Positions 1 to 64,000 are shown, counted from the stretch's first letter. The stretch: 64,000 nt of DNA from Synergistales bacterium (GCA_963666205.1 OY762654.1:928001-992000), one strand, 5' to 3'. The notes: generated by a model not told the origin, from the letters alone. Program-made: numbers and translations.

Positions 1-353
1 ATCTGAAAACTGCAGGCCTTATGGGGGTTAATGTCAACCTTCTCATTTCTATCGTATTTTTCGTCGCTGGTTTTCTTGCTGCAGTTGGAGGAATTTTCCT
101 GTCAGTCAGATACACTCTTTATCCTCAGCTAGGAATGATAACCATAAAGGCTTTTGTAGCAGCTGTCATAGGGGGACTCGGCTCTCTTCCGGGCGCAGTA
201 GTGGGAAGCCTGATCCTGGGCCTGGCAGAGATGTTGACAGCAGGCTTTATTTCCAGTCAGTTACGAGATATCGTTGTTTTTTCCCTTCTGATAATAACCC
301 TGCTTATCCGTCCCCAGGGTCTTTTCGGGAAAAACGTCAGCGAAAAGGTATAG
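1..353 (+). CDS. livH: Branched-chain amino acid ABC transporter permease, 5'-truncated by the window edge
   Basis: LMGVNV...KAFVAAVIGGLGSLPGA...IRPQGLFG C-terminal LivH motifs; first gene of an H-M-G-F run. Confidence 0.88.
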   Translation, partial: LKTAGLMGVNVNLLISIVFFVAGFLAAVGGIFLSVRYTLYPQLGMITIKAFVAAVIGGLGSLPGAVVGSLILGLAEMLTAGFISSQLRDIVVFSLLIITLLIRPQGLFGKNVSEKV

Positions 354-365
354 GGGGTAAGAGGG

Positions 366-1253
366 ATGTCTGGCTATACTGAAGGGATAATTATCCTTCT
401 CTGCATAAACGCCATTGCCGCTATGGGAGTTTCCCTCCTTACCGGTTTCACTGGTATATTCAGCCTCGGTCACGCAGCATATATGGCCGTAGGAGCATAT
501 ACAACAGCTATTCTTACTGTAGAATACGGTGTTCATTACATTCCTGCCATTCTCCTGGGAGGAGCCATGGCGATGATCGTGGCATATGTCATAGGTGTAC
601 CCACTCTCAAGCTTATGGGTGATTACTATGCCATCGCCTCAATAGGCCTTGGAGAAACGATAAGACTTATACTGGAAAACTGGCAGTCCGTAACCAGGGG
701 AGCAAGAGGTTATCCTGGAATAGAGGGATATACAACTCTTTATGTATCTCTTGGATTCTTTGCGGTGATGGCTTTCGGCATGTTCAACCTCATTCACAGC
801 CGTTTCGGGAGAGCCTTCAAAGCCTGTCGTGATGACTATATCGCGGCTTCACTTCTGGGTTTCAATACTTCGAGGTACAGGGTTTTAAGTCTTGTCCTGT
901 CTGCTTTTTACTGCGGAGTAGCCGGTGCGCTCCTTGGCGGGTTTTTATCATTCATACAGCCCATCATGTTTGATATGATCAAATCAACGGAACTTACTTC
1001 TGTTGTTGTTTTCGGAGGACTGGGCTCCATGAGCGGGACCCTCATCGGTGCTTCAGTGATAACCCTTGTAACAGAACTGTTCAGACCCATTTCCCAGTAC
1101 CGGATGCTGATCTACGGAGCGGTACTTGTCATAATAATGGTCCTTCGTCCCGAAGGGATAATGGGGCAGTATGAGCTGGGACCCAGGTTTTTCAGGATGC
1201 TTAAAAAACGCTTTACAAAGGGAAGCTCAGTAAAAGAAGGTGAACCATCATGA
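366..1253 (+). CDS. livM: Branched-chain amino acid ABC transporter permease
   Basis: GIFSLGHAAYMAVGAY, GGLGS and RPEGI motifs; hydrophobic; operon context. Confidence 0.9.
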   Translation: MSGYTEGIIILLCINAIAAMGVSLLTGFTGIFSLGHAAYMAVGAYTTAILTVEYGVHYIPAILLGGAMAMIVAYVIGVPTLKLMGDYYAIASIGLGETIRLILENWQSVTRGARGYPGIEGYTTLYVSLGFFAVMAFGMFNLIHSRFGRAFKACRDDYIAASLLGFNTSRYRVLSLVLSAFYCGVAGALLGGFLSFIQPIMFDMIKSTELTSVVVFGGLGSMSGTLIGASVITLVTELFRPISQYRMLIYGAVLVIIMVLRPEGIMGQYELGPRFFRMLKKRFTKGSSVKEGEPS

Positions 1254-2041
1254 TGACTGCCACCCCCAAAAATATAGTTCTGGAACTGGACAACCTCAAT
1301 AAGTTTTTCGGTGGCGTCCATGCAGTCAGAGATATGACATTCACCATACGCAGGGGAGAGCTCGCTGGGCTAATAGGACCCAATGGTGCAGGAAAGACAA
1401 CGATCTTCAACCTTGTCACCGGAGTATATTCTCCTGACAGCGGTCATATCAATTTTCTGGGAGAGGACATCACTCCCCTCAAGTCTTTCCAGGTCATCAG
1501 GAAAGGGGTTGCCAGGACCTTCCAGAACCTCAGGCTTTTCCCACGCTCTACCGCCCTTGAAAACGTCATGGTAGCAATGCAGCAGCACCATGGTTATTCC
1601 TTTGGAGAAGCAATAACTCATATGGGGAGATGGGGCAAAAAAGAGAGGGAGATACATCTCAACAGCATGGATATTCTTGACCGTGTAGGGCTTGCTGACA
1701 GAGCACACCAGGAATCAGGTACTCTGCCCTATGGAATGCAGAGAAGACTTGAGATAGCTCGAGCTCTTGCTCTTGACCCCGAATTTCTTCTTCTGGATGA
1801 ACCAGCCGCTGGCATGAACCCGGAAGAGGTTAACGAGCTGAACGACCTTATTGTAGGCATCCATGAAGAATTCAGCCTGACCATTCTGGTAATAGAACAT
1901 CATATGGACCTTGTCATGGAAATATGCCCCCACATAATATGTATGAACTTCGGGGCCAAAATAGCTGAAGGCAATCCTGATGAGATACAGGAACATCCAG
2001 AGGTCCTCAAGGCATACCTTGGTGAGGAGGTGGAAGAATAA
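1250..2041 (+). CDS. livG: Branched-chain amino acid ABC transporter ATP-binding protein
   Basis: Walker A GPNGAGKT, RTFQN, LPYG signature, LLDEPAAG, EHHMD. Confidence 0.93.
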   Translation: MMTATPKNIVLELDNLNKFFGGVHAVRDMTFTIRRGELAGLIGPNGAGKTTIFNLVTGVYSPDSGHINFLGEDITPLKSFQVIRKGVARTFQNLRLFPRSTALENVMVAMQQHHGYSFGEAITHMGRWGKKEREIHLNSMDILDRVGLADRAHQESGTLPYGMQRRLEIARALALDPEFLLLDEPAAGMNPEEVNELNDLIVGIHEEFSLTILVIEHHMDLVMEICPHIICMNFGAKIAEGNPDEIQEHPEVLKAYLGEEVEE

Positions 2042-2793
2042 TGGCTGCTCCAAAGGATAAACCTATATTGGAAATTAAAGACCTCCATGTAAGCTACGGA
2101 GCCATCAAGGCCCTGCGAGGAGTTTCCCTTCATGTTGAGGAGGGAGAGATAGTAAGTGTCATAGGAGCAAATGGAGCAGGTAAATCCACCTTAATGCAGG
2201 CCATTATGGCCCAGGTACCCAGGGAAGGCGGAGAGATTTACCTCAATGATGTTCCTCTTTCCAACAAAAGTTTCCAGGTAGTGTCCCAGGGGATAGCCCT
2301 GACTCCGGAGGGAAGGAAAGTCTTTGCTCCTCTCACTGTTTACGAGAACCTTATGATGGGAGCTTTTCCCCGTAAGGACAGGGGAAAAATACCAGAAGAT
2401 CTGACCTGGGTCTTCTCCCTTTTCCCCAGGCTGGAAGAAAGACGTGAACAGTATGCAGGAACCCTTTCTGGCGGAGAGCAGCAGATGCTTGCCATTGCCA
2501 GATCCCTCATGTCCAGGCCAAGGGTCCTTCTCCTTGACGAGCCGTCTCTTGGACTGGCTCCCATAATAATCAAGGATATTTTCAGAGAGCTGAAAAGGAT
2601 AAACCTGGAAGGAGTAACCATACTTCTGGTGGAACAGAATGCAAGACAGGCTCTTATCCTGTCGCACAGGGCTTACGTCCTTCAGACGGGTAATATAATT
2701 TTACAGGGAAAATCAGAAGATCTCCTGGCCAATCCAGAGATAGAAGCTGCTTATCTCGGAACCGGCAAAAAGAAAAAATCCAGGCTGCACTGA
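2041..2793 (+). CDS. livF: Branched-chain amino acid ABC transporter ATP-binding protein
   Basis: GANGAGKST, LSGGEQQM, LLDEPSLGLAP, VEQNA. Confidence 0.93.
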   Translation: MAAPKDKPILEIKDLHVSYGAIKALRGVSLHVEEGEIVSVIGANGAGKSTLMQAIMAQVPREGGEIYLNDVPLSNKSFQVVSQGIALTPEGRKVFAPLTVYENLMMGAFPRKDRGKIPEDLTWVFSLFPRLEERREQYAGTLSGGEQQMLAIARSLMSRPRVLLLDEPSLGLAPIIIKDIFRELKRINLEGVTILLVEQNARQALILSHRAYVLQTGNIILQGKSEDLLANPEIEAAYLGTGKKKKSRLH

Positions 2794-2820
2794 AGCTACT
2801 TAAATTAAAACCAAATGTCC

Positions 2821-2865
2821 TTAACAACAGAGAGACGGAGTGGGAACCCGTCTCTCTGTTGTTAA
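2821..2865. terminator. Likely bidirectional terminator between convergent livF and glycosyltransferase
   Basis: 18-bp perfect inverted repeat ttaacaacagagagacgg / ccgtctctctgttgttaa. Confidence 0.75.
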
Positions 2866-2878
2866 ATCGTTGACTCTA

Positions 2879-3907
2879 TCAAGCAGATCTGACAAGCTGT
2901 TTCCGAGAAGAAGTGAAAAAAAGATTCCCCAGAAACTGCTCAGTTGCGCTGTTCCAGGACCTTTGTAAAGCAAAGTCCCTGCAATCCTGACGATCCAGGA
3001 ATAGGGCTCCTTCAATGGCTTCATGAAGGTTCTCTCTGAGACATCCCGTTCGCCCCTCAAGGATTATATCTTTCGGACCTGTAACAGGATATGCTGCAAC
3101 AGGAACTCCACAGGCAAGTGCTTCCAACATGACGATTCCAAAAGTATCTGTTCTGCTGGGAAAGACAAAAACATCTGCAGAGGAATATATATCGGCGAGG
3201 TCTGTGCCGAATCTGGGTCCAGTGAATACGACATCAGGATACTCTTTTTTGAGCAGTCCAAGGTCTGGACCATCGCCTACAACCATTTTTGTCCCTTGAA
3301 TATCAATATTCAGGAAATCTCTCAAGTTCTTTTCCACAGCCACACGACCTACATACAGATAGAGAGGTGATACTCCGCTTTCAACATAAGGTCTCCAGGG
3401 ATTGAAAAGCTCTGTGTCAACACCCCTTGACCAGAGGACAATGTTCTTGAAACCCTGTTTTTGAAGTTCTATTTCCATTGAATTGTTAGCTACCATGGTA
3501 GCAGAAGCAGCTCCATGGAACCACTTGAAATATCCATAGGAAACTGTAGAGGAAATGGGAAACCTCAAAGAGATATATTCAGGAAATCTGGTTGTGAAGG
3601 AAGTAGAGAAGGGAAACTGGTTAAGTACACACCATGTCCTGACCGCAAGACCTACTGGTCCTTCTGTAGTTATATGAATAGCATCAGGCTCGAACTCCCT
3701 GATCATCTTGCCCACAGGGGCAACTCCCCAGGCAAGTCGTATTTCGGGATAGGTTGGACATGGTAGAGACCAGAACCTTTCAGGTGAAAGGACAGAAACT
3801 TCATAGCCCTTTTCCTCAAGACACGCAATTGTATTTGTCAAAGTTCTTACTACCCCGTTGATCTGGGGTTCCCAAGCATCGGTCGCAATAAGTATTCTCA
3901 TCTTCAT
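2879..3907 (-). CDS. GT4 (GT-B) glycosyltransferase, probable diacylglycerol glycosyltransferase (Agt/MgtA-like)
   Basis: MRILIATDAWEPQINGVVRTL N-terminus, GRVAVEKN, FPSRTDTFGIVMLEALACGVPV. Confidence 0.85.
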   Translation of the reverse strand: MKMRILIATDAWEPQINGVVRTLTNTIACLEEKGYEVSVLSPERFWSLPCPTYPEIRLAWGVAPVGKMIREFEPDAIHITTEGPVGLAVRTWCVLNQFPFSTSFTTRFPEYISLRFPISSTVSYGYFKWFHGAASATMVANNSMEIELQKQGFKNIVLWSRGVDTELFNPWRPYVESGVSPLYLYVGRVAVEKNLRDFLNIDIQGTKMVVGDGPDLGLLKKEYPDVVFTGPRFGTDLADIYSSADVFVFPSRTDTFGIVMLEALACGVPVAAYPVTGPKDIILEGRTGCLRENLHEAIEGALFLDRQDCRDFALQRSWNSATEQFLGNLFFTSSRKQLVRSA

Positions 3908-4003
3908 CTCTCCTGAAAGTTTTAGATTAAAGATAATATATTCGATCCTTCAGGAGACTAATATCGGGGAGCTAACGCTTGTTGTCAACGGGAATAACTT
4001 TTG

Positions 4004-4044
4004 TTTTACACTGCTGTTACAGCAATGTAACCCCTTAGTTACAC
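4004..4044 (-). promoter_or_regulatory. Pho-box-like 11-bp periodic direct repeats (OmpR/PhoB-family site)
   Basis: Minus strand reads GTGTAAC, GGGTTAC, CTGTAAC, GTGTAAA at an 11-bp period, about 100-135 bp upstream of the GT4 start. Confidence 0.5.
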
Positions 4045-4054
4045 TGGTGCTGGA

Positions 4055-4252
4055 TCAACCCCCTGCGACCATATGTATTGCCTGTACCGTAGCACCGTCA
4101 GGGATCTCAGTGGAATCAAAGACATCAGGATGAACGGGATTATCATTTATCCAGACAGCTATGAGAGGATAGGTCCACTTACGCTTCTGCAGCATTCCCC
4201 TCACGGTCATACCTTTTTCCCAATCCATATTATCTCCATTAACGATTATCAT
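4055..4252 (-). CDS. ThiS/MoaD-family sulfur carrier protein
   Basis: 65 aa, IIVNG start, beta-grasp pattern, C-terminal AGG diglycine. Confidence 0.85.
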   Translation of the reverse strand: MIIVNGDNMDWEKGMTVRGMLQKRKWTYPLIAVWINDNPVHPDVFDSTEIPDGATVQAIHMVAGG

Positions 4253-4302
4253 ATAAAACACCATCCAGTTTTTTCAGTAATTATAATCTAAAACAAGAGA
4301 AT

Positions 4303-4340
4303 AAAAGAGGAGCTGCGGACTTTATCGACGCAGCTCCTCT
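4303..4340 (-). terminator. Intrinsic terminator of the hut operon
   Basis: 12-bp stem agaggagctgcg/cgcagctcctct followed by a T run on the minus strand, just after the hutU stop. Confidence 0.75.
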
Positions 4341-4359
4341 GGATCCCGAAGAAAGGATT

Positions 4360-6381
4360 CTATTCAAAAACTTTTCCAACTGTTTCTCTGACAAGATCCT
4401 CGTCGGCTATATATGGAATGGTAACGTGATTACCTTCATCTTTTCTATTGAAATCCAGCATCACTTCTATGGCATTCCCGCAGCGTCCCCATGCCCGCCT
4501 TGCAACTCCTCCCATGACATCCCACATCATGGCTGACCTGAGTATCTCATCTACCCTTTGGCTTCCATCAAGGACCATGCCGAAACCGCCGTTGATCACC
4601 TTGCCGATTCCCACTCCTCCACCGTTATGAAGGGTGACAAGGCTCATTCCCCTTGCCGCATTGCCGGCAAAGCACTGTGTGGCCATATCTGCCATTATGT
4701 TACTTCCATCCTTGATATTCGAAGTTTCACGGTAGGGTGAATCTGTCCCTCCCGTATCATGATGATCCCTGCCAAGCATGACGGGGCCAATCTCTCCCTT
4801 ACGGACCATCTCGTTGAACTTGAGGGCTATATCCCTTCTGCCTTCCGCATCCTGGTAAAGGATCCTCGCCTGGGTTCCCACAACAAGGGCATTCTTTTCA
4901 GCATCCCTTATCCATACATAATTGTCCCTGTCCTGGGGTCTCCTGCTGGGGTCTATACATTCCATGGCGGCATGATCGGTCTTCACCAGATCTTCATGGC
5001 GGCCGCTGAGACATACCCAGCGGAAAGGACCATAACCGTAATCGAAAAGAAGGGGACCCATTATGTCTTCCACATAGGACGGGAATATGAATCCGTCATG
5101 GGTGTCTTTTCCGTTTTTACATATCTCCGTTACCCCGGCGTCATAGACAGCCCTCAGAAAAGAGTTGCCGTAATCAAAGAAATAGGTACCCCGGTCCACC
5201 AGGGTTTTGATAAGTTCAAAATGTTTTTTCAGGCTCTGATCCACCAGGTCTGCAAATTTATCATGATCCTTGCTGATCATCTCTGTTCGTTCTTCAAAGG
5301 TAAGTCCCTGGGGACAGTAACCTCCATCATATACAGCATGACAGGACGTCTGGTCGGAGAGAAGCTCTATTGCTATATCCTTATCCACAGCATATTCCAG
5401 AAGATCCACTATGTTTCCATGATAGGCTATGGATACTGCTTCTTTCCTGTCCATGTACTCCCGGGCCATACGGAAAACCTCTTCCAGGTCAGAAGAGACC
5501 TTTGTCACCCAGCCCTGTTCATGCCTGGTCTGTATCCTGGAAAGGTCCACCTCTGCTATTATTCCCACTCCTCCAGAGATCTCGACGGACTTGGGCTGGG
5601 CTCCGCTCATCCCCCCAAGCCCTGATGATACGAACATATGGCCTGCCAGATCATCACCATCTGCCAGGTCCAGCTTCATTCTTCCTGCATTCAGAATCGT
5701 GTTGAAGGTTCCGTGGACTATACCCTGGGGACCTATGTACATCCATCCTCCTGCTGTCATCTGACCGTAGTTGGCAACTCCAAGCTGCATCGCCCGATGC
5801 CATTCCTTCTGGTTGTCAAAGATGCCTATCATAAGACCATTGGTGTTGATGACCCGCGGTGCATCGGGCTTCGACCTGAAAAGTCCAAGGGGATGTCCCG
5901 ACTCCACCACAAGGGTCTGATCCTCCGTAAGTTCCTCCAGGTATCTTTTAATAAGCTGGTACTGCATCCAGTTCTGGCATACCTGGCCAGTCTCTCCGTA
6001 GGTAACAAGTTCATAGGGATAAAGGGCAACATCAAAATCCAGGTTATTGTCTATCATCACCTGGAAAGCCTTGCCCGCAACACATCTGCCTTTGTATTCA
6101 TCTATGGGCCTGCCGTATATCCTGTTCCGGGGCCTGAAACGGTAACCGTATATTCGCCCTCTTGTCCGGAGTTCCTCCATGAATTCCGGGGCCAGTTCCT
6201 CGTGATATTCCTCGGGAATATAGCGAAGAGCGTTCTTCAGGGCTATTTCTGTCTCCTGACGGTTAAGGGTAAAACCCCTGTCAGGCGCCCGCCTGATCCC
6301 TTCCTCAAAAACTGCCCCTTCCCGAGGCACTTCTTCAAGCTTTATGGTCATGGCCTCCGATATGAATTTGTTCACTTCCAT
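4360..6381 (-). CDS. hutU: Urocanate hydratase (long, about 670-aa type)
   Basis: YGQMTAGGWMYIGPQGIVHGT, GLGGMSGAQP, SDQTSCH, GRDHHD, LHNGGGVG motifs. Confidence 0.96.
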   Translation of the reverse strand: MEVNKFISEAMTIKLEEVPREGAVFEEGIRRAPDRGFTLNRQETEIALKNALRYIPEEYHEELAPEFMEELRTRGRIYGYRFRPRNRIYGRPIDEYKGRCVAGKAFQVMIDNNLDFDVALYPYELVTYGETGQVCQNWMQYQLIKRYLEELTEDQTLVVESGHPLGLFRSKPDAPRVINTNGLMIGIFDNQKEWHRAMQLGVANYGQMTAGGWMYIGPQGIVHGTFNTILNAGRMKLDLADGDDLAGHMFVSSGLGGMSGAQPKSVEISGGVGIIAEVDLSRIQTRHEQGWVTKVSSDLEEVFRMAREYMDRKEAVSIAYHGNIVDLLEYAVDKDIAIELLSDQTSCHAVYDGGYCPQGLTFEERTEMISKDHDKFADLVDQSLKKHFELIKTLVDRGTYFFDYGNSFLRAVYDAGVTEICKNGKDTHDGFIFPSYVEDIMGPLLFDYGYGPFRWVCLSGRHEDLVKTDHAAMECIDPSRRPQDRDNYVWIRDAEKNALVVGTQARILYQDAEGRRDIALKFNEMVRKGEIGPVMLGRDHHDTGGTDSPYRETSNIKDGSNIMADMATQCFAGNAARGMSLVTLHNGGGVGIGKVINGGFGMVLDGSQRVDEILRSAMMWDVMGGVARRAWGRCGNAIEVMLDFNRKDEGNHVTIPYIADEDLVRETVGKVFE

Positions 6382-6454
6382 CCAAAAAACCTCCCCATAG
6401 GATAAACTTCTATCCGTTTAAGACCGCCGGATAGAGAAATATCAACTTCAAGGA

Positions 6455-7090
6455 TCAATACTTTGTAAGGATATGCCGGATTGCAGATCTGATCTCCCCG
6501 TCCTCTTCTTCTATCTCCAGAAGCAGGCTATCCATACGTTCCTTCACTTTCTCCGTATAGGAAAGATCCTTGATACCTGCCAGGTTTATGCTGATATTAT
6601 ATGCTGCAGATTCTGCTCCTGACCGGGCAAGGAGTGCTGCAGTTCCTGCATCGGTGACAGCATTGGGATTACCGTCCCTGACCGCGGAAACTGCAAGGTG
6701 GATCAGTTTTACACATTCAGAAAGGGTGCGAAGGGGAATTTCAGTTGCCTTCTTCATGGCATTCTGCATCATTTCTCCTCTGATCTCTTTTTCCTCTACA
6801 GTATCCTTCGGCAGTTTGAGAGCCTCCATAAAGGTATTGAAGGCTATGGTATCCTCGTGCATCAGATCAAGAAATGTATTCACAAGTATCCTGCTTTCAT
6901 CTCTTATACGGGACATCTCGGCCCAGTGTTCCAGGTACTTCTCTCTTCCAACCGTAAGTCTTGATACCATGGTGACCAGGCCTGAACCAAGAGCTCCGGA
7001 AAGAGCAGCCACACTGCCTCCTCCTGGCGCAGGTGAGTCAGATGACAATTCATTGAGAAATTCCTTTATCGTAAGATCTGCGAGAGACAT
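6455..7090 (-). CDS. fchA: Formiminotetrahydrofolate cyclodeaminase / methenyl-THF cyclohydrolase family (FTCD_C)
   Basis: FLNELSSDSPAPGGGSVAAL, GNPNAVTDAG, AYNISINL; hut context. Confidence 0.88.
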   Translation of the reverse strand: MSLADLTIKEFLNELSSDSPAPGGGSVAALSGALGSGLVTMVSRLTVGREKYLEHWAEMSRIRDESRILVNTFLDLMHEDTIAFNTFMEALKLPKDTVEEKEIRGEMMQNAMKKATEIPLRTLSECVKLIHLAVSAVRDGNPNAVTDAGTAALLARSGAESAAYNISINLAGIKDLSYTEKVKERMDSLLLEIEEEDGEIRSAIRHILTKY

Positions 7091-7102
7091 ATTCCCACCT
7101 CC

Positions 7103-8353
7103 TCAGGCGACCAGTTCGCCAAGTTTATATACTGCCATTACCGGAGAGACCCCAGCATGGTAGGCCAGTATGGTGGGAGAATCTCCATCCAGAAGTAACA
7201 GGTCCGCCTGTTTGCCGGGTTCAATACTACCTACCCTGGCAGCCATTTCTATAGCATAAGCGCTGTTCAGAGTTGAAGCTACAAGGGCTTCTTCAGGTGT
7301 CATACCCATATTCATTACAGCCAGGCCGAAAACAAAGGGCATGGATTCTGTAAAACATGAACCGGGGTTACAATCGCTGGCCAGGCCAACGGGAACACCT
7401 CTTTCTATCATTTTCCTTGCAGGCGCATATTCTTTTCTCAGACTGTAGGCAGTTCCAGGAAGAAGATCAGCTATAACTCCAGACTCAGACATGGATGAGA
7501 TGTTATTTTCGTTGGCAGCAAGAAGATGTTCCGCTGAAATCGCACCAAGGACAGCGGCCAGCCCGGCACCTCCTGTATCAATGACCTCATCTGCATGGAT
7601 CTTTGCCTTGAAACCTGCTCTTATCCCGGCTTCAAGGATCCTTCTGCTCTGTTCCAGGGTAAATACTCCTTCTTCACAGAATACGTCTATAAAATGAGCT
7701 ATTCCCTGTTTTTTTACTTCAGGTAACATTTCCTCTACCACAAGATCAACGAAACTGTCGGGATCGCTCCTGAATTCCTCTGGCACAGCATGGGCTCCCA
7801 TAAAGGTAGGGATAACATCCAGTGGTGTTTCAAGACCTATGCGCCTTATAACCCTAAGCATCTTCAGTTCATTCTCCGTATCCAGACCATATCCGCTTTT
7901 TATCTCCACTGTGGTAGTTCCCATGGAAAGAGCGGACTCCACATTAGACAGGGTTGTCAGAAAAAGGTCCTCTTCTCCGCTGTCCCTGAGAGACCGGACA
8001 GAAGAAAGAATACCTCCCCCTCTCTTGTGGATCTCCATATAAGAAGCTCCTCTCAGGCGCATGGAAAATTCTTCCTCACGCCTGGATGCAAAACACATAT
8101 GGGTATGGGGATCGACAAATCCTGGTATCATACACATTCCTTCACAGTTAACTACCATATCGACCTTACCGTCACAGACAAGCTTCTTTATCCGTTCCTC
8201 TTCGCCAACCTCTTTAATTATCCCGTCCACACAGTATACGGATCCTCTTTCATAACTCTGTACCAGGCCCTGGTCTTTTCCGGATGACGGTTTTCCTTTA
8301 TCAATAGGAGTAACGATCCTGGCATTTACAAACAGTTTTTTTGACATCATCAA
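7103..8353 (-). CDS. hutI: Imidazolonepropionase
   Basis: PGFVDPHTH, GGGILSSV, EIKSGYGL, KIHADE, SAEHL, SDCNPGS. Confidence 0.95.
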   Translation of the reverse strand: MMMSKKLFVNARIVTPIDKGKPSSGKDQGLVQSYERGSVYCVDGIIKEVGEEERIKKLVCDGKVDMVVNCEGMCMIPGFVDPHTHMCFASRREEEFSMRLRGASYMEIHKRGGGILSSVRSLRDSGEEDLFLTTLSNVESALSMGTTTVEIKSGYGLDTENELKMLRVIRRIGLETPLDVIPTFMGAHAVPEEFRSDPDSFVDLVVEEMLPEVKKQGIAHFIDVFCEEGVFTLEQSRRILEAGIRAGFKAKIHADEVIDTGGAGLAAVLGAISAEHLLAANENNISSMSESGVIADLLPGTAYSLRKEYAPARKMIERGVPVGLASDCNPGSCFTESMPFVFGLAVMNMGMTPEEALVASTLNSAYAIEMAARVGSIEPGKQADLLLLDGDSPTILAYHAGVSPVMAVYKLGELVA

Positions 8354-9264
8354 CCCTCCTGATCCATCTCGAGAAGCTTAAGTTCGAGAATCTGCCCTGG
8401 GTCAAAACCAGCTATCTGCATGTAATAAGCTGCACTATCAAGAATAGCCCTGGCAGGAACCATGCCATAGATTTCAGTTTCCGCAACCTCTACACCCCAT
8501 CTCCTGGCTTCCATCCGTACCATTTCCAGCACACGATAGAGGGCATTCTTTTCATGGTCAACAACATTCATGCTTACCTGAACCAGTCCACGATCCTCCA
8601 GGGACAGCCCTATGCCCTTGACATGGCAAAGACCGCCACCTGAAGCCCTGACTGCTCTGGCAATGCTCTTCGCCACTTCAACATCGGAGGTTCTCAGGTT
8701 AATATTGAAGGCCACCAGAAATTTACGAGCTCCAATCACTGTAGCACCCGCTGTTGGATGCAGTCGAGGTTCTCCTATATCCGGGTGACGCTCCGAACGT
8801 ACGATTTCCTCCTTTAGAACTTCATACTGCCCCTTGCGGATCACCTCAAGTTTTTTACGCTCCGGGATGTAGGCGGAATCTTCGTAAAAATAGACTGGAA
8901 CACCTGTAACCTCATGAAATTTCTGACCGAAGCTTCGGGAAATTCCAACACATTCTTCCATGGTGACACCGCTTACGGGAGTAAAGGGGATCACATCCAC
9001 GGCTCCAATTCTTGGATGAGCACCCTGGTGATTATTCATATCAATGTTTTCTATTGCTATCTGACAGGCCTTCAACAGGGCTTCCTGAAGGGAATCCGGA
9101 TTACCGGCCAGGCTTACTACCAGTCTGTTGTGATCTTCATCAGCCCTGTAATCAAAAAGGTAACAATCTTTCCTGGATCGGAAGGGGGCAACTATAGCCT
9201 CAATAATGTCTTTTCTTCTACCTTCACTGAAGTTCGGTACACATTCTACTAAACCTCTGGACAT
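8350..9264 (-). CDS. ftcD: Glutamate formiminotransferase
   Basis: VECVPNFSEGR, DHNRLV, HPRIGAVDVIPF, GATVIGAR, QVSMN. Confidence 0.95.
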   Translation of the reverse strand: MSRGLVECVPNFSEGRRKDIIEAIVAPFRSRKDCYLFDYRADEDHNRLVVSLAGNPDSLQEALLKACQIAIENIDMNNHQGAHPRIGAVDVIPFTPVSGVTMEECVGISRSFGQKFHEVTGVPVYFYEDSAYIPERKKLEVIRKGQYEVLKEEIVRSERHPDIGEPRLHPTAGATVIGARKFLVAFNINLRTSDVEVAKSIARAVRASGGGLCHVKGIGLSLEDRGLVQVSMNVVDHEKNALYRVLEMVRMEARRWGVEVAETEIYGMVPARAILDSAAYYMQIAGFDPGQILELKLLEMDQEG

Positions 9265-9407
9265 GATTATTTATCCTCCTTACAAATGAAGCACTTCAAA
9301 TGATTGTTGCACTGGCTGACATAATATATGTTAGCACTTTTTCTGATCTACTGTCTGAAGGCACAGATCCAGGAGGAGAAATGTCCTGTACCCCTGGAAG
9401 TTCCTGT

Positions 9408-10943
9408 TCAGGAAAAATCACTTATCTCGCTCCGGACTGCCTGAAGGATCTTTCCCTCTTCCAACAGAACTTGCATTTCCTGTATCAGTGGGTACATGTA
9501 CTGATCTTTTTCAAGAAAGGGAACCCTTGACCGGATAGTATTGAACGCGGCTAATGTACCTTGACCCGGTTTAAGGGGAAAACTGAATTCCAGGGCCTGG
9601 CATGCCGTGAGAAACTCTATGGATAGAACCTTGGACAGGTTCGAGGTAATAGTTTGTGCTTTTCTGGCACTGTAGGCTCCCATGGAAACGTGATCTTCCT
9701 GGTTAGCCGAAGTAGGAATTGAATCCACTGATGAGGGATGAGCCAGGACTTTGTTTTCAGAAACAAGAGCAGCACAAGTATACTGGGGGATCATGAATCC
9801 GCTGTTAAGACCGCTATTCTTCATGAGGAATGGAGGAAGCCCTGAAAGCTTGGCATCTACCAGGCGAGCGACCCTTCTCTCTGAAATATTCGCCAACTCA
9901 GCTGCTGCTATCGCAAAGAAATCCATTGAAAGTGCTATGGGCTGTCCATGAAAATTCCCCCCGCTTAAAGACTCCCCATCTGAAGGGAATATCAGGGGAT
10001 TATCTGTAACAGAATTCATCTCCACCTCAAGAATACCCTTTATATAATTAAAAGCATCCCGGCTGGCTCCGTGAACCTGTGGAACACATCTGAGTGAATA
10101 GGCATCCTGAACTCTATCACGCTTATATTTTTCAATGATCTCACTATTTCTGATCAGTTTTCTTATATTTCCGGCTACTTTACGCTGCCCTTTATAGGGT
10201 CTCAGTTCGTGGGTCCTGTCATCGAAAGCATAGGGAACACCGTGAAGGGCTTCAAGGGATATTGCAGCACTGACATCTGCAAGGGCGGCAAGCTCCTGGA
10301 CATCCGCCAGGGCCAGAATGCTGACCCCTGCCATTGCTGCTGTTCCGTTATTAAGTGCAAGTCCTTCCTTTGGACCTAGTTCAACGGGTTCAAGACCTGC
10401 CTCATTCAAAGCCTTGCGGGCCGGCATTCTCTCTCCATGGAAAAAGACTTCCCCCACTCCGATGAGAGGAAGGGCAAGATGAGAAAGGGGGCAGAGATCC
10501 CCACTTGCACCGACAGATCCCTGGGAAGGAATTACAGGATGAATACCCATATTCAGAAAATTAACAAGCTGTATGACAGGAGAAGGGCTTATCCCGGAAA
10601 ACCCTCTGATAAGACTGTTAAGTCTTAACAACATTATTGAACGTACAACATCTTCGGGATATAGATCCCCGACTCCACAGGCATGGCTTTTAAGAAGATT
10701 TTCCTGAAGTAATCTGCTGTTCCGTGGAGATATGACTACAGAAGCCAGATCACCAAAACCAGTACTGACCCCATACACTATTTTGCCGGAATTTACCCAT
10801 TCCCTGACAATCCCGGAACCTCGTTCAACGAAGGCCAGAGCCGAAGGATCAAGTTCTACCTGACAGTTTTTTCTTGCTACCCTGATAACATCTTCCAGAT
10901 CCAGAGAATGTCCATTTAATAGTACCCTGTCGCTGTCATTCAT
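9408..10943 (-). CDS. hutH: Histidine ammonia-lyase
   Basis: YGVSTGFG, GSVGASGDL (ASG/MIO), KEGLALNNGT, QDAYSLRC, GGNFHG, QEDHVSMG. Confidence 0.96.
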   Translation of the reverse strand: MNDSDRVLLNGHSLDLEDVIRVARKNCQVELDPSALAFVERGSGIVREWVNSGKIVYGVSTGFGDLASVVISPRNSRLLQENLLKSHACGVGDLYPEDVVRSIMLLRLNSLIRGFSGISPSPVIQLVNFLNMGIHPVIPSQGSVGASGDLCPLSHLALPLIGVGEVFFHGERMPARKALNEAGLEPVELGPKEGLALNNGTAAMAGVSILALADVQELAALADVSAAISLEALHGVPYAFDDRTHELRPYKGQRKVAGNIRKLIRNSEIIEKYKRDRVQDAYSLRCVPQVHGASRDAFNYIKGILEVEMNSVTDNPLIFPSDGESLSGGNFHGQPIALSMDFFAIAAAELANISERRVARLVDAKLSGLPPFLMKNSGLNSGFMIPQYTCAALVSENKVLAHPSSVDSIPTSANQEDHVSMGAYSARKAQTITSNLSKVLSIEFLTACQALEFSFPLKPGQGTLAAFNTIRSRVPFLEKDQYMYPLIQEMQVLLEEGKILQAVRSEISDFS

Positions 10944-10988
10944 TTTTCGATCACATCCTCCTGCTATGCTAGTTAGAATAAATAGAAT

Positions 10989-11028
10989 TTTGCCTTCACT
11001 TTAGTGTACACCATAAAGTGAAGGCAAA
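10989..11028 (-). promoter_or_regulatory. Long hairpin in the hutH leader (possible attenuator or operator)
   Basis: 15-bp perfect arms tttgccttcacttta / taaagtgaaggcaaa, 45 bp upstream of the hutH ATG. Confidence 0.5.
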
Positions 11029-11147
11029 CAAGCGTTATGAACCAGATCAGGAATTCTTCCACATAAGATAGATGATTTTTGACTAAAAATCCGGCATATC
11101 TTCTGGAACTCAACATGGATCTTTCCAGATTCCCCGAATGCAGGATA

Positions 11148-11181
11148 GCTCAATATTTCTCTGTACAGAGAAATATTGAGC
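11148..11181. repeat. Perfect 34-bp palindrome with no loop
   Basis: gctcaatatttctctgt|acagagaaatattgagc is its own reverse complement. Confidence 0.85.
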
Positions 11182-11233
11182 ACATAGTCCCAATATCCAT
11201 AATATAAAAGTCCCGTACGGTGACCTTGATTTT

Positions 11234-11785
11234 GTGCTATTCCTATTAAGGAGAAGCGTTATTTTAATAAAACAAAAAGGCAAGGAGTGGATTCCCATCA
11301 GGACAGGAAGAACAGGCTTTACCCTGATCGAGACGATGATAGTCATGATAATTATCGGCATCCTGGCCAGCATGTTGCTTCTTGCATCTTTCAGCGCCAC
11401 GACCAGGGCAGAAGCCACCAGACTCGTAAGCAACATGGAAAACCTGAGGGTTGGATGTGTGATGTATTACTGCGACAAAGAGGTATGGCCGGAGGATCTC
11501 TCCCAGCTTGCCGGAACAATGGATATCCAGTACAGTCCCGAAAAATGGGCTTCAATGGGATATGCTCTAACAGATTCAGACTCAGACCTCTGCTGTGTTA
11601 TTTGTGATGTTACAGGAATTTCAGAAGGCATAAGGAACAGTCTGGGCAGGATGGCACAGCAAAGCTGCATATTATATTCGCACACCAACGGAGCGATAAA
11701 CTCTAACCAGGATTTAGACCTGTACGCTGCACAGGATACCGGATACGTACTTATGGTGGTTTATAACAAATCCAGACATCAGTAG
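11234..11785 (+). CDS. Prepilin-type N-terminal cleavage/methylation domain protein (start codon uncertain)
   Basis: RTG|FTLIETMIVMIIIGILA class III signal, then AEATRLVSNMENLR..MYY.D helix. Confidence 0.85.
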   Translation: MLFLLRRSVILIKQKGKEWIPIRTGRTGFTLIETMIVMIIIGILASMLLLASFSATTRAEATRLVSNMENLRVGCVMYYCDKEVWPEDLSQLAGTMDIQYSPEKWASMGYALTDSDSDLCCVICDVTGISEGIRNSLGRMAQQSCILYSHTNGAINSNQDLDLYAAQDTGYVLMVVYNKSRHQ

Positions 11786-11874
11786 ATTCTTCCTTCTGTC
11801 CTGCCTGTCTACTTTAGATGGAACATATCAATAAAAAGTGCTTTCAGATCTTATACCTGGAGGAAAGAACTTTG

Positions 11875-12345
11875 ATGAAAAGGCAGAGAGGGTTCACCCT
11901 TATAGTTATTATTATTGTTATAGCGATCATGGGAATACTGTCTGTCAGACATATGACGGCAGTCTTTCAAGGGGAAGAAGAATCTCCCCGGGAAACAATT
12001 ACCCTTGCTTCCTCTATAAGAATAACGGGGGATCTTGAAGAACTTAAAACCGCAGTAAGCGCTTTCTACGTGGATAAAGGAAGATGGCCCGGGGATATAG
12101 AAGAAATTGCTGGAATTGTTGGCAGAAGGGATCTTTCACAAAGGGGATTCAGTTTATTCAAGACCGACAGCAGCCTGTATATCCTTGCTAAACTCCCTGA
12201 CGATCAACCTGCGCTCAGGGAAATTCTTTTATCGGAGGCTTCGAAAAAGGGACTCATGGGATGCATATCCGCAGAAGAACTTGAAAATTCAGACCCTGCC
12301 CCCTTTGATAGGTCACATCTCTATCTGGTGACAAAGGTACGATAG
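11875..12345 (+). CDS. Second prepilin/pseudopilin-like protein (Glu+5 replaced by Val)
   Basis: MKRQRG|FTLIVIIIVIAIMGIL; DLEELKTAVSAFYVDKGRWP; GGAGG RBS upstream. Confidence 0.8.
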   Translation: MKRQRGFTLIVIIIVIAIMGILSVRHMTAVFQGEEESPRETITLASSIRITGDLEELKTAVSAFYVDKGRWPGDIEEIAGIVGRRDLSQRGFSLFKTDSSLYILAKLPDDQPALREILLSEASKKGLMGCISAEELENSDPAPFDRSHLYLVTKVR

Positions 12346-12622
12346 CTTGAAATACCCATAACTTCCTCCCATGCTTTGCTTATTCGGCTATTACCTGATC
12401 TTGTTTGACATCTTCCCACTCCGGATAAAGGGTATAATAAAATTCAGTATAGATCTTTTCCTTCATTAAACATGAAAATACCTTTTCAATCCAGAAAATA
12501 ACCCGTTCCAGTTCTGAATTACAATGATGCCTGAAAATACTTTTCCATTTAATGTTTAAGCATCGGTAATACTCCCTTCTTTACGTAGAGATAGTATCCT
12601 TAACGAAAAGAGTTGATGCCAA

Positions 12623-13123
12623 TTGCTCAGTCCCACATGGGGTTATCTGACCTTGGATGAGACGATCCACAGGATCAATGATTTTCTGTCCAGGAAAAAA
12701 GAAGAGGACTATCGGTTTATAGTAGGAACGGACTCCCAGGTCTATCCTGACCTCAGGGTCGTTTTTATATCTGCCGTAATAGTGCACCGGATAGGGAAGG
12801 GGGCCATCTATTTTTATGACAGGGAACTGATAATCAAAAGATTCGCCCTTGAGGAAAGGATGTTCACGGAAGTGTCCCTGAGTCTGAAAATGGCTGGTGA
12901 TCTATTGAAGGCCATGGAAAGATCTCCTGAATTTATTTCATCCCATCTTCCCGAGATCGAGATCCATATCGATATTGGTAATAATGGACGAACCAGGGAA
13001 CTTGTCAGTTCGGTTGTTGGAATGGTCAGAGGAAGCGGGTTCGCATGTCAGACCAAACCTGACGCATGTGGAGCGAGTACCGTAGCGGACAGGCATACTA
13101 GAATCCAATCCATGGCCTATTGA
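12623..13123 (+). CDS. Ribonuclease H-like YkuK family protein (DUF458)
   Basis: SPT, IVGTDSQ, VHRIGKG, EIHIDIG.NG.T, ASTVADRHT. Confidence 0.85.
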   Translation: MLSPTWGYLTLDETIHRINDFLSRKKEEDYRFIVGTDSQVYPDLRVVFISAVIVHRIGKGAIYFYDRELIIKRFALEERMFTEVSLSLKMAGDLLKAMERSPEFISSHLPEIEIHIDIGNNGRTRELVSSVVGMVRGSGFACQTKPDACGASTVADRHTRIQSMAY

Positions 13124-13305
13124 GCTCCCTTCTATTTCCATAGAGGATCACCTGCACCACCCTGCACTGAATTATGATTCCCCCTTGCAAAATAACTCGA
13201 CATGGTGTTACATTAGACAATTAGAATGATACTGTAGTATCTTGCCTGTCTAAACCTGGTGACTTTCTGAAACCCTGCAGAAAGGGGCAGGATAATGGTG
13301 GGGAG

Positions 13306-13953
13306 GTGAAGGATTTGTCTTATTCGTCTGAATCAAATCATAATATTCAGCTCTATGACAACTGGTTCAGTAATTATCCCTACGCATATGAGTCTGAACT
13401 AAGTCTTGTCAGAAGTCTACTTACCGATTTTGAGAAAGGATTGGAAATTGGTGTAGGAACGGGCAGATTCGCAGAAAGACTCGGGATAAGGATCGGACTT
13501 GAACCTTCCATTACCATGGCCGAAACAGCAAGAAGCCGGGGAATAAGGGTTGTGGAGGGCACAGCAGAAGCCATACCCTTTGAAAATAACAGCTTTGACT
13601 TTGTACTGATGATAAATGTGATATGTTTTATTTCAGATCTGGAAAAAGCCCTTGCAGAATCCTTAAGAGTTCTTGAACCGGGAGGGTTTCTCATTCTTGG
13701 TTTTATAGATGGGAAAAATCCTTCCGGACAAGCATACCAGGATGTCCGTTTCAAAGGACTTATGTGCAGGGAACCATGGTTCTACTCGGTAAGGGAGATC
13801 TCATACCTGCTCACTAAGACGGGCTTTGAAAACCTGGACTATGCACAGACCATATTTATGGATTTCCATAAAATGACAGAACCGGATAGAGTCAAGAAAG
13901 GATTCGGCGAAGGAGCCGTTATTGCGATACGGGCACAGAAGGAACTCGAATGA
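13306..13953 (+). CDS. Class I SAM-dependent methyltransferase
   Basis: LEIGVGTGRF motif I, AEAIPF..SFD, RVLEPGG. Confidence 0.88.
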   Translation: MKDLSYSSESNHNIQLYDNWFSNYPYAYESELSLVRSLLTDFEKGLEIGVGTGRFAERLGIRIGLEPSITMAETARSRGIRVVEGTAEAIPFENNSFDFVLMINVICFISDLEKALAESLRVLEPGGFLILGFIDGKNPSGQAYQDVRFKGLMCREPWFYSVREISYLLTKTGFENLDYAQTIFMDFHKMTEPDRVKKGFGEGAVIAIRAQKELE

Positions 13954-13998
13954 ATCTATTTATTCAATTGTCACATCCGGACCATAGTCACAAAAGCT

Positions 13999-14043
13999 AA
14001 AAGAGCCGGGAATCTTCCCACGAAAGGATAGTCCGGCTCTTTT
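13999..14043. terminator. Bidirectional terminator
   Basis: aaaagagccgg...ccggctctttt between convergent genes. Confidence 0.7.
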
Positions 14044-14086
14044 ATTATTTACAGGTAGTCCCGGAGAGGCATCTATCGATGAATAT

Positions 14087-15745
14087 TTACCCTTCCCGAT
14101 TAAGCTCACAGATCCTCTGGACAGCGTAGGAAAGCAAACCCGGGACTATTTCCAGACCTGAAGCAAGATCAAGTCTTTCGGTATTTTTGTGGCAATCCTT
14201 ACCTACAGGTCCAATATTCATAACAGGAATATCCAGGCAAAGCAGTTCTTCTACCGGAAGGCTGTATATCTTACCCCAACCCGGAGTATTTTCCACAATT
14301 GGTTCCAGGTCGTCCCTGTCTCCCTGGAAACCAACATAGCTGAGGTCCGTTATACCCTCAAAGACCTCTTCTATGGATATTTCCTGTTCATATCTATCTC
14401 TCGCGAAGTCCACCATCTCTTCTGCTGTTCTGATTATAACCAGTTCCCTCACTGACTTTCTACGATTGACACGATAAGGGTTATAGGGGGGCAGGAACCC
14501 GATAACAGCAAAGGGGCCTTTATAACCTGAAACATCTATCATCCAGTTAAGGATCGCTATACCCCTGTCCCTTTCATCATCCTCTTCGGAAAAGGAAGAA
14601 ATAAGATCATCAAGGGCGGTGAGATAGTTATCTCCCAATTTCCCCCTGGCCTTTTCCTCTATTTCCTGAACGGTGAAAACCTTCGGTTCTATCTCGTAAT
14701 CAGGTAGATTCTTCTGTCCCATCTGCCTGTAACAGCCTGCAGAATTCTTGAGATGAAGAAAAGTTCTTTCAAGGGCAAGGGAAGCAAGGGAATTCATTTC
14801 TTCCATTACCACAGCAGGAGTCTTGGATACGGTCAGACAATTGTAATAGGCAACAGCCCTCTCAGGCATAGTAACAGAATAGGAATCCCGAAGATCCTTG
14901 ATCTTGAGACATGTCTGGGGTGGAAATAATCTGTTCCCGAGCATATCTGAATAGGATGGATTACCCTCAATGAGTATATTGAGGTGGGACGCAATTAGAG
15001 AAGCGCTTATTCCCTCGAAATACTCTCCTACGTGTGATTCCTTTCCTACACAAAGATAAAAGGGCATTATTTTCCCGATTGAACCGGTGTAAATACTTCC
15101 TGAACCCACCTTGTCTATGGTAACAGTAGGCTCCGTATTTATGCAGGCAAGCAGATCAAGACCCATTTCCTCCTGAAAACCGGCTATATACGGAACGGCC
15201 CCCCTCATTCCTGCGGAAGTATTCTCTTCATCCGGTACTGCAAGAAAAAGCAGATTGCCTTTCAGATCCTCTCTTTTCCTGGAAAAATCAGCAATAAGGG
15301 CCATTTCCATGGCTATTCCGGCTTTCATGTCGGCAACACCTCTTCCAAAAAGGTAGTTGCCGCTTTCAAGATCCAGTCTGGCCTCTTCTGAAATAGGCAT
15401 TTCACCTATCCTTCGGGTATACTCTTCGGGATCAAAGGCAATATCCCTGAGAGGACCGCATACGTCAACATCAACAACATCAAAATGACCTGTTACGATA
15501 ACAGTTTTTCTTGTTTCCGGAACAGCCCTGACAAGAGCTGTTACTATATTACGACCCAGGTGATCACCTTCAATAGGGAGTAGTTGAAGATCTTCAGGAT
15601 GATCTCTGAAATAATCAAGTTCAGAGAGCCTGTTGTATATCATTGCTGCAGCCAGATTTTCTCCTTCCGGTGATGCCGAGATACTGGGAACTGAACATAG
15701 TTCAATTAATAGTCTGTAAATACCATCCCTGTTGTATTGGATCAA
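14087..15745 (-). CDS. rocB: M20-family metallohydrolase, arginine utilisation protein RocB-like
   Basis: About 550 aa; GHFDVV, GRGVADMKAG, PDEENTSAGM, GSIGK, ESHVGE, GITDLSY, NIGP.GKDCHK.TERL. Confidence 0.8.
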   Translation of the reverse strand: MIQYNRDGIYRLLIELCSVPSISASPEGENLAAAMIYNRLSELDYFRDHPEDLQLLPIEGDHLGRNIVTALVRAVPETRKTVIVTGHFDVVDVDVCGPLRDIAFDPEEYTRRIGEMPISEEARLDLESGNYLFGRGVADMKAGIAMEMALIADFSRKREDLKGNLLFLAVPDEENTSAGMRGAVPYIAGFQEEMGLDLLACINTEPTVTIDKVGSGSIYTGSIGKIMPFYLCVGKESHVGEYFEGISASLIASHLNILIEGNPSYSDMLGNRLFPPQTCLKIKDLRDSYSVTMPERAVAYYNCLTVSKTPAVVMEEMNSLASLALERTFLHLKNSAGCYRQMGQKNLPDYEIEPKVFTVQEIEEKARGKLGDNYLTALDDLISSFSEEDDERDRGIAILNWMIDVSGYKGPFAVIGFLPPYNPYRVNRRKSVRELVIIRTAEEMVDFARDRYEQEISIEEVFEGITDLSYVGFQGDRDDLEPIVENTPGWGKIYSLPVEELLCLDIPVMNIGPVGKDCHKNTERLDLASGLEIVPGLLSYAVQRICELNREG

Positions 15746-15863
15746 AATATCTCCCTCCACTCAGTTTTTCAGAAAGTAATCGATCTCCATGAAACTGATG
15801 GCAGATCTGGGTCCGATTGTATCATTTTAGAGGTGAGATAGTAGAAGCGGGGTCATCATAAGA

Positions 15864-16910
15864 TCAGATAATACTCATTAAGCCAGGAATGGCCAATTCC
15901 AGGATTGAGATGGAACTCGAATATTCATTCAGATCTATTCTTTCCTGATCAGTATGGTCAAGGTGACTGTCTCCCGGACCATAGGCTGCCATAGGACAGT
16001 TCCATGCCGCAGCAAGGTTGAAATCCGCGGTTCCACCCTTTGCAAGCAACCTTGGTTTGAATCCGGATTTTCTTATTCCCACCCTGAAAGCTCTTATCAC
16101 CGGGTCACTGGTTGGAACGACATGGGCCTTTATCGCAGAGCGGACTTCTGCTTCGACTCCCCACTTTATGGCATATTTCCTGGCTATTTCGATCCATCTA
16201 TCGGGATCTGTGCCAACAGGAAGCCTGATATCAAGATCTATACAGGCAGAACGACCCACATTTTCTCTTCCCTCCATAAAAGCAACTGCTCCACTGGTCC
16301 GTTCTATGATCGGTTTATCGCGGATATCCACCAATTCAATACTTTTCAGAATTTCTGCCGATGCCAGAAGACAACCAGTAAGAGGTCCTGCATCTCCACT
16401 GCGGTGAGCACCCCCATCTTCTCCTTTGATCCACATTCTGAGGCTTCCCCGGTATCCAAGGGTGACTCCGTCATAACCGGAAGGTTCGCCGATAATACAG
16501 GCAGCAGGAGAATGGAGGGGTATTCTGAAACGGGCTCCCATGGAATCTGTTTCCTCTCTTACAGCAGCGATTAAGGTCAACCTCCAGTCTTCAGGCACAT
16601 CTATCTTTCCTCCTGCTACTGCTAACGAACAGAGTGGCCCCTTCGCGTCCACCGATCCTCTACCCCAAAGGACATTCCCATCAAGTTTAAAGAGAGGACC
16701 TCCCGGAACAGTGTCAACGTGACAAAGAAGGACGAGCTCCTTTTCCCCCTTCCCCTTTCCGGCTACAAGATTTCCTGCATCATCAATGAATGCCGAATCC
16801 CAACCAAAACCGGGTAGGGTTTCAGCAAGATATTTGACAGCTTCTCCTTCTTTTCCGCTTATGCTCTGGATACCCACGAGGTTAACCAGAAAAGCTTCAT
16901 TGGTCGTCAT
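15864..16910 (-). CDS. lysK: [LysW]-lysine/[LysW]-ornithine hydrolase
   Basis: HVDTVPG, GRGSVDAKGP, REETDS, GEPS, LGYRG, GTADFN, YGPGDS.LDHT..E; cluster context. Confidence 0.88.
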   Translation of the reverse strand: MTTNEAFLVNLVGIQSISGKEGEAVKYLAETLPGFGWDSAFIDDAGNLVAGKGKGEKELVLLCHVDTVPGGPLFKLDGNVLWGRGSVDAKGPLCSLAVAGGKIDVPEDWRLTLIAAVREETDSMGARFRIPLHSPAACIIGEPSGYDGVTLGYRGSLRMWIKGEDGGAHRSGDAGPLTGCLLASAEILKSIELVDIRDKPIIERTSGAVAFMEGRENVGRSACIDLDIRLPVGTDPDRWIEIARKYAIKWGVEAEVRSAIKAHVVPTSDPVIRAFRVGIRKSGFKPRLLAKGGTADFNLAAAWNCPMAAYGPGDSHLDHTDQERIDLNEYSSSISILELAIPGLMSII

Positions 16911-18030
16911 TCCATATCACTTCCAGAGTTTCTGCAAGTACAGATATGACTGTGTCATAATCTTCTTTTCCAGCAGTAAAGGGAGGCATAAATCGAAGGA
17001 CCATGGGACCTGCCGGAAGGGCCAGGACACCCTTCTGCTGAAGGATGGACACAACCTGGCTGGCCTTGACCGAAAGCTCGATCCCCGTAAGGATACCCTG
17101 TCCCCGAACCTCCCGAATTAATGGGTTTTTTAATTGTTTAAGGGCTGAGCGGAATTTACTTCCGTCTTCTATTGCCTTAGCTGGAAAGTTTTCTTCCAGG
17201 AGAAGATCAAGGGCTGCAAGACCCACTGCTGAAACAAGGGGATTACCACCATATGTTGACCCATGTCCCTTGGCAGGAAAATCGCCAATTTCACCCTTCC
17301 ATATGGTTACTCCTACAGGAAGACCTCCCGCAACACCTTTTGCGAGGCAGACAATGTGTGGATCCATTCCTGTCAATGAACTGGCAAGAACATGTCCACA
17401 GCGCCCCCAACCACACTGGATCTCGTCAGCTATAAGAAGAGATCCATTCTCCCTGCAGGCAAGGTTGATCCGCTGTGCCAGTTCCTTTCCCAGAGAATAC
17501 ACTCCACCCTCTCCCTGGACAGGTTCCACAAAGACTGCCGCAGTATCCTGGTCTATCGAAGCAGGAAGATCTTCCGGGGAAACATGAAGGACTGATGGCA
17601 ATATATCTTTCCAGTATTTTTTATACTGAGGATTAAAGGTCAGAGACAGGGCACCAAGGGTCCTTCCATGGAAACCCCTCCTCAGGGCTATGATCTTTGT
17701 TCTTCCCGGTTTCAAAGCTACTGCAAGCTTGAGGGCCGCTTCGATCGCCTCTGCTCCGCTGTTACCCAGATAAACACGCCCTTCCGGAAGGAGTCCTCCC
17801 AGTCTTAACCTGAATTTCTCCCTGGCAGGTGAATTAAATCCGGCTCCAAGTGTCCAGGGATAATGTGAAGCTCTTTCCAGAGCTTTTACCAGTACTGGAT
17901 GGGAATGTCCGAAAAGAGCCGCTCCATGACCGCACATGAAGTCAATATATTTTCTGCCATCCCTGTCCCAGACAAGAGCCCCCTTCCCACCAGCTATTTC
18001 CAGTTTTCTGGATCCATAAATCAATGACAT
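16897..18030 (-). CDS. lysJ: [LysW]-aminoadipate/glutamate semialdehyde aminotransferase (class III)
   Basis: NSGAEAIE, FHGRTLG, EPVQGEGG, DEIQCG, AKG (PLP Lys), HGSTYGGNP. Confidence 0.88.
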   Translation of the reverse strand: MSLIYGSRKLEIAGGKGALVWDRDGRKYIDFMCGHGAALFGHSHPVLVKALERASHYPWTLGAGFNSPAREKFRLRLGGLLPEGRVYLGNSGAEAIEAALKLAVALKPGRTKIIALRRGFHGRTLGALSLTFNPQYKKYWKDILPSVLHVSPEDLPASIDQDTAAVFVEPVQGEGGVYSLGKELAQRINLACRENGSLLIADEIQCGWGRCGHVLASSLTGMDPHIVCLAKGVAGGLPVGVTIWKGEIGDFPAKGHGSTYGGNPLVSAVGLAALDLLLEENFPAKAIEDGSKFRSALKQLKNPLIREVRGQGILTGIELSVKASQVVSILQQKGVLALPAGPMVLRFMPPFTAGKEDYDTVISVLAETLEVIWNDDQ

Positions 18031-18860
18031 AACATGGTTCCTCCTCCCGAAAGGGCTTTTTCTAAAGGTTCTTCTTCTCTGCTGTCAGCTATAAACACCC
18101 TCTGCACTTTCTGCTCCAGAGCTTCCCTGGCAGCCAGAAGTTTTCTTTTCATGTTCCCTTCGGCACATTTCTCCAGTCTGTCCCACTGGGAAAGATCGGC
18201 CTTCCGGATCAGGCTGGCACTGTCAGACGGGTCTGAAAGCAGACCGGGAACGTTGCTCAGAATAACAAGTACATCCCCTTGCAGAGCTCCTGCTGCTGCC
18301 GCTGCCAATCTGTCGCCATCTACGTTAAGGGCGCTCTTATCCTCTAGAGACAAAGCAATGGGAGGCAGAATGGGAAGGGCTCCCATAGACCAGGCCTTCC
18401 TTACCCACTCGGGGTTGAAAGACATAACTTTCCCGCTGTAATTACCTCTGAGTATCCTTATACGCCCATTTTCCACAGACCTGAGAACATCCTTGCGTTT
18501 TCCGAAAGCTGATGGGAAATACTGCGGGTACAGAGGCAATACCCATAGTCCAAGGAGAGCCGCTGCCGAGACAAGGTCTATGGAAAACTTTGTACAGGCG
18601 AATTCAAAGAGCTCCCGTTCCTTTTCTCCAACGTAGCGGCTGCGGAACCCGCTCGGGCTTATCACATAATCGGGTTCCAGGCCGGAAGCGATACAGATAT
18701 CCTCCATGGATCCGCTTGCTCCATGAACAAGAAGCCATTTTTCTCCCCGTTCTGTTCGTACAGCAAGATCTTTCAATAATGGCATCACATTGTTACCCCT
18801 TGCTCCGCCGATCTTCACGACACCCGTTCCGAGAGTTTTCATTTTTTCAGACCCTTTCAT
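18021..18860 (-). CDS. lysZ: [LysW]-aminoadipate/glutamate kinase (alternative start 18842)
   Basis: VVKIGG, VHGAS, SPSGFRSRY, LNVDGDRLAA, MKRKL. Confidence 0.9.
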   Translation of the reverse strand: MKGSEKMKTLGTGVVKIGGARGNNVMPLLKDLAVRTERGEKWLLVHGASGSMEDICIASGLEPDYVISPSGFRSRYVGEKERELFEFACTKFSIDLVSAAALLGLWVLPLYPQYFPSAFGKRKDVLRSVENGRIRILRGNYSGKVMSFNPEWVRKAWSMGALPILPPIALSLEDKSALNVDGDRLAAAAAGALQGDVLVILSNVPGLLSDPSDSASLIRKADLSQWDRLEKCAEGNMKRKLLAAREALEQKVQRVFIADSREEEPLEKALSGGGTMLCH

Positions 18861-18875
18861 TGTCAGTCATTTCCA

Positions 18876-19916
18876 TCAGGCAGGATAAAGGGGTCTCATT
18901 TCCAGACCACTTGTCTCTTCCAGACCAAGCATAAGGTTGGCACACTGAAGAGCGGAACCGGAAGCTCCCTTCATCAGATTATCAATGGCAGAAACAACGA
19001 TAAGTCTGTAACCGTCTTCATGGAGAGAAAATCCGGTAAGAACCCTGTTACTTCCCATTACAAGCCTCGGATCCGGCAGTCTGAGGTGGGAAGGCCTGGC
19101 AGGACAAAGATTCATAAAGGGTTCACCCTGGTAATATTTCCTGTAGATCTTCCACAGTTCTGATTCCTTCATCTTTCGTGCAAGTCTTACCTGGGCCAGC
19201 ATCTGTACACCTCTGACAATCCCGGCAGCCGTCATTGTCATTGTAAATAACTCTTCTGGAGTTTTCAGTTCCTGGATGATCTCTGCAAGGTGACGGTGCC
19301 TGAAGGGTTCATAAACTCTCAATGTTCTGCTTCGATAAGGATGATGGCTGCCCGTATTAGGGTTGGATCCTCCTTCGGAGGATCCAACCCTGAGTTCAAG
19401 CCTTGCATCCTCCAGCAGCCCTTCACTGGCAAGAGGAAAAAGACCAAGGATTGAACATGAAGCATTACATCCAACCCCGCTTACCAGGTCTGCCCCACGG
19501 ATCTCTTCCCTGTGGACTTCCGGCAGACCATAAACACTTCTTTCAAGGAGGTGGGGAGCACCATGGATTGAACCGTACCACTTTACATAGTCTCCGGGGT
19601 TGGAAAGCCTAACATCTGCAGAAAGATCTACAACTTTAACTTTTTTCTGAAGATATCGTTCTATTACCGGCCAGGAACTTCCATGGGGTAAAGCCAGAAA
19701 CACAAGATGACTGTCCCTCCCCAAGGCATCCTCGGGTGCGATGAATGTCGCCGAAGGAAAATCCTGACGAAGATGGGGATGTACATGCCAGACAGGCTGG
19801 CCAGCTCTGCTCCTGGAAACCGCTCCTTCCAGTTCTAATTCCGGATGACCGGCAAGAAGCCGCAAGAGTTCCCCTCCAGCCATTCCATTTGCACCCCATA
19901 CGATGATCCTGAACAT
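18876..19916 (-). CDS. lysY: [LysW]-aminoadipyl/glutamyl-phosphate reductase (ArgC family)
   Basis: FLALPHG, DLSAD, YGLPE, GCNA (catalytic Cys), GSSEGG, SHHPYR, IDNLMKGA. Confidence 0.9.
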   Translation of the reverse strand: MFRIIVWGANGMAGGELLRLLAGHPELELEGAVSRSRAGQPVWHVHPHLRQDFPSATFIAPEDALGRDSHLVFLALPHGSSWPVIERYLQKKVKVVDLSADVRLSNPGDYVKWYGSIHGAPHLLERSVYGLPEVHREEIRGADLVSGVGCNASCSILGLFPLASEGLLEDARLELRVGSSEGGSNPNTGSHHPYRSRTLRVYEPFRHRHLAEIIQELKTPEELFTMTMTAAGIVRGVQMLAQVRLARKMKESELWKIYRKYYQGEPFMNLCPARPSHLRLPDPRLVMGSNRVLTGFSLHEDGYRLIVVSAIDNLMKGASGSALQCANLMLGLEETSGLEMRPLYPA

Positions 19917-19971
19917 AATAGCAACCTCCTTGCAGTTAAATAGATCTTAAAGAACTATTGAATCCTCCGTT

Positions 19972-20101
19972 AAAAAATAAAACCCACATGGCCTCTGGCC
20001 AGTGGGTTAAAGGGATATTTTCAGTTTTGCCATAAAAGACCTCTTAAAGATCATCCCTTCAACCATAAAGAAATAGAGAACCTCCTCGCCTGAGGCTCTC
20101 T
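19972..20101 (-). promoter_or_regulatory. Putative attenuator/leader between lysX and lysY
   Basis: Terminator AACCCAC-TGGCC-AGA-GGCCA-T-GTGGGTT followed by TTATTTTTT; overlapping alternative stem GGTTGAAGGGAT/ATCCCTTTAACC; short Lys/Arg-containing ORF ending at the stem. Confidence 0.45.
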
Positions 20102-20173
20102 TCCCGTCCTGCTCTGCACTTTGATCTCGTGGAATAGAATCGCTGTTTATATAACAAGATAAAGTCCTTTCCT

Positions 20174-21013
20174 TTAATCCCTGGAGACCAGAGACCATGC
20201 ATGTTCGACTATCAGTTCAGGAAGGTCGACACCCGTAGTTTCGATAGAGCTTCTGAATTCGGGCTGGCCGTTGACTTCATTCAACAACCATCCATCCCGG
20301 GTCATAAAGAGGTCTACTGCAAGTATATCTCCACCAATCGCTCCATGAACCTGTTTCAGGATATTTTCAAGGGTACTATCCAGAGAAAACCCTTCCGCCC
20401 TGGCACCCCTTGCAGTATTGGTTATCCAGTGTTCACTGCATCGGCGAATAGCGGTTACAGGCTTTCCTCCAATAACTGTCGCCCTTAGATCCCATCCATC
20501 TTTTTCTATATACTTCTGAATAAAAAAGACCTGGTGCTGTGGTCCCATGTAAGATTTATGTTCAACAAGAGCTTCAACCGCATCCCTGTCGTTCATCTTG
20601 GCCAGTAACCTGCCCCAGCTTCCCACCGGCGGCTTGAATACAACAGGATAACCAAGTTGTTCAGAAGCCAGAACAGCTTCATCGGGGGAAAAGGCAACAC
20701 GATATGGAGGCTGGGATATCCCAGCATCATCAAGGACTGCAGCTGTAGCGATCTTGTCTCCACAGAGAGCTACGACTGAAGAAGGATTGACTGTTCGGAT
20801 CCCCTTAGACTCCAGAAGCTGACAGATGGCCTGGTTCTGAGTCTGGCTTACCACCCGGCCTACTGCAACATCCCCGGGAGATATATCCACATCAGGCCAA
20901 ATCAGACTTCTGACATCGATAAATTCAAAGGGAATTGCCAGCTTCTCAGCTGCTTTAAAAAGCTGTTTTTCCTCTGTTCTGAGCCTGGAGTAGAAAAACT
21001 TCAGGGAAGACAT
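20174..21013 (-). CDS. lysX: RimK/ATP-grasp family [LysW]-aminoadipate/glutamate ligase
   Basis: R.EEK, CGDK, KPPVGSWGRLL, HWITNTARG, NEVN; ATG at 21013 directly after the lysW stop. Confidence 0.92.
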   Translation of the reverse strand: MSSLKFFYSRLRTEEKQLFKAAEKLAIPFEFIDVRSLIWPDVDISPGDVAVGRVVSQTQNQAICQLLESKGIRTVNPSSVVALCGDKIATAAVLDDAGISQPPYRVAFSPDEAVLASEQLGYPVVFKPPVGSWGRLLAKMNDRDAVEALVEHKSYMGPQHQVFFIQKYIEKDGWDLRATVIGGKPVTAIRRCSEHWITNTARGARAEGFSLDSTLENILKQVHGAIGGDILAVDLFMTRDGWLLNEVNGQPEFRSSIETTGVDLPELIVEHAWSLVSRD

Positions 21014-21014
21014 C

Positions 21015-21182
21015 TTATTCTCCCCAATCCTCCTGAACTTCCGGCGCTTCTTCAACTGTCAGGGGATCCATGCTGACCAGCTCCAGTTCAGTTCCACAAT
21101 CAGGACATAACAAAAGTTCTCCCTCCATAACATCTTCCGGCATGGTAACGATACCTTCACATACAACACAATTGACAGTCAT
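21015..21182 (-). CDS. lysW: Amino-group carrier protein LysW (55 aa, absent from the ORF track)
   Basis: Hand translation MTVNCVVCEGIVTMPEDVMEGELLLCPDCGTELELVSMDPLTVEEAPEVQEDWGE*: two CxxC pairs, acidic, EDWGE terminus; AGGAGG RBS. Confidence 0.96.
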   Translation of the reverse strand: MTVNCVVCEGIVTMPEDVMEGELLLCPDCGTELELVSMDPLTVEEAPEVQEDWGE

Positions 21183-21214
21183 CTGTAATTCCTCCTAAAA
21201 AAATGTATGGGGGG

Positions 21215-21244
21215 ATTGTAAACTACAGTATATGATTTTGTCAA
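21215..21244 (-). promoter_or_regulatory. Sigma70-type promoter of lysW
   Basis: TTGACA-N18-TACAAT on the minus strand. Confidence 0.55.
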
Positions 21245-21338
21245 GTGGTGTACTTTTGTTTATTTTTATGAAATAAAAAAGGGAGGGAACCATGTTCACT
21301 TACCACGATCCCCCCCTATAACGGTCCCATAAATAAAT

Positions 21339-22970
21339 TTATCCGTGTCTCTGATCCTGTCCTCTCACTTTTGCGACATCAATAACAATAAATGAGAGGT
21401 TGTGGGCATGATCTCCTATTCTTTCCAGATTGCTCAGTATATCAATAAAGACAACCCCGGACGAAGGATGGCAATCTCCCACGTTAAGGCGTTTGATGTG
21501 ACGAAGCCGCAGTTCCTTTTCCATGGTATCTATTTTACTTTCAAGAATGTCTATTACCTCCCTGGCCTTCTCCACATCTTCACCCGCTATGGCTTCCAGG
21601 CTAAGTTCCAAAGCCAGATTGGTCGTACTGAACATCTCTTCAAATTCCTCCATAGCCTTTTCAGAAAAGGGGAGCCTGTTTTCCCTCTTGTAATCATAGA
21701 GCTCAATAAGATTCTGGGCATGGTCACCTATCCTTTCAAGATCTCCCAATCCGTTAATGTATGAGGATAGCACTATAGACAGATCCTGGGAAAGGCTTTT
21801 CTGCCAGAGTTCCGAGGAATACTGGGCAACCTTATGGGTAAGTTCGTTCACTATCTTCTCTGTCTGATTAACCTGTTCTATCATGTGAGCATCATCCAGC
21901 GTAAAGGCATTATGAACATCCATCATCATCTGACCTGCAAGATCTCCGATCCTCAGTATCTCCTGTCTCACAGCATCAACTGCAGCCGCAGGAGAGGCCT
22001 CGATTAGCCTGACATCAAGGAACTGTGGACCCGTGTATGAGATAGTCTCCTTTGACGGGATGACAAGCTGGATGATCTTCACGAAAAGGGATGTAAAGGG
22101 CAGAAAAAGAAGGGTGTTCGTAACGTTGAAAAGAGTATGGGCATTTGCAAGCTGCCTGGCGATATCCCCGGAGGTCATAATAACGGCACTCCTGAAGAGA
22201 GGAAGGATCAGCAGGAATATAACAACACCTATGACATTGAACAGCACATGTGCCGCGGCAGCCTGTTTGGCGCTACGGTTAGACCCCATACATGCTATAA
22301 CAGCTGTTATGGTGGTACCGATGTTATCTCCAAGGAGGATTGGAATTGCCGCATCCAGGCCGAAAAGTCCCTGGGTCGCCATGGCAATGGTCAGACCTAC
22401 CGTAGCAGAACTGGACTGTACAAGCATGGTCAGACCTGCTCCTGCCATCACACCAAGGAGCGGGTTATGGCTGAAAGCAAGGAATATATCCTGTCTTCCC
22501 CTGAGAAACTTCATGGAATCTCCCATATATTGCATCCCCAGAAAAAGAAGACCGAAGCCTACCAGTCCATTCCCAAGATATTTCTGCTTCTTGGTCCTTC
22601 CGAAAACAGAAAGCATCATACCAACAGCTATTATGGGAAGTGCATAATGTTTGATCTTGAAAGCAATTAGCTGGGCCGTTACTGTGGTGCCTATATTAGC
22701 TCCCATGATAACCCCGACTGCCTGTTTGAGGGTCATAAGCCCTGCATGCACGAAACTGACGCTCATTACCGTCGTAGCACTGCTGCTCTGTATCAGCACC
22801 GTGACAAGAGTTCCAACCAGTACTCCCTTGACAGGGGTGCTGGTAAGTGAAGATATAAGCTGACGCAGTCTGTCCCCGGCCAGATCCTGAAGGGATTCTC
22901 CCATAAGCTTGATAGCAAAGAGGAAAAGCCCTATTCCTCCAAGAAGTTGAAATATCGTCCCGCTGGACAT
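21339..22970 (-). CDS. Na/Pi cotransporter family protein with PhoU domains
   Basis: Two QSSS repeats, GANIGTT, GDNIGTT, LERIGDHA twice. Confidence 0.92.
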   Translation of the reverse strand: MSSGTIFQLLGGIGLFLFAIKLMGESLQDLAGDRLRQLISSLTSTPVKGVLVGTLVTVLIQSSSATTVMSVSFVHAGLMTLKQAVGVIMGANIGTTVTAQLIAFKIKHYALPIIAVGMMLSVFGRTKKQKYLGNGLVGFGLLFLGMQYMGDSMKFLRGRQDIFLAFSHNPLLGVMAGAGLTMLVQSSSATVGLTIAMATQGLFGLDAAIPILLGDNIGTTITAVIACMGSNRSAKQAAAAHVLFNVIGVVIFLLILPLFRSAVIMTSGDIARQLANAHTLFNVTNTLLFLPFTSLFVKIIQLVIPSKETISYTGPQFLDVRLIEASPAAAVDAVRQEILRIGDLAGQMMMDVHNAFTLDDAHMIEQVNQTEKIVNELTHKVAQYSSELWQKSLSQDLSIVLSSYINGLGDLERIGDHAQNLIELYDYKRENRLPFSEKAMEEFEEMFSTTNLALELSLEAIAGEDVEKAREVIDILESKIDTMEKELRLRHIKRLNVGDCHPSSGVVFIDILSNLERIGDHAHNLSFIVIDVAKVRGQDQRHG

Positions 22971-23203
22971 GTATTATTCCTCCCAAACCGGCATTTTAAA
23001 AAAACATCAGGTCATACATAAATATCTTTTTTAAAAACTTATGGTTTACGAATAGATTTTCAATACATTATTATCTCAAAACATTATTTTTTGTTATTAA
23101 ACCACGGAAAAGATAAACACAGTCATTTTAGCATTGATAGATCCCCTCTGAAGATGGAAATTCGCAGTCTTCAGAAAGTATAAGTCAGAAACTGTTCAGT
23201 TAT

Positions 23204-23260
23204 TATTCTATAAAGAGGGGACCGGAAACTCTCGTTTTCCGCCCCCCTCTTTATAGAATA
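23204..23260. terminator. Long hairpin/terminator between the two Na/Pi genes
   Basis: tattctataaagagggg...cccctctttatagaata inverted repeat. Confidence 0.65.
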
Positions 23261-23287
23261 CTTATAATAAATCTCTGACAGCTATTC

Positions 23288-24928
23288 CTATTTTTTCAGT
23301 TTGGGAATCCTCTGAATATTTCTCACACCTACCACGTCAAGAACTATATATGAAAGATTATGGGCATGATCCCCTATCCTTTCAAGGTTGCTCAGAATAT
23401 CTATGAACACGACTCCTGAAGATGGTTGGCACTTCCCCGTATTGAGTCGCTTGATATGGCTCTTGCGGAGCATTTTTTCCTTCCTGTCTATCTCTTTCTC
23501 AAGTACATCGATAACTTCTCTGGCCTTGGACTGGTTTTCTTCCGCCATGGCCTCGATACATAGATCGACAGCTCTTGAAGTGGTATTGAACATATCTTCA
23601 AATTCCTCCATACCCTTTTGAGAAAAAGAAAGCTTATGTTCAAACTTGTATTCAAAGAGTTCTATAAGATTCTGTGCATGGTCGCCTATCCTCTCGATAT
23701 CACCGAGTCCGTTGACATAAGAAGAAAGAACTATGGAGAGTTCTTCCGATAGACTCTTCTGGAAAAGCTCTGATGCATAAGAAGCGATAGTATGGGTTGT
23801 CTCATTCACTATCTTTTCTGTTCTGTTGACCTGATTTATCATGTGATAATCATTTTTTTCGAAGGCATCGAATACATAGGACATCATATTCTGGACCAGA
23901 CCGCCAAGGCGAATCAGCTCTTTCCTGACTGCATCCACACCTGCAGCCGGAGAAGCATTCACAAGTCTCCTGTCAAGGTATTGAGGACCTGTAAATACGA
24001 CCTCACCCCGGGAAGGTACCACTTTTTCTATGAGCCGGGAAAAAGGCCCTATAAAGGGAAGCAGGATAAGGGTATTTGTAATGTTAAAGAGAGTATGGGC
24101 ATTGGCCAGCTGACGGGCTATATCATGGGAAGTTAAAACAACTACTGATCTGAACAATGGAAGAATGGTCATAAAGATTATGGTTCCGATAACCTTGAAG
24201 AATACCTGCGAAACTGCCGCCTGTTTAGCTGTTCGTCCTAATCCCAGTGAAGCAATGACGGCTGTTATCGTTGTACCTATATTATCTCCGAAAAGTATAG
24301 GGATGGCTCCGTCAATATTGATCAGTCCCTGGGAAGCCATTACCATGGTCAGACCGACAGTGGCAGAACTTGACTGGACAAGCATGGTAAGTCCCGTACC
24401 GGCAAGAACACCAAGAAAGGGGTTGTCACTGAAGGCCAGAAATATATCCTGGCGATCCTTCAGAAAAGCCATAGCGCCCTCCATGTGTATCATTCCCAGA
24501 AAGAGGAGGGCAAATCCGACCATTCCGTTTCCCAGGTATTTCTGCCTCTTGTTTCTTCCAAAGACTGCAAAGATCATCCCTATTCCTACAAGGGGAAGTG
24601 CAAAATGTTTGATCTTGAAGGCAATGAGCTGTGCTGTGATCGTAGTACCTATTGCGGCTCCCATTATTACGCTTATTGCCTGTTTTAATCCCATGAGGCC
24701 GGCATGAACAAAACTGACTGCCATGACTGAAGTCGCACTGCTGCTTTGTATTACCATGGTAACTAAAGTTCCAACGAGTATTCCCTTTACAGGTGTACTC
24801 GTAAGTGAAGCTATCAACTGTCGAAGTCTGTCTCCTGCCAGGTCCTGCAGGGAATCACCCATCAACTTTATGCCATAAAGGAAAAGACCTACTCCTCCGA
24901 GGAGTTGAAAGGCCATTGCTGTATTCAT
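23288..24928 (-). CDS. Na/Pi cotransporter family protein, tandem paralogue
   Basis: Same QSSS and PhoU architecture; long identical blocks shared with the neighbour; GGAGG RBS before ATG 24928. Confidence 0.92.
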   Translation of the reverse strand: MNTAMAFQLLGGVGLFLYGIKLMGDSLQDLAGDRLRQLIASLTSTPVKGILVGTLVTMVIQSSSATSVMAVSFVHAGLMGLKQAISVIMGAAIGTTITAQLIAFKIKHFALPLVGIGMIFAVFGRNKRQKYLGNGMVGFALLFLGMIHMEGAMAFLKDRQDIFLAFSDNPFLGVLAGTGLTMLVQSSSATVGLTMVMASQGLINIDGAIPILFGDNIGTTITAVIASLGLGRTAKQAAVSQVFFKVIGTIIFMTILPLFRSVVVLTSHDIARQLANAHTLFNITNTLILLPFIGPFSRLIEKVVPSRGEVVFTGPQYLDRRLVNASPAAGVDAVRKELIRLGGLVQNMMSYVFDAFEKNDYHMINQVNRTEKIVNETTHTIASYASELFQKSLSEELSIVLSSYVNGLGDIERIGDHAQNLIELFEYKFEHKLSFSQKGMEEFEDMFNTTSRAVDLCIEAMAEENQSKAREVIDVLEKEIDRKEKMLRKSHIKRLNTGKCQPSSGVVFIDILSNLERIGDHAHNLSYIVLDVVGVRNIQRIPKLKK

Positions 24929-25134
24929 TGGCAAACCTCCAGAATTGAAACAGGGTTCTTCTAATACTGTGGAATAACTGCCGGATTCTCAAACCGAATC
25001 ATCATACCATATGAATCGCCATGGGTAGACCATAAAAGAGAAATTATTTCAACATATGGGGAAAAATTCTTTCCTTGTCAACTCTTCTGGAACAGAAATC
25101 CAGAGTCTGTCCGGAGGAACCTGCAAGATGAGTA

Positions 25135-27432
25135 TCAACTATCCCCTCCAGGTTGTTCCTGGACTTTTTCAGAACCCATCCCGGGGATAACATCCACGTG
25201 AACATCCATCTGGGGAAAGGCTATGACAATACCATTTTTCGCGAATCTGCTATCTATCATGTAACGCATATCACTTGCAACGAAAAACCTTGATGCTTCC
25301 TTCATGTCCACGTAAAAGTACAATTCGAAAAGGAGGGCACTGTCTCCGAATTCGCGGAACACAACGTAAGGATCAGGCTTTTTCAAGACCTTTGAGTGGT
25401 CCTGGGCAACTTTGAGAAGAAGTTTTTCAACTTCTCTCACAGGGGAGCCATAGGCCACCCCCACATTGACAACTCCCCGGATAAGTTTGTCACTATGGGT
25501 CCAGTTGATTATTTTATTGTTCAGAAAATGACTGTTGGGGATCATTATCTCAACGTTATCAAAATCCCTTACTGTGGTGGCCCTGGATCCTATCTCCACA
25601 ACAGTGGCCACGTTATCGTCAACCTGGACAATATCGTTCACCTTGAAGGGTTTCTCAAACATGATAATGAAACCTGTTATGAGGTTGCTGAAAATGTTCT
25701 GGGCACCAAAACCTATGGCAATGGCAAGGGCACCACCAAGGAATGCAAAGGCTGTCAATGGGATGTTGACCATCTTCAGAGTGATGAGTATGAAGGTTAT
25801 AATGAGAACGTAATAGGATATTTTCTGAATAGCCATTGTGGCCGACGGGTCTACATTTCTTTTTTCCAGTCTCCCCTTTACAGCCATGGTCATTTTATTA
25901 CTTATGGAAAGCCCGGTAACAAGGATCAGGATAGCCAGAATAAGTTTTCTGACGGTCATGGAATACCCATCTCCGGACCACAGTTCTGTCTGTAATATTC
26001 CTAATATCCTCTCTCGTCCAAAGGTGGATACTTTCTTCGTTAACTGGACAGCGGCCAGTTTGTCTTCAACTTCTTCCAGGAGACGGCTGTTCAGCGAAAG
26101 GATCATGCTCAGTTTTGAAGTGTAATTCAGGTGATCATCTTCAAGATACTTCTCAAGGGCAAGGGCGATACCTTTAAGATAAGGCTCTGCCTTTTTATTG
26201 ATATCAGACCTCGAAAGCTCCTCTTCAGCGGCAGTGAGGAGGGAATTGATCGACGAAAGACGCTCCTGTTCCTCCAGAAGGTTATGTTCAAGCTTGTCGA
26301 TCCTGGCCGATATGCTGTTCCTGATCTCGAAGAGGGTCTCTGTCTTTGTATCCCCATTGAGCAGGGAATATCGTGAACGCCATATATTCTGGGCTTCGGC
26401 AAAATATTGCAGGATCTCCTCGCTGTGTTCTATCCTTGACTGGTAATATTCCCACCAGGTCTGCTGTTCCTTCAGTGCTATATTGGCAATTAGCAGTTTG
26501 TCCGGGTCCTGAGTCGTCTCAACAGCAGCCTGGGCCTTGATGAGGTTCTGTTCTACCTTAACCCTTTCCGTTTCCAGGATTTCCATTTCCTTTTTCAGGC
26601 TCTCAATATTTTTCTGAAGATCCTCAACCTGTTTCTGGAGATCTGCAGCATCGTAGTGCAGGTTGTCCCTGATCCAGTTTATTCCCTGGGAATTCCTGTC
26701 TCGCACTATTTGAGAGGATTCTATCTCGATCTTAAGATTGGAATCCTTTATCCCCTGGAAATCAAGAATAACGCTGTAAAGTTCCGATTCAGTCTGGGCT
26801 GTACGGTATTCCCAGGCCAGTTCGGGAACAGAGCCCTGCTCTACCTTCTCGACCTGTTCCTTGAGTATCCGTACCCTGCTCGAGGCCTTTTCAAAGGCAG
26901 ATTTTGCAACATTGCGGGCTGACTCGACCTGAGCTCTTGAACGTTTAAGGGTTTTTATTTTGTTATCAAGGGCTTCAAGATTTCTGAGATAGGTTTCATA
27001 AAAGGAAAGGGAATAGGGAGGTTTTTCCGGCACAAGAGATTCCACCGCCTGCTCGGCAGTGCTATTGAGCCTCTCCATCTCCTTGGAGAGAGTGTCTCTT
27101 TTTTCAAGGGCGGTGATGATACGCCTGTAATAGGATGTAGTCGCATTAAGACGAACGATCTGGTTTGAAACCTCTGTTTCGGGGATGCCGTTCTGAACAG
27201 CAAAAATAGAGTTATCCGTCTTTTCCCATTCAGAAAGGCGAACATTGATTTCATCCAGTCTTTTCTGGAAAGTGTCCTTTTCAGAAAGAACGGTCTGTTC
27301 TGACTGGCTATCGGAAGGAGAGGCCGAAAGAGGCTTGTCCTGGGCCCCTGCAGATATGCAGAAAAGGGTCAACAGAACAGTCAATAACAGAATTACTGAA
27401 ACGGACCGCCGAAAACATCTGTATTCTCTCAT
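25135..27432 (-). CDS. Large MscS-family mechanosensitive channel with periplasmic coiled-coil (MscK-like)
   Basis: Signal peptide, long helical region, GALAIAIGFGAQNIFSN, IPNS, INWT, VGVAYGS, FGDSAL, IAFPQMDVH. Confidence 0.9.
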   Translation of the reverse strand: MREYRCFRRSVSVILLLTVLLTLFCISAGAQDKPLSASPSDSQSEQTVLSEKDTFQKRLDEINVRLSEWEKTDNSIFAVQNGIPETEVSNQIVRLNATTSYYRRIITALEKRDTLSKEMERLNSTAEQAVESLVPEKPPYSLSFYETYLRNLEALDNKIKTLKRSRAQVESARNVAKSAFEKASSRVRILKEQVEKVEQGSVPELAWEYRTAQTESELYSVILDFQGIKDSNLKIEIESSQIVRDRNSQGINWIRDNLHYDAADLQKQVEDLQKNIESLKKEMEILETERVKVEQNLIKAQAAVETTQDPDKLLIANIALKEQQTWWEYYQSRIEHSEEILQYFAEAQNIWRSRYSLLNGDTKTETLFEIRNSISARIDKLEHNLLEEQERLSSINSLLTAAEEELSRSDINKKAEPYLKGIALALEKYLEDDHLNYTSKLSMILSLNSRLLEEVEDKLAAVQLTKKVSTFGRERILGILQTELWSGDGYSMTVRKLILAILILVTGLSISNKMTMAVKGRLEKRNVDPSATMAIQKISYYVLIITFILITLKMVNIPLTAFAFLGGALAIAIGFGAQNIFSNLITGFIIMFEKPFKVNDIVQVDDNVATVVEIGSRATTVRDFDNVEIMIPNSHFLNNKIINWTHSDKLIRGVVNVGVAYGSPVREVEKLLLKVAQDHSKVLKKPDPYVVFREFGDSALLFELYFYVDMKEASRFFVASDMRYMIDSRFAKNGIVIAFPQMDVHVDVIPGMGSEKVQEQPGGDS

Positions 27433-27536
27433 AAAGGTCCCTCCTCTTAAATATGATGGAATGGATCGCACTTCTATTGTAACAATACTTCAGGTCTTTA
27501 CAAGGACTGAACGGGTCAGAAAGACCTGTCTGCATT

Positions 27537-27559
27537 AAAAAGGCGGGCTGGGCCCGCCT
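27537..27559 (-). terminator. Intrinsic terminator
   Basis: aggcgggc/gcccgcct stem with T run on the minus strand. Confidence 0.65.
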
Positions 27560-27585
27560 CGGTCTGTCTCTTCAGTTTTCAGGGA

Positions 27586-28656
27586 TCATTCCACAAAAAG
27601 TTCCCTTATTATATCCTCCACATGTTCCATCTTTGAGCAGCGTGTAACGTTTGAACCACAGAAGAAAAGGCCTTCCTCCCAGTTCCCTTTCAGGGCATCC
27701 ACAAGGGCCTGGGCTATACAGAAGGTCTCTCGGGTCTTCTTGTACCGGCAGTGAGTAAGACAGTTGGCAATACAGGGTTTGCTTTCCACATGTCCCTCGA
27801 GGTAATCCCTGATGAAGGGATTCTTTATAGCCCGTCCAGGTAAACCTGCAGGACTATGTATAATGACCACATCATCTTCCGTTGCATCTATATATGCCTG
27901 TTTGAACCTGTCACTTGCATCGCCCTCGAAGGTACAGGCAAACCTGGTTCCCATCTGAACCCCCATGGCTCCAAGGCTGAAGGAATGTTCAACGTCTTTT
28001 CTATCCCATATTCCGCCTGCAGCTATGACCGGAATATCAAGTTTAAGTTCTTTTTCTATGTAATCGACCAGTTCGGGAACAACTGTTTCAAGGGAAAAAG
28101 CATCATCGTCCACCTGATCTGCCTTGGTAACTCCAAGATGGCCTCCTGCATATTTAGGTGTTTCAACAACAAACCCGTCAGGGATCCGCCCGTAAAGCTT
28201 TTCCCATCGCCTGACAATAAGATCTGCCGCTTTTCGGGAACTCACTATTGGAACAAGTGCAACATCCGGGAAATCCCTGGTGTAGTCAGGCAGCTTCAAA
28301 GGAAGGCCGGCACCGGATATAATTACATCCGTTCCTCCTTCACAGGCAGAACGTACATGGAGTTCATAATCAGTCAGGGCTACCATGCAGTTGACCGCAA
28401 GAACGCCCTCCGGTGCTATCTTTCTCGCCTTTTCAAGGGCATCCTTTACTGCCTGCTGATTAGCCTCAAAATAGTTTTTCCCGTTATAGAGCGGAGAACT
28501 TACTGCAAGGCCAACGCTGGCAATCGTTCCCACACCACCGTGAAGAGCCACTGTGCCGGATAGGACCGGACCTGATATACCTACACCCATGCCACCCTGT
28601 ATCAGGGGATATCTCGGCTGGTGTTTGCCAAGCCTTAAAACAGGTAATTTAAACAA
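27586..28656 (-). CDS. Nitronate monooxygenase-family FMN enzyme with C-terminal Cys cluster (FabX/UfaA/FabK-like)
   Basis: IQGGMGVGIS, SGAGLP, AGGHLG, AAGGI, QMGTRF, SPAGLPGRA, CIANCLTHC...FCI. Confidence 0.85.
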   Translation of the reverse strand: MFKLPVLRLGKHQPRYPLIQGGMGVGISGPVLSGTVALHGGVGTIASVGLAVSSPLYNGKNYFEANQQAVKDALEKARKIAPEGVLAVNCMVALTDYELHVRSACEGGTDVIISGAGLPLKLPDYTRDFPDVALVPIVSSRKAADLIVRRWEKLYGRIPDGFVVETPKYAGGHLGVTKADQVDDDAFSLETVVPELVDYIEKELKLDIPVIAAGGIWDRKDVEHSFSLGAMGVQMGTRFACTFEGDASDRFKQAYIDATEDDVVIIHSPAGLPGRAIKNPFIRDYLEGHVESKPCIANCLTHCRYKKTRETFCIAQALVDALKGNWEEGLFFCGSNVTRCSKMEHVEDIIRELFVE

Positions 28657-28878
28657 TAGTATCTCTCCTTCTCAAACCAGTTACGGAAAATAAATCAAAC
28701 TCGTGTATTATCTCATATTTTGTTAAATTGACAAAAAATACAGCATTTTCTTTATAACAGAGAATCTCTTTCATTTCAATTTTATGAATAGTATTTTCCG
28801 ATAATTCCTTTCCGTATAGGACCCTGGTCTGAAAAAGAAGAGGGGTCTTTTAAGGGACCCCTGAAGCATAAAGAAATA

Positions 28879-29097
28879 TCATTTTGTCAGAATAAGTTTC
28901 TGCCAGTCTCCGTGATCTTCTGTCTCAACTTTCCAGCCCTGCTTTCTTGCAAATCGGGCGACATTCTCCCTGGAAGTCACCGTATCAACATGGACTTCCA
29001 CACATCCGCCGGCCATTCCAGATATAACTTTGCGGGTCTCCAGTATTGGCTGGGGACATGAAAGACCTTTAGCATCAACAATTACGGTTTCACTCAT
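28879..29097 (-). CDS. TusA/SirA-family sulfurtransferase (YedF-like)
   Basis: DAKGLSCPQP motif, 72 aa. Confidence 0.9.
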   Translation of the reverse strand: MSETVIVDAKGLSCPQPILETRKVISGMAGGCVEVHVDTVTSRENVARFARKQGWKVETEDHGDWQKLILTK

Positions 29098-29109
29098 CCT
29101 GATCCCCTC

Positions 29110-30204
29110 CTAGTCAAATTTATCGCGCATCAGAAAACCTGTGGCAATGCAGAAAATCAGGCCTATCACAGTAGCAGCCGGGCCAAAAGCACCGGGACCA
29201 TTGGGAGAACTGGCAAGACTGAAATTGTGCGCAAAACCTGCACCTACAAGCATGCCCAGAACAAATATGGAAGAGTCTCCATCTCCTTCACCGCTCATGA
29301 TGAACTGTCTTCCAGGACAACCTCCTGCAAGGGTGAAACAGAGGCCCGCAAGGACCATGCCCATAAAGTTCCAGAGATGATCTGTATGAGCTACAGGTTG
29401 TCCTTCAAAACCCGGATTGAACTGGCCCAGTGCCAGATTTACGATAAATGCCACAACGATAAAAGCCATAACACCATTGAAAAGATGGGGGTCTTTGATC
29501 ATTACCAGATCCCGAATGGCACCGACTGTACAGAAACGGCTCCTCTGAGCCAGCCAGCCTACAAGAAGTCCTACAGCCAGGGCAAACATCCAGGGTGCAT
29601 AAGCCGCTCCCGGTCCCTTTTCTGAGAAGAAGACAGGACCGGCAGTCCCTCCCCCACCAAAGGTCGGTGCCATAAGCAACAGTACCATCAGAACGACCGC
29701 AGCGACAGGCATGATATAGCCTGCGCCTTTTTTCACCTCATATGATCTTCCCAGGTTGTATCCGTTCCAAAGGAACATGATACCAATGACGATCCCCGTG
29801 ATAAGGCCAAGAATACCAGGAATGGCATTCCAGTCACCGCCGGCAAGTCTCAGGTAAGCTCTCCAGGGACATCCCAGAAAGACCAGGGCTCCGATCATTG
29901 CAAAAAATCCGAGGAAGAACCTTACAAGAGGGGATGAACCCGTTCTTGGCAGGTATTCCCTGTAAATCAGGGCAGAAATAAATGAGCCCAGAATAAAACC
30001 AGCTATTTCAGGCCGGATATACTGTACTACCGCCGCGTGATGAAGACCAAGTGCTCCGGCAATATCCCTGGTAAAACATGCAACACATATCCCCATATTT
30101 CCCGGGTTCCCCAATTTCACAAGAAGTGCTGCCAGAGCCCCTACAATACCTCCGGTGATGATAGGTCCCCAGCGGGACATCAGTAATTCGTTAACTTTGC
30201 TCAA
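29110..30204 (-). CDS. yedE: YedE-family putative selenium/sulfur transporter
   Basis: GNPGNMGICVACF.RDIAGALGLH, QYIRPEI, GCPWR, QRSRFC, GGCPGRQ. Confidence 0.9.
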   Translation of the reverse strand: MSKVNELLMSRWGPIITGGIVGALAALLVKLGNPGNMGICVACFTRDIAGALGLHHAAVVQYIRPEIAGFILGSFISALIYREYLPRTGSSPLVRFFLGFFAMIGALVFLGCPWRAYLRLAGGDWNAIPGILGLITGIVIGIMFLWNGYNLGRSYEVKKGAGYIMPVAAVVLMVLLLMAPTFGGGGTAGPVFFSEKGPGAAYAPWMFALAVGLLVGWLAQRSRFCTVGAIRDLVMIKDPHLFNGVMAFIVVAFIVNLALGQFNPGFEGQPVAHTDHLWNFMGMVLAGLCFTLAGGCPGRQFIMSGEGDGDSSIFVLGMLVGAGFAHNFSLASSPNGPGAFGPAATVIGLIFCIATGFLMRDKFD

Positions 30205-30343
30205 CTACTTTCACCTCTTTCTCAAGTTTTGATGTGCACGGATAAGATCATGGAAATACCGTACATAACTGATTCTTCCCTTAAACCTCGGGTAAACATA
30301 CAAAAATTCAGGAATAATCCTTTAATTGAACTATTCCTGAATT

Positions 30344-30391
30344 TAATAATAATTATAACCAAATATGATTATTTTTCAATAATAATTATCT
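30344..30391. promoter_or_regulatory. Two Fur/PerR-family 7-1-7-like boxes upstream of yedE
   Basis: TAATAATAATTATAA (30344-30358) and CAATAATAATTATCT (30377-30391), 33 bp apart. Confidence 0.4.
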
Positions 30392-30431
30392 CAAATGGAT
30401 CGCCAGAGGAGGAAGAGCTTGGATAAAGGTT

Positions 30432-30460
30432 AAAAAAATGAGAGGCAGGATCTGCCTCTC
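30432..30460 (-). terminator. Terminator after the HD-domain gene
   Basis: gagaggcag/ctgcctctc stem with nearby T run on the minus strand. Confidence 0.6.
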
Positions 30461-30468
30461 GGGAATAT

Positions 30469-31254
30469 TCATGAAAAAGTGTTCCGGTGAATCCTTTCCT
30501 GTACCATCTCAAAGACCGGTGCGGAAGCAGTGTCAGATGAAAGCTGTTCCCTGAGCCAGTCTAATGTGCCATTAGCTTTCAGTATCCTGAAGCTGGGCTC
30601 ATAATTAAGATCAAGTATCCAGGTGGTCTGAACCATGAGAAAATCCAGAAGCGTGGAAACATTCGAGTAGGAAGCACTCCCCTTCTGCTCGATCTCTCTG
30701 ACCAGCCCTTCTGAAACCTTTTCTTCCAGGCTTATTCCCGGAAGAAGATCCTTTACCCTGTCTGTGGAAACATGTTCCCTTACTACTTCAAAGACATCCA
30801 GTTTGTCCGCATCCCTGACAATTTTCAGATAGGGAAGGATCTCTTCATCCATTCCCTCAGGGATAATCTTCTTATTATGGTACTTGACGGATGACAGGAT
30901 CTTTGAGGGCAAGGGTTCATCGAAATATTCCCATGGAAAATCTTTGACAAGCACTTCATGTCCAAGATCTCCGTGATCAACAGAAGAAGGGTCATAAAAT
31001 GTTCCATACTCTGTGTACTGGGGAAAACGCCCCACATCATGAAGAAGTCCTATCGCCTGAGAACTTCGGATATCACGATCTGCCCATTCCATTTCTCCGG
31101 CAATCCGGGAAGCCAGTTTTTCTACCCGGAATGAATGTTCATATTTCACCTGCAGCAAGGGCACAAATATCATGCCTTCGCCGGCGAAAGAATGGGAATA
31201 ACTATCAAACCACTGTCTGGAAATACTGAGTTGAAGGCTGTTCAATACTATCAT
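30469..31254 (-). CDS. HD-domain metal-dependent phosphohydrolase
   Basis: KYEHS.RV, LLHDVGRF.Q, SVDHG, YHN, RDADKLD. Confidence 0.88.
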   Translation of the reverse strand: MIVLNSLQLSISRQWFDSYSHSFAGEGMIFVPLLQVKYEHSFRVEKLASRIAGEMEWADRDIRSSQAIGLLHDVGRFPQYTEYGTFYDPSSVDHGDLGHEVLVKDFPWEYFDEPLPSKILSSVKYHNKKIIPEGMDEEILPYLKIVRDADKLDVFEVVREHVSTDRVKDLLPGISLEEKVSEGLVREIEQKGSASYSNVSTLLDFLMVQTTWILDLNYEPSFRILKANGTLDWLREQLSSDTASAPVFEMVQERIHRNTFS

Positions 31255-31636
31255 TTCCTTTCCTGATACATTTCAGCTGTCAGAGAAGTCAAGGCTGGAA
31301 TTAATCCGGTATGTCCGGATATGACGTCCTTCCAGCATCATTCCTCTACAGGATCTGCAGAGATCCTGTACTCCTCTTCCGAAGGTGAAATTACAGGCAA
31401 TACTTAACTCAAAAACCATTCTTTGTAAAGGCCTGTCAATTTGGTCTCCGTACATTTGCAGAGGACCATTCCTGATATCCTGTATTCCAGGATAAATATC
31501 CGATATTTCCCTCTCTTCGGGATATGGGCAGCTTTTGTAGAGATTTTGTACAGGATTGAAACACTGATAGATAAGCTAATTTGTGGTATCCTATTGCTCA
31601 GGTAACTTCTTAATATTTTAAAAAGAGGTGATCAGG

Positions 31637-32764
31637 ATGGCTACTGCATGGAAAGTAAGATCAATCCTGTTACTTATAGTTGCTGTTTTGTCAGTGGTTT
31701 TTTTCGCCCGGGGAAATGCATATGCAGAAAGTCCCATGTTCAGAGTGAACAGCGCTCAGACTGGACGATATGATAACAGCCCTCCGCCGTCCCAGGGTAA
31801 GATCAAATGGATTTTTGAAGCGGATACCGGAATATCCGGATCCCCCTGCTATTCTGATGGACAGGTCTACTTCGGTGATTCCCTAGGAATTGTCTATGCA
31901 CTTGGAAGCGAGAATGGCAACCTGATATGGAAATATGATACAGGTAACTCCATATATGGAGCACCTGCAATAAAGGGGAACAGACTTTACCTTGGGAATA
32001 CGGCAGGCAGGCTGGTATGCCTTAATGCCGGCACCGGAGAGCTGATATGGCAATTCTCGGCAGGTACAGAGATCAATACCGGAGCTATTCATTCATCTCC
32101 GGCTCTCCTCGACGAATATATCTATTTTACAAGTGCTGACGGAAATCTATATGCCCTTGACAGTACAACGGGGAAAAAGATCTGGACCTTTGGAACTGGA
32201 AGAGAAGTGAGATGTTCTCCGGTGGTCCACGAAGGTCTTGTCTATTTTGGAGACCATACCTGGAAATTTCACGCCCTTGACGGGAAAACAGGCAAAAAGA
32301 TCTGGGGAGGTGGGGCAGGAGGCCCCATTGATGCTTCCCCTTCAATTTCCGGTAACAGTATCTACTTTGGAGGATGGGACGGAACCCTGTACGCAACAAA
32401 GTTAAGGGGAGTGATCCCATCATGGCGTTTCAATACCGGATCCGAGATCACAACCTCCCCCGCTGTAATAGCTGACAGGATATTTGTGGGTACTGTAAGC
32501 GGAGATCTTATATCCATAGAAGCGAGTATGGGCAGGGAGATCTGGAGATTCCACTCGGAAGGAGGGATACATGCTTCCCCCGCACTCACAGAAAACACTG
32601 TATTTATGGGCAGTTCAAACGGAAATCTCTACGCTATCGATGTAAGGAGCGGAGAGAGCCTGTGGAGCATATCCACAGGACGGGAGATCCTGTCATCTCC
32701 AATAATTGTTTCGGGTATCCTGTTTTTCGGCAGTATGGATGGAAGATTTTATGCAGTCAGATAA
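31637..32764 (+). CDS. Secreted PQQ-binding-like beta-propeller repeat protein (BamB-like repeats)
   Basis: Signal peptide ending AYA; about 8 repeats of SP..(V/I)YFG..G.LYA.D..TG..(I/L)W.F. Confidence 0.88.
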   Translation: MATAWKVRSILLLIVAVLSVVFFARGNAYAESPMFRVNSAQTGRYDNSPPPSQGKIKWIFEADTGISGSPCYSDGQVYFGDSLGIVYALGSENGNLIWKYDTGNSIYGAPAIKGNRLYLGNTAGRLVCLNAGTGELIWQFSAGTEINTGAIHSSPALLDEYIYFTSADGNLYALDSTTGKKIWTFGTGREVRCSPVVHEGLVYFGDHTWKFHALDGKTGKKIWGGGAGGPIDASPSISGNSIYFGGWDGTLYATKLRGVIPSWRFNTGSEITTSPAVIADRIFVGTVSGDLISIEASMGREIWRFHSEGGIHASPALTENTVFMGSSNGNLYAIDVRSGESLWSISTGREILSSPIIVSGILFFGSMDGRFYAVR

Positions 32765-33032
32765 AATATCCCCTTACCAGGAACAGATGCCTTTTAATTC
32801 TTGATCTTAAAGGAAATATAACCAGGCATCAGACTTATTAAAACTTATTGCCGGGAAGAAGGAGTGGCCTGTTAATTACAAAAACTGCATAAACATAAAT
32901 AAAGGATTTCTTCATCCGGATAAAGGGCTATTTTGATGAAAATATATTAAAATAATTTTCAGATACTGGAAAGATGATGATTCCTGATTCGATCTGCCCC
33001 CTTCTATGCCTTTGAAAGAGGTGATCCATGTT

Positions 33033-33845
33033 ATGGATTGGTATTTCCCTACAGAACTGAAGGAAGTGCCCCCACTCCTTAAAAAAGAAGGGGTAGTTCC
33101 CCACGGTGGAGGAACTGGCCTCTTAAGGACCGGCCTCAGCAGGTTAAAGGGCCTGGTGGATCTCTCGGAACTGAACCTGGATACGATTGAAGAGAAAGAT
33201 GGTTCCATCATTCTCGGATCCTCCAGCACCTATTCCATGATCTGCAGGGCCCTGGTGCAGAAAGATCCCGGATCCATACTAACCAGGGCACTATCCATAG
33301 CTGCTTCAACTCCTCTCAGGAACAGGATAACCCTGGGCGGAAGCATAGCGTCCTTCCCTATATGGTCAGACCTGATGGGCCCCCTCATAGCTCTCGGATC
33401 TCAGGTAACTATTCTGGAAGAAACTGAAATAAAACACCCCGTAGAGCACCTCGCAGCGAACAGAGAGTTACTTGGGGGGAGTCTCATAACCGGAATAGAA
33501 TACAAAAAAGAATGGTCTTTAAGCTGGTATCACCGTCATACAAGGGTTGCCTTTGACTACCCCCTCTTTACCCTGACCATCCTGTTAAAGATAGAGACTG
33601 GAATGATAACGGATTCCAGAATAGTAGTTACAGGTACCAGGAACAGGTTCACCAGGATCTATGAACTTGAAACCCTGCTTGCAGGACACTCGGCAGATTC
33701 TCCAGACCCGGCTGAACTGGTGGAGAAAGTGCCGGAACTTCAATTCCCCGAAAGAAAGACAGCATCTGCAGAACAGCTGAACTACCTCCTCAGAATATGG
33801 CTGAAGCGAGGTATCAGGGAGATCACCGGGGGGGAGAGAACATGA
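33033..33845 (+). CDS. Molybdenum hydroxylase FAD-binding subunit (CoxM/YgfM-like)
   Basis: HGGGTGL, LRNRITLGGSI; operon context. Confidence 0.82.
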   Translation: MDWYFPTELKEVPPLLKKEGVVPHGGGTGLLRTGLSRLKGLVDLSELNLDTIEEKDGSIILGSSSTYSMICRALVQKDPGSILTRALSIAASTPLRNRITLGGSIASFPIWSDLMGPLIALGSQVTILEETEIKHPVEHLAANRELLGGSLITGIEYKKEWSLSWYHRHTRVAFDYPLFTLTILLKIETGMITDSRIVVTGTRNRFTRIYELETLLAGHSADSPDPAELVEKVPELQFPERKTASAEQLNYLLRIWLKRGIREITGGERT

Positions 33846-34309
33846 AAGATATTTTCATGGTAAATGGCCAGAGAATGGAGTATGAATTTGATGAGCCTGA
33901 TGTACTCCTTGATGTCCTGAGAAATAACGGTCACTATGAGGTTAAGAAGGGCTGCGGTGAGGGTGAATGCGGAGCCTGCGCAATTCTCCTTGACGGTATC
34001 CTGGTCAATTCCTGTCAGGTACTTGCCGCTTCTGTAAGAGGAAAAGAGATAACTACGGTCAGGGGCCTGGGAAATGTTCATGAACCCCACCCCCTGCAGG
34101 AAGCTTTTGCTGATGCAGGCGCTATTCAATGCGGTTTCTGCACACCCGGAATGATACTTGCTTCCTATGCCCTTTTGAACGAGAATCCCCATCCCTCAGA
34201 CGACGAAATTAAACAGGCCCTGGACGGGAACATCTGCCGATGTACCGGATACGTCAAGATCTTTGAGGCAGTGAGACTTGCTGCGGAGAGGATGGGGGAA
34301 AATGTCTGA
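33842..34309 (+). CDS. Molybdenum hydroxylase [2Fe-2S] subunit
   Basis: GCGEGECGAC, NSC, QCGFCTPG, NICRCTGY. Confidence 0.92.
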   Translation: MKDIFMVNGQRMEYEFDEPDVLLDVLRNNGHYEVKKGCGEGECGACAILLDGILVNSCQVLAASVRGKEITTVRGLGNVHEPHPLQEAFADAGAIQCGFCTPGMILASYALLNENPHPSDDEIKQALDGNICRCTGYVKIFEAVRLAAERMGENV

Positions 34310-36620
34310 ACTGAAGAACGTGGGGAAATCTGTCAGAAAAGTGGATGCCTTCTCCATTGCAGCAGGAAGGGCTCTTTATACCGACGATTTTCCCCTGGAG
34401 AACCCCCTTGATCTGATGCTTCTCCATTCTCCCTATGCCCATGCCGAGATAACTGCCATAAACACATCAGAGGCTGAACTGGTAGACGGTGTGGTCGATA
34501 TCCTCACCTGCGAGAATACTCCTGATACTCTATATACAACTGCAGGACAGGGATATCCTGAACCATCCCCTTACGACTACCGCATGTTCGACAGAAAGGT
34601 CAGGTTCATTGGGGACCGTGTAGCCCTGGTTGCAGCGGAAACACCCGAAGCAGCTCGAAAAGCCCTTACAATGATCCAGGTGAAATATCGGGAACTGGAA
34701 GCTGTCTTTGATCCGGAAAAATCCATGGAACCCCTTGCCCCTAAACTTCATGGTAACGATGCCTATACCCCTCTTCCTGTAAAATACGATCCCCTTAGAA
34801 ACCTCGCTGCAGAGGTGGAACTGGGTTTCGGAGATATGGTAAAAGGATTTTCTGAAGCAGATATGGTCGAGGACAACATCTATCACACCCATTTTGCTTC
34901 CCACTGTGCCATGGAACCCCATGCCACAAAGGCCTATTTCGACGAAAAGGGACGGCTCGTCGTGATAACCTCCACCCAGGTCCCCTTCCATGTCAGAAGG
35001 ACCATCGCCAGGGTCCTCGACATCCCTCTCCGGTCCATCCGGGTTGTAAAACCGCGAATAGGAGGAGGGTTCGGGGGAAAACAGGAGATAATCCTTGAAC
35101 CCATGGCGGCCTATGTAGCATGGAAACATAAAAGGTCCGTCAGATTCGTCCTTTCCAGAAAAGAGGTATTCACCTTCTGCCGCACGAGACATCCATTCCG
35201 TATCCGTTTCAGAACAGGATACCGTAAAGATGGCACCATCACTGCCATGGATGTGGACGCCCTTATGAATTCAGGAGCTTACGGAGCTCACGCTCTGACC
35301 GTTCTTTCAAATTCAGGTTCAAAAATGCTTCCCCTGTTCAACAGGATCGAAAATGTCCATTTCCTCGGAAGGACTGTTTACACGAACACTCCCGTAGGAG
35401 GAGCATACAGGGGATACGGTGCCACCCAGGCATATTTTGGTTTTAACCAGCAGATCGACATCATAGCAAGAAAGACCGGCCAGGATATACTTGATTTTGC
35501 AAAAAAATGGCATATCAGAAAAGGAGAAACATCGGAAGTCTTCAGGATCCTTGGAGAAGGCAAGGAAGGAGTTGAACAGTATATCGGTTCATGCAGACTT
35601 GACGAATGCATAGACAGAGGCTCTGAAAAGATCCGTTGGTATGAGCGGCGGGACCTTCATTTTTCACCAGCTCCCGAAAAGATCCGGGGGGTCGGGATGG
35701 CCATCTCCATGCAGGGTTCGGCAATACCCCTCATCGATATGGCAAGCGCTTCCATGAAAATGAATGAGGATGCCTCTTTTAATCTTCATGTCGGCGCGAC
35801 CGATCTGGGTACAGGCTCAGACACAGTCCTTTCGCAGATCGCCGCAGAGGTTCTGGGCGTATCTACGGAAAAGATCATCATCCTCTCCTCGGACACAGAT
35901 CTTACTCCCTTTGATGTGGGTGCCTATGCTTCATCCACCACATATCTTTCAGGAAAGGCCGTGGAGAAATGCGCCTTGAACATCCGGGAACAGATCCTCT
36001 CCACAGCTTCCCGGATCATGGAAATCCCCGCGGATGAACTTCTTTACGGAGAAGGCAGGATAACAGATCGCAGTGGATCCAGGGAAGTAAGCCTTGAAGA
36101 AGTCTGTCTCCATGCTCTTTACACAAAGGATCAGTACCAGATCCAGTCATGTGCATCCCATGTGGCCAGTGAATCCCCTCCTCCCTTCATGGCGCAGTTC
36201 GCAGAAGTTGAGGTGGATATCCAGACAGGGGAAGTCAGGGTCATAAAATTTGTATCCGCCGTTGACTGCGGCAGGGCAATAAATCCCCGCCTGGCTGAAG
36301 GACAGGTAGAAGGGGCAACTATCAACGGGATCAGCTACGCCCTTCATGAAAATTATATTTTCAACGGGAAGGGAAGGATGATGAACGATTCATTCTGGGA
36401 TTACAAGATATTCACTGCACCGGATATACCTGAAATACATACAATAGTTGTGGATTCCGAGGAACAGACCGGCCCATATGGAGCCAAATCTGTTTCAGAA
36501 ATAGGTCTGAACGGACCTGCACCAGCCATAGCTAATGCCATTTATGATGCCATTGGGATAAGATTGTTCAAAACGCCCTTCACTCCAGACAAAATACTCA
36601 GGGAACTGAAAAAACTATAG
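34302..36620 (+). CDS. Xanthine dehydrogenase-family molybdopterin-binding subunit (XdhD-like)
   Basis: STQVPFH, GGGFGGKQE, AYRGYGATQ, GAYASSTT, GQVEG, GAKSVSE. Confidence 0.9.
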   Translation: MSELKNVGKSVRKVDAFSIAAGRALYTDDFPLENPLDLMLLHSPYAHAEITAINTSEAELVDGVVDILTCENTPDTLYTTAGQGYPEPSPYDYRMFDRKVRFIGDRVALVAAETPEAARKALTMIQVKYRELEAVFDPEKSMEPLAPKLHGNDAYTPLPVKYDPLRNLAAEVELGFGDMVKGFSEADMVEDNIYHTHFASHCAMEPHATKAYFDEKGRLVVITSTQVPFHVRRTIARVLDIPLRSIRVVKPRIGGGFGGKQEIILEPMAAYVAWKHKRSVRFVLSRKEVFTFCRTRHPFRIRFRTGYRKDGTITAMDVDALMNSGAYGAHALTVLSNSGSKMLPLFNRIENVHFLGRTVYTNTPVGGAYRGYGATQAYFGFNQQIDIIARKTGQDILDFAKKWHIRKGETSEVFRILGEGKEGVEQYIGSCRLDECIDRGSEKIRWYERRDLHFSPAPEKIRGVGMAISMQGSAIPLIDMASASMKMNEDASFNLHVGATDLGTGSDTVLSQIAAEVLGVSTEKIIILSSDTDLTPFDVGAYASSTTYLSGKAVEKCALNIREQILSTASRIMEIPADELLYGEGRITDRSGSREVSLEEVCLHALYTKDQYQIQSCASHVASESPPPFMAQFAEVEVDIQTGEVRVIKFVSAVDCGRAINPRLAEGQVEGATINGISYALHENYIFNGKGRMMNDSFWDYKIFTAPDIPEIHTIVVDSEEQTGPYGAKSVSEIGLNGPAPAIANAIYDAIGIRLFKTPFTPDKILRELKKL

Positions 36621-36638
36621 TCAGGAAAGGTCCAGCCC

Positions 36639-37937
36639 ATGGAAAATATGGATAAATTCTATCTGACCCACGGCACTATCACTGACGGTAATTCCCTTTT
36701 CATTGAAGACGGTGCAATGCAGATCGATAATGGAAAGATGACCTGGATCGGTCCGGAAAAGGAGATGGAAGATCCGCAGGGATTTGAAATAGACATGGGA
36801 GGACGGATGCTGATACCTGGACTGATCAACCCCCACCACCACCTTTACTCATATTTTGCCACAGGCCTTGCACCCTGCGGGGAAACTGGAACCTTTCTCC
36901 AGATCCTGGAAAATCTCTGGTGGCATCTTGACCGCAACCTGGATGCGGAAAGTATTTACTATTCAGCCCTTGCCGCCGTAATGGATGCTGTCAGATACGG
37001 CATTACCACTATTTTTGACCACCATGCGTCCATGTCCCGGGTATCCGGAAGCCTTTCCACCCTTGGCAAAGCCTTTGATGAAGTGGGGATAAGGGGACTC
37101 CTGTGCTATGAAACTTCAGATCGTAATGGAGACCTGGAGGTAGCAAAGCATATCAGGGAAAACATCGACTTCTGGGAACAGCATAAAGATTCGGACAATC
37201 TTAAAGGCTGTTTCGGCCTTCATGCCAATCTCACTCTCTGCGAGGAAACCATGGAGGTAATTGCAGGAATGAAACCACCCGGAATGCCCATCCATATTCA
37301 CTGCGGAGAAGCAGAGGAAGATCTGGATTACTGTGTGGAACTCGGCTACACGGGCCCCGTGGACAGGCTTTATTCTCATGGGCTTCTCGATGAAAGGTCC
37401 ATACTGGCACATGCTGTACATCTTTCCAATAAGGACCTGGAAATACTTCAAGAAATTTCACCAGTCGTAGTGAGTCTCCCCGAATCAAACGCAAATAACC
37501 GTGTGGGATCCATGAACAGGGAGAAGTTAAGTTCTTTCGTTCTGGGAACAGATGGAATGGGCTGTGACATGATCCAGACCCTCAGATCATATTATCTCCT
37601 GGGAAATGGAAACCAGGAATCCTTTGAGGAAATGAGAAAACTCTTTTTTGACCGTCCCATAAAGGTTCTGAACCTTTATTTTCCAGGAATGGGGACCCTG
37701 GAGCCCGGAAATACAGCAGACCTGGCCATACTTAACTATATACCACTCTCCCCTGTTTCAAGGGAAAATGTGATCTCCCATCTTATCTTCGGAGCCCGCT
37801 CGGCCAGATCATGGATGACCATTTCAAGGGGAAGGATAATCTGGAGGGAGGAACATTTCCCCTTCCTGAACGAGAAAGAGATCCTTATCAATACAAAAAA
37901 AGCAGTAAAAGCTCTCCATAAAAGATTTATGACCTGA
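36639..37937 (+). CDS. ssnA: SsnA-like metal-dependent amidohydrolase
   Basis: PGLINPHHHLYS, ILENLWW.LD, DHHAS, CYETSDR, GLHA, HIHCGE, GTDG. Confidence 0.8.
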   Translation: MENMDKFYLTHGTITDGNSLFIEDGAMQIDNGKMTWIGPEKEMEDPQGFEIDMGGRMLIPGLINPHHHLYSYFATGLAPCGETGTFLQILENLWWHLDRNLDAESIYYSALAAVMDAVRYGITTIFDHHASMSRVSGSLSTLGKAFDEVGIRGLLCYETSDRNGDLEVAKHIRENIDFWEQHKDSDNLKGCFGLHANLTLCEETMEVIAGMKPPGMPIHIHCGEAEEDLDYCVELGYTGPVDRLYSHGLLDERSILAHAVHLSNKDLEILQEISPVVVSLPESNANNRVGSMNREKLSSFVLGTDGMGCDMIQTLRSYYLLGNGNQESFEEMRKLFFDRPIKVLNLYFPGMGTLEPGNTADLAILNYIPLSPVSRENVISHLIFGARSARSWMTISRGRIIWREEHFPFLNEKEILINTKKAVKALHKRFMT

Positions 37938-37974
37938 TCTGAATAATAGCTGTATCAAGGGAGGGAAAACTATC

Positions 37975-38895
37975 GTGGCGGATATTTCGGTCATAGTAAA
38001 TGGTGTAAGTTTTAAAAACCCCGTCCTGACCGCTGCCGGACCCAATGTGGGCTCAGAAGAAATGATACATAAAGCAATTGGAGGAGGGGCTGGAGGACTA
38101 GTCACCAAAACTGTTTCTGTTTATCCTGCAAAGGATAACAGGCCCACCATAAAAAAGGGAAACTTCGAAGGTCTCTTCAACTGTGAAACATGGTCAGAAA
38201 AACCCCTCCTCTATTTCACGCCAGCCTGTCATTACGTCAGGACCAGCAGAATTCCCCTGATAGTCTCCATAGGCTACTCGCCTGAGGATGTGAGCAATCT
38301 TGGGTCTATCCTTGAAAAAGAGGTGCAGCCCGATATCATTGAATTTTCCACCCATTACACCGGCAGATCACTGAAACCTCTTCTGGCTGTGGCAGAATCT
38401 CTCAAGAGAACAGTAAGCTGCCCCATATGGATGAAGGTTTCCCCTGGAATACCTGATCTGGAAGAGCTGGCTCTTTCAGCTTCATCCATAGTCGATGGCT
38501 TCGTTGCCATAAATTCCCTTGGCCCGGCACTGGATATCGATATTGAAAATCCCCATCCCTTCCTCGGCTCATCCTATGGAGAGGGATGGCTCTCGGGACC
38601 ACCCATACTTCCCATTGCTCTCTGCACCGTCTACAGGCTGGCAAAGATCCAGTCCAAACCTGTCATCGGCGCAGGAGGAATTTCTTCGGGAGAAGATGCC
38701 ATAAAATTTTTTATGGCAGGAGCTTCCCTGGTACAGATATGTACTGCAGCCCTTCGAAAGGGACCTGAAATATATGGAAAGGTCGCAGGGGAAATAGATG
38801 AATGGCTTGATTCTCATAATTATTCATCGTTACAGGAAATAAGAGGGTTATATATAAGAAATGCAGAGGAAAGGGCAAAACTCATGGATCCTTAA
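37975..38895 (+). CDS. Dihydroorotate/dihydropyrimidine dehydrogenase-like FMN enzyme (PreA/PyrD family)
   Basis: KNPVLTAAGP, VTKT, MKVSP, AINS, GWLSGPPI, GAGGI, AGASLVQICT. Confidence 0.85.
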   Translation: MADISVIVNGVSFKNPVLTAAGPNVGSEEMIHKAIGGGAGGLVTKTVSVYPAKDNRPTIKKGNFEGLFNCETWSEKPLLYFTPACHYVRTSRIPLIVSIGYSPEDVSNLGSILEKEVQPDIIEFSTHYTGRSLKPLLAVAESLKRTVSCPIWMKVSPGIPDLEELALSASSIVDGFVAINSLGPALDIDIENPHPFLGSSYGEGWLSGPPILPIALCTVYRLAKIQSKPVIGAGGISSGEDAIKFFMAGASLVQICTAALRKGPEIYGKVAGEIDEWLDSHNYSSLQEIRGLYIRNAEERAKLMDP

Positions 38896-38931
38896 ATGGA
38901 CACTGACACATCATCATAAGGAGGCCCGATA

Positions 38932-41238
38932 ATGAAAAAGATCATCGACAGATACATCGGTTCTACCCTTCCTCGACCTGACGGGTGGGAAAAGGTAACG
39001 GGCCGGGCTATGTTCATAGATGATATCACTTTTCCCGACATGTGGTTCGGCAGGACCATAAGGTCATCAATACCTTCCGGAATTATCAGAAAGATAGAAA
39101 TGGATCCTGCCTTCGAATGGTCGAAGGTGGCTGTTATCAGGGCAGAAGATCTTCCCGGACCGAATGAAGTCTGCATGGTTGAAAATGACCTGCCCATACT
39201 GGCAGAGGAGAAGATCCGCTATTGCGGAGAACCCGTCATCCTCATCGCCGCTCCTGAAAAGGCTTTACTTGAAGCAGCCGTAAAGGCCATTTCCATTGTC
39301 ACAGCAGAAAAGGAACCTCTTCTGACAATAGAAGAAAGCATTCAAGGGAAAAAGTTGCTCTACGGAAAGGATAATATATTTGCAGATTACACCGTATCCG
39401 ATGGTAATCCTGATATGGCCTTGAAAAAGGCAGATATGATCATAGAGGGAACCTATCAGACAGGATATCAGGAACAGCTCTACCTGGAAACTCAGGGAAT
39501 GATCGCCCGGTCCGTTGGAAATGGCATAGAGATAATCGGGTCCATGCAATGTCCCTATTACATACACAGGGCGGCTTGCCATGCCCTTCCCTTTGATCCG
39601 GAGAACATTGTCATAAAACAGGCGGTAACAGGGGGAGGGTTTGGAGGAAAAGAGGATTATCCTTCAGTAATAGGGATCCATGCAGCCCTGCTCGCCATGA
39701 AGAGCGGCCACCCGGTAAAGATGGTCTATGGCAGGGAAGAGGACCTTCTTGTTACGCCGAAGCGCCACCCATCTCTGATAAGGCACAGAACAGGTGTCCT
39801 GAAAGACGGGACCATTATCGCTTCTGAAATTGAGCTCTTTCTTGATGGAGGTGCTTATTCCACCCTGAGCAAAGTAGTTCTACAGAGAGCTATTCTTCAT
39901 GCTGCAGGTCCATACAGGATACCAGACATATATATAAGGGGGAGGGCATTAGCGACAAATACACCTCCTTGCAGCGCCTTCAGGGGCTTTGGGGTTCCCC
40001 AGAGCTGTTTTGCCGTTGAAAGACAGATGGATCGGATTGCCGCAAGACTTGGGATAGACCCCCTTGATCTGCGGAAAAAGAACCTCCTTCAGAACGGCAA
40101 CCGGTTTCCCTTCGGCCAGGAATTCACAGAAGGAGAAAACCTTAACCTGGTCCTGGAAAAAGCTGTTGAGCTTTCTGGTTACAAAAGGAAAAGGGCTTTT
40201 CCTCCGAAGACCTGTTCTTCTTCGGGGAAATACGGGATAGGCCTGTCCCTGTACTTTCACGGAGGAGGATTTACCGGAAGTGGGGAAGAGAAGATCGATG
40301 GGAAGGCAAAGGTGATATATGTAGGGAACGGCCTGATCGAAATTCTTGTCAGCAGTGTTGAGATGGGACAGGGAGCCACAGTAATGTTCACTTCCCTGGC
40401 TGCGGAGACGATGGAGCTGCCCCCTTCAATGTTCATACACCCTCAACCCGATACTTCCATCGTTCCCGACAGCGGACCCACCGTCGCATCGCGAACAACC
40501 ATGTTCGTAGGCCGGATAGTCATGGATGCCTGTCATAAACTTCTTGAAACACTCAGGGCTGCCGTTGGAAAATGGCATAAGGCTGAAAATGGGGATATTC
40601 TTTATTCAAAGGGTCTCTTCTCCTCAAAGAATGGGCCGCTGGGACACTTCACCGAAATGGCAGACAGATTTCTCCTGGAAGAAGGCCCCCTTTCAGGTTT
40701 TGCCAGATACATACCTCCCGAGGGAATGTTGTGGAATGAAGACTCTTTCACCGGAGCTGCCTACAAGAGTTATTCCTGGGGAGCAGATGTGGCAGAGGTC
40801 GAAGTGGATATGAACACCTATGAGATAAAACCGGTTAGAATAACTACCGTTGTTGAGATAGGTAAAGTTATCAATGAAATAACGGCAATTGGCCAGGTTG
40901 AAGGCGGGAAACTCCAGTCCCTAGGATACGGCTACCTTGAAGAGATGAAGATCAGGAAAGGGAAATTTGAGAGTGGGCACATGACCCAGTATCACATTCC
41001 GACTTCCATGGACTGTCCCGATTTTCATGTTTCCATTGAGGAGATCCCATATACAGGAGGTCCCTACGGAGCGAAGGGCCTCGGGGAGCTTCCCATGGAC
41101 GGCGGAGCTCCAGCCCTCGTTTCTGCCATAGAAAATGCCACGGGACTTTCTCCGGATCAGATACCAGTTACCGGAGAGAGGCTGGAAGAACTTCAGCGTG
41201 AAATGGCTCCTGGAGAAAAAGGAGGACTCAACAAATGA
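38932..41238 (+). CDS. Second xanthine dehydrogenase-family molybdopterin-binding subunit
   Basis: GSMQCPY, GGGFGGKED, AFRGFG, GPTVASRTT, GQVEGG, GAKGLGE. Confidence 0.9.
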   Translation: MKKIIDRYIGSTLPRPDGWEKVTGRAMFIDDITFPDMWFGRTIRSSIPSGIIRKIEMDPAFEWSKVAVIRAEDLPGPNEVCMVENDLPILAEEKIRYCGEPVILIAAPEKALLEAAVKAISIVTAEKEPLLTIEESIQGKKLLYGKDNIFADYTVSDGNPDMALKKADMIIEGTYQTGYQEQLYLETQGMIARSVGNGIEIIGSMQCPYYIHRAACHALPFDPENIVIKQAVTGGGFGGKEDYPSVIGIHAALLAMKSGHPVKMVYGREEDLLVTPKRHPSLIRHRTGVLKDGTIIASEIELFLDGGAYSTLSKVVLQRAILHAAGPYRIPDIYIRGRALATNTPPCSAFRGFGVPQSCFAVERQMDRIAARLGIDPLDLRKKNLLQNGNRFPFGQEFTEGENLNLVLEKAVELSGYKRKRAFPPKTCSSSGKYGIGLSLYFHGGGFTGSGEEKIDGKAKVIYVGNGLIEILVSSVEMGQGATVMFTSLAAETMELPPSMFIHPQPDTSIVPDSGPTVASRTTMFVGRIVMDACHKLLETLRAAVGKWHKAENGDILYSKGLFSSKNGPLGHFTEMADRFLLEEGPLSGFARYIPPEGMLWNEDSFTGAAYKSYSWGADVAEVEVDMNTYEIKPVRITTVVEIGKVINEITAIGQVEGGKLQSLGYGYLEEMKIRKGKFESGHMTQYHIPTSMDCPDFHVSIEEIPYTGGPYGAKGLGELPMDGGAPALVSAIENATGLSPDQIPVTGERLEELQREMAPGEKGGLNK

Positions 41239-42617
41239 GATTCAATATGACTGTCAATGGAAAAGATATCCATATTGAGGCTCCTCCTTTAAGAAGGTTA
41301 CTCGATATTCTCCGTGAAGATCTGGGACTGACCGGTACGAAGGAAGGCTGCGGGGAGGGAGAATGCGGAGCCTGTGCAGTTATCATGGACGGCATGCTTG
41401 TAAATTCATGCATGGTGCCAGCCATACAGCTTCCCGGGAAAGATATTCTTACAATTGAAGGATTGGGATCACCTGAAGAACCGGACCTTCTCCAAAGGGC
41501 CTTTGTAGAGGAAGGCGCTGTTCAGTGCGGCTTCTGCACACCTGGGATGGTAATGGCATCAAGGTTTCTACTGAGCCAGAACAATAACCCTGATAAAGAA
41601 CAGATCCGTATGGGACTTGCAGGCAACCTCTGCAGATGTACCGGATACGAAAGGATTTTCAGAGCTGTTGAAAGAGCCGCGGAAGAAGGATATGGCGAAA
41701 CCATCGAACCATCCTTCTTCCTTTCAACTCCAGGCTCCTTTGAATTATGTGAGAATGAGAAGAACAGGATTTTCATCCCCCATAGTACCGGGGAAGCCCT
41801 GGCAATTCTTAAAACACATGGAGAAATTATAACCCTCCTGGCAGGAACGACAGATATCATGGTTCAATTAAAAAACGGCAGAAAAGAACCGGAAGCCCTG
41901 ATGGATATATCACGAATACCGGAACTGTCAGATATCTCCCTTGAAGATGATTCCCTGCAAATCGGCAGTTGTTCCACCTATTCCAGGATCTACTCCAATC
42001 CCATAGTCCAGTCACACTTCCCGGCCCTGGAAAAAGCAGCCAGGCTGAATGGAGCAATAACCCTCCAGAATAGAGCTACCCTGGGTGGTAATCTCATGAC
42101 AGCATCTCCCGCTGCAGATATGCCACCTGTTCTCATGGCCCTGGATGCAAAGGCAGTACTGAGAAGCACCTCCGGATCAAGGGAGATCAGCGTCACAAAA
42201 CTATGGACAGGCTATAGAAATACGGTGAGACTCCCTGAAGAAATTCTCATAGGGATTAAAGTTCCTATCCCTTCAGAAAACAGCAGGCAGATATTTTATA
42301 AAAGGGGATCAAGATCCATGCTTACCATTGCAAGGGTTTCATTAGCTGGATATATAGGGATAGATGAAAATGGGAGTATTGTTGAACCCAGGTTTGCCGT
42401 CGGGACAATGGGAAAGACAGCCTTTATGCTTGAAGATCTCCGGAATTTTCTTGAGGGCAAAGCTCTTACAGAAGATATTGCCATCAAAGCTGGCAATATA
42501 GCTTCAGGGAGTGTAAATCCAAGAAAGACACCCGAATACAGAAAGCAGGTTACGGGGAACCTCGTAAAGAAATTTCTTCTTGATATAATTGGAGAAAGAG
42601 ATCAGAAGGAGGAATAA
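41235..42617 (+). CDS. Fused [2Fe-2S] plus FAD-binding molybdenum hydroxylase subunit
   Basis: N-terminal GCGEGECGAC/QCGFC/CRCTGY; C-terminal AGTTD, NRATLGGNL, ASPAAD. Confidence 0.9.
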   Translation: MRFNMTVNGKDIHIEAPPLRRLLDILREDLGLTGTKEGCGEGECGACAVIMDGMLVNSCMVPAIQLPGKDILTIEGLGSPEEPDLLQRAFVEEGAVQCGFCTPGMVMASRFLLSQNNNPDKEQIRMGLAGNLCRCTGYERIFRAVERAAEEGYGETIEPSFFLSTPGSFELCENEKNRIFIPHSTGEALAILKTHGEIITLLAGTTDIMVQLKNGRKEPEALMDISRIPELSDISLEDDSLQIGSCSTYSRIYSNPIVQSHFPALEKAARLNGAITLQNRATLGGNLMTASPAADMPPVLMALDAKAVLRSTSGSREISVTKLWTGYRNTVRLPEEILIGIKVPIPSENSRQIFYKRGSRSMLTIARVSLAGYIGIDENGSIVEPRFAVGTMGKTAFMLEDLRNFLEGKALTEDIAIKAGNIASGSVNPRKTPEYRKQVTGNLVKKFLLDIIGERDQKEE

Positions 42618-42621
42618 TAAA

Positions 42622-43494
42622 TTGGAACTTACCCTGGACAGCCTTAAAGTAACTGTCATAGCTGAAGACAGCGTACCCTACGAAAGTCCCCTCTGGGGAC
42701 AGCACGGTATTTCTTTGCTTGTTGAAGCAGAAAAAGAAGGCCTTACGAAACGGATAATGGTCGATGTAGGACAGAATTTCGAAGCCCTAAGCCATAACAT
42801 GCAGATCCTGGGCATAGACCCTGCAACCATTGACGCACTGGTTTTGACACACTGTCACTATGATCACACCATGGGAGCTGCAAAACTGGTAGAAGCAACC
42901 GGGAAAAAGAATTTTCCTGTCATAGCACATCCCGAGATCTTCCGTCCCCATTTTATCAACGCCCCGTTCCTCCAGCATGTGGGAATAATGGCTGGAGATG
43001 AAAGGGAAGAGATCGAAGCTAAAGGGGGAATGCTCTTCCTGACATCGGAGCCCTTTCAGATAATGCCCGGCCTCATAACTTCTGGCGAGATCCCCCGTAA
43101 TACGGATTTTGAAGATGCCGGAATAAGCCTTTTCACCATCTACGGAGATACGCTAATGCCCGACCCGGTACTTGACGACATTTCACTCCTGGCAAATGTA
43201 AAGGACAGGGGGATCGTTATAATTACAGGCTGCAGCCATGCAGGCATAGTCAACATAACAGAACATGCCCTTTCCCTTTTCCCGGATGAGGCAGTAGAAG
43301 GAATAATCGGCGGCTTCCACCTTGTAGAGGCATCTGAAGAAAAGATCTCCAAAACAGTGGATGCCCTGGGAGAGATAGGCCCTGGCTGGATCAGCTCGGG
43401 ACACTGTACAGGTTTCAAGGCACAGGTAAAATTACTTGAAGCCTTCGGAGAAAGATTCGAACCTCTCAGCTCAGGAAAGACCTTCGAGATATAG
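42622..43494 (+). CDS. MBL-fold metallohydrolase (archaeal dihydropteroate synthase-like subfamily)
   Basis: QHGIS, THCHYDHTMG, TGCSHAG, GGFHL, GHCTG; TTG start after AAGGAGG. Confidence 0.88.
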   Translation: MELTLDSLKVTVIAEDSVPYESPLWGQHGISLLVEAEKEGLTKRIMVDVGQNFEALSHNMQILGIDPATIDALVLTHCHYDHTMGAAKLVEATGKKNFPVIAHPEIFRPHFINAPFLQHVGIMAGDEREEIEAKGGMLFLTSEPFQIMPGLITSGEIPRNTDFEDAGISLFTIYGDTLMPDPVLDDISLLANVKDRGIVIITGCSHAGIVNITEHALSLFPDEAVEGIIGGFHLVEASEEKISKTVDALGEIGPGWISSGHCTGFKAQVKLLEAFGERFEPLSSGKTFEI

Positions 43495-43503
43495 AAACAC
43501 ATC

Positions 43504-43538
43504 AGGGGAAGGGGCAAATACATGCCCCTTCCCCTTTT
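43504..43538 (+). terminator. Terminator of the molybdenum hydroxylase operon
   Basis: aggggaaggggca/tgccccttcccct stem followed by T run. Confidence 0.78.
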
Positions 43539-43624
43539 CCTTTTCCTTTCTTGATGTCCATTACATGCTTATAATTCTTCTTTAAACAATAATGCGGCTC
43601 AGATCTGATTCAATAAAAGTCTTC

Positions 43625-44596
43625 CTATCTGCGCCCTGCCACTGATTCAGCAAAGATACAAAGGATCTCATACATCATGGTAGCGGCCACGAGTGCCGTA
43701 TTTCCCGAGGGGTCAAAAGGGGGCGCCACTTCAACTACATCGGCCCCGATGATCTCAAGACCCCTGAATCCGCGGACCAAAGCCTGTGCCTCCACTGGCG
43801 TGAGTCCACCGATCTCTGGAGTACCAGTACCAGGAGTAAAAGCAGGGTCTATTCCATCTACATCAAAAGTAATGTAAACAGGGCCTTCACCAACCACCCT
43901 TCCAGCCTCGGCAATAACGTTATCTACACCCATCTTTGTAAACTCTTCCATGAAGATGATCCTTATCCCGGCTTTTTCTCCGTAAGTCCAGCACTCATCT
44001 GAATTTGCTGCTCCCCTTATGCCTATCTGAACTGTTCGCTTCGGTTCGATAAGTCCCTCTTCCACTGCCCTGCGAAAAGGAGTTCCGTGGCTGTATCTGG
44101 AGTTCATTTCCTCATCGCAGCAATCGGTATGGGCATCAATATGTATCAACCCTACAGGCCGTTCTGAAGCAACGGACCGCAAAATGGGAAGGGATATGGA
44201 ATGATCTCCACCTGCGCTCAGGGGGAAAGCTCCAGCCATGCGGATCTTTTCATAAAAGGCAGTAATATCGGCGTGGCTGGCCTGAACATCAAAGATCCTG
44301 TTAAAGGGCACATCACCCATATCTCCAACCCGGCACAGCTCATAAGGATTGATCCTGGTTACATGATGTATGGAACGCATCATGGTGGACATATCCCTGA
44401 TCTGGCGCGGACCCTGCCTTGCACCGGAACGCGCTTCAACTGCCCCATCATAGGGAACCCCTACAAGTGCTATATCTACAAGAGCCGGATCGTTTACCAG
44501 GGGAGTTCTCATAAAGGTGGGAACACCGCAATAACGAGGGGCAAGCATAGGATTATCTCCCATCATGGTCTTATGGGGTTCAAGTTTTGGATTCAT
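43625..44596 (-). CDS. speB: Ureohydrolase (agmatinase / guanidino-acid hydrolase family)
   Basis: GGDHS, DAHTD, SHGTPF, FDVDGIDP, PGTGTPE, VEVAP. Confidence 0.82.
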   Translation of the reverse strand: MNPKLEPHKTMMGDNPMLAPRYCGVPTFMRTPLVNDPALVDIALVGVPYDGAVEARSGARQGPRQIRDMSTMMRSIHHVTRINPYELCRVGDMGDVPFNRIFDVQASHADITAFYEKIRMAGAFPLSAGGDHSISLPILRSVASERPVGLIHIDAHTDCCDEEMNSRYSHGTPFRRAVEEGLIEPKRTVQIGIRGAANSDECWTYGEKAGIRIIFMEEFTKMGVDNVIAEAGRVVGEGPVYITFDVDGIDPAFTPGTGTPEIGGLTPVEAQALVRGFRGLEIIGADVVEVAPPFDPSGNTALVAATMMYEILCIFAESVAGRR

Positions 44597-44737
44597 TATT
44601 TCCTCCTGCATCACTCAGATTTACGGCCTTTTCAAAAACTCTGCTCAATGGGTTTTCCCTGTAAGGCTCAGAACAAACACCACGTTTAAAGCTTTAAAGA
44701 AATATAGGGATGTTCCATAAAGTACGATCCAGAACTT

Positions 44738-45838
44738 TTATTGGGATTTTCCCCTCGCCAGGATGGGCCATTCATCCACCACTTCCCCGTTACGGATGCA
44801 GTACATTCGTTCATAGAGGTTGCAGGTGGGACATGCGTGGTTGGGTATTATTTCCACCTTGTCTCCGATGTTGAAGTCCAGTCCCTGGGGCCTTATGAAA
44901 GAACCATGCTCTTCGGAGAGACTGTAAAGTCTGATCTCCTGATGATCCTTCAATATTCCAAAACCGGGAGTCCTCGTTATCCCCTCTACCTGGACATAGT
45001 AAGTAAGGGCTTTCCCTCCCGTATCAAGAACCACCCTTTCGGGTACCGGTCTGCTGATAACCGTCCCCAGAACAGTAAGGGCACATCTGTCAAAGGTTCC
45101 TATGACATTCGCCTGGTCGGCATCGAGAAAGATATAGGTTCCAGGTCTTATCTCGGTAACGCCATTGAGAGGTTCTCCTACAAGTAGTGAAGGGGTGGAA
45201 CCTACGCTTATCTCTCTGCATTCTATTCCTTCTGATCTGAGAAGACGTGCTGTTGAAAGGATCTGTTCCTGGCTTTTCCGGAAGATCTCTCTTACTTCTT
45301 TCACGGCGTCAGCCCCATAGGTCTGGCCATCATGGGTATAGATACCCCTGAGATTTACACCCGGAGTGGATATCGCTATTTTTGCAAGTTCCAGAACCGG
45401 TTTACCCGATGGCACTCCAGTTCTTGGATATCCCGTGTTGACATCTATCATTACATCAATTGATCTATCTTCATTCATAAAGACCCGTGACAGCATTCCG
45501 ATGTGGACAGGATCGTCCACTCCCACTGCGATGCGGACCTTCCCTGCCAGGTTCCTGAGCCTTTCAAGTTTGATATCCCCCACGATCTCATTCGCAATAA
45601 AGATATCCTTTATGCCAGCTTCTGCCATTACCTCCGCTTCTCCAAGCTTGGCCACAGCAATACCTGATGCGCCATTTTCCAGCTGTTTCAGTGCTATGGC
45701 CGGTGTCCTGTGGGTCTTGATATGTGGTCTGAGTTTAGCACCCACTGAAGCGGCGAACTGCCGCCCAAACTCCATATTAGCCTCCATGCGGTCCAGATCT
45801 AGCAGGAGTGCCGGAGTATCAAGTTCCATCTTTTTCAT
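44738..45838 (-). CDS. Alanine-racemase-fold PLP enzyme (D-threonine aldolase / D-serine dehydratase family)
   Basis: TPALLLD, LRPHIKTH, GSTPS, EIRPGTY, SEEHG, IPNHAC. Confidence 0.87.
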   Translation of the reverse strand: MKKMELDTPALLLDLDRMEANMEFGRQFAASVGAKLRPHIKTHRTPAIALKQLENGASGIAVAKLGEAEVMAEAGIKDIFIANEIVGDIKLERLRNLAGKVRIAVGVDDPVHIGMLSRVFMNEDRSIDVMIDVNTGYPRTGVPSGKPVLELAKIAISTPGVNLRGIYTHDGQTYGADAVKEVREIFRKSQEQILSTARLLRSEGIECREISVGSTPSLLVGEPLNGVTEIRPGTYIFLDADQANVIGTFDRCALTVLGTVISRPVPERVVLDTGGKALTYYVQVEGITRTPGFGILKDHQEIRLYSLSEEHGSFIRPQGLDFNIGDKVEIIPNHACPTCNLYERMYCIRNGEVVDEWPILARGKSQ

Positions 45839-45898
45839 TAAATCCCTTCCTTTCTCACAAAACTCTTGCCGTAATTGACCGGGGTGAAAGAATTATTA

Positions 45899-46798
45899 TC
45901 ACAGATATTTCAGGATAATAACAAGGGCTGAGAACAGCACCATGAAGCCAAAATATTTTCGCAGGGAAACACAGTTTATCTTCGTAGTAAGCCAGGCCCC
46001 GGTCTGCGCACCCATAACGGAACCAGGCAGAATAAGCATTACAAGGAGAATGTCGACATTTCCCCTGATAAAATGGTTGGAGGCTCCGAAAAGAGCAGTG
46101 AAGAAGGTCTGGACCATGCTTGTTCCAATAGCAGTTCGGGTAGGTATTCCAAGGAGATAAACCAGTGTCGGCATCAGGATAAAACCGCCTCCTACGCCCA
46201 GGAGTCCCGACAGGGTACCGATAAGGAGACCGAGGCCTAGAATGGGCCAGATAGACATGGGTTTATTCTCAAGGGATGAAAAGTGAAACAGAGGAGGCAG
46301 GGATATTTTCCTGATCTTTCGCGATATTCCTGTATCTGCTTCGCAATCTGGAAACCTTGCCCGGAATGTTTCATACAACATGAAGGAACTCACAGAGATC
46401 AGAAAAACAAGATAGATGATGCTCATGTAAAGATCAAGCTGGCAGACATAATGTCCTCTGATACAGTACTGGACATCACTGCTGAAAGATCCCAGGATGT
46501 TTATCCCGATCCTGACCCCGGCAACAGCACCTGTGAAAAAGGTCAGGGCAAGTTTATAGTCCACATTTTTCTGTTTAATATGTCTCATTGAACCTGAAAG
46601 AGCTGTAATGACCATCTGGGCAAGGCTGCTTCCCACAGCCACATTATAGGGAATACCGAAAAAAACATTAAGTAAAGGTGTCAGAAGAAATCCTCCACCC
46701 ACACCAAAGAGTCCGGCAAGGAAGCCCACAACAAGACCCAGGAAAACAAGAAGTATGATGTTTACATCAACCTGTGCCATCGAAAGATGAATCAGCAT
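45899..46798 (-). CDS. TauE/SafE family permease
   Basis: Duplicated GLFGVGGGFLLTP / GLLGVGGGFILMP motifs; multi-TM. Confidence 0.88.
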   Translation of the reverse strand: MLIHLSMAQVDVNIILLVFLGLVVGFLAGLFGVGGGFLLTPLLNVFFGIPYNVAVGSSLAQMVITALSGSMRHIKQKNVDYKLALTFFTGAVAGVRIGINILGSFSSDVQYCIRGHYVCQLDLYMSIIYLVFLISVSSFMLYETFRARFPDCEADTGISRKIRKISLPPLFHFSSLENKPMSIWPILGLGLLIGTLSGLLGVGGGFILMPTLVYLLGIPTRTAIGTSMVQTFFTALFGASNHFIRGNVDILLVMLILPGSVMGAQTGAWLTTKINCVSLRKYFGFMVLFSALVIILKYL

Positions 46799-46897
46799 AA
46801 GTGAAAACCCTCCTGGATTGATCAGGTACAGAAACTGGCAGGATCAACACGGGAAACCGTACCTGCATGGATGGGGCTGGAAATCCGCTATGTCCAA

Positions 46898-47860
46898 TTA
46901 TTCGGAGGATCTGACCATAAGAGTATCGTACCCCTCTTTTTTCAGGAGAGCATTGATCTTCTCCGCTGTCTGAGCGTCTATTCCGGCCTTAACCCTTACC
47001 CTGTAGTATTTTCCAGGTTTAGTTATTTCCGGATTGAAACCCTTTTTTCTGACTTCTTCCGATACTCTGACAGCGCCTGCCTTATCTGGAAACATCCCAA
47101 CCTGGACACCCCAGGTATCATTTTTCTGGTACCTGGAGAATTCCGCTGCCCTGACCATTTCCTTTTCTTCCGGAATGGGATCTATAGCGGATGAATGCAC
47201 AAGAAGGGTATCATAACCTTCAGCTTTGAGCATTTCTTCGACCTTAACGGCCGTTTCCCTGTCTTCCCCTCCGTTGACTCTTACCCTGTAATGCTCTCCG
47301 GGCCTGGTTATCTGTGGGTTATATCCTTTCCCTCGAACCTCTTCTGCAAGTCTTTCTGAATCTGTTTTAGAAGTGGACATGGCAAGCTGGACACCCCAGA
47401 GATCCGATTTCTGGAACTTCAGGACCTCAGCAGAAGATCTCTTCGGAGACGGGACAGGCTCTTCACCTGATTGAGCAGTGCCGGAAGCCGGGATAACCGC
47501 TTTTTCTGTGCCGGAAGCACTTTCTGCTTCCTTCGAAGCTTTCTCAGTTTTTTCGCTGTCCACGGACATTTCAAGTGATCCGGCACTTGCAGTGAGGGAA
47601 GTTTCGGCCTGGGTAACCTCAATATCGGGAGAGATATTCACCTCCGGTTCAGATGAAAGCTTCTGGTAAAGGGGAGGTTTATCACTGAAGAATATGTCTC
47701 TTGAAGCAAAAAAAAGGACAACCACTACGATAATGCCAGTAAGGGGAATAAGCAGATAACCTGCTGAACCGGGGAAACGCTTCTTTTTATGTTCATTTAT
47801 CCTCCGGTGAGTATCAGCACGTAATTCTCTTTCATCCCGTCCAGTTCCTCTCTTTTTCAA
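46898..47860 (-). CDS. Single-pass membrane protein with two C-terminal SPOR domains
   Basis: Basic N-tail, TM helix, S/E/A-rich linker, two WGVQ...KG(Y/F)NP...YRVRV...GYDTL repeats. Confidence 0.8.
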   Translation of the reverse strand: MKKRGTGRDERELRADTHRRINEHKKKRFPGSAGYLLIPLTGIIVVVVLFFASRDIFFSDKPPLYQKLSSEPEVNISPDIEVTQAETSLTASAGSLEMSVDSEKTEKASKEAESASGTEKAVIPASGTAQSGEEPVPSPKRSSAEVLKFQKSDLWGVQLAMSTSKTDSERLAEEVRGKGYNPQITRPGEHYRVRVNGGEDRETAVKVEEMLKAEGYDTLLVHSSAIDPIPEEKEMVRAAEFSRYQKNDTWGVQVGMFPDKAGAVRVSEEVRKKGFNPEITKPGKYYRVRVKAGIDAQTAEKINALLKKEGYDTLMVRSSE

Positions 47861-47916
47861 AACAGGTACCTCCAATTAATTTCAAGCATGGAAACGAGCT
47901 CCGCAGCCAGCTGGTA

Positions 47917-48564
47917 TCATATCTTTTGAAAGATCTTAGCAATAGCACAGTAATGTGCCAATACGGCTTTCCGATAAGAGACAAGACATTTGCCCCTGTA
48001 CCTGTCCAAAGCTCTATCCACATTATTATGATATTTTTCCAGGGCTTTTTTAAGAATGTAACTTCCCACTTCTATGTTCTTTGCACTCCGGTAAAGGTCC
48101 TTTCTCGAGCGGACCTTGGGGAAGACCTTCGGTATCCACGATTTATTGGCATTCCAGTTGATCTGCATCAGTCCATAGCTCCTGCCGGAAAAGGCTAAAC
48201 GGTTCACCGTTGATTCCTTGACTATTATGGAGGCGACCAGTATAGGATCCAGATGATATTTACGAGAAGTTCTCTCCACCAGGATGGCATAGGTTTTTGC
48301 AGTTTTGGGGGCCAGCTCAGGATTTTTCTGGCAGAAGTACCTTGCTGTAGCCTTGATCCGTTTATCTTTATCTCCTGATTCCTGGTGATTCTGCATATAC
48401 CTGTACAATGAGCTGTCCTGAAATACTCCGGAATATGCCGATGCAGCCGATATAAGTAATGTAAGGACAAATACCGTCAGCAGAAGCAGGATAGAACTCT
48501 TTCGGGAACCAGTCATATTCTCTAACCTCTGAAATAGTTTTAACAACTGGTTTTCATTATACAT
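47917..48564 (-). CDS. Lytic transglycosylase (SLT domain)
   Basis: LDP.LV.SII.KES (catalytic Glu), GLMQI, NIEVGSYIL, ALDRYRG. Confidence 0.87.
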   Translation of the reverse strand: MYNENQLLKLFQRLENMTGSRKSSILLLLTVFVLTLLISAASAYSGVFQDSSLYRYMQNHQESGDKDKRIKATARYFCQKNPELAPKTAKTYAILVERTSRKYHLDPILVASIIVKESTVNRLAFSGRSYGLMQINWNANKSWIPKVFPKVRSRKDLYRSAKNIEVGSYILKKALEKYHNNVDRALDRYRGKCLVSYRKAVLAHYCAIAKIFQKI

Positions 48565-48735
48565 TACAGTCCCTCAGGAATACCTCCTGAAACCATTTGG
48601 AGAATGAATTGAAAAGTTTCAATGATTTTTGTTATTTTTCCAGGGAAAGGGGTATTATTAAAAGATTGATAAAAAAGAATAGGGTTAAAGGAAAGTAACA
48701 TATTCATTCGAGTGAATAATCCTGGAGGTGTTTTC

Positions 48736-50220
48736 TTGAACATCAGGCTTGAAACTATGGTGGAGCATCTTGTTTCACAGGATCCTGAACAAAGGATACT
48801 CTGGTGGAACAGTAGATGGTGGAATAGAAAAGAATTCCTGTCAAAGGTTGCTGCATGCCGGGAAATTCTTGAAACAAGCGGTTTCGAAGAGGGTGACAGG
48901 TTAGCTCTCTATCTTCCCGATTCCCCTCTCCTGCTCATTTTATCAGTCGCGGTCTGGCAGATCGGAGGAACAATAGTCCCACTGAACGCAAGGGGCGGGA
49001 CCGAAGCGAATCTCCGGATCCTGAGAAAGCTCAGGCCTTCAGGGATAATCTTCTCGGAAGGTACCCGTGGATTGCCGGAAGCTATCGGGAGCGAAGGTTT
49101 TACCTCTGTCATGGCAGATCCTGAAGGACCGCTCCCCTCTTTCCGGACAACCGTCCATGCAGAAGGCCCAGGGAATATGGCTGTGATTTTCGCGACCTCG
49201 GGTACAACTGGAAATCCCAAGCTCGTTCCGCTGAGTCATTCAAATCTCCTCAACAATGCCAGGTCTGTTCATGAGAATGTTGAAGGTTTTGAAACAGGAA
49301 ATATTCTTATGAATATCCTGCCGAATTTTCACGCCTTCGGGTTCACTGTGTGCGGCGTCCTTCCCCTGATCTTCGGGCTGCCCCAGGTCCTCCTGCCATC
49401 TTTCATTCCAGTCAAAAATACATTCTCTGCCCTCAGAGAGGCCGAAGTAAGGATACTTATCGCTGTACCTACCATGCTTCCCTTCCTTCTCGGAGCTGTC
49501 GAAAAGGGTGAAAGGATACCGGAAAGCCTGAGATACATCCTTACAGGAGGAGGGAGACTCGACCCCGATCTGGAGAGAAGGGTCGAAGCAAGGATGGGCG
49601 TTGTCAGTTTCCAGGGATATGGTCTGACTGAATGTTCTCCAGTCGTGGCTGCAAACAGGAGCAGCGCAACAAAAAAGACCGGGACTATAGGTCTGCCATT
49701 ACCGGATTATGAAATCGAGATAAGGGATTCCGAAGGGAATGTCCTTCCCAGAGGAAAAGAAGGTATCCTCTGGGTAAAGGGACCCTCTGTCTGTGAAGGC
49801 TATCTTGGAGCCCCTGAACTCAATGAGGAAAGGTTTCATAATGGATGGTTCAATACCGGGGATATTGTCTCCATTGATGAAGATAATTATATAAAAGTAC
49901 TTGACAGGGCTACTGACCTGATAATAGTAGGGGGTTTCAATGTCTATCCCCAGGAGATCGAAGAGGTCATCCAGGAACATCCGGACGTTTATATGGCTGC
50001 AGTAGTAGGAATAAAGCACCATCTTACAGGAGAATACCCCAAGGCATTTGTGATACCCGTAGAGAAAGCCCATCTTACACAGACAGACATCATTCAGTTC
50101 TGCAAGGAACGGCTGGCCCATTATAAAGTACCCCGGAAAGTGGAATTCGTAACCGAACTCCCACTTTCTCCAGTGGGAAAGATCCTCCGAAGAGAACTTC
50201 GGGAAAAACACACTTCATAG
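48736..50220 (+). CDS. AMP-binding enzyme, long-chain fatty acid--CoA ligase-like
   Basis: TSGTTGNPK, LPNFHAFG, QGYGLTECSP, WFNTGD, GFNVYP.EIE, GKILR. Confidence 0.9.
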   Translation: MNIRLETMVEHLVSQDPEQRILWWNSRWWNRKEFLSKVAACREILETSGFEEGDRLALYLPDSPLLLILSVAVWQIGGTIVPLNARGGTEANLRILRKLRPSGIIFSEGTRGLPEAIGSEGFTSVMADPEGPLPSFRTTVHAEGPGNMAVIFATSGTTGNPKLVPLSHSNLLNNARSVHENVEGFETGNILMNILPNFHAFGFTVCGVLPLIFGLPQVLLPSFIPVKNTFSALREAEVRILIAVPTMLPFLLGAVEKGERIPESLRYILTGGGRLDPDLERRVEARMGVVSFQGYGLTECSPVVAANRSSATKKTGTIGLPLPDYEIEIRDSEGNVLPRGKEGILWVKGPSVCEGYLGAPELNEERFHNGWFNTGDIVSIDEDNYIKVLDRATDLIIVGGFNVYPQEIEEVIQEHPDVYMAAVVGIKHHLTGEYPKAFVIPVEKAHLTQTDIIQFCKERLAHYKVPRKVEFVTELPLSPVGKILRRELREKHTS

Positions 50221-50271
50221 AATAAGCAATGGGGCCCTTATGAACAGGGCCCCATTGCTTATTCTATGAAG
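50213..50271. terminator. Long bidirectional hairpin between convergent genes
   Basis: 26-bp perfect arms with a 7-nt loop. Confidence 0.75.
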
Positions 50272-50272
50272 G

Positions 50273-50821
50273 TCATTTTATTTCTTCCCACTTATCCCCG
50301 CAGAAACGCTCAAGCCTCAGAGTAGATATATCAAAGAAGAGGAGTTCAACTTTAAGATCCCTGTCTTTCTTTGCCCTGATCACAAGGGGATGTCGCAGAA
50401 TTCTCCTGTATTGCCTTATCCCGTTGTTTCTGACCGCTTCATCCATGCTGGTCCCATCATATGTTTCATGTGCAAACCATTTCTCAAGACCTTCCGTGTC
50501 TATATGATCTCTCTGCGAAAGAGCCCTGATTGCTCCGCATTCCGAATGAGAGAGGACCAGGACATTGTCTACCCCCAGATGTAAAAGTGCATATTCCAGG
50601 GCTGACAGGAAGCAGGGGTCATCCAGGCCAGCAAGGTTGCCCACATTCCTCAGGACAAAAAGCTCGCCTGCCTCCGCAGAAAATATCTTTTCAGGAACTA
50701 TTCTGCTATCCGAACATGATATTACAAAAGTATGAGGGAACTGCCCTTTTCCAAGTTTCTCATAGAGCTTAAGGTCCGCTTTTTTTCTGAATTCGCCATA
50801 ACCTTTTATCAGTCTGTCCAA
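50273..50821 (-). CDS. Beta-class carbonic anhydrase
   Basis: GQFP, CSDSR, GELFVLRNVGN, HSECG zinc ligands. Confidence 0.92.
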   Translation of the reverse strand: MDRLIKGYGEFRKKADLKLYEKLGKGQFPHTFVISCSDSRIVPEKIFSAEAGELFVLRNVGNLAGLDDPCFLSALEYALLHLGVDNVLVLSHSECGAIRALSQRDHIDTEGLEKWFAHETYDGTSMDEAVRNNGIRQYRRILRHPLVIRAKKDRDLKVELLFFDISTLRLERFCGDKWEEIK

Positions 50822-50857
50822 AGTATCAGGCCTCCTGTCTGTTTTTCGGACTCAATA

Positions 50858-51781
50858 TCATTTGTCCACATGGGAACTGCCCTTTTCCGGAAGAGGTTCC
50901 ACATGCAGGGTAATAAGGGTTTCTTCTCCAAAGATCTCATGAATGGCCCCTTCTATCCTTGTTGATACGTCATGGGCTGTTACCAGTGAAAGGGACCTGT
51001 CCACCATTATGTGAGCCTCAAGTGCAAAGTAGGGGCCTATCTTCCGGGTTCTCATAAGGTGAATATCCCTGACTTCAGGATCCCCATGTATAACTTCGAG
51101 TATTTCTTTCTTCATTCCTATATCGATGGATGACTCAAGCAGTTCATTAAGACTCTCGGCGAGAATTGAAAAGGCTATTTTTAAAATAAATCCGCTTACC
51201 ATAACAGCTGCCGCAGGATCAAGGAGTCTCCACTTCGGTCCCAGGATAATTGCTCCGCCTATCCCCAGGAGGGTACCTACTGAAGAAAAGGCATCTGACC
51301 GATGATCCCAAGCCTTCGCCGCAAGAGCAGGACTACTCAGATCACGAGCCCTGGATATGGTATAGCGGAAAAGGCCCTCCTTGGACAGGATGGAAAGGAT
51401 GGCCGCTATCAAGGCTGCATTCCCGGGGCGGGGAATGGATAGACCGGTCATATACAGGTAAAGGCTTTTGATGCCTCCGGCACAGATACCAATACCTGCT
51501 AACAGGAGGAATACTCCACAGATAGCTGCCAGAAGGGTCTCCACTTTTCCGTGACCATACTGGTGAGTACTGTCAGCCGGTTTATCTGCAACCCTGAACC
51601 CCAGGAAAACGATAATGTCGGTAAGAAGATCTGAAAGGGAATGGGTTGCATCCGCTATCATGGCAGAGCTGTTACCCAGGATACCTGCAAGGAATTTGAT
51701 AACAGTCAGAAATATATTTGCTATAAGACCAATAAGGGCAACTGCTTTAGCTTTTTCTGCCCGAATAAATCCTTTTCCCAT
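50858..51781 (-). CDS. Cation diffusion facilitator (FieF-like)
   Basis: ADATHSLSD, HQYGHGKVE, DHRSD, HVEP. Confidence 0.92.
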   Translation of the reverse strand: MGKGFIRAEKAKAVALIGLIANIFLTVIKFLAGILGNSSAMIADATHSLSDLLTDIIVFLGFRVADKPADSTHQYGHGKVETLLAAICGVFLLLAGIGICAGGIKSLYLYMTGLSIPRPGNAALIAAILSILSKEGLFRYTISRARDLSSPALAAKAWDHRSDAFSSVGTLLGIGGAIILGPKWRLLDPAAAVMVSGFILKIAFSILAESLNELLESSIDIGMKKEILEVIHGDPEVRDIHLMRTRKIGPYFALEAHIMVDRSLSLVTAHDVSTRIEGAIHEIFGEETLITLHVEPLPEKGSSHVDK

Positions 51782-52000
51782 TTCATCCCCCCCTGACAGA
51801 CCCCTCTATTCTACTGGTGGAAAGAAGAAAAGTTTAGGGCATAAAAACAGGATCAGAGTCTTTCCCCAATTCTACAGCATTAAGGGATGACATCAGAAAT
51901 TTTGTCCGGGAGGAAAGTCATTCTGCCCAATAAAAAGCAGAAGGGCTCCGAAAAAATTCCAGAGCCCTTGATATGCAGACCTTTTATCGCAGATCGCCGG

Positions 52001-53206
52001 TCAGATCGCCTCCGCTGCCTTGCGAAGTGCTTCAGCCCTGTCAGTCCTCTCCCATGCAGGCATGGGTTTCAGGTCAATACGGCCCATATGGCCATATGAT
52101 GCGATCCTTCTGTACTGGGGTTTTCTCAAATCAAGATCCCTTATTATTGCTGCCGGGCGAAAATCGAAGTGCTCCCGGACAAGCCTTGTAAGCTTTTCAT
52201 CACTGATCTTTCCTTCGCCATAGGTTTCTACCATAACAGATACCGGATGGGCGACACCAATGGCATAAGCTACCTGGATCTGACATCTGTCCGCAAGACC
52301 TGCCGCTACAATATTTTTTGCAGCATATCTGGCCATATATGCCGCAGAACGGTCGACCTTGGTGGGATCCTTACCTGAAAATGCACCGCCTCCATGGGAA
52401 ACCCATCCACCATATGTATCGAGGATTATCTTTCTGCCCGTAAGGCCCGTATCAGCCATGGGTCCGCCTTTAACAAAACGACCAGTGGGGTTGACAAGTA
52501 TACGGGGATGATCTTCCATGAACTCTCTCGGAACCACAGGATCGATAACATGCTCTACTATATCCGCCCTTATCTGTTTTGGATCTACATCCGGGTGATG
52601 CTGTGCGGAAACGACTATAGTATCTGCACGAACAGCTTTATTATCATGATATTCAAGGGTCACCTGGGTTTTACCATCCGGACGCAGATAGGGAATAATA
52701 CCCTGCTTCCTTACGAAGGCAAGGCGTCTGGAAAGCCGGTGAGACAGCGCTATGGGCATGGGCATGAATTCTTCTGTCTCATTGCTGGCAAAACCTACCA
52801 TCATTCCCTGGTCTCCAGCCCCGACCTTGTTTATCTCGGCTTCGTCCATATCGCCTTCCCTGATCTCGAGGGCTTTATTGACTCCCTGGGCGATGTCACA
52901 GGACTGCTCATCAATGGCCGTCAGGACTGCGCAGGTATCACCGTCAAATCCATATTTTGCCCGCGTATAACCTATCTCCTTAACGATATCCCTGGCCAGA
53001 CGTGGAATATCCACATAGGTGGAAGTACTGATCTCTCCTGCAACCATCACCAGACCAGTAGTTACCAGTGTTTCACATGCTACACGGCCCATAGGATCAT
53101 CTGCAAGAATGGCATCGAGTACTCCATCAGATATCTGATCAGCGACTTTATCAGGATGCCCCTCAGTAACAGATTCAGATGAGATCAAAAAACCCTGCTT
53201 GGACAT
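52001..53206 (-). CDS. metK: S-adenosylmethionine synthetase
   Basis: [48 protein letters not shown]. Confidence 0.98.
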
Positions 53207-53270
53207 TTCTCCAACCTCCTGAAAAAAATAGTATGTTCTGTAAGACATCCTGAGAGCTCTCTTCTAACAT

Positions 53271-53301
53271 AAAAAAAAGGTCCTTCCAAGAGGAAGGACC
53301 T
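53271..53301 (-). terminator. Expression-platform terminator of the SAM riboswitch
   Basis: aggtccttcc/ggaaggacct stem followed by a T run on the minus strand, between aptamer and metK. Confidence 0.8.
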
Positions 53302-53321
53302 GAAAATATTCAAGTTTTCCT

Positions 53322-53422
53322 CTCTTATCATCCAGCTGTAAGCTGTTGGTTTTAGCACCATACCTCTAAGGCAGGTTGCTGCGGTTTCAACGGGCCAGTC
53401 CCTCCACCGCTCTGGATAAGAG
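53322..53422 (-). ncRNA. SAM-I (S-box) riboswitch
   Basis: CTCTTATCCAGAGCGGTGGAGGGACTGGCCCGTTGAAACCGCAGCAACC...GGTGCTAA...GATAAGAG upstream of metK. Confidence 0.96.
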
Positions 53423-53458
53423 CATCAGTTGTATTCGTTACAGAAACACCGAAGAAAG

Positions 53459-53486
53459 ATTATAATCCTCTTTCAGAATATGTCAA
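53459..53486 (-). promoter_or_regulatory. Sigma70-type promoter for SAM-I/metK
   Basis: TTGACA-N16-TATAAT. Confidence 0.65.
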
Positions 53487-53537
53487 CAGAGTTTCAGATT
53501 TTCCCATGGAACTTCTCCGCCACATTCATGGAAGGGA

Positions 53538-56117
53538 TCATTTACAGGGAGAATATCCGCAACTGAAACAATAAGCACAGCCTGATATCATTTCAAGAGG
53601 ACTACCGCATTCGGGACAGACTTTCTTGATATCGTCATGATCATCCGGAACAGCTCCGATAAGCTGTTCCAGGAGAAGGGCAAGGGCATCCGGGATGGAG
53701 CGCACCACATGCTTGTCATCGCTTTCAAACATCCAGTATTCCTTGCCTGAGATCCCCTTTAGGGTAGTTATGAAATCTTCAAGTTTACCGCCACTTCTCA
53801 GGCCGATGGAAATAACCCGGGAAAGAGCCTCTGTCATTGCCATCATTTCAGAGCCGCTCTTTCCTATGTTGGCAAAGACTTCAAAGGGTTCACTTCCATC
53901 AAAATTGAGAGTGACATAGAAACTGCCCCATGGAGTCCTTTCCTTTACTGTTTTACCGAAAACCACCAGTCCCGGCCTTTCCTTGACCTGGCTGGTATGT
54001 TCTACAGAAGTCTCGGGCTTTTTGACTTCTATGGGCTGATAGGATCTTGATCCGTCCCTGTATATGGTAATACCCTTTGCTCCAAGACGGTAACACATCT
54101 CGTAGACCTTCTGCACATCCTCCACAGTTGCCGTGCTGGGTAAATTGACCGTCTTTGATATGCCCGAATCTATAAGCTGTGAAAAGATCCCCGTCACTGT
54201 TACATGTTCCCGGGTAGATATATCATAGGCTGTCGCATAGGTGGGGTCACTGAGTTTACCGTACTTGTGAAACTCTTCTTTCTGTTTTTCATGCACCAGT
54301 TTGTGGAAAAATTCCCTCAGCTCAAAACCGTCTCCATTTGAAGCAGATATTTTTCTGGTCCACGACCAGGCAAAATTAGGCTCAATTCCGGGGCTGGAAT
54401 CCATGATCATGGAAATAGAGCCAGTGGGTGCTATACTCAGACGGCGGCTGTTCCTCATCTTGCCTCCGGCCAGATCAAGAAGGACTTCCCTGATCGTAGA
54501 AAGCCTTTCTTCCTCCCCCAAAGCGGAATTATCACATGTAAAGCCATCAAGGGTGTTGACCAGGGTGTAGGGAATGGTTTCCGAAAGACGCATTTTTTTG
54601 ATGAGGCCTTTGAAACCATCCATATCAAGACTGGATATCCAGTCCTGGGTAAGAAATTCTCCATCTCCGAATTCTTCATGGAAAAAGTGGAATAGATCCC
54701 GGACAAGATGTGCTTCAGGAAATTCTTCTTTGCCCACTTCTGTAACAAGTTTCTGAGAAGCGAGAAGGGAGGCAGATGCCATGGTATTTGCGATGGACGA
54801 ACAGAAGTCATTGAAATCATCGGAACCATAACGCATCTTCAGCAGAATAGCAGCATCTGCCAATCCCATGAGGCCAAGGCCGACAGGACGTATCTTCTTT
54901 GTACGTTCTTCGATCTTTTCAAGAGGGTAGGAACATGCATCAATGACAAGGTCAAGATAGTACATGGAGCGATATACCTGGTCAACGAAAGCTTCAAGAT
55001 CAAATAAAGGCTTTTCCGGGTCAGTATTGTCGACGAAAGATTCAAGGTTAATAGATCCGAGGTTGCAGCTGGTGTAGTTTGGAAGGGGCTGTTCACCGCA
55101 TGGATTAGTCGATTCGATCTTCCACTGTTCATCCATTTTAAGTATGTTGTCAGCATTAGCCCTATCAATGAAGAATACTCCAGGGTCACCCCTGAGCCAG
55201 GCACTTCTGCAGAGTTTATCCCAAAGATCCCGGGCCTTGACTGTTCTTACCGGCTTGCCGTCATAAAGGGAAATAAGGGGGAAGTCTTTGTTCTTCTCAG
55301 TAGCTTCGAGCAGATCATCGGAAACACAGACGGATATATTGAAGTAGGAAAGTTTACCATCTTCGACCTTAGCATCGATGAATTCTTCGATGTCAGGATG
55401 GTTGTCAAAGAGCATACCCATGAGGGCCGCTCTTCGCCTTCCCCCCTGCACAACCACGGAACCCATGGTATTCCATGTTTCCATGAAGGAGACCGGCCCA
55501 CTCGCCTGGCCACCTGTTCCGTGATCAATATCAGCACCCTTTTCCCGCAGCTTGCCGAAATTTCCGCCTACTCCCCCACCGAACTTGCTGATGGTGGCGG
55601 CGTCCTTAACTGAATCAAAGATACCCTCGATACTATCCGGTACATCTATGACAAAGCATGCAAAAAGCTGCTGGTTGGGACTTTTCGAGGAGATAAGGGT
55701 CCTGTACTCCTCAAAAGACATCTCTTCCGGAGACTTGTATATTATCTCTGCAAGCTCAGGTTGAACAGTCATACCAGCACCTGATCCGAAAAGACATGGT
55801 GAATTGAAAAGAAAACGGCGGTTCAGAATATCGTTGAAAATGTTCTTTTCAAGGGTGACTATCCAGGATAGGGAAACGGTATCCTCCGGATCAAGATAAA
55901 GGCTCTCTGCACTGGCTATTATTCTTGATACACGCCTTGCGAATTCCTCAAAACTCTTTTCTTTCCTCGTCCCGGCAGACTCACTGTCAAAACGGTCAAG
56001 AAAATAACGCTGGGAAAGAAGCCACATTGCATTTTCTGATAACCTCTGAGCAGAAGGGTTTTCCAGGGCATTGATATCAAGACTGCTGCAGAAACGTTCT
56101 CTGTATGTTTTTTTCAT
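53538..56117 (-). CDS. nrdJ: Adenosylcobalamin-dependent (class II) ribonucleotide reductase
   Basis: FACFV, ASGPVSFM, QGGRRRAALM, TNPCGEQPL, CNLGSINL, IAPTGSIS, SKTVNLP, YRDGSR; C-terminal TSCPD-like domain and Zn ribbon. Confidence 0.93.
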   Translation of the reverse strand: MKKTYRERFCSSLDINALENPSAQRLSENAMWLLSQRYFLDRFDSESAGTRKEKSFEEFARRVSRIIASAESLYLDPEDTVSLSWIVTLEKNIFNDILNRRFLFNSPCLFGSGAGMTVQPELAEIIYKSPEEMSFEEYRTLISSKSPNQQLFACFVIDVPDSIEGIFDSVKDAATISKFGGGVGGNFGKLREKGADIDHGTGGQASGPVSFMETWNTMGSVVVQGGRRRAALMGMLFDNHPDIEEFIDAKVEDGKLSYFNISVCVSDDLLEATEKNKDFPLISLYDGKPVRTVKARDLWDKLCRSAWLRGDPGVFFIDRANADNILKMDEQWKIESTNPCGEQPLPNYTSCNLGSINLESFVDNTDPEKPLFDLEAFVDQVYRSMYYLDLVIDACSYPLEKIEERTKKIRPVGLGLMGLADAAILLKMRYGSDDFNDFCSSIANTMASASLLASQKLVTEVGKEEFPEAHLVRDLFHFFHEEFGDGEFLTQDWISSLDMDGFKGLIKKMRLSETIPYTLVNTLDGFTCDNSALGEEERLSTIREVLLDLAGGKMRNSRRLSIAPTGSISMIMDSSPGIEPNFAWSWTRKISASNGDGFELREFFHKLVHEKQKEEFHKYGKLSDPTYATAYDISTREHVTVTGIFSQLIDSGISKTVNLPSTATVEDVQKVYEMCYRLGAKGITIYRDGSRSYQPIEVKKPETSVEHTSQVKERPGLVVFGKTVKERTPWGSFYVTLNFDGSEPFEVFANIGKSGSEMMAMTEALSRVISIGLRSGGKLEDFITTLKGISGKEYWMFESDDKHVVRSIPDALALLLEQLIGAVPDDHDDIKKVCPECGSPLEMISGCAYCFSCGYSPCK

Positions 56118-56223
56118 CGACGGTTGCGCCCTCCTCTGTTAAAATACAGATCCCTGAAACAAAATACAGATATCCACACCTCTGAAGGTTAAGCACGGGA
56201 TATCTGCGAAGTAAAATAATATT

Positions 56224-56269
56224 ACACAACATATAGCGTTTAACATACAAAGAGTACCACAAATAGTGT
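56224..56269. promoter_or_regulatory. Tandem NrdR boxes
   Basis: ACACAACATATAGCGT (56224-56239) and GTACCACAAATAGTGT (56254-56269) compared with consensus acaCwAtATaTwGtgt, upstream of nrdJ. Confidence 0.82.
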
Positions 56270-56398
56270 TAATTAGGCAAGAAAAAAATATGGAATTTGC
56301 AGATCCACAGATTTCCAGGCTGGAAATGTATTCCTTTTCAGTCCTGGTCTTTTCAAAAGAATGGTGACTGAACTATTCAGACTAAGAGGAAAAAAGTA

Positions 56399-56427
56399 TT
56401 TACAAAGAGATGTCACTTTGATAAAAT
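56399..56427 (+). promoter_or_regulatory. Promoter for the fluoride riboswitch/crcB
   Basis: TTTACA-N17-TAAAAT with extended -10 TG. Confidence 0.6.
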
Positions 56428-56451
56428 CTGCGCTGCATTTAACGTAAGAAC

Positions 56452-56503
56452 AGGCGATGGCGTTCGCCTTGAACCGCTGCACTAAAGGAGCTTATGACGC
56501 CTT
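56452..56503 (+). ncRNA. Fluoride riboswitch (crcB motif)
   Basis: GGCGATGGCGTTCGCC...AACCGCT...AGCTTATGACGCCT with GGCGT/ACGCC pseudoknot, directly upstream of crcB. Confidence 0.93.
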
Positions 56504-56585
56504 TCCATATTCATACAAAGCCCCCGGGTGCAGTTTTTTTGTGCACTTGAACTGACAGGGGAAGTTCACAGGAGGTCACCGCCAT

Positions 56586-56960
56586 ATGAAAACAATATTA
56601 TTACTTGTTATAGCGGGTGGGCTTGGAGCATTAAGCCGCTATGCTCTCTCCTCCTGGATACATGGACAGACCGGTAATGGATTCCCATGGGGAACCATGG
56701 CAGTGAACGTTCTGGGCTGTCTCCTTTTCGGTCTGCTGTGGACCCTTGCGGAAGAAAGATTCATTGTACCAAGATCGGTGAGTTTCATAATTCTGACAGG
56801 TTTTGTAGGTTCATTCACCACTTTTTCCACCATGACATTTGAAACTCTGAACCTGATAAAGACGTCAAGCTGGCTTTCTGCCATTCTTTATATGGGAGTT
56901 GGGCAGATCCTCGGAATTATTGCTGCCATGGCAGGCATTGGGGTTGCTAAAACCATCTGA
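56586..56960 (+). CDS. crcB: Fluoride channel Fluc/CrcB
   Basis: GG.GALSRY, FPWGT..VN..G, TGFVGSFTTFST. Confidence 0.95.
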   Translation: MKTILLLVIAGGLGALSRYALSSWIHGQTGNGFPWGTMAVNVLGCLLFGLLWTLAEERFIVPRSVSFIILTGFVGSFTTFSTMTFETLNLIKTSSWLSAILYMGVGQILGIIAAMAGIGVAKTI

Positions 56961-56961
56961 C

Positions 56962-56999
56962 AGAAAAAGCCGGCATTCTGAGAATGCCGGCTTTTCTTT
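56962..56999. terminator. Bidirectional terminator
   Basis: aaaagccggcatt/aatgccggctttt. Confidence 0.75.
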
Positions 57000-57002
57000 A
57001 CT

Positions 57003-58865
57003 TTAGATCTTATCGTTATTCAGACCCAGCTCTATCATCTTTGTTCGGGATGGGATACCATCCTCGTCCCAACCCAGCAATCTGTAATAGAGTTCCCTCG
57101 CCTTCCAGAAATCACCTTCAGGTACGCTCTTTCCCTTCAGCGGACCTTCCGGGATCGGTTCGAAGAGCCTGGCCGGCAGGATGTCATCCTTCTCGCTCAG
57201 ACCCAGCCTGAGATTCACCAGCCGGGCAGCGGTCAGACCCCTTTCAGCCATCTTCATAAGTTCCCAGAGTGATGTTTTCCACCCGAGAGCTGATTCCATA
57301 AGCGAAGGGATCAGGGTATGGGGGAAATAACCCCTTGAAGCAAACACGAAGAAACACATCCCCAGGTGGTTCATCATGCTCCAGCTGAGCCAGAGATAGG
57401 TAACGGCAAGGGTCTTTTTCTCGTCAAGGCTGAGAGGAGAGAGAGCTTCATTAACTCCAAGACATTTAACCGCTTCCATCGGAATGGATCCCTCTTTAGA
57501 AAAAAGAGGGTCATGGGGAAACTGCATATGATCTGCTCCAGCCGGTGCCAGGGCATAGGCCAGGGCAAGCCCGTATTTCCCCCTGGGATCATGAAGGGGG
57601 AGTTCCTGTCCTTTTACATGGAGGGCAAAGCGGTCACTTTCCTTGCCAACCCTTTCGGAAGCCCTCTTAACACCCTCTGCAAGGAGATTCCCGAGCCCTT
57701 CCCGCCGTGATATTTTCTCTATTAGAGGAAGAAGGCCTTCCTCATCTCCAAAACCCTTTATTTCAGCCTCTTCAGGAGACATGATGCCTTCCTCCACACA
57801 TTCCATAAGCCATGCAACGGTCGCCCCGGTGGAAATGGTATCCAGTCCGAAGCGGTTACAGAGTTCATGGGCCTTTGATATGGTTTCCAGGTCATCTATT
57901 CCGCAGAGGGGTCCAAAAGCACCTATTGTCTCGTACTCAGGACCGCCATAGGCGGGGTCCACATTATGCTTTCCACCCTCGACCACCCTTTTACATCTGA
58001 CGGCACAACTGAAACAGGCATAACGGTCTATGAGCATATTTTCATTCATATACCTGCCGCCAATCTTTGAGGCCCCTTCGAAAACTCCTTCCCTGAAGTT
58101 TCTTGTAGGAAGCATTCCGGAATCGTTATTACCCTCGACGGTTGCCGTGGTTCCGAATTCCCTCAGTCCCCAGTAAAAGGGTATTTCCTTCCATCCGATG
58201 TATGCCTCATGCATTTTTTTGAGCAATTCCCTGTCCCAGGGTTCCTGCACCTTTGGATAGGGACATACTACAGCTTTGATCTTTTTTGAACCCATGACGG
58301 CACCCATGCCGGTTCTGCCGTTAGCGTGATGAAGATCATTGAGGATACAGGCATAACGGACAAGATTCTCTCCCCCTGGCCCTATCATTATCGCCGTGAT
58401 CTTACCATGCTCCTTCTTCAGTTCATCCATGGCCGGACCAGTCTCAAGTCCCCATAGATGACTGGCATCCCTGATCTCGACATTTCCATCTTCCACCCAG
58501 ATATATACCGGTTTTTCAGCCTGTCCTTCCATTACAATTGCTTCTATTCCCTGACCCTTCATACCTGGTCCGAAGAATCCTCCTGCCTCTGATTCACCAT
58601 AGGCACCTGTGAGAGGACTTCTGGCATACACTCCGTAACGGCTCAACCCATGAAAGGCAAGCCCGTTCAGAAGTCCGCAGGCTATGATCAGTGGATTGTC
58701 CGGTCCCAGGGGGTCAGTCTCCGGAGCAAGTTTATCCATGAGGACGGGCAGGGCAAGGCCCCTCATACCTCCCCATTTCCGGGCGTAGCTTTCGGGAAGA
58801 TCTTCATTCCTGATATCACCGCTGGAAAGATCTACCCAGGTTCGTCTTCCCTTCCATAAAGTCAT
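57003..58865 (-). CDS. aor: Tungsten-containing aldehyde:ferredoxin oxidoreductase family protein
   Basis: RSPLTG, IGPGGEN, GRTGMGAVMGSK, CFSCAVRC, GPEYET, GLDTIS, LAEG, HDPR. Confidence 0.92.
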   Translation of the reverse strand: MTLWKGRRTWVDLSSGDIRNEDLPESYARKWGGMRGLALPVLMDKLAPETDPLGPDNPLIIACGLLNGLAFHGLSRYGVYARSPLTGAYGESEAGGFFGPGMKGQGIEAIVMEGQAEKPVYIWVEDGNVEIRDASHLWGLETGPAMDELKKEHGKITAIMIGPGGENLVRYACILNDLHHANGRTGMGAVMGSKKIKAVVCPYPKVQEPWDRELLKKMHEAYIGWKEIPFYWGLREFGTTATVEGNNDSGMLPTRNFREGVFEGASKIGGRYMNENMLIDRYACFSCAVRCKRVVEGGKHNVDPAYGGPEYETIGAFGPLCGIDDLETISKAHELCNRFGLDTISTGATVAWLMECVEEGIMSPEEAEIKGFGDEEGLLPLIEKISRREGLGNLLAEGVKRASERVGKESDRFALHVKGQELPLHDPRGKYGLALAYALAPAGADHMQFPHDPLFSKEGSIPMEAVKCLGVNEALSPLSLDEKKTLAVTYLWLSWSMMNHLGMCFFVFASRGYFPHTLIPSLMESALGWKTSLWELMKMAERGLTAARLVNLRLGLSEKDDILPARLFEPIPEGPLKGKSVPEGDFWKARELYYRLLGWDEDGIPSRTKMIELGLNNDKI

Positions 58866-59128
58866 ATTCCATCACTCCCTGCTCAATTATTTCTCCATTA
58901 CACAGCCCTTTATATTGTACTTCAGAATTGTAAAGAGTTCTTGAGATTATTTACATACGCCTGTGAATTGTGATCATTTCGGGGTGAGGGTATTACAATT
59001 TTAAATCAGACCTGCCGGGATTTATCATTTCATATTCTTTCCTTTCAATGATAGGATAATACCTGTTACGGATATTTCTCCTTTTGCTTTAATTATTCAT
59101 GGGAAAAATGATAAGGAGTGACGGTTAT

Positions 59129-60315
59129 ATGCCCCGAAAATATGATTTCGATACAGTAATTGACAGAAGTAATACGAGCTGCGAAAAATGGGACGGAGTT
59201 GAAGAAAGATTCGGAGTACCTGATCTGCATGCAATGTGGGTGGCGGATATGGATTTCAAGGCTCCCCCTGAAGTTATAGAGATCCTTCGCCAGAGGGTCG
59301 ACCATGGAATATTCGGTTATACAGGCAGGTTCGATCCCTACTATGGATCGATCATCGACTGGATGAAGAGAAGGCATGGCTGGGAAGTCAGGAAGGAATG
59401 GCTGTGTCATTCCCCAGGCGTAGTGCCGGCCCTCTCCATGGCTTTGCTGGCCTTCTCCCAGCCCGGCGACAAGGTGATAATACAGCCTCCGGTCTATTAT
59501 CCTTTTTTCGATGTCATCGGCGGCAGAGGACGGACCATACTTGAAAATCCTCTGATCTTTGAAAATGGCCGTTTTTCCATGGACCTGGACGATCTTGAAA
59601 AAAGATCGACCCTTCTGTCAAGGTTATATTCCTCTGCAGCCCCCATAATCCCGTTGGCAGGGTCTGGACCAGGGATGAACTGGAAAGACTCGGCAGAATA
59701 TGTGTCGAGAATGATATCCTCATCATATCTGACGAGATCCATTCTGACATCGTCTTCAAAGGATCCAGACATGTACCCATTGCCAGCCTCTCTGACGAAC
59801 TTGCCAGCAGAAGCATTACATGTATTTCTCCAAGCAAGACCTTTAACATAGCAGGCCTTTCCACCTCGGTTGTGATCATTCCGGACCGCAGGGTCAGGGA
59901 AAATTACCAGAGGATCCTTGATTTCCTGCATATTGACAGCGGAAATGTTTTCGGTACCCTTGCCCTGGAAGCCTCCTACAATTACGGCGAACCATGGCTG
60001 GAAGATCTTCTCATCTACCTGGAAGAAAACCTCGATTTCATGGATGACTTCCTTAAAACGAGGGTCCCTGAAATAAGCCTTATTCGTCCGGAGGGCACCT
60101 ATATCCCCTTAATAGACTGCAGGAGCCTTTGCATGAACGGCCCTGAACTCCAGAATTTCTTTATCAATGAAGCAGGCCTGGCACTGGATGGAGGGGACTG
60201 GTTCGGTACAGGAGGAGAAGGCTTTGCCAGGATTAACATAGCCACCCCAAGGAAACTTCTTGAAGAAGGCCTGGTCAGACTGGAAAAAAGCATATCGCAT
60301 CTCAAGACAAAATAA
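59129..60315 (+). pseudogene. patB: MalY/PatB cystathionine beta-lyase-like PLP enzyme with one frameshift near 59598-59603 (pseudogene or sequencing error)
   Basis: MWVADMDF, HGIFGY, SPGVV in the first frame; after GAAAAAAG the -1 frame continues KIDPSVK..LCSPHNPVGRVW..SDEIH..SPSKTFNIAG into ORF 59872-60315. Confidence 0.88.
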
Positions 60316-60320
60316 TACTG

Positions 60321-60362
60321 TAAAGGGGCGGATCCAGTCTTATGAATGGATCCGCCCCTTTA
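60321..60362. terminator. Bidirectional terminator
   Basis: 16-bp arms taaaggggcggatcca/tggatccgccccttta. Confidence 0.78.
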
Positions 60363-60407
60363 TTCAAATAAGGATCAACCCGATTGGCGCAGGGTACATA
60401 TCTGCTT

Positions 60408-60617
60408 TCAGTCTGATTCTATCATTACGTTGGACGCCTTGATAACAGCGTTGACCTCTTTCCCTTCCACAAGACCCAGGTTCTCCGCCGAAGTCTTCGT
60501 AATGATGGACACTATTTCAACACCCTTTTCCAGCTCCACCACAACTTCAGAATTAACTGCGCCGTGAGTAACCTGTTTGACTTTGCCCTTCAGGACGTTT
60601 CTGGCTGAGATTTTCAC
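60408..60617 (-). CDS. mop: Molybdate/tungstate-binding TOBE protein (molbindin, Mop)
   Basis: ISARNVLKG, GAVNSEV, SIIT..S...LGL..G, IKASNV. Confidence 0.92.
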   Translation of the reverse strand: MKISARNVLKGKVKQVTHGAVNSEVVVELEKGVEIVSIITKTSAENLGLVEGKEVNAVIKASNVMIESD

Positions 60618-60739
60618 AGGAATCCCTCCCTTGATATCTGTTTACCAGGGTAACGATCTATTATATACCAAAGAAAGCCCTTTCCTGCATGTATTTTATC
60701 CGGTAAAGATCCTGTCAGGTTAATCCAGGGACAGAAAGC

Positions 60740-61687
60740 TCAGCTTTCCTGTAGATATCCCACAAGATAACCATCCATCATCAGATGGACAAAGTGGTAG
60801 ATAACACAGACTGCCAGAGCCATACCCAATTGAGGGAAAAGAGTTACCTGGAGAAGAATGGGAAGGGTAAGGGTCTTCTGTCCTCCCATAAAAATTATGC
60901 TCTCCATCTTCCCCCTCTTTATACCAAGAACTTTTACCAGCGAAAATGCTATTAAAAGGATAACCCCGTGAAAAGCTGCAGATAAAATAATAACCGTACC
61001 CACATGGGGAATATTATCCATGATGGCCTCTCTGGAACCGGAAAGGGCCATCCAGATAAGGCACCAGATAAGACACTGGCTTATTACAGAAAGACTTAAC
61101 GGCAGCCTTTCAATTATCCTCCTTGACGGCTTTTGAAGGGTCATACCAAGGAAAAGGGGGAAGAGCACAAGCTGTGCCATCTTCATCATTATTGCTGCTC
61201 CATCAATGGCAACGGGCTCACCTGAAAGATTCATGAGAAGGGGAAGAGTCACGGGTAATGTTACCACTACTATGGTATTGGCAATTATGGTTATGAGAAG
61301 GGCATGGGCCATATTACCCCCGGCACTTCCAGTCATTACAACTCCGCTGGTAAGGGTCGAAGGCACCACTGCAACAAGGATCAGGCCTACAGCTATCTCC
61401 AGGGGAAGAGGCAGGAACGAGAAAAACCAGGCCACTATCGGGGAAACAATGAATATCAGGGCCAGAGCCAGTAATGTACCTTTGTAATCAAGAATTCCGT
61501 CACGGATCTGACTCAGGTTGAGGGAAAAACCGGAAAAGAGGAACATTATGAAGATAACTGAATCTGCTCCCCTGTGATTTTTCAGCCACTCTCCGGATCC
61601 TGGGAAAAAGCCCGAGGGATCCATCATGGTTAAGAGGACAATAATTCCCAGCCCAACAAGAAACCAGTATTTTTTTATAACAGCCAT
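60740..61687 (-). CDS. Bile acid:sodium symporter-like (SBF-like) transporter
   Basis: PSTLTSGVVMT..AGGN.A.A, GGQKTL; multi-TM. Confidence 0.85.
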   Translation of the reverse strand: MAVIKKYWFLVGLGIIVLLTMMDPSGFFPGSGEWLKNHRGADSVIFIMFLFSGFSLNLSQIRDGILDYKGTLLALALIFIVSPIVAWFFSFLPLPLEIAVGLILVAVVPSTLTSGVVMTGSAGGNMAHALLITIIANTIVVVTLPVTLPLLMNLSGEPVAIDGAAIMMKMAQLVLFPLFLGMTLQKPSRRIIERLPLSLSVISQCLIWCLIWMALSGSREAIMDNIPHVGTVIILSAAFHGVILLIAFSLVKVLGIKRGKMESIIFMGGQKTLTLPILLQVTLFPQLGMALAVCVIYHFVHLMMDGYLVGYLQES

Positions 61688-61832
61688 TTGCTACACCTCA
61701 AGTTCTCTGGAATTATAGTAAAGTCCGACTCCACTCATTTCTGATCCTTTAATTTCAATATCATAAAAAAGCCATATAGTGTTACAATTCTATTCAATTG
61801 TGTTACTACATCCCGGCAGAAAGGCACTGACC

Positions 61833-63029
61833 ATGACCAGAAAAGAAAAGACAAAGGGAAATTACTTCCAGATACTCCTCCTGTCACTGGGTCACCTGCT
61901 CAATGACATACACGGCAATTTCCTTCCTACCTTCCTCCCTGAGATAATAGGGAAATTGGGACTTTCCCTTACTCAGGCCGGAGTTCTTACATCTCTGCCC
62001 GGTTTGATCCATCTTTTCCTCCAGCCCATGCTCGGCTATCTCTCTGACAGCCAGTCCAGACCTTATATGATAATTTTCGGGCCCATGATAACTGCTTTCG
62101 GTGCCTCAATGCTTCCTCTTTCTCCAACCTATGGATTCTCCTTTCTCATAGTAGGGATCTGGGGCATAGGTAGCGCAATCTTTCATCCCCAGGGTCTGGG
62201 TACTGTTGGATATTTAACATCTCCTGGACATATTTCATTTAATATTTCCCTTTTCCAGGTAGGAGGGGCCTTAGGCATGACCCTCAGTTCACTTTATGCC
62301 GTATCCCTTGTCAAGACTGTAGGACTTGAATACATGCCTGTGGTATGCATGATCCCGGTAAGCATAATGGCCTTATTGTACTATTTTTACATTCCAGATA
62401 TCCATGGTGATAGAGAGAAAGGGAAATCCCGTAAAACAGGCTTTTTCAGAACTGCCATTGGAGTTTTTAAAAAAATATGGCCCGTATGGACAGTCGCCTT
62501 TACTCGAGACCTGACAACCCAGGCTATAAGGTTTCTCATTCCGGTTCTCATATCTTCCCAGGGAGGCGGGCTCGGCAGGATCGGAACCATCCTTTTCCTT
62601 CTGAACCTTTCAAGATCAATTCTCACTATGATCGTTGCAAGGATCTCAGACTCAATCGGGAAACGGCCTACACTGCTTATCACCCTGGGGGTTTCCCCTC
62701 TTCTGCTTTCTGCTTCAGTTCTCAATGAAGGGATCCTTTCCCTGGTCCTTCTGGCAGCAGGCTTTGCCCTTGTAGGGTGCAGCCTTCCAATAACTGCAGC
62801 TACAGCACAGGAACTGGCACCGGGATCAAGAAGCATGGCAAGTTCCCTTATCATGGGTCTATCCTTTGGCATAAGCGGACTTATGATGACACCGGCAGGA
62901 GCGTTGGCAGACCTGGTCGGGATAAAGACCACCATGCTCTGTGTGGTCTTCATTCCCTGGGTCTCTGTAGTAATACTCCTCAGCAGGTGGAGAGAAATAC
63001 CCCTCAATTCTGCACAGGATCAGGAATAG
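61833..63029 (+). CDS. MFS transporter (Fsr-like)
   Basis: GHLLND, QP.LGYLSD, GSAIFHPQG, AQELAPG..SMASSL.MG. Confidence 0.88.
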   Translation: MTRKEKTKGNYFQILLLSLGHLLNDIHGNFLPTFLPEIIGKLGLSLTQAGVLTSLPGLIHLFLQPMLGYLSDSQSRPYMIIFGPMITAFGASMLPLSPTYGFSFLIVGIWGIGSAIFHPQGLGTVGYLTSPGHISFNISLFQVGGALGMTLSSLYAVSLVKTVGLEYMPVVCMIPVSIMALLYYFYIPDIHGDREKGKSRKTGFFRTAIGVFKKIWPVWTVAFTRDLTTQAIRFLIPVLISSQGGGLGRIGTILFLLNLSRSILTMIVARISDSIGKRPTLLITLGVSPLLLSASVLNEGILSLVLLAAGFALVGCSLPITAATAQELAPGSRSMASSLIMGLSFGISGLMMTPAGALADLVGIKTTMLCVVFIPWVSVVILLSRWREIPLNSAQDQE

Positions 63030-63038
63030 GACATACAG

Positions 63039-64000
63039 ATGAAAAAGCTCACGTCCAGAGATCCCCTTTTTAAAATTGCCCTTGTTTCCCTTGGACATTT
63101 TATAAACGACAGTCACGGAAATTTTCTTTCAGTGTTCCTTCCTTCAATAGTAGGGAGGCTGGGACTGTCCCTTACCCAGGCTGGATTTCTGTCTTCCATA
63201 CCAGGAATAATGCACATCCTTGCGCAGCCGATCCTCGGCTACCTGTCGGACAGGACATCCAGCTCATACATGATCATAATCGGCCCATTTATTACAGCAC
63301 TTGGAGCATCGCTGCTGCCCGGGGCAGCCAATTATCCCCTGGCCCTGCTGTTCGTGGCTCTATGGGGACTGGGAAGTGCAACTTTTCATCCCCAGGCTAA
63401 TGGTGCCATAGGCTATCTGGGCGGAACTGAAGGCCTTGCCTTCAACCTCTCTCTCTTTTCCCTTGCCGGGATGCTTGGCTTCACCATAAGCCCCATATAC
63501 GCCATTTCCCTGTATAAGGCTCTTGGAACGGTACTTATGCCCGTGGTTACAATTATCCCCGTATGTATTACGGCCCTGCTCTTTTACAGATTTGTGCCTG
63601 TCATCAAGGACCCCGGGAACTATCCCGATTCTCCTGACAGAAATATTATCAGGGCCCTTCATAACGTCCTGAAAAAGATCATTCGTGTGTGGGCTCTATC
63701 CTATGCCAGAGACGTCACTCTGCAGGGATTCAAGTTCCTCCTTCCCCTCCTTATTGCATCAAGGGGAGGCGGGATCGAAAAGATCGGGTCAATCCTTTTT
63801 GCAATTACCCTTTCTTCAGCAGTTATGCCCCTGGCTGCGGGCAGACTGTCCCTTAAGATAGACAAGACAAAACTGACCCTCATATGCATAGGTGCCGCTC
63901 CATTCTTCCTCATTCCGGCAGTTATGACCAGCGGTTTTGTTTCTCTGTTACTTCTGATGGCCGGCAACGGGCTTCTCGAAGCTACAAATCCTCTGACTAC
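63039..64000 (+). CDS. Second tandem Fsr-like MFS transporter, 3'-truncated by the window edge (absent from the ORF track)
   Basis: Hand translation MKKLTSRDPLFKIALVSLGHFINDSHGNF...QPILGYLSD...GSATFHPQ; paralogue of the upstream gene. Confidence 0.87.
   Translation, partial: MKKLTSRDPLFKIALVSLGHFINDSHGNFLSVFLPSIVGRLGLSLTQAGFLSSIPGIMHILAQPILGYLSDRTSSSYMIIIGPFITALGASLLPGAANYPLALLFVALWGLGSATFHPQANGAIGYLGGTEGLAFNLSLFSLAGMLGFTISPIYAISLYKALGTVLMPVVTIIPVCITALLFYRFVPVIKDPGNYPDSPDRNIIRALHNVLKKIIRVWALSYARDVTLQGFKFLLPLLIASRGGGIEKIGSILFAITLSSAVMPLAAGRLSLKIDKTKLTLICIGAAPFFLIPAVMTSGFVSLLLLMAGNGLLEATNPLT

Follow-up and report, generated by a model that had tools for sequence, protein, structure and literature searches.

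A LysW carrier cluster in a Synergistales genome as a candidate bacterial route from glutamate to ornithine

Described LysW systems and the layout of the cluster

Three motif types have been distinguished among the ligases that load LysW: F-I-T-NS in the aminoadipate enzyme of Thermus, I-Y-V-GF in ArgX and Y-I-T-NA in dual enzymes (PMC12998189). According to the same source, the single change F182I in Thermus LysX brings glutamate loading while aminoadipate activity is kept. The aminoadipate-accepting enzymes named in PMC12998189 and PMC10433800 all have N at position 258, a residue missing from the two glutamate-specific enzymes quoted there (GF and Ala-Leu). Haloarchaea are described as making arginine via ArgW/ArgX and lysine via the diaminopimelate (DAP) pathway; their ArgX is glutamate-specific without I-Y-V-GF, so this signature is not universal, and the same work indicates that the motif alone does not settle specificity (PMC10433800). 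[quoted passage not shown]

The window analysed here is a stretch of 64,000 nt (genome positions 928001-992000) from a Synergistales bacterium whose genome is a complete single contig with 100% completeness; features are numbered from the first letter of the window. The initial annotation described a complete lysW-lysX-lysY-lysZ-lysJ-lysK cluster with a RocB-like M20 enzyme about 120 bp downstream. This description stands, since the minus strand carries all seven genes and the last gap measures 118 nt with a corrected TTG start at 15745. The carrier gene lysW/argW (21015-21182, 55 aa; PF21344, 60.8 bits; TIGR01206, 54.4 with a cutoff of 53.2) has no second copy in the genome. Its product is of the amino-group carrier protein (AmCP) type, with a Zn ribbon (Cys at 5, 8, 26 and 29) and the C-terminal EDWGE that together generally mark LysW/AmCP carriers. 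The ATP-grasp ligase gene lysX occupies an ORF at 20174-21055, the likely gene being 20174-21013 with an ATG at 21013 directly past the lysW stop (279 aa; TIGR02144, 282.3 against 275.6). It carries the GSWGR motif (VGSWGR), and the genome has no other RimK-family gene. A spacer of 257 nt (19917-20173) follows, with a terminator-like hairpin and T-run at about 19970-20010 and then the lysY ribosome binding site. It has no Rfam match, and many F-type clusters, as well as the sister genus, likewise have long spacers with a hairpin. Behind it lie lysY, for the [LysW]-acyl-phosphate reductase of the ArgC family (18876-19916; TIGR01850, 334.5), lysZ, for the ArgB-like [LysW]-amino acid kinase (18021-18860; NF010659, 219.6, slightly below the cutoff of 223), the class-III aminotransferase gene lysJ (16897-18030; PF00202, with LysJ models at 287-305 bits, below their cutoffs) and lysK, an M20 hydrolase predicted to release the product from LysW (15864-16910; TIGR01902, 258.7 against 163.1; NF003367, 293.6, below the cutoff of 363). 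A GSWGR ligase, kinase, reductase, aminotransferase and M20 hydrolase in one cluster again agree with a LysW/AmCP system.

The best promoter of the region is a sigma-70-type site ahead of lysW (21215-21244, minus strand; TTGACA, 18 nt, TACAAT; 11/12 matches), and both L050 and the sister-genus locus L102 conserve the entire stretch TTGACAA..ATCATATACT.TAGTTTACAAT. Gene order was W-X-Y-Z-J-K in L050 and in all 19 cluster loci fetched from relatives, the twentieth fetched locus (L104) being a solitary second ligase. At the other end, a terminator-like hairpin 3' of the M20 gene (13998-14043, minus strand) is common to a converging methyltransferase gene. Neither a T-box of any kind nor another arginine-linked signal was found at the LysW cluster.

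Arginine, lysine and aminoadipate genes in the genome

The initial annotation called for a genome-wide search for a separate arg set and for dap/lysA genes. ArgJ was not found genome-wide, and LysY is the sole ArgC-family gene over cutoff. The AA_kinase genes number seven (LysZ, proB, pyrH, arcC and three for aspartate kinases); LysZ is their only ArgB-like member, and there is no separate ArgB. The downstream part of the pathway is present, with OTC (TIGR00658, 442 bits), ArgH (TIGR00838, 545 bits) and ArgG, and argGH lies downstream of a T-box (119.9 bits) whose specifier was read as AGA (Arg). The lack of an N-acetylglutamate route in a genome that yet holds OTC, ArgG and ArgH is the pattern of ArgX/ArgW-type systems. 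Across the phylum, argG is found in 110/121 genomes, many of them without LysX or ArgC, so arginine genes alone do not require de novo ornithine. The genome also has proB, and an alternative path to ornithine through ProB/ProA and an aminotransferase is conceivable. We have counted these two observations against an ornithine role of the cluster.

For lysine, two tandem T-boxes precede an operon of asd, dapA, dapB, dapH and genes for an aspartate kinase and an aminotransferase, a third lies ahead of lysA (456.8 bits), and the specifier was read as AAA (Lys) in all three. Lysine is therefore most likely made separately, via the acetylase branch of the DAP pathway. A Thermus-type cluster would be the lysine supply that answers to lysine; here it is the DAP genes and lysA that hold the Lys T-boxes.

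The initial annotation also noted the lack of aminoadipate-supply genes, which is true of the window and not of the genome. No homologue of homocitrate synthase, homoaconitase or homoisocitrate dehydrogenase lies in 928001-992000: genome-wide matches to PF00682 (9), PF00330 (11 in 6 genes) and PF00180 (2) all fall outside it. Among them are four short HMGL-type synthases, each below the nifV/LysS cutoffs. Apart from leuC there are five large-subunit genes of HacA/LeuC type, two of which have a confirmed small-subunit gene next to them, and the one Iso_dh that is not LeuB is of ambiguous type. At 14-19 kb of the genome there is a HacAB-HacAB-IsoDH cluster (B-type), and with it and the four synthases aminoadipate could be made in this organism. 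Among NCBIfam models the IsoDH best matches one for homoisocitrate dehydrogenase (339 bits, short of the cutoff of 540); against PDB sequences it scores 249 bits with NAD-isocitrate dehydrogenases and 238 bits with Thermus HICDH. The B-type cluster of this genome shares 59-78% identity with its counterparts in F-type genomes. Its linkage is to citrate lyase genes and not to the LysW cluster, and in three F-type genomes it is without a T-box. These supply candidates, and the lack of an arginine-linked signal at the LysW cluster, were also counted against the ornithine role.

The ligase motif and its distribution in the phylum

Alignment to 3vpd and column mapping gave T-I-T-SS as the motif of the window LysX, and the mapping is validated by 26 relatives in which the same columns read exactly F-I-T-NS. 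Neither the Thermus aminoadipate signature F-I-T-NS nor the Sulfolobus ArgX signature I-Y-V-GF is found in this enzyme. As in the LysX and dual types, I192 and T203 are retained; position 258 has S and not N, and position 182 a small residue. T-I-T-SS matches none of the characterised types, and among solved structures the ligase is nearer to Thermus LysX (3vpd, 237.6 bits) than to Sulfurisphaera ArgX (3vpb, 134.6 bits), two more points that we have counted against an ornithine role.

We have compared 121 genomes of Synergistota, related to each other and hence not independent samples, of which 53 have LysX (one weak RimK match was left out). In the main order, all 21 non-F copies fall in one clade (SH-aLRT 98), and the non-F motifs of the phylum are T-I-T-SS, L-I-T-GS, I/V-M-T-GS and L-V-T-RS. 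Eight genomes (G060, G086, G002, G005, G008, G010, G057 and G094) have one F-type and one non-F copy each, with a single LysW and a single LysZ, LysY, LysJ and LysK set, from which it follows that those four enzymes accept both chain lengths. The gene dapH is present in 17/17 genomes with only non-F copies, in 0/28 with only F-type copies and in 0/8 with both. Likewise, lysA is found in 15/17 non-F-only genomes, and 16 of the 18 LysX genomes without lysA have an F-type copy. It also occurs in 16 F-only genomes, so its presence does not exclude an aminoadipate route, and this too was counted against the ornithine role. Lys-specifier T-boxes precede F-type clusters at 5/9 loci and non-F clusters at 0/17; in G060 one such T-box separates the extra non-F copy from lysW-lysX(F). 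The double HacAB-IsoDH cluster co-occurs with F-type LysX (33/36 genomes) and, among the 17 non-F-only genomes, is found in the window genome alone. The genome of the sister genus (G080) has the same synteny, a non-F LysX and a Lys T-box on its DAP operon; a B-type IsoDH is absent from it.

Proposed function, the M20 neighbour and known systems

Taken together, these observations make a LysW-dependent route from glutamate to ornithine the most likely function of the cluster, with a probability of roughly 0.6. This reading draws on gene content, motifs, phyletic patterns and T-box regulation, from which we infer the substrate of the ligase, proposed here to be a glutamate--LysW ligase. It is favoured by the missing acetyl route (no ArgJ, no ArgB, LysY as sole ArgC-type gene) in a complete genome with only one LysW and one RimK-family ligase, by downstream arginine genes with argGH under an Arg T-box, by the separate Lys-T-box-regulated DAP route, by the T-I-T-SS motif together with the phylum-wide comparison of F and non-F copies, by the sister genus, with the same cluster, DAP genes under a Lys T-box and no B-type IsoDH, and by the haloarchaeal precedent of ArgW/ArgX for arginine beside DAP for lysine (PMC10433800). 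The bacterial ornithine/arginine route suggested by the initial annotation thus survives the genome-wide search, with aminoadipate salvage, the other reading offered there, as a conceivable alternative. In the ornithine route, the LysX-family ligase would attach glutamate by its amino group to the C-terminal Glu of LysW, LysZ would phosphorylate the free gamma-carboxyl, LysY would reduce it to the semialdehyde, LysJ would transaminate this and LysK would free ornithine, which OTC, ArgG and ArgH, encoded elsewhere, would then convert to arginine. If true, a bacterium would here use a route that until now has been demonstrated in archaea alone.

A dual-purpose route as in Thermococcus appears unlikely. 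The lone non-F LysX would load both glutamate and aminoadipate, the latter coming from the B-type cluster and one short HMGL-type synthase, and LysZ, LysY, LysJ and LysK would handle both, giving ornithine and a second lysine supply. The retained I192 and T203, the behaviour of Thermus F182I (PMC12998189), the single enzyme set of the two-ligase genomes, the resemblance of the B-type cluster to those of F-type genomes and the best NCBIfam match of its IsoDH all fit such a route. Yet the other 16 non-F-only genomes are without the B cluster, so the ancestral job of the non-F cluster cannot need aminoadipate. The link of the B cluster to citrate lyase genes and its lack of a T-box in F-type genomes, an IsoDH as close to NAD-isocitrate dehydrogenases as to Thermus HICDH, S at 258 where the aminoadipate-accepting enzymes of PMC12998189 and PMC10433800 named above have N, and Lys T-boxes on DAP genes only also speak against it. 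That the cluster makes only lysine from aminoadipate, as in Thermus, with arginine or ornithine taken up, is highly improbable. All public annotations of these proteins give a lysine role, relatives are named 'lysine biosynthesis protein LysX' or '[LysW]--L-2-aminoadipate ligase', and the lysine models for LysX, LysZ and LysK give the best NCBIfam matches; Thermus LysX as closest solved structure, the candidate supply genes and the many relatives with argG and no ArgC-type gene point the same way. However, F-I-T-NS is missing, the ligase belongs to a clade that coexists with true F-type copies, with a full DAP route under Lys T-boxes the cluster is superfluous for lysine, Lys T-boxes are found at F-type clusters of relatives and not at this one, and the sister genus keeps the same cluster with no B-type IsoDH.

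The M20 metallohydrolase gene (ORF 14087-15760; likely gene 14087-15745, minus strand; PF01546 only) probably starts at the TTG at 15745 behind GGAGGGAG, giving 552 aa, as many as in its closest public relative. The label RocB-like is borne out by full-length homology to M20 proteins of roughly 550 aa at Planococcus/Planomicrobium loci (34-36% identity over residues 17-543) and by relatives named 'arginine utilization protein RocB' by JGI and NCBI. By the criterion of the initial annotation, the lysK-rocB link did not hold as a conserved feature: the two genes adjoin in 2/45 sampled genomes holding both. In the second case, from another family (G109), the M20 gene is just upstream of lysW. In the sister genus lysK is directly followed by the orthologue of the window gene 12623-13123, so the M20 and methyltransferase genes are an insertion/deletion difference. 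The family occurs in 72/121 genomes regardless of LysX, in up to four copies. We consider the enzyme probably a lineage-specific neighbour and not a conserved part of the pathway, one that may feed the same ornithine pool. It is doubtful that it works as a seventh member, co-transcribed with lysK in an ornithine-supply module and acting on citrulline, as B. subtilis RocB (PMC10404663), or on a LysW- or acyl-linked precursor to give ornithine. Both genes share a strand across a spacer (15746-15863) in which no terminator was called, both known adjacencies are beside non-F clusters, and one RNA-library contig (15729-16317) runs from within lysK across the full spacer, weak support from a contig only and a library that may include DNA. 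Against this, besides the rarity of the adjacency, the sister-genus site and the copy number of the family, there is an extended -10-like TGATACAAT in the spacer (15816-15824, read by eye), and identity to the Bacillales loci is low. Like B. subtilis RocB, the enzyme is an M20 protein of about 550 aa, and its relatives go by the RocB name, whereas no roc-type neighbours are seen here, the family is multi-copy in the phylum and any citrullinase activity is putative.

Of the known systems, ArgW/ArgX of Natrinema gari J7-2 (PMC10433800) offers a close parallel in several respects: one EDWGE carrier and one GSWGR LysX-family ligase, accompanying genes for a kinase, a reductase, an aminotransferase and a hydrolase, no acetyl route, a separate DAP lysine pathway and a ligase motif unlike the Sulfolobus ArgX type. 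The present cluster differs in being bacterial (Synergistota), in its W-X-Y-Z-J-K order with no argF, argG or argH, and in its T-I-T-SS, whereas NgArgX ends in Ala-Leu; the Natrinema function was proven by knockouts and in vitro assay, ours being a prediction from genomes. The lysine pathway of Thermus thermophilus (3vpd/1uc8) shares the same six gene families, a bacterial lineage and the closest solved relative of the ligase, but its LysX is aminoadipate-specific with F-I-T-NS, and arginine in Thermus comes with a canonical acetyl route as well (PMC12998189), which is missing here where DAP is present. Sulfolobus, with LysX and ArgX acting on one LysW (3vpb; PMC12998189), resembles the eight two-ligase relatives with their one set of LysW, LysZ, LysY, LysJ and LysK, although the non-F motifs of the phylum differ from I-Y-V-GF and the window genome has kept the non-F ligase only.

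The LysW gene cluster and its ligase

The initial annotation of a LysW gene set plus a RocB-like M20 metallohydrolase gene was confirmed in the window genome (G000), a single contig of 2.95 Mb with a completeness score of 100%. All seven genes lie on the minus strand and each is supported by family scans: lysW (21015-21182, with four Cys and a C-terminal EDWGE), lysX (20174-21013, in which GSWGR is present), lysY (18876-19916), lysZ (18021-18860), lysJ (16897-18030), lysK (15864-16910) and the M20 gene (14087-15745). A strong promoter (TTGACA, 18 nt, TACAAT; 21215-21244) is predicted 5' of lysW. The gap between lysK and the M20 gene measures 118 nt; no terminator was called within it and an extended -10-like box was read by eye. 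The cluster is flanked upstream by two Na/Pi-cotransporter genes, forming a tandem Na/Pi-cotransporter-PhoU pair (21339-22970 and 23288-24934) of which the sister genus has one only at this site, and downstream by a converging methyltransferase gene. Elsewhere in the window (9408-10943, 11234-12345), one gene belongs to the aromatic amino acid lyase family (663.7 bits to PF00221), and two small ones encode the prepilin N-methylation motif.

The residues that align with F182, I192, T203, N258 and S259 of the Thermus LysX read T-I-T-SS in the window ligase. In PMC12998189, the motif F-I-T-NS is assigned to aminoadipate ligases, I-Y-V-GF to ArgX and Y-I-T-NA to dual enzymes, and the Thermus enzyme gains glutamate loading by F182I alone. 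The haloarchaeal ArgX is glutamate-specific, yet has another motif, ending in Ala-Leu (PMC10433800). We refer below to ligases with the Thermus-like F at position 182 as F-type and to all others as non-F. Among the best 120 public relatives of the window LysX, 103 carry a non-F motif, named Acetomicrobium species among them (these proteins are just 55-56% identical to the window LysX), and every name given is lysine-related. For both LysX and the M20 protein, the named relatives are Synergistota, which supports an assignment of the genome at the level of the phylum rather than the genus. Two LysX relatives, P0126 (A-I-T-N-S, 70% identical to the window LysX) and P0130 (T-I-T-S-S, 63%), are recorded with longest contigs of the same length (38,879 nt); the two may thus lie on one contig, and would then form a further kind of ligase pair.

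Between lysX and lysY there is a 257-nt spacer (19917-20173) with a terminator-like hairpin at its end. Family f1 and the majority of F-type clusters have similar long spacers with such a hairpin (L095-L101, L114, L115). A word conserved specifically among those of family f2 (AAGTGCAAGCGCGGAATAAAGCG...) matches nothing in Rfam. The terminator was the sole consensus structure that RNAalifold recovered from 16 long spacers. This spacer may be an undescribed leader. An Rfam search of window positions 12000-24000, with E up to 1, gave no riboswitch or T-box, only microRNA and snoRNA matches at chance level. A conserved word in the lysW promoter, searched genome-wide as a shared operator, revealed no regulon; it resembles the upstream region of the ornithine carbamoyltransferase (OTC) gene. 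RNA-library contigs from the metatranscriptomes of a close relative, in which DNA carry-over is possible, bridge lysX-lysY and lysK with the start of the M20 gene; they cover parts of the cluster only and are silent on the remainder.

Arginine and lysine genes in the window genome

We favor reading the LysW cluster of this genome as its arginine (ornithine) route, with a probability of roughly 60%. The initial annotation had already raised a LysW-dependent ornithine/arginine route, and the suggestion gained ground when a separate acetyl arg set was searched for in the complete genome and none was found, ArgJ, ArgB and a second ArgC all being missing. Specifically, ArgJ gave zero matches, LysY alone scored above the cutoff in the ArgC family, and the seven members of the AA_kinase family were LysZ, proB, three aspartate kinases, pyrH and a carbamate kinase, with no ArgB. 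LysW and the RimK-family ligase are present in one copy each. The later steps of arginine synthesis (OTC, ArgG and ArgH) were all found. The sole OTC gene forms a unit with a carbamate kinase and a LAT-family aminotransferase (locus L045, 5201-8617; G000:C1:1910201-1913617), which looks like a catabolic citrulline/ornithine arrangement, though arginine synthesis would need the same OTC.

Lysine has a route of its own, as the dap and lysA genes were found outside the window: a DAP operon consisting of asd, dapA, dapB, dapH (N-acetyltransferase), an aspartate kinase and a class-III aminotransferase, and lysA (456.8 bits). The genome has six T-box matches in total (specifiers read by eye off alignments), at loci that include L047 6848-7368, L035 2837-3078 and L046 6706-6936. 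Three are Lys T-boxes, a tandem pair 5' of asd and one 5' of lysA, with the specifier AAA in all three; their scores (65-77 bits) are under the Rfam gathering score, with E values of 1e-12 to 1e-15. Another precedes argG (argGH) with the specifier AGA (Arg) and 119.9 bits, and the remaining two precede other operons. Rfam identified none at the LysW cluster.

Two ligase types across the phylum

Every phyletic search was run on the identical set of 121 genomes. LysX was detected in 53 of them (one further weak RimK match was left out), as the F-type only in 28 (26 F-I-T-NS and two F-V-T-NS), as non-F only in 17 (T-I-T-SS, T-I-T-NS, L-I-T-GS and V-M-T-GS) and as one copy of each type in eight. 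In a quick IQ-TREE run with the LysX copies of the phylum, all 21 copies of the non-F type from the main order formed a single clade (SH-aLRT 98), second copies of the two-ligase genomes included. ArgC-family matches above the cutoff appeared in 55 genomes, one apiece. The distribution of dapH was 17/17 in genomes with non-F only, 0/28 with F-type only and 0/8 with both, and that of lysA was 15/17, 16/28 and 4/8, respectively. As a phyletic marker argG was discarded, being present in 110 of the 121 genomes and offering no discrimination.

A Lys-specifier T-box was located 5' of lysW in five of the nine F-type loci tested (G022, G081, G028, G060 and G086; the specifier reading covers all except G086) and in none of the 17 non-F loci. 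In G060 the T-box sits between an extra non-F ligase, before it, and lysW-lysX(F), after it. At the whole-genome level, the three T-boxes of each of four F-type genomes (G081, G022, G028 and G060) are found at argG, at the LysW cluster and at one further operon containing aspartate kinase- and asd-like genes, while two non-F genomes have them at the DAP operon and lysA instead of the LysW cluster. This placement indicates that the lysine route is the F-type LysW cluster where there is one, and DAP where the non-F ligase is alone.

We give slightly better than even odds to a broader scenario, in which the same LysW/LysZ/LysY/LysJ/LysK set is switched between lysine and arginine by exchange of the ligase within one bacterial phylum. 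The aminoadipate-type LysX (F-I-T-NS) would be under Lys T-box control, the other job would be done by a previously unrecognized glutamate-type clade (T/L/I/V at 182, no Asn at 258), and the glutamate-type ligase would be the only one left in the window genome, as in the cultured Acetomicrobium species.

Aminoadipate supply, the M20 gene and known LysW systems

The lack of aminoadipate-supply genes holds for the window, with no HMGL-like, aconitase-family or Iso_dh gene inside. Outside it, a stretch of the same contig (locus L044, 222-12924; G000:C1:10222-22924) contains citE, citF, citG, a 184-aa gene, HacA, HacB, HacA, HacB and Iso_dh, with an NhaC-type transporter and a second LAT-family (lysine 6-transaminase family) aminotransferase 3' of it. 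The Iso_dh genes of the sample fell into four groups (LeuB, true NADP-ICDH, a 360-aa type and a B type), the last of them in a conserved HacA-HacB-HacA-HacB-IsoDH context adjoining citrate-lyase genes. The B type is present in 33 of the 36 genomes with an F-type LysX (27/28 with the F-type only, 6/8 with both), in 7/68 without LysX and in 1/17 with non-F only, this one being the window genome. Within family f2, it occurs in 19 of 20 genomes with LysX versus 3 of 15 without, a co-occurrence suggesting that the B cluster may be the aminoadipate supply. The copies that most resemble the one in the window genome belong to a distant class (71-74% identity). NCBIfam leaves the type of the window genome's copy ambiguous, and a PDB sequence search scored NAD-isocitrate dehydrogenases about equal to the Thermus HICDH. 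No T-box was found near this cluster in the F-type genomes G081, G022 and G004. The cluster could supply aminoadipate, serve as a module from citrate to 2-oxoglutarate or be a catabolic pathway that runs backwards.

As the window genome has a cluster which otherwise tracks the F-type LysX, aminoadipate may also be formed in this organism; we regard the dual-purpose route that this would allow as possible but unlikely. The sister genus (G080) keeps the syntenic LysW cluster without any B-type IsoDH, and for this reason we favor glutamate both as the original substrate of the LysW cluster and as its main one.

The adjacency of rocB to the LysW cluster did not stand as a conserved feature, since only two of the 45 genomes with both genes show it (the window genome and G109, where the M20 gene is on the upstream side of lysW). 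Genes of this M20 family are present in 72 of the 121 genomes, in up to four copies each. In the sister genus the order is NMO, MscS, NaPi, lysWXYZJK and an orthologue of the window gene at 12623-13123, with neither the M20 nor the methyltransferase gene at the syntenic site. A MAG labeled Acetomicrobium hydrogeniformans encodes a protein with 95% identity to the window M20. The RocB of Bacillus subtilis is described as a citrullinase in PMC10404663. The link of rocB to the cluster is thus weak, although two independent adjacencies, each at a non-F cluster, exceed chance by a rough estimate and make a loose ornithine-related link possible. A role of M20 as the missing N-acetyl-DAP deacetylase was rejected, as it does not co-occur with dapH: genus g6 has dapH in 21/21 genomes and M20 in 0/21, and families f6 to f8 have M20 and lack dapH. 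A PDB sequence search with M20 gave only DapE matches, all weak, and the ESM Atlas nothing beyond generic M20 clusters. In genus g25 a RocB-like M20 paralogue adjoins lysA on the same strand (G071:C3:712223-715493, G055:C1:46296-49563 and G091:C25:195044-198458).

Our literature searches on LysW with ArgX/ornithine, Synergistota or arginine biosynthesis returned no bacterial LysW arginine route (Table S1 of PMC12998189 was outside their scope), and the "lysW" of PMC5584792 was set aside as an unrelated transporter. In the GapMind papers, LysW comes up solely in connection with enzymes of archaea or Thermus. If our interpretation is correct, N-acetylglutamate would play no part in arginine synthesis across a whole bacterial phylum, many of the public names given to Synergistota proteins ("LysX / lysine biosynthesis") would be mistaken, and software that predicts pathways would take these organisms, in error, for arginine auxotrophs possessing two routes to lysine. 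Together with Lys T-boxes that move from one lysine route to the other (LysW cluster or DAP genes), the F/non-F ligase pairs would also provide a natural experiment on substrate change in carrier-protein pathways. Bacterial LysW carriers are known from lysine synthesis in Thermus and Deinococcus, and a LysW-type carrier is used for secondary metabolites in Streptomyces. LysW-dependent ornithine/arginine synthesis has, to our knowledge, been shown in archaea only (Sulfolobus, Thermococcus and haloarchaea), and the route proposed here would be the first in bacteria.
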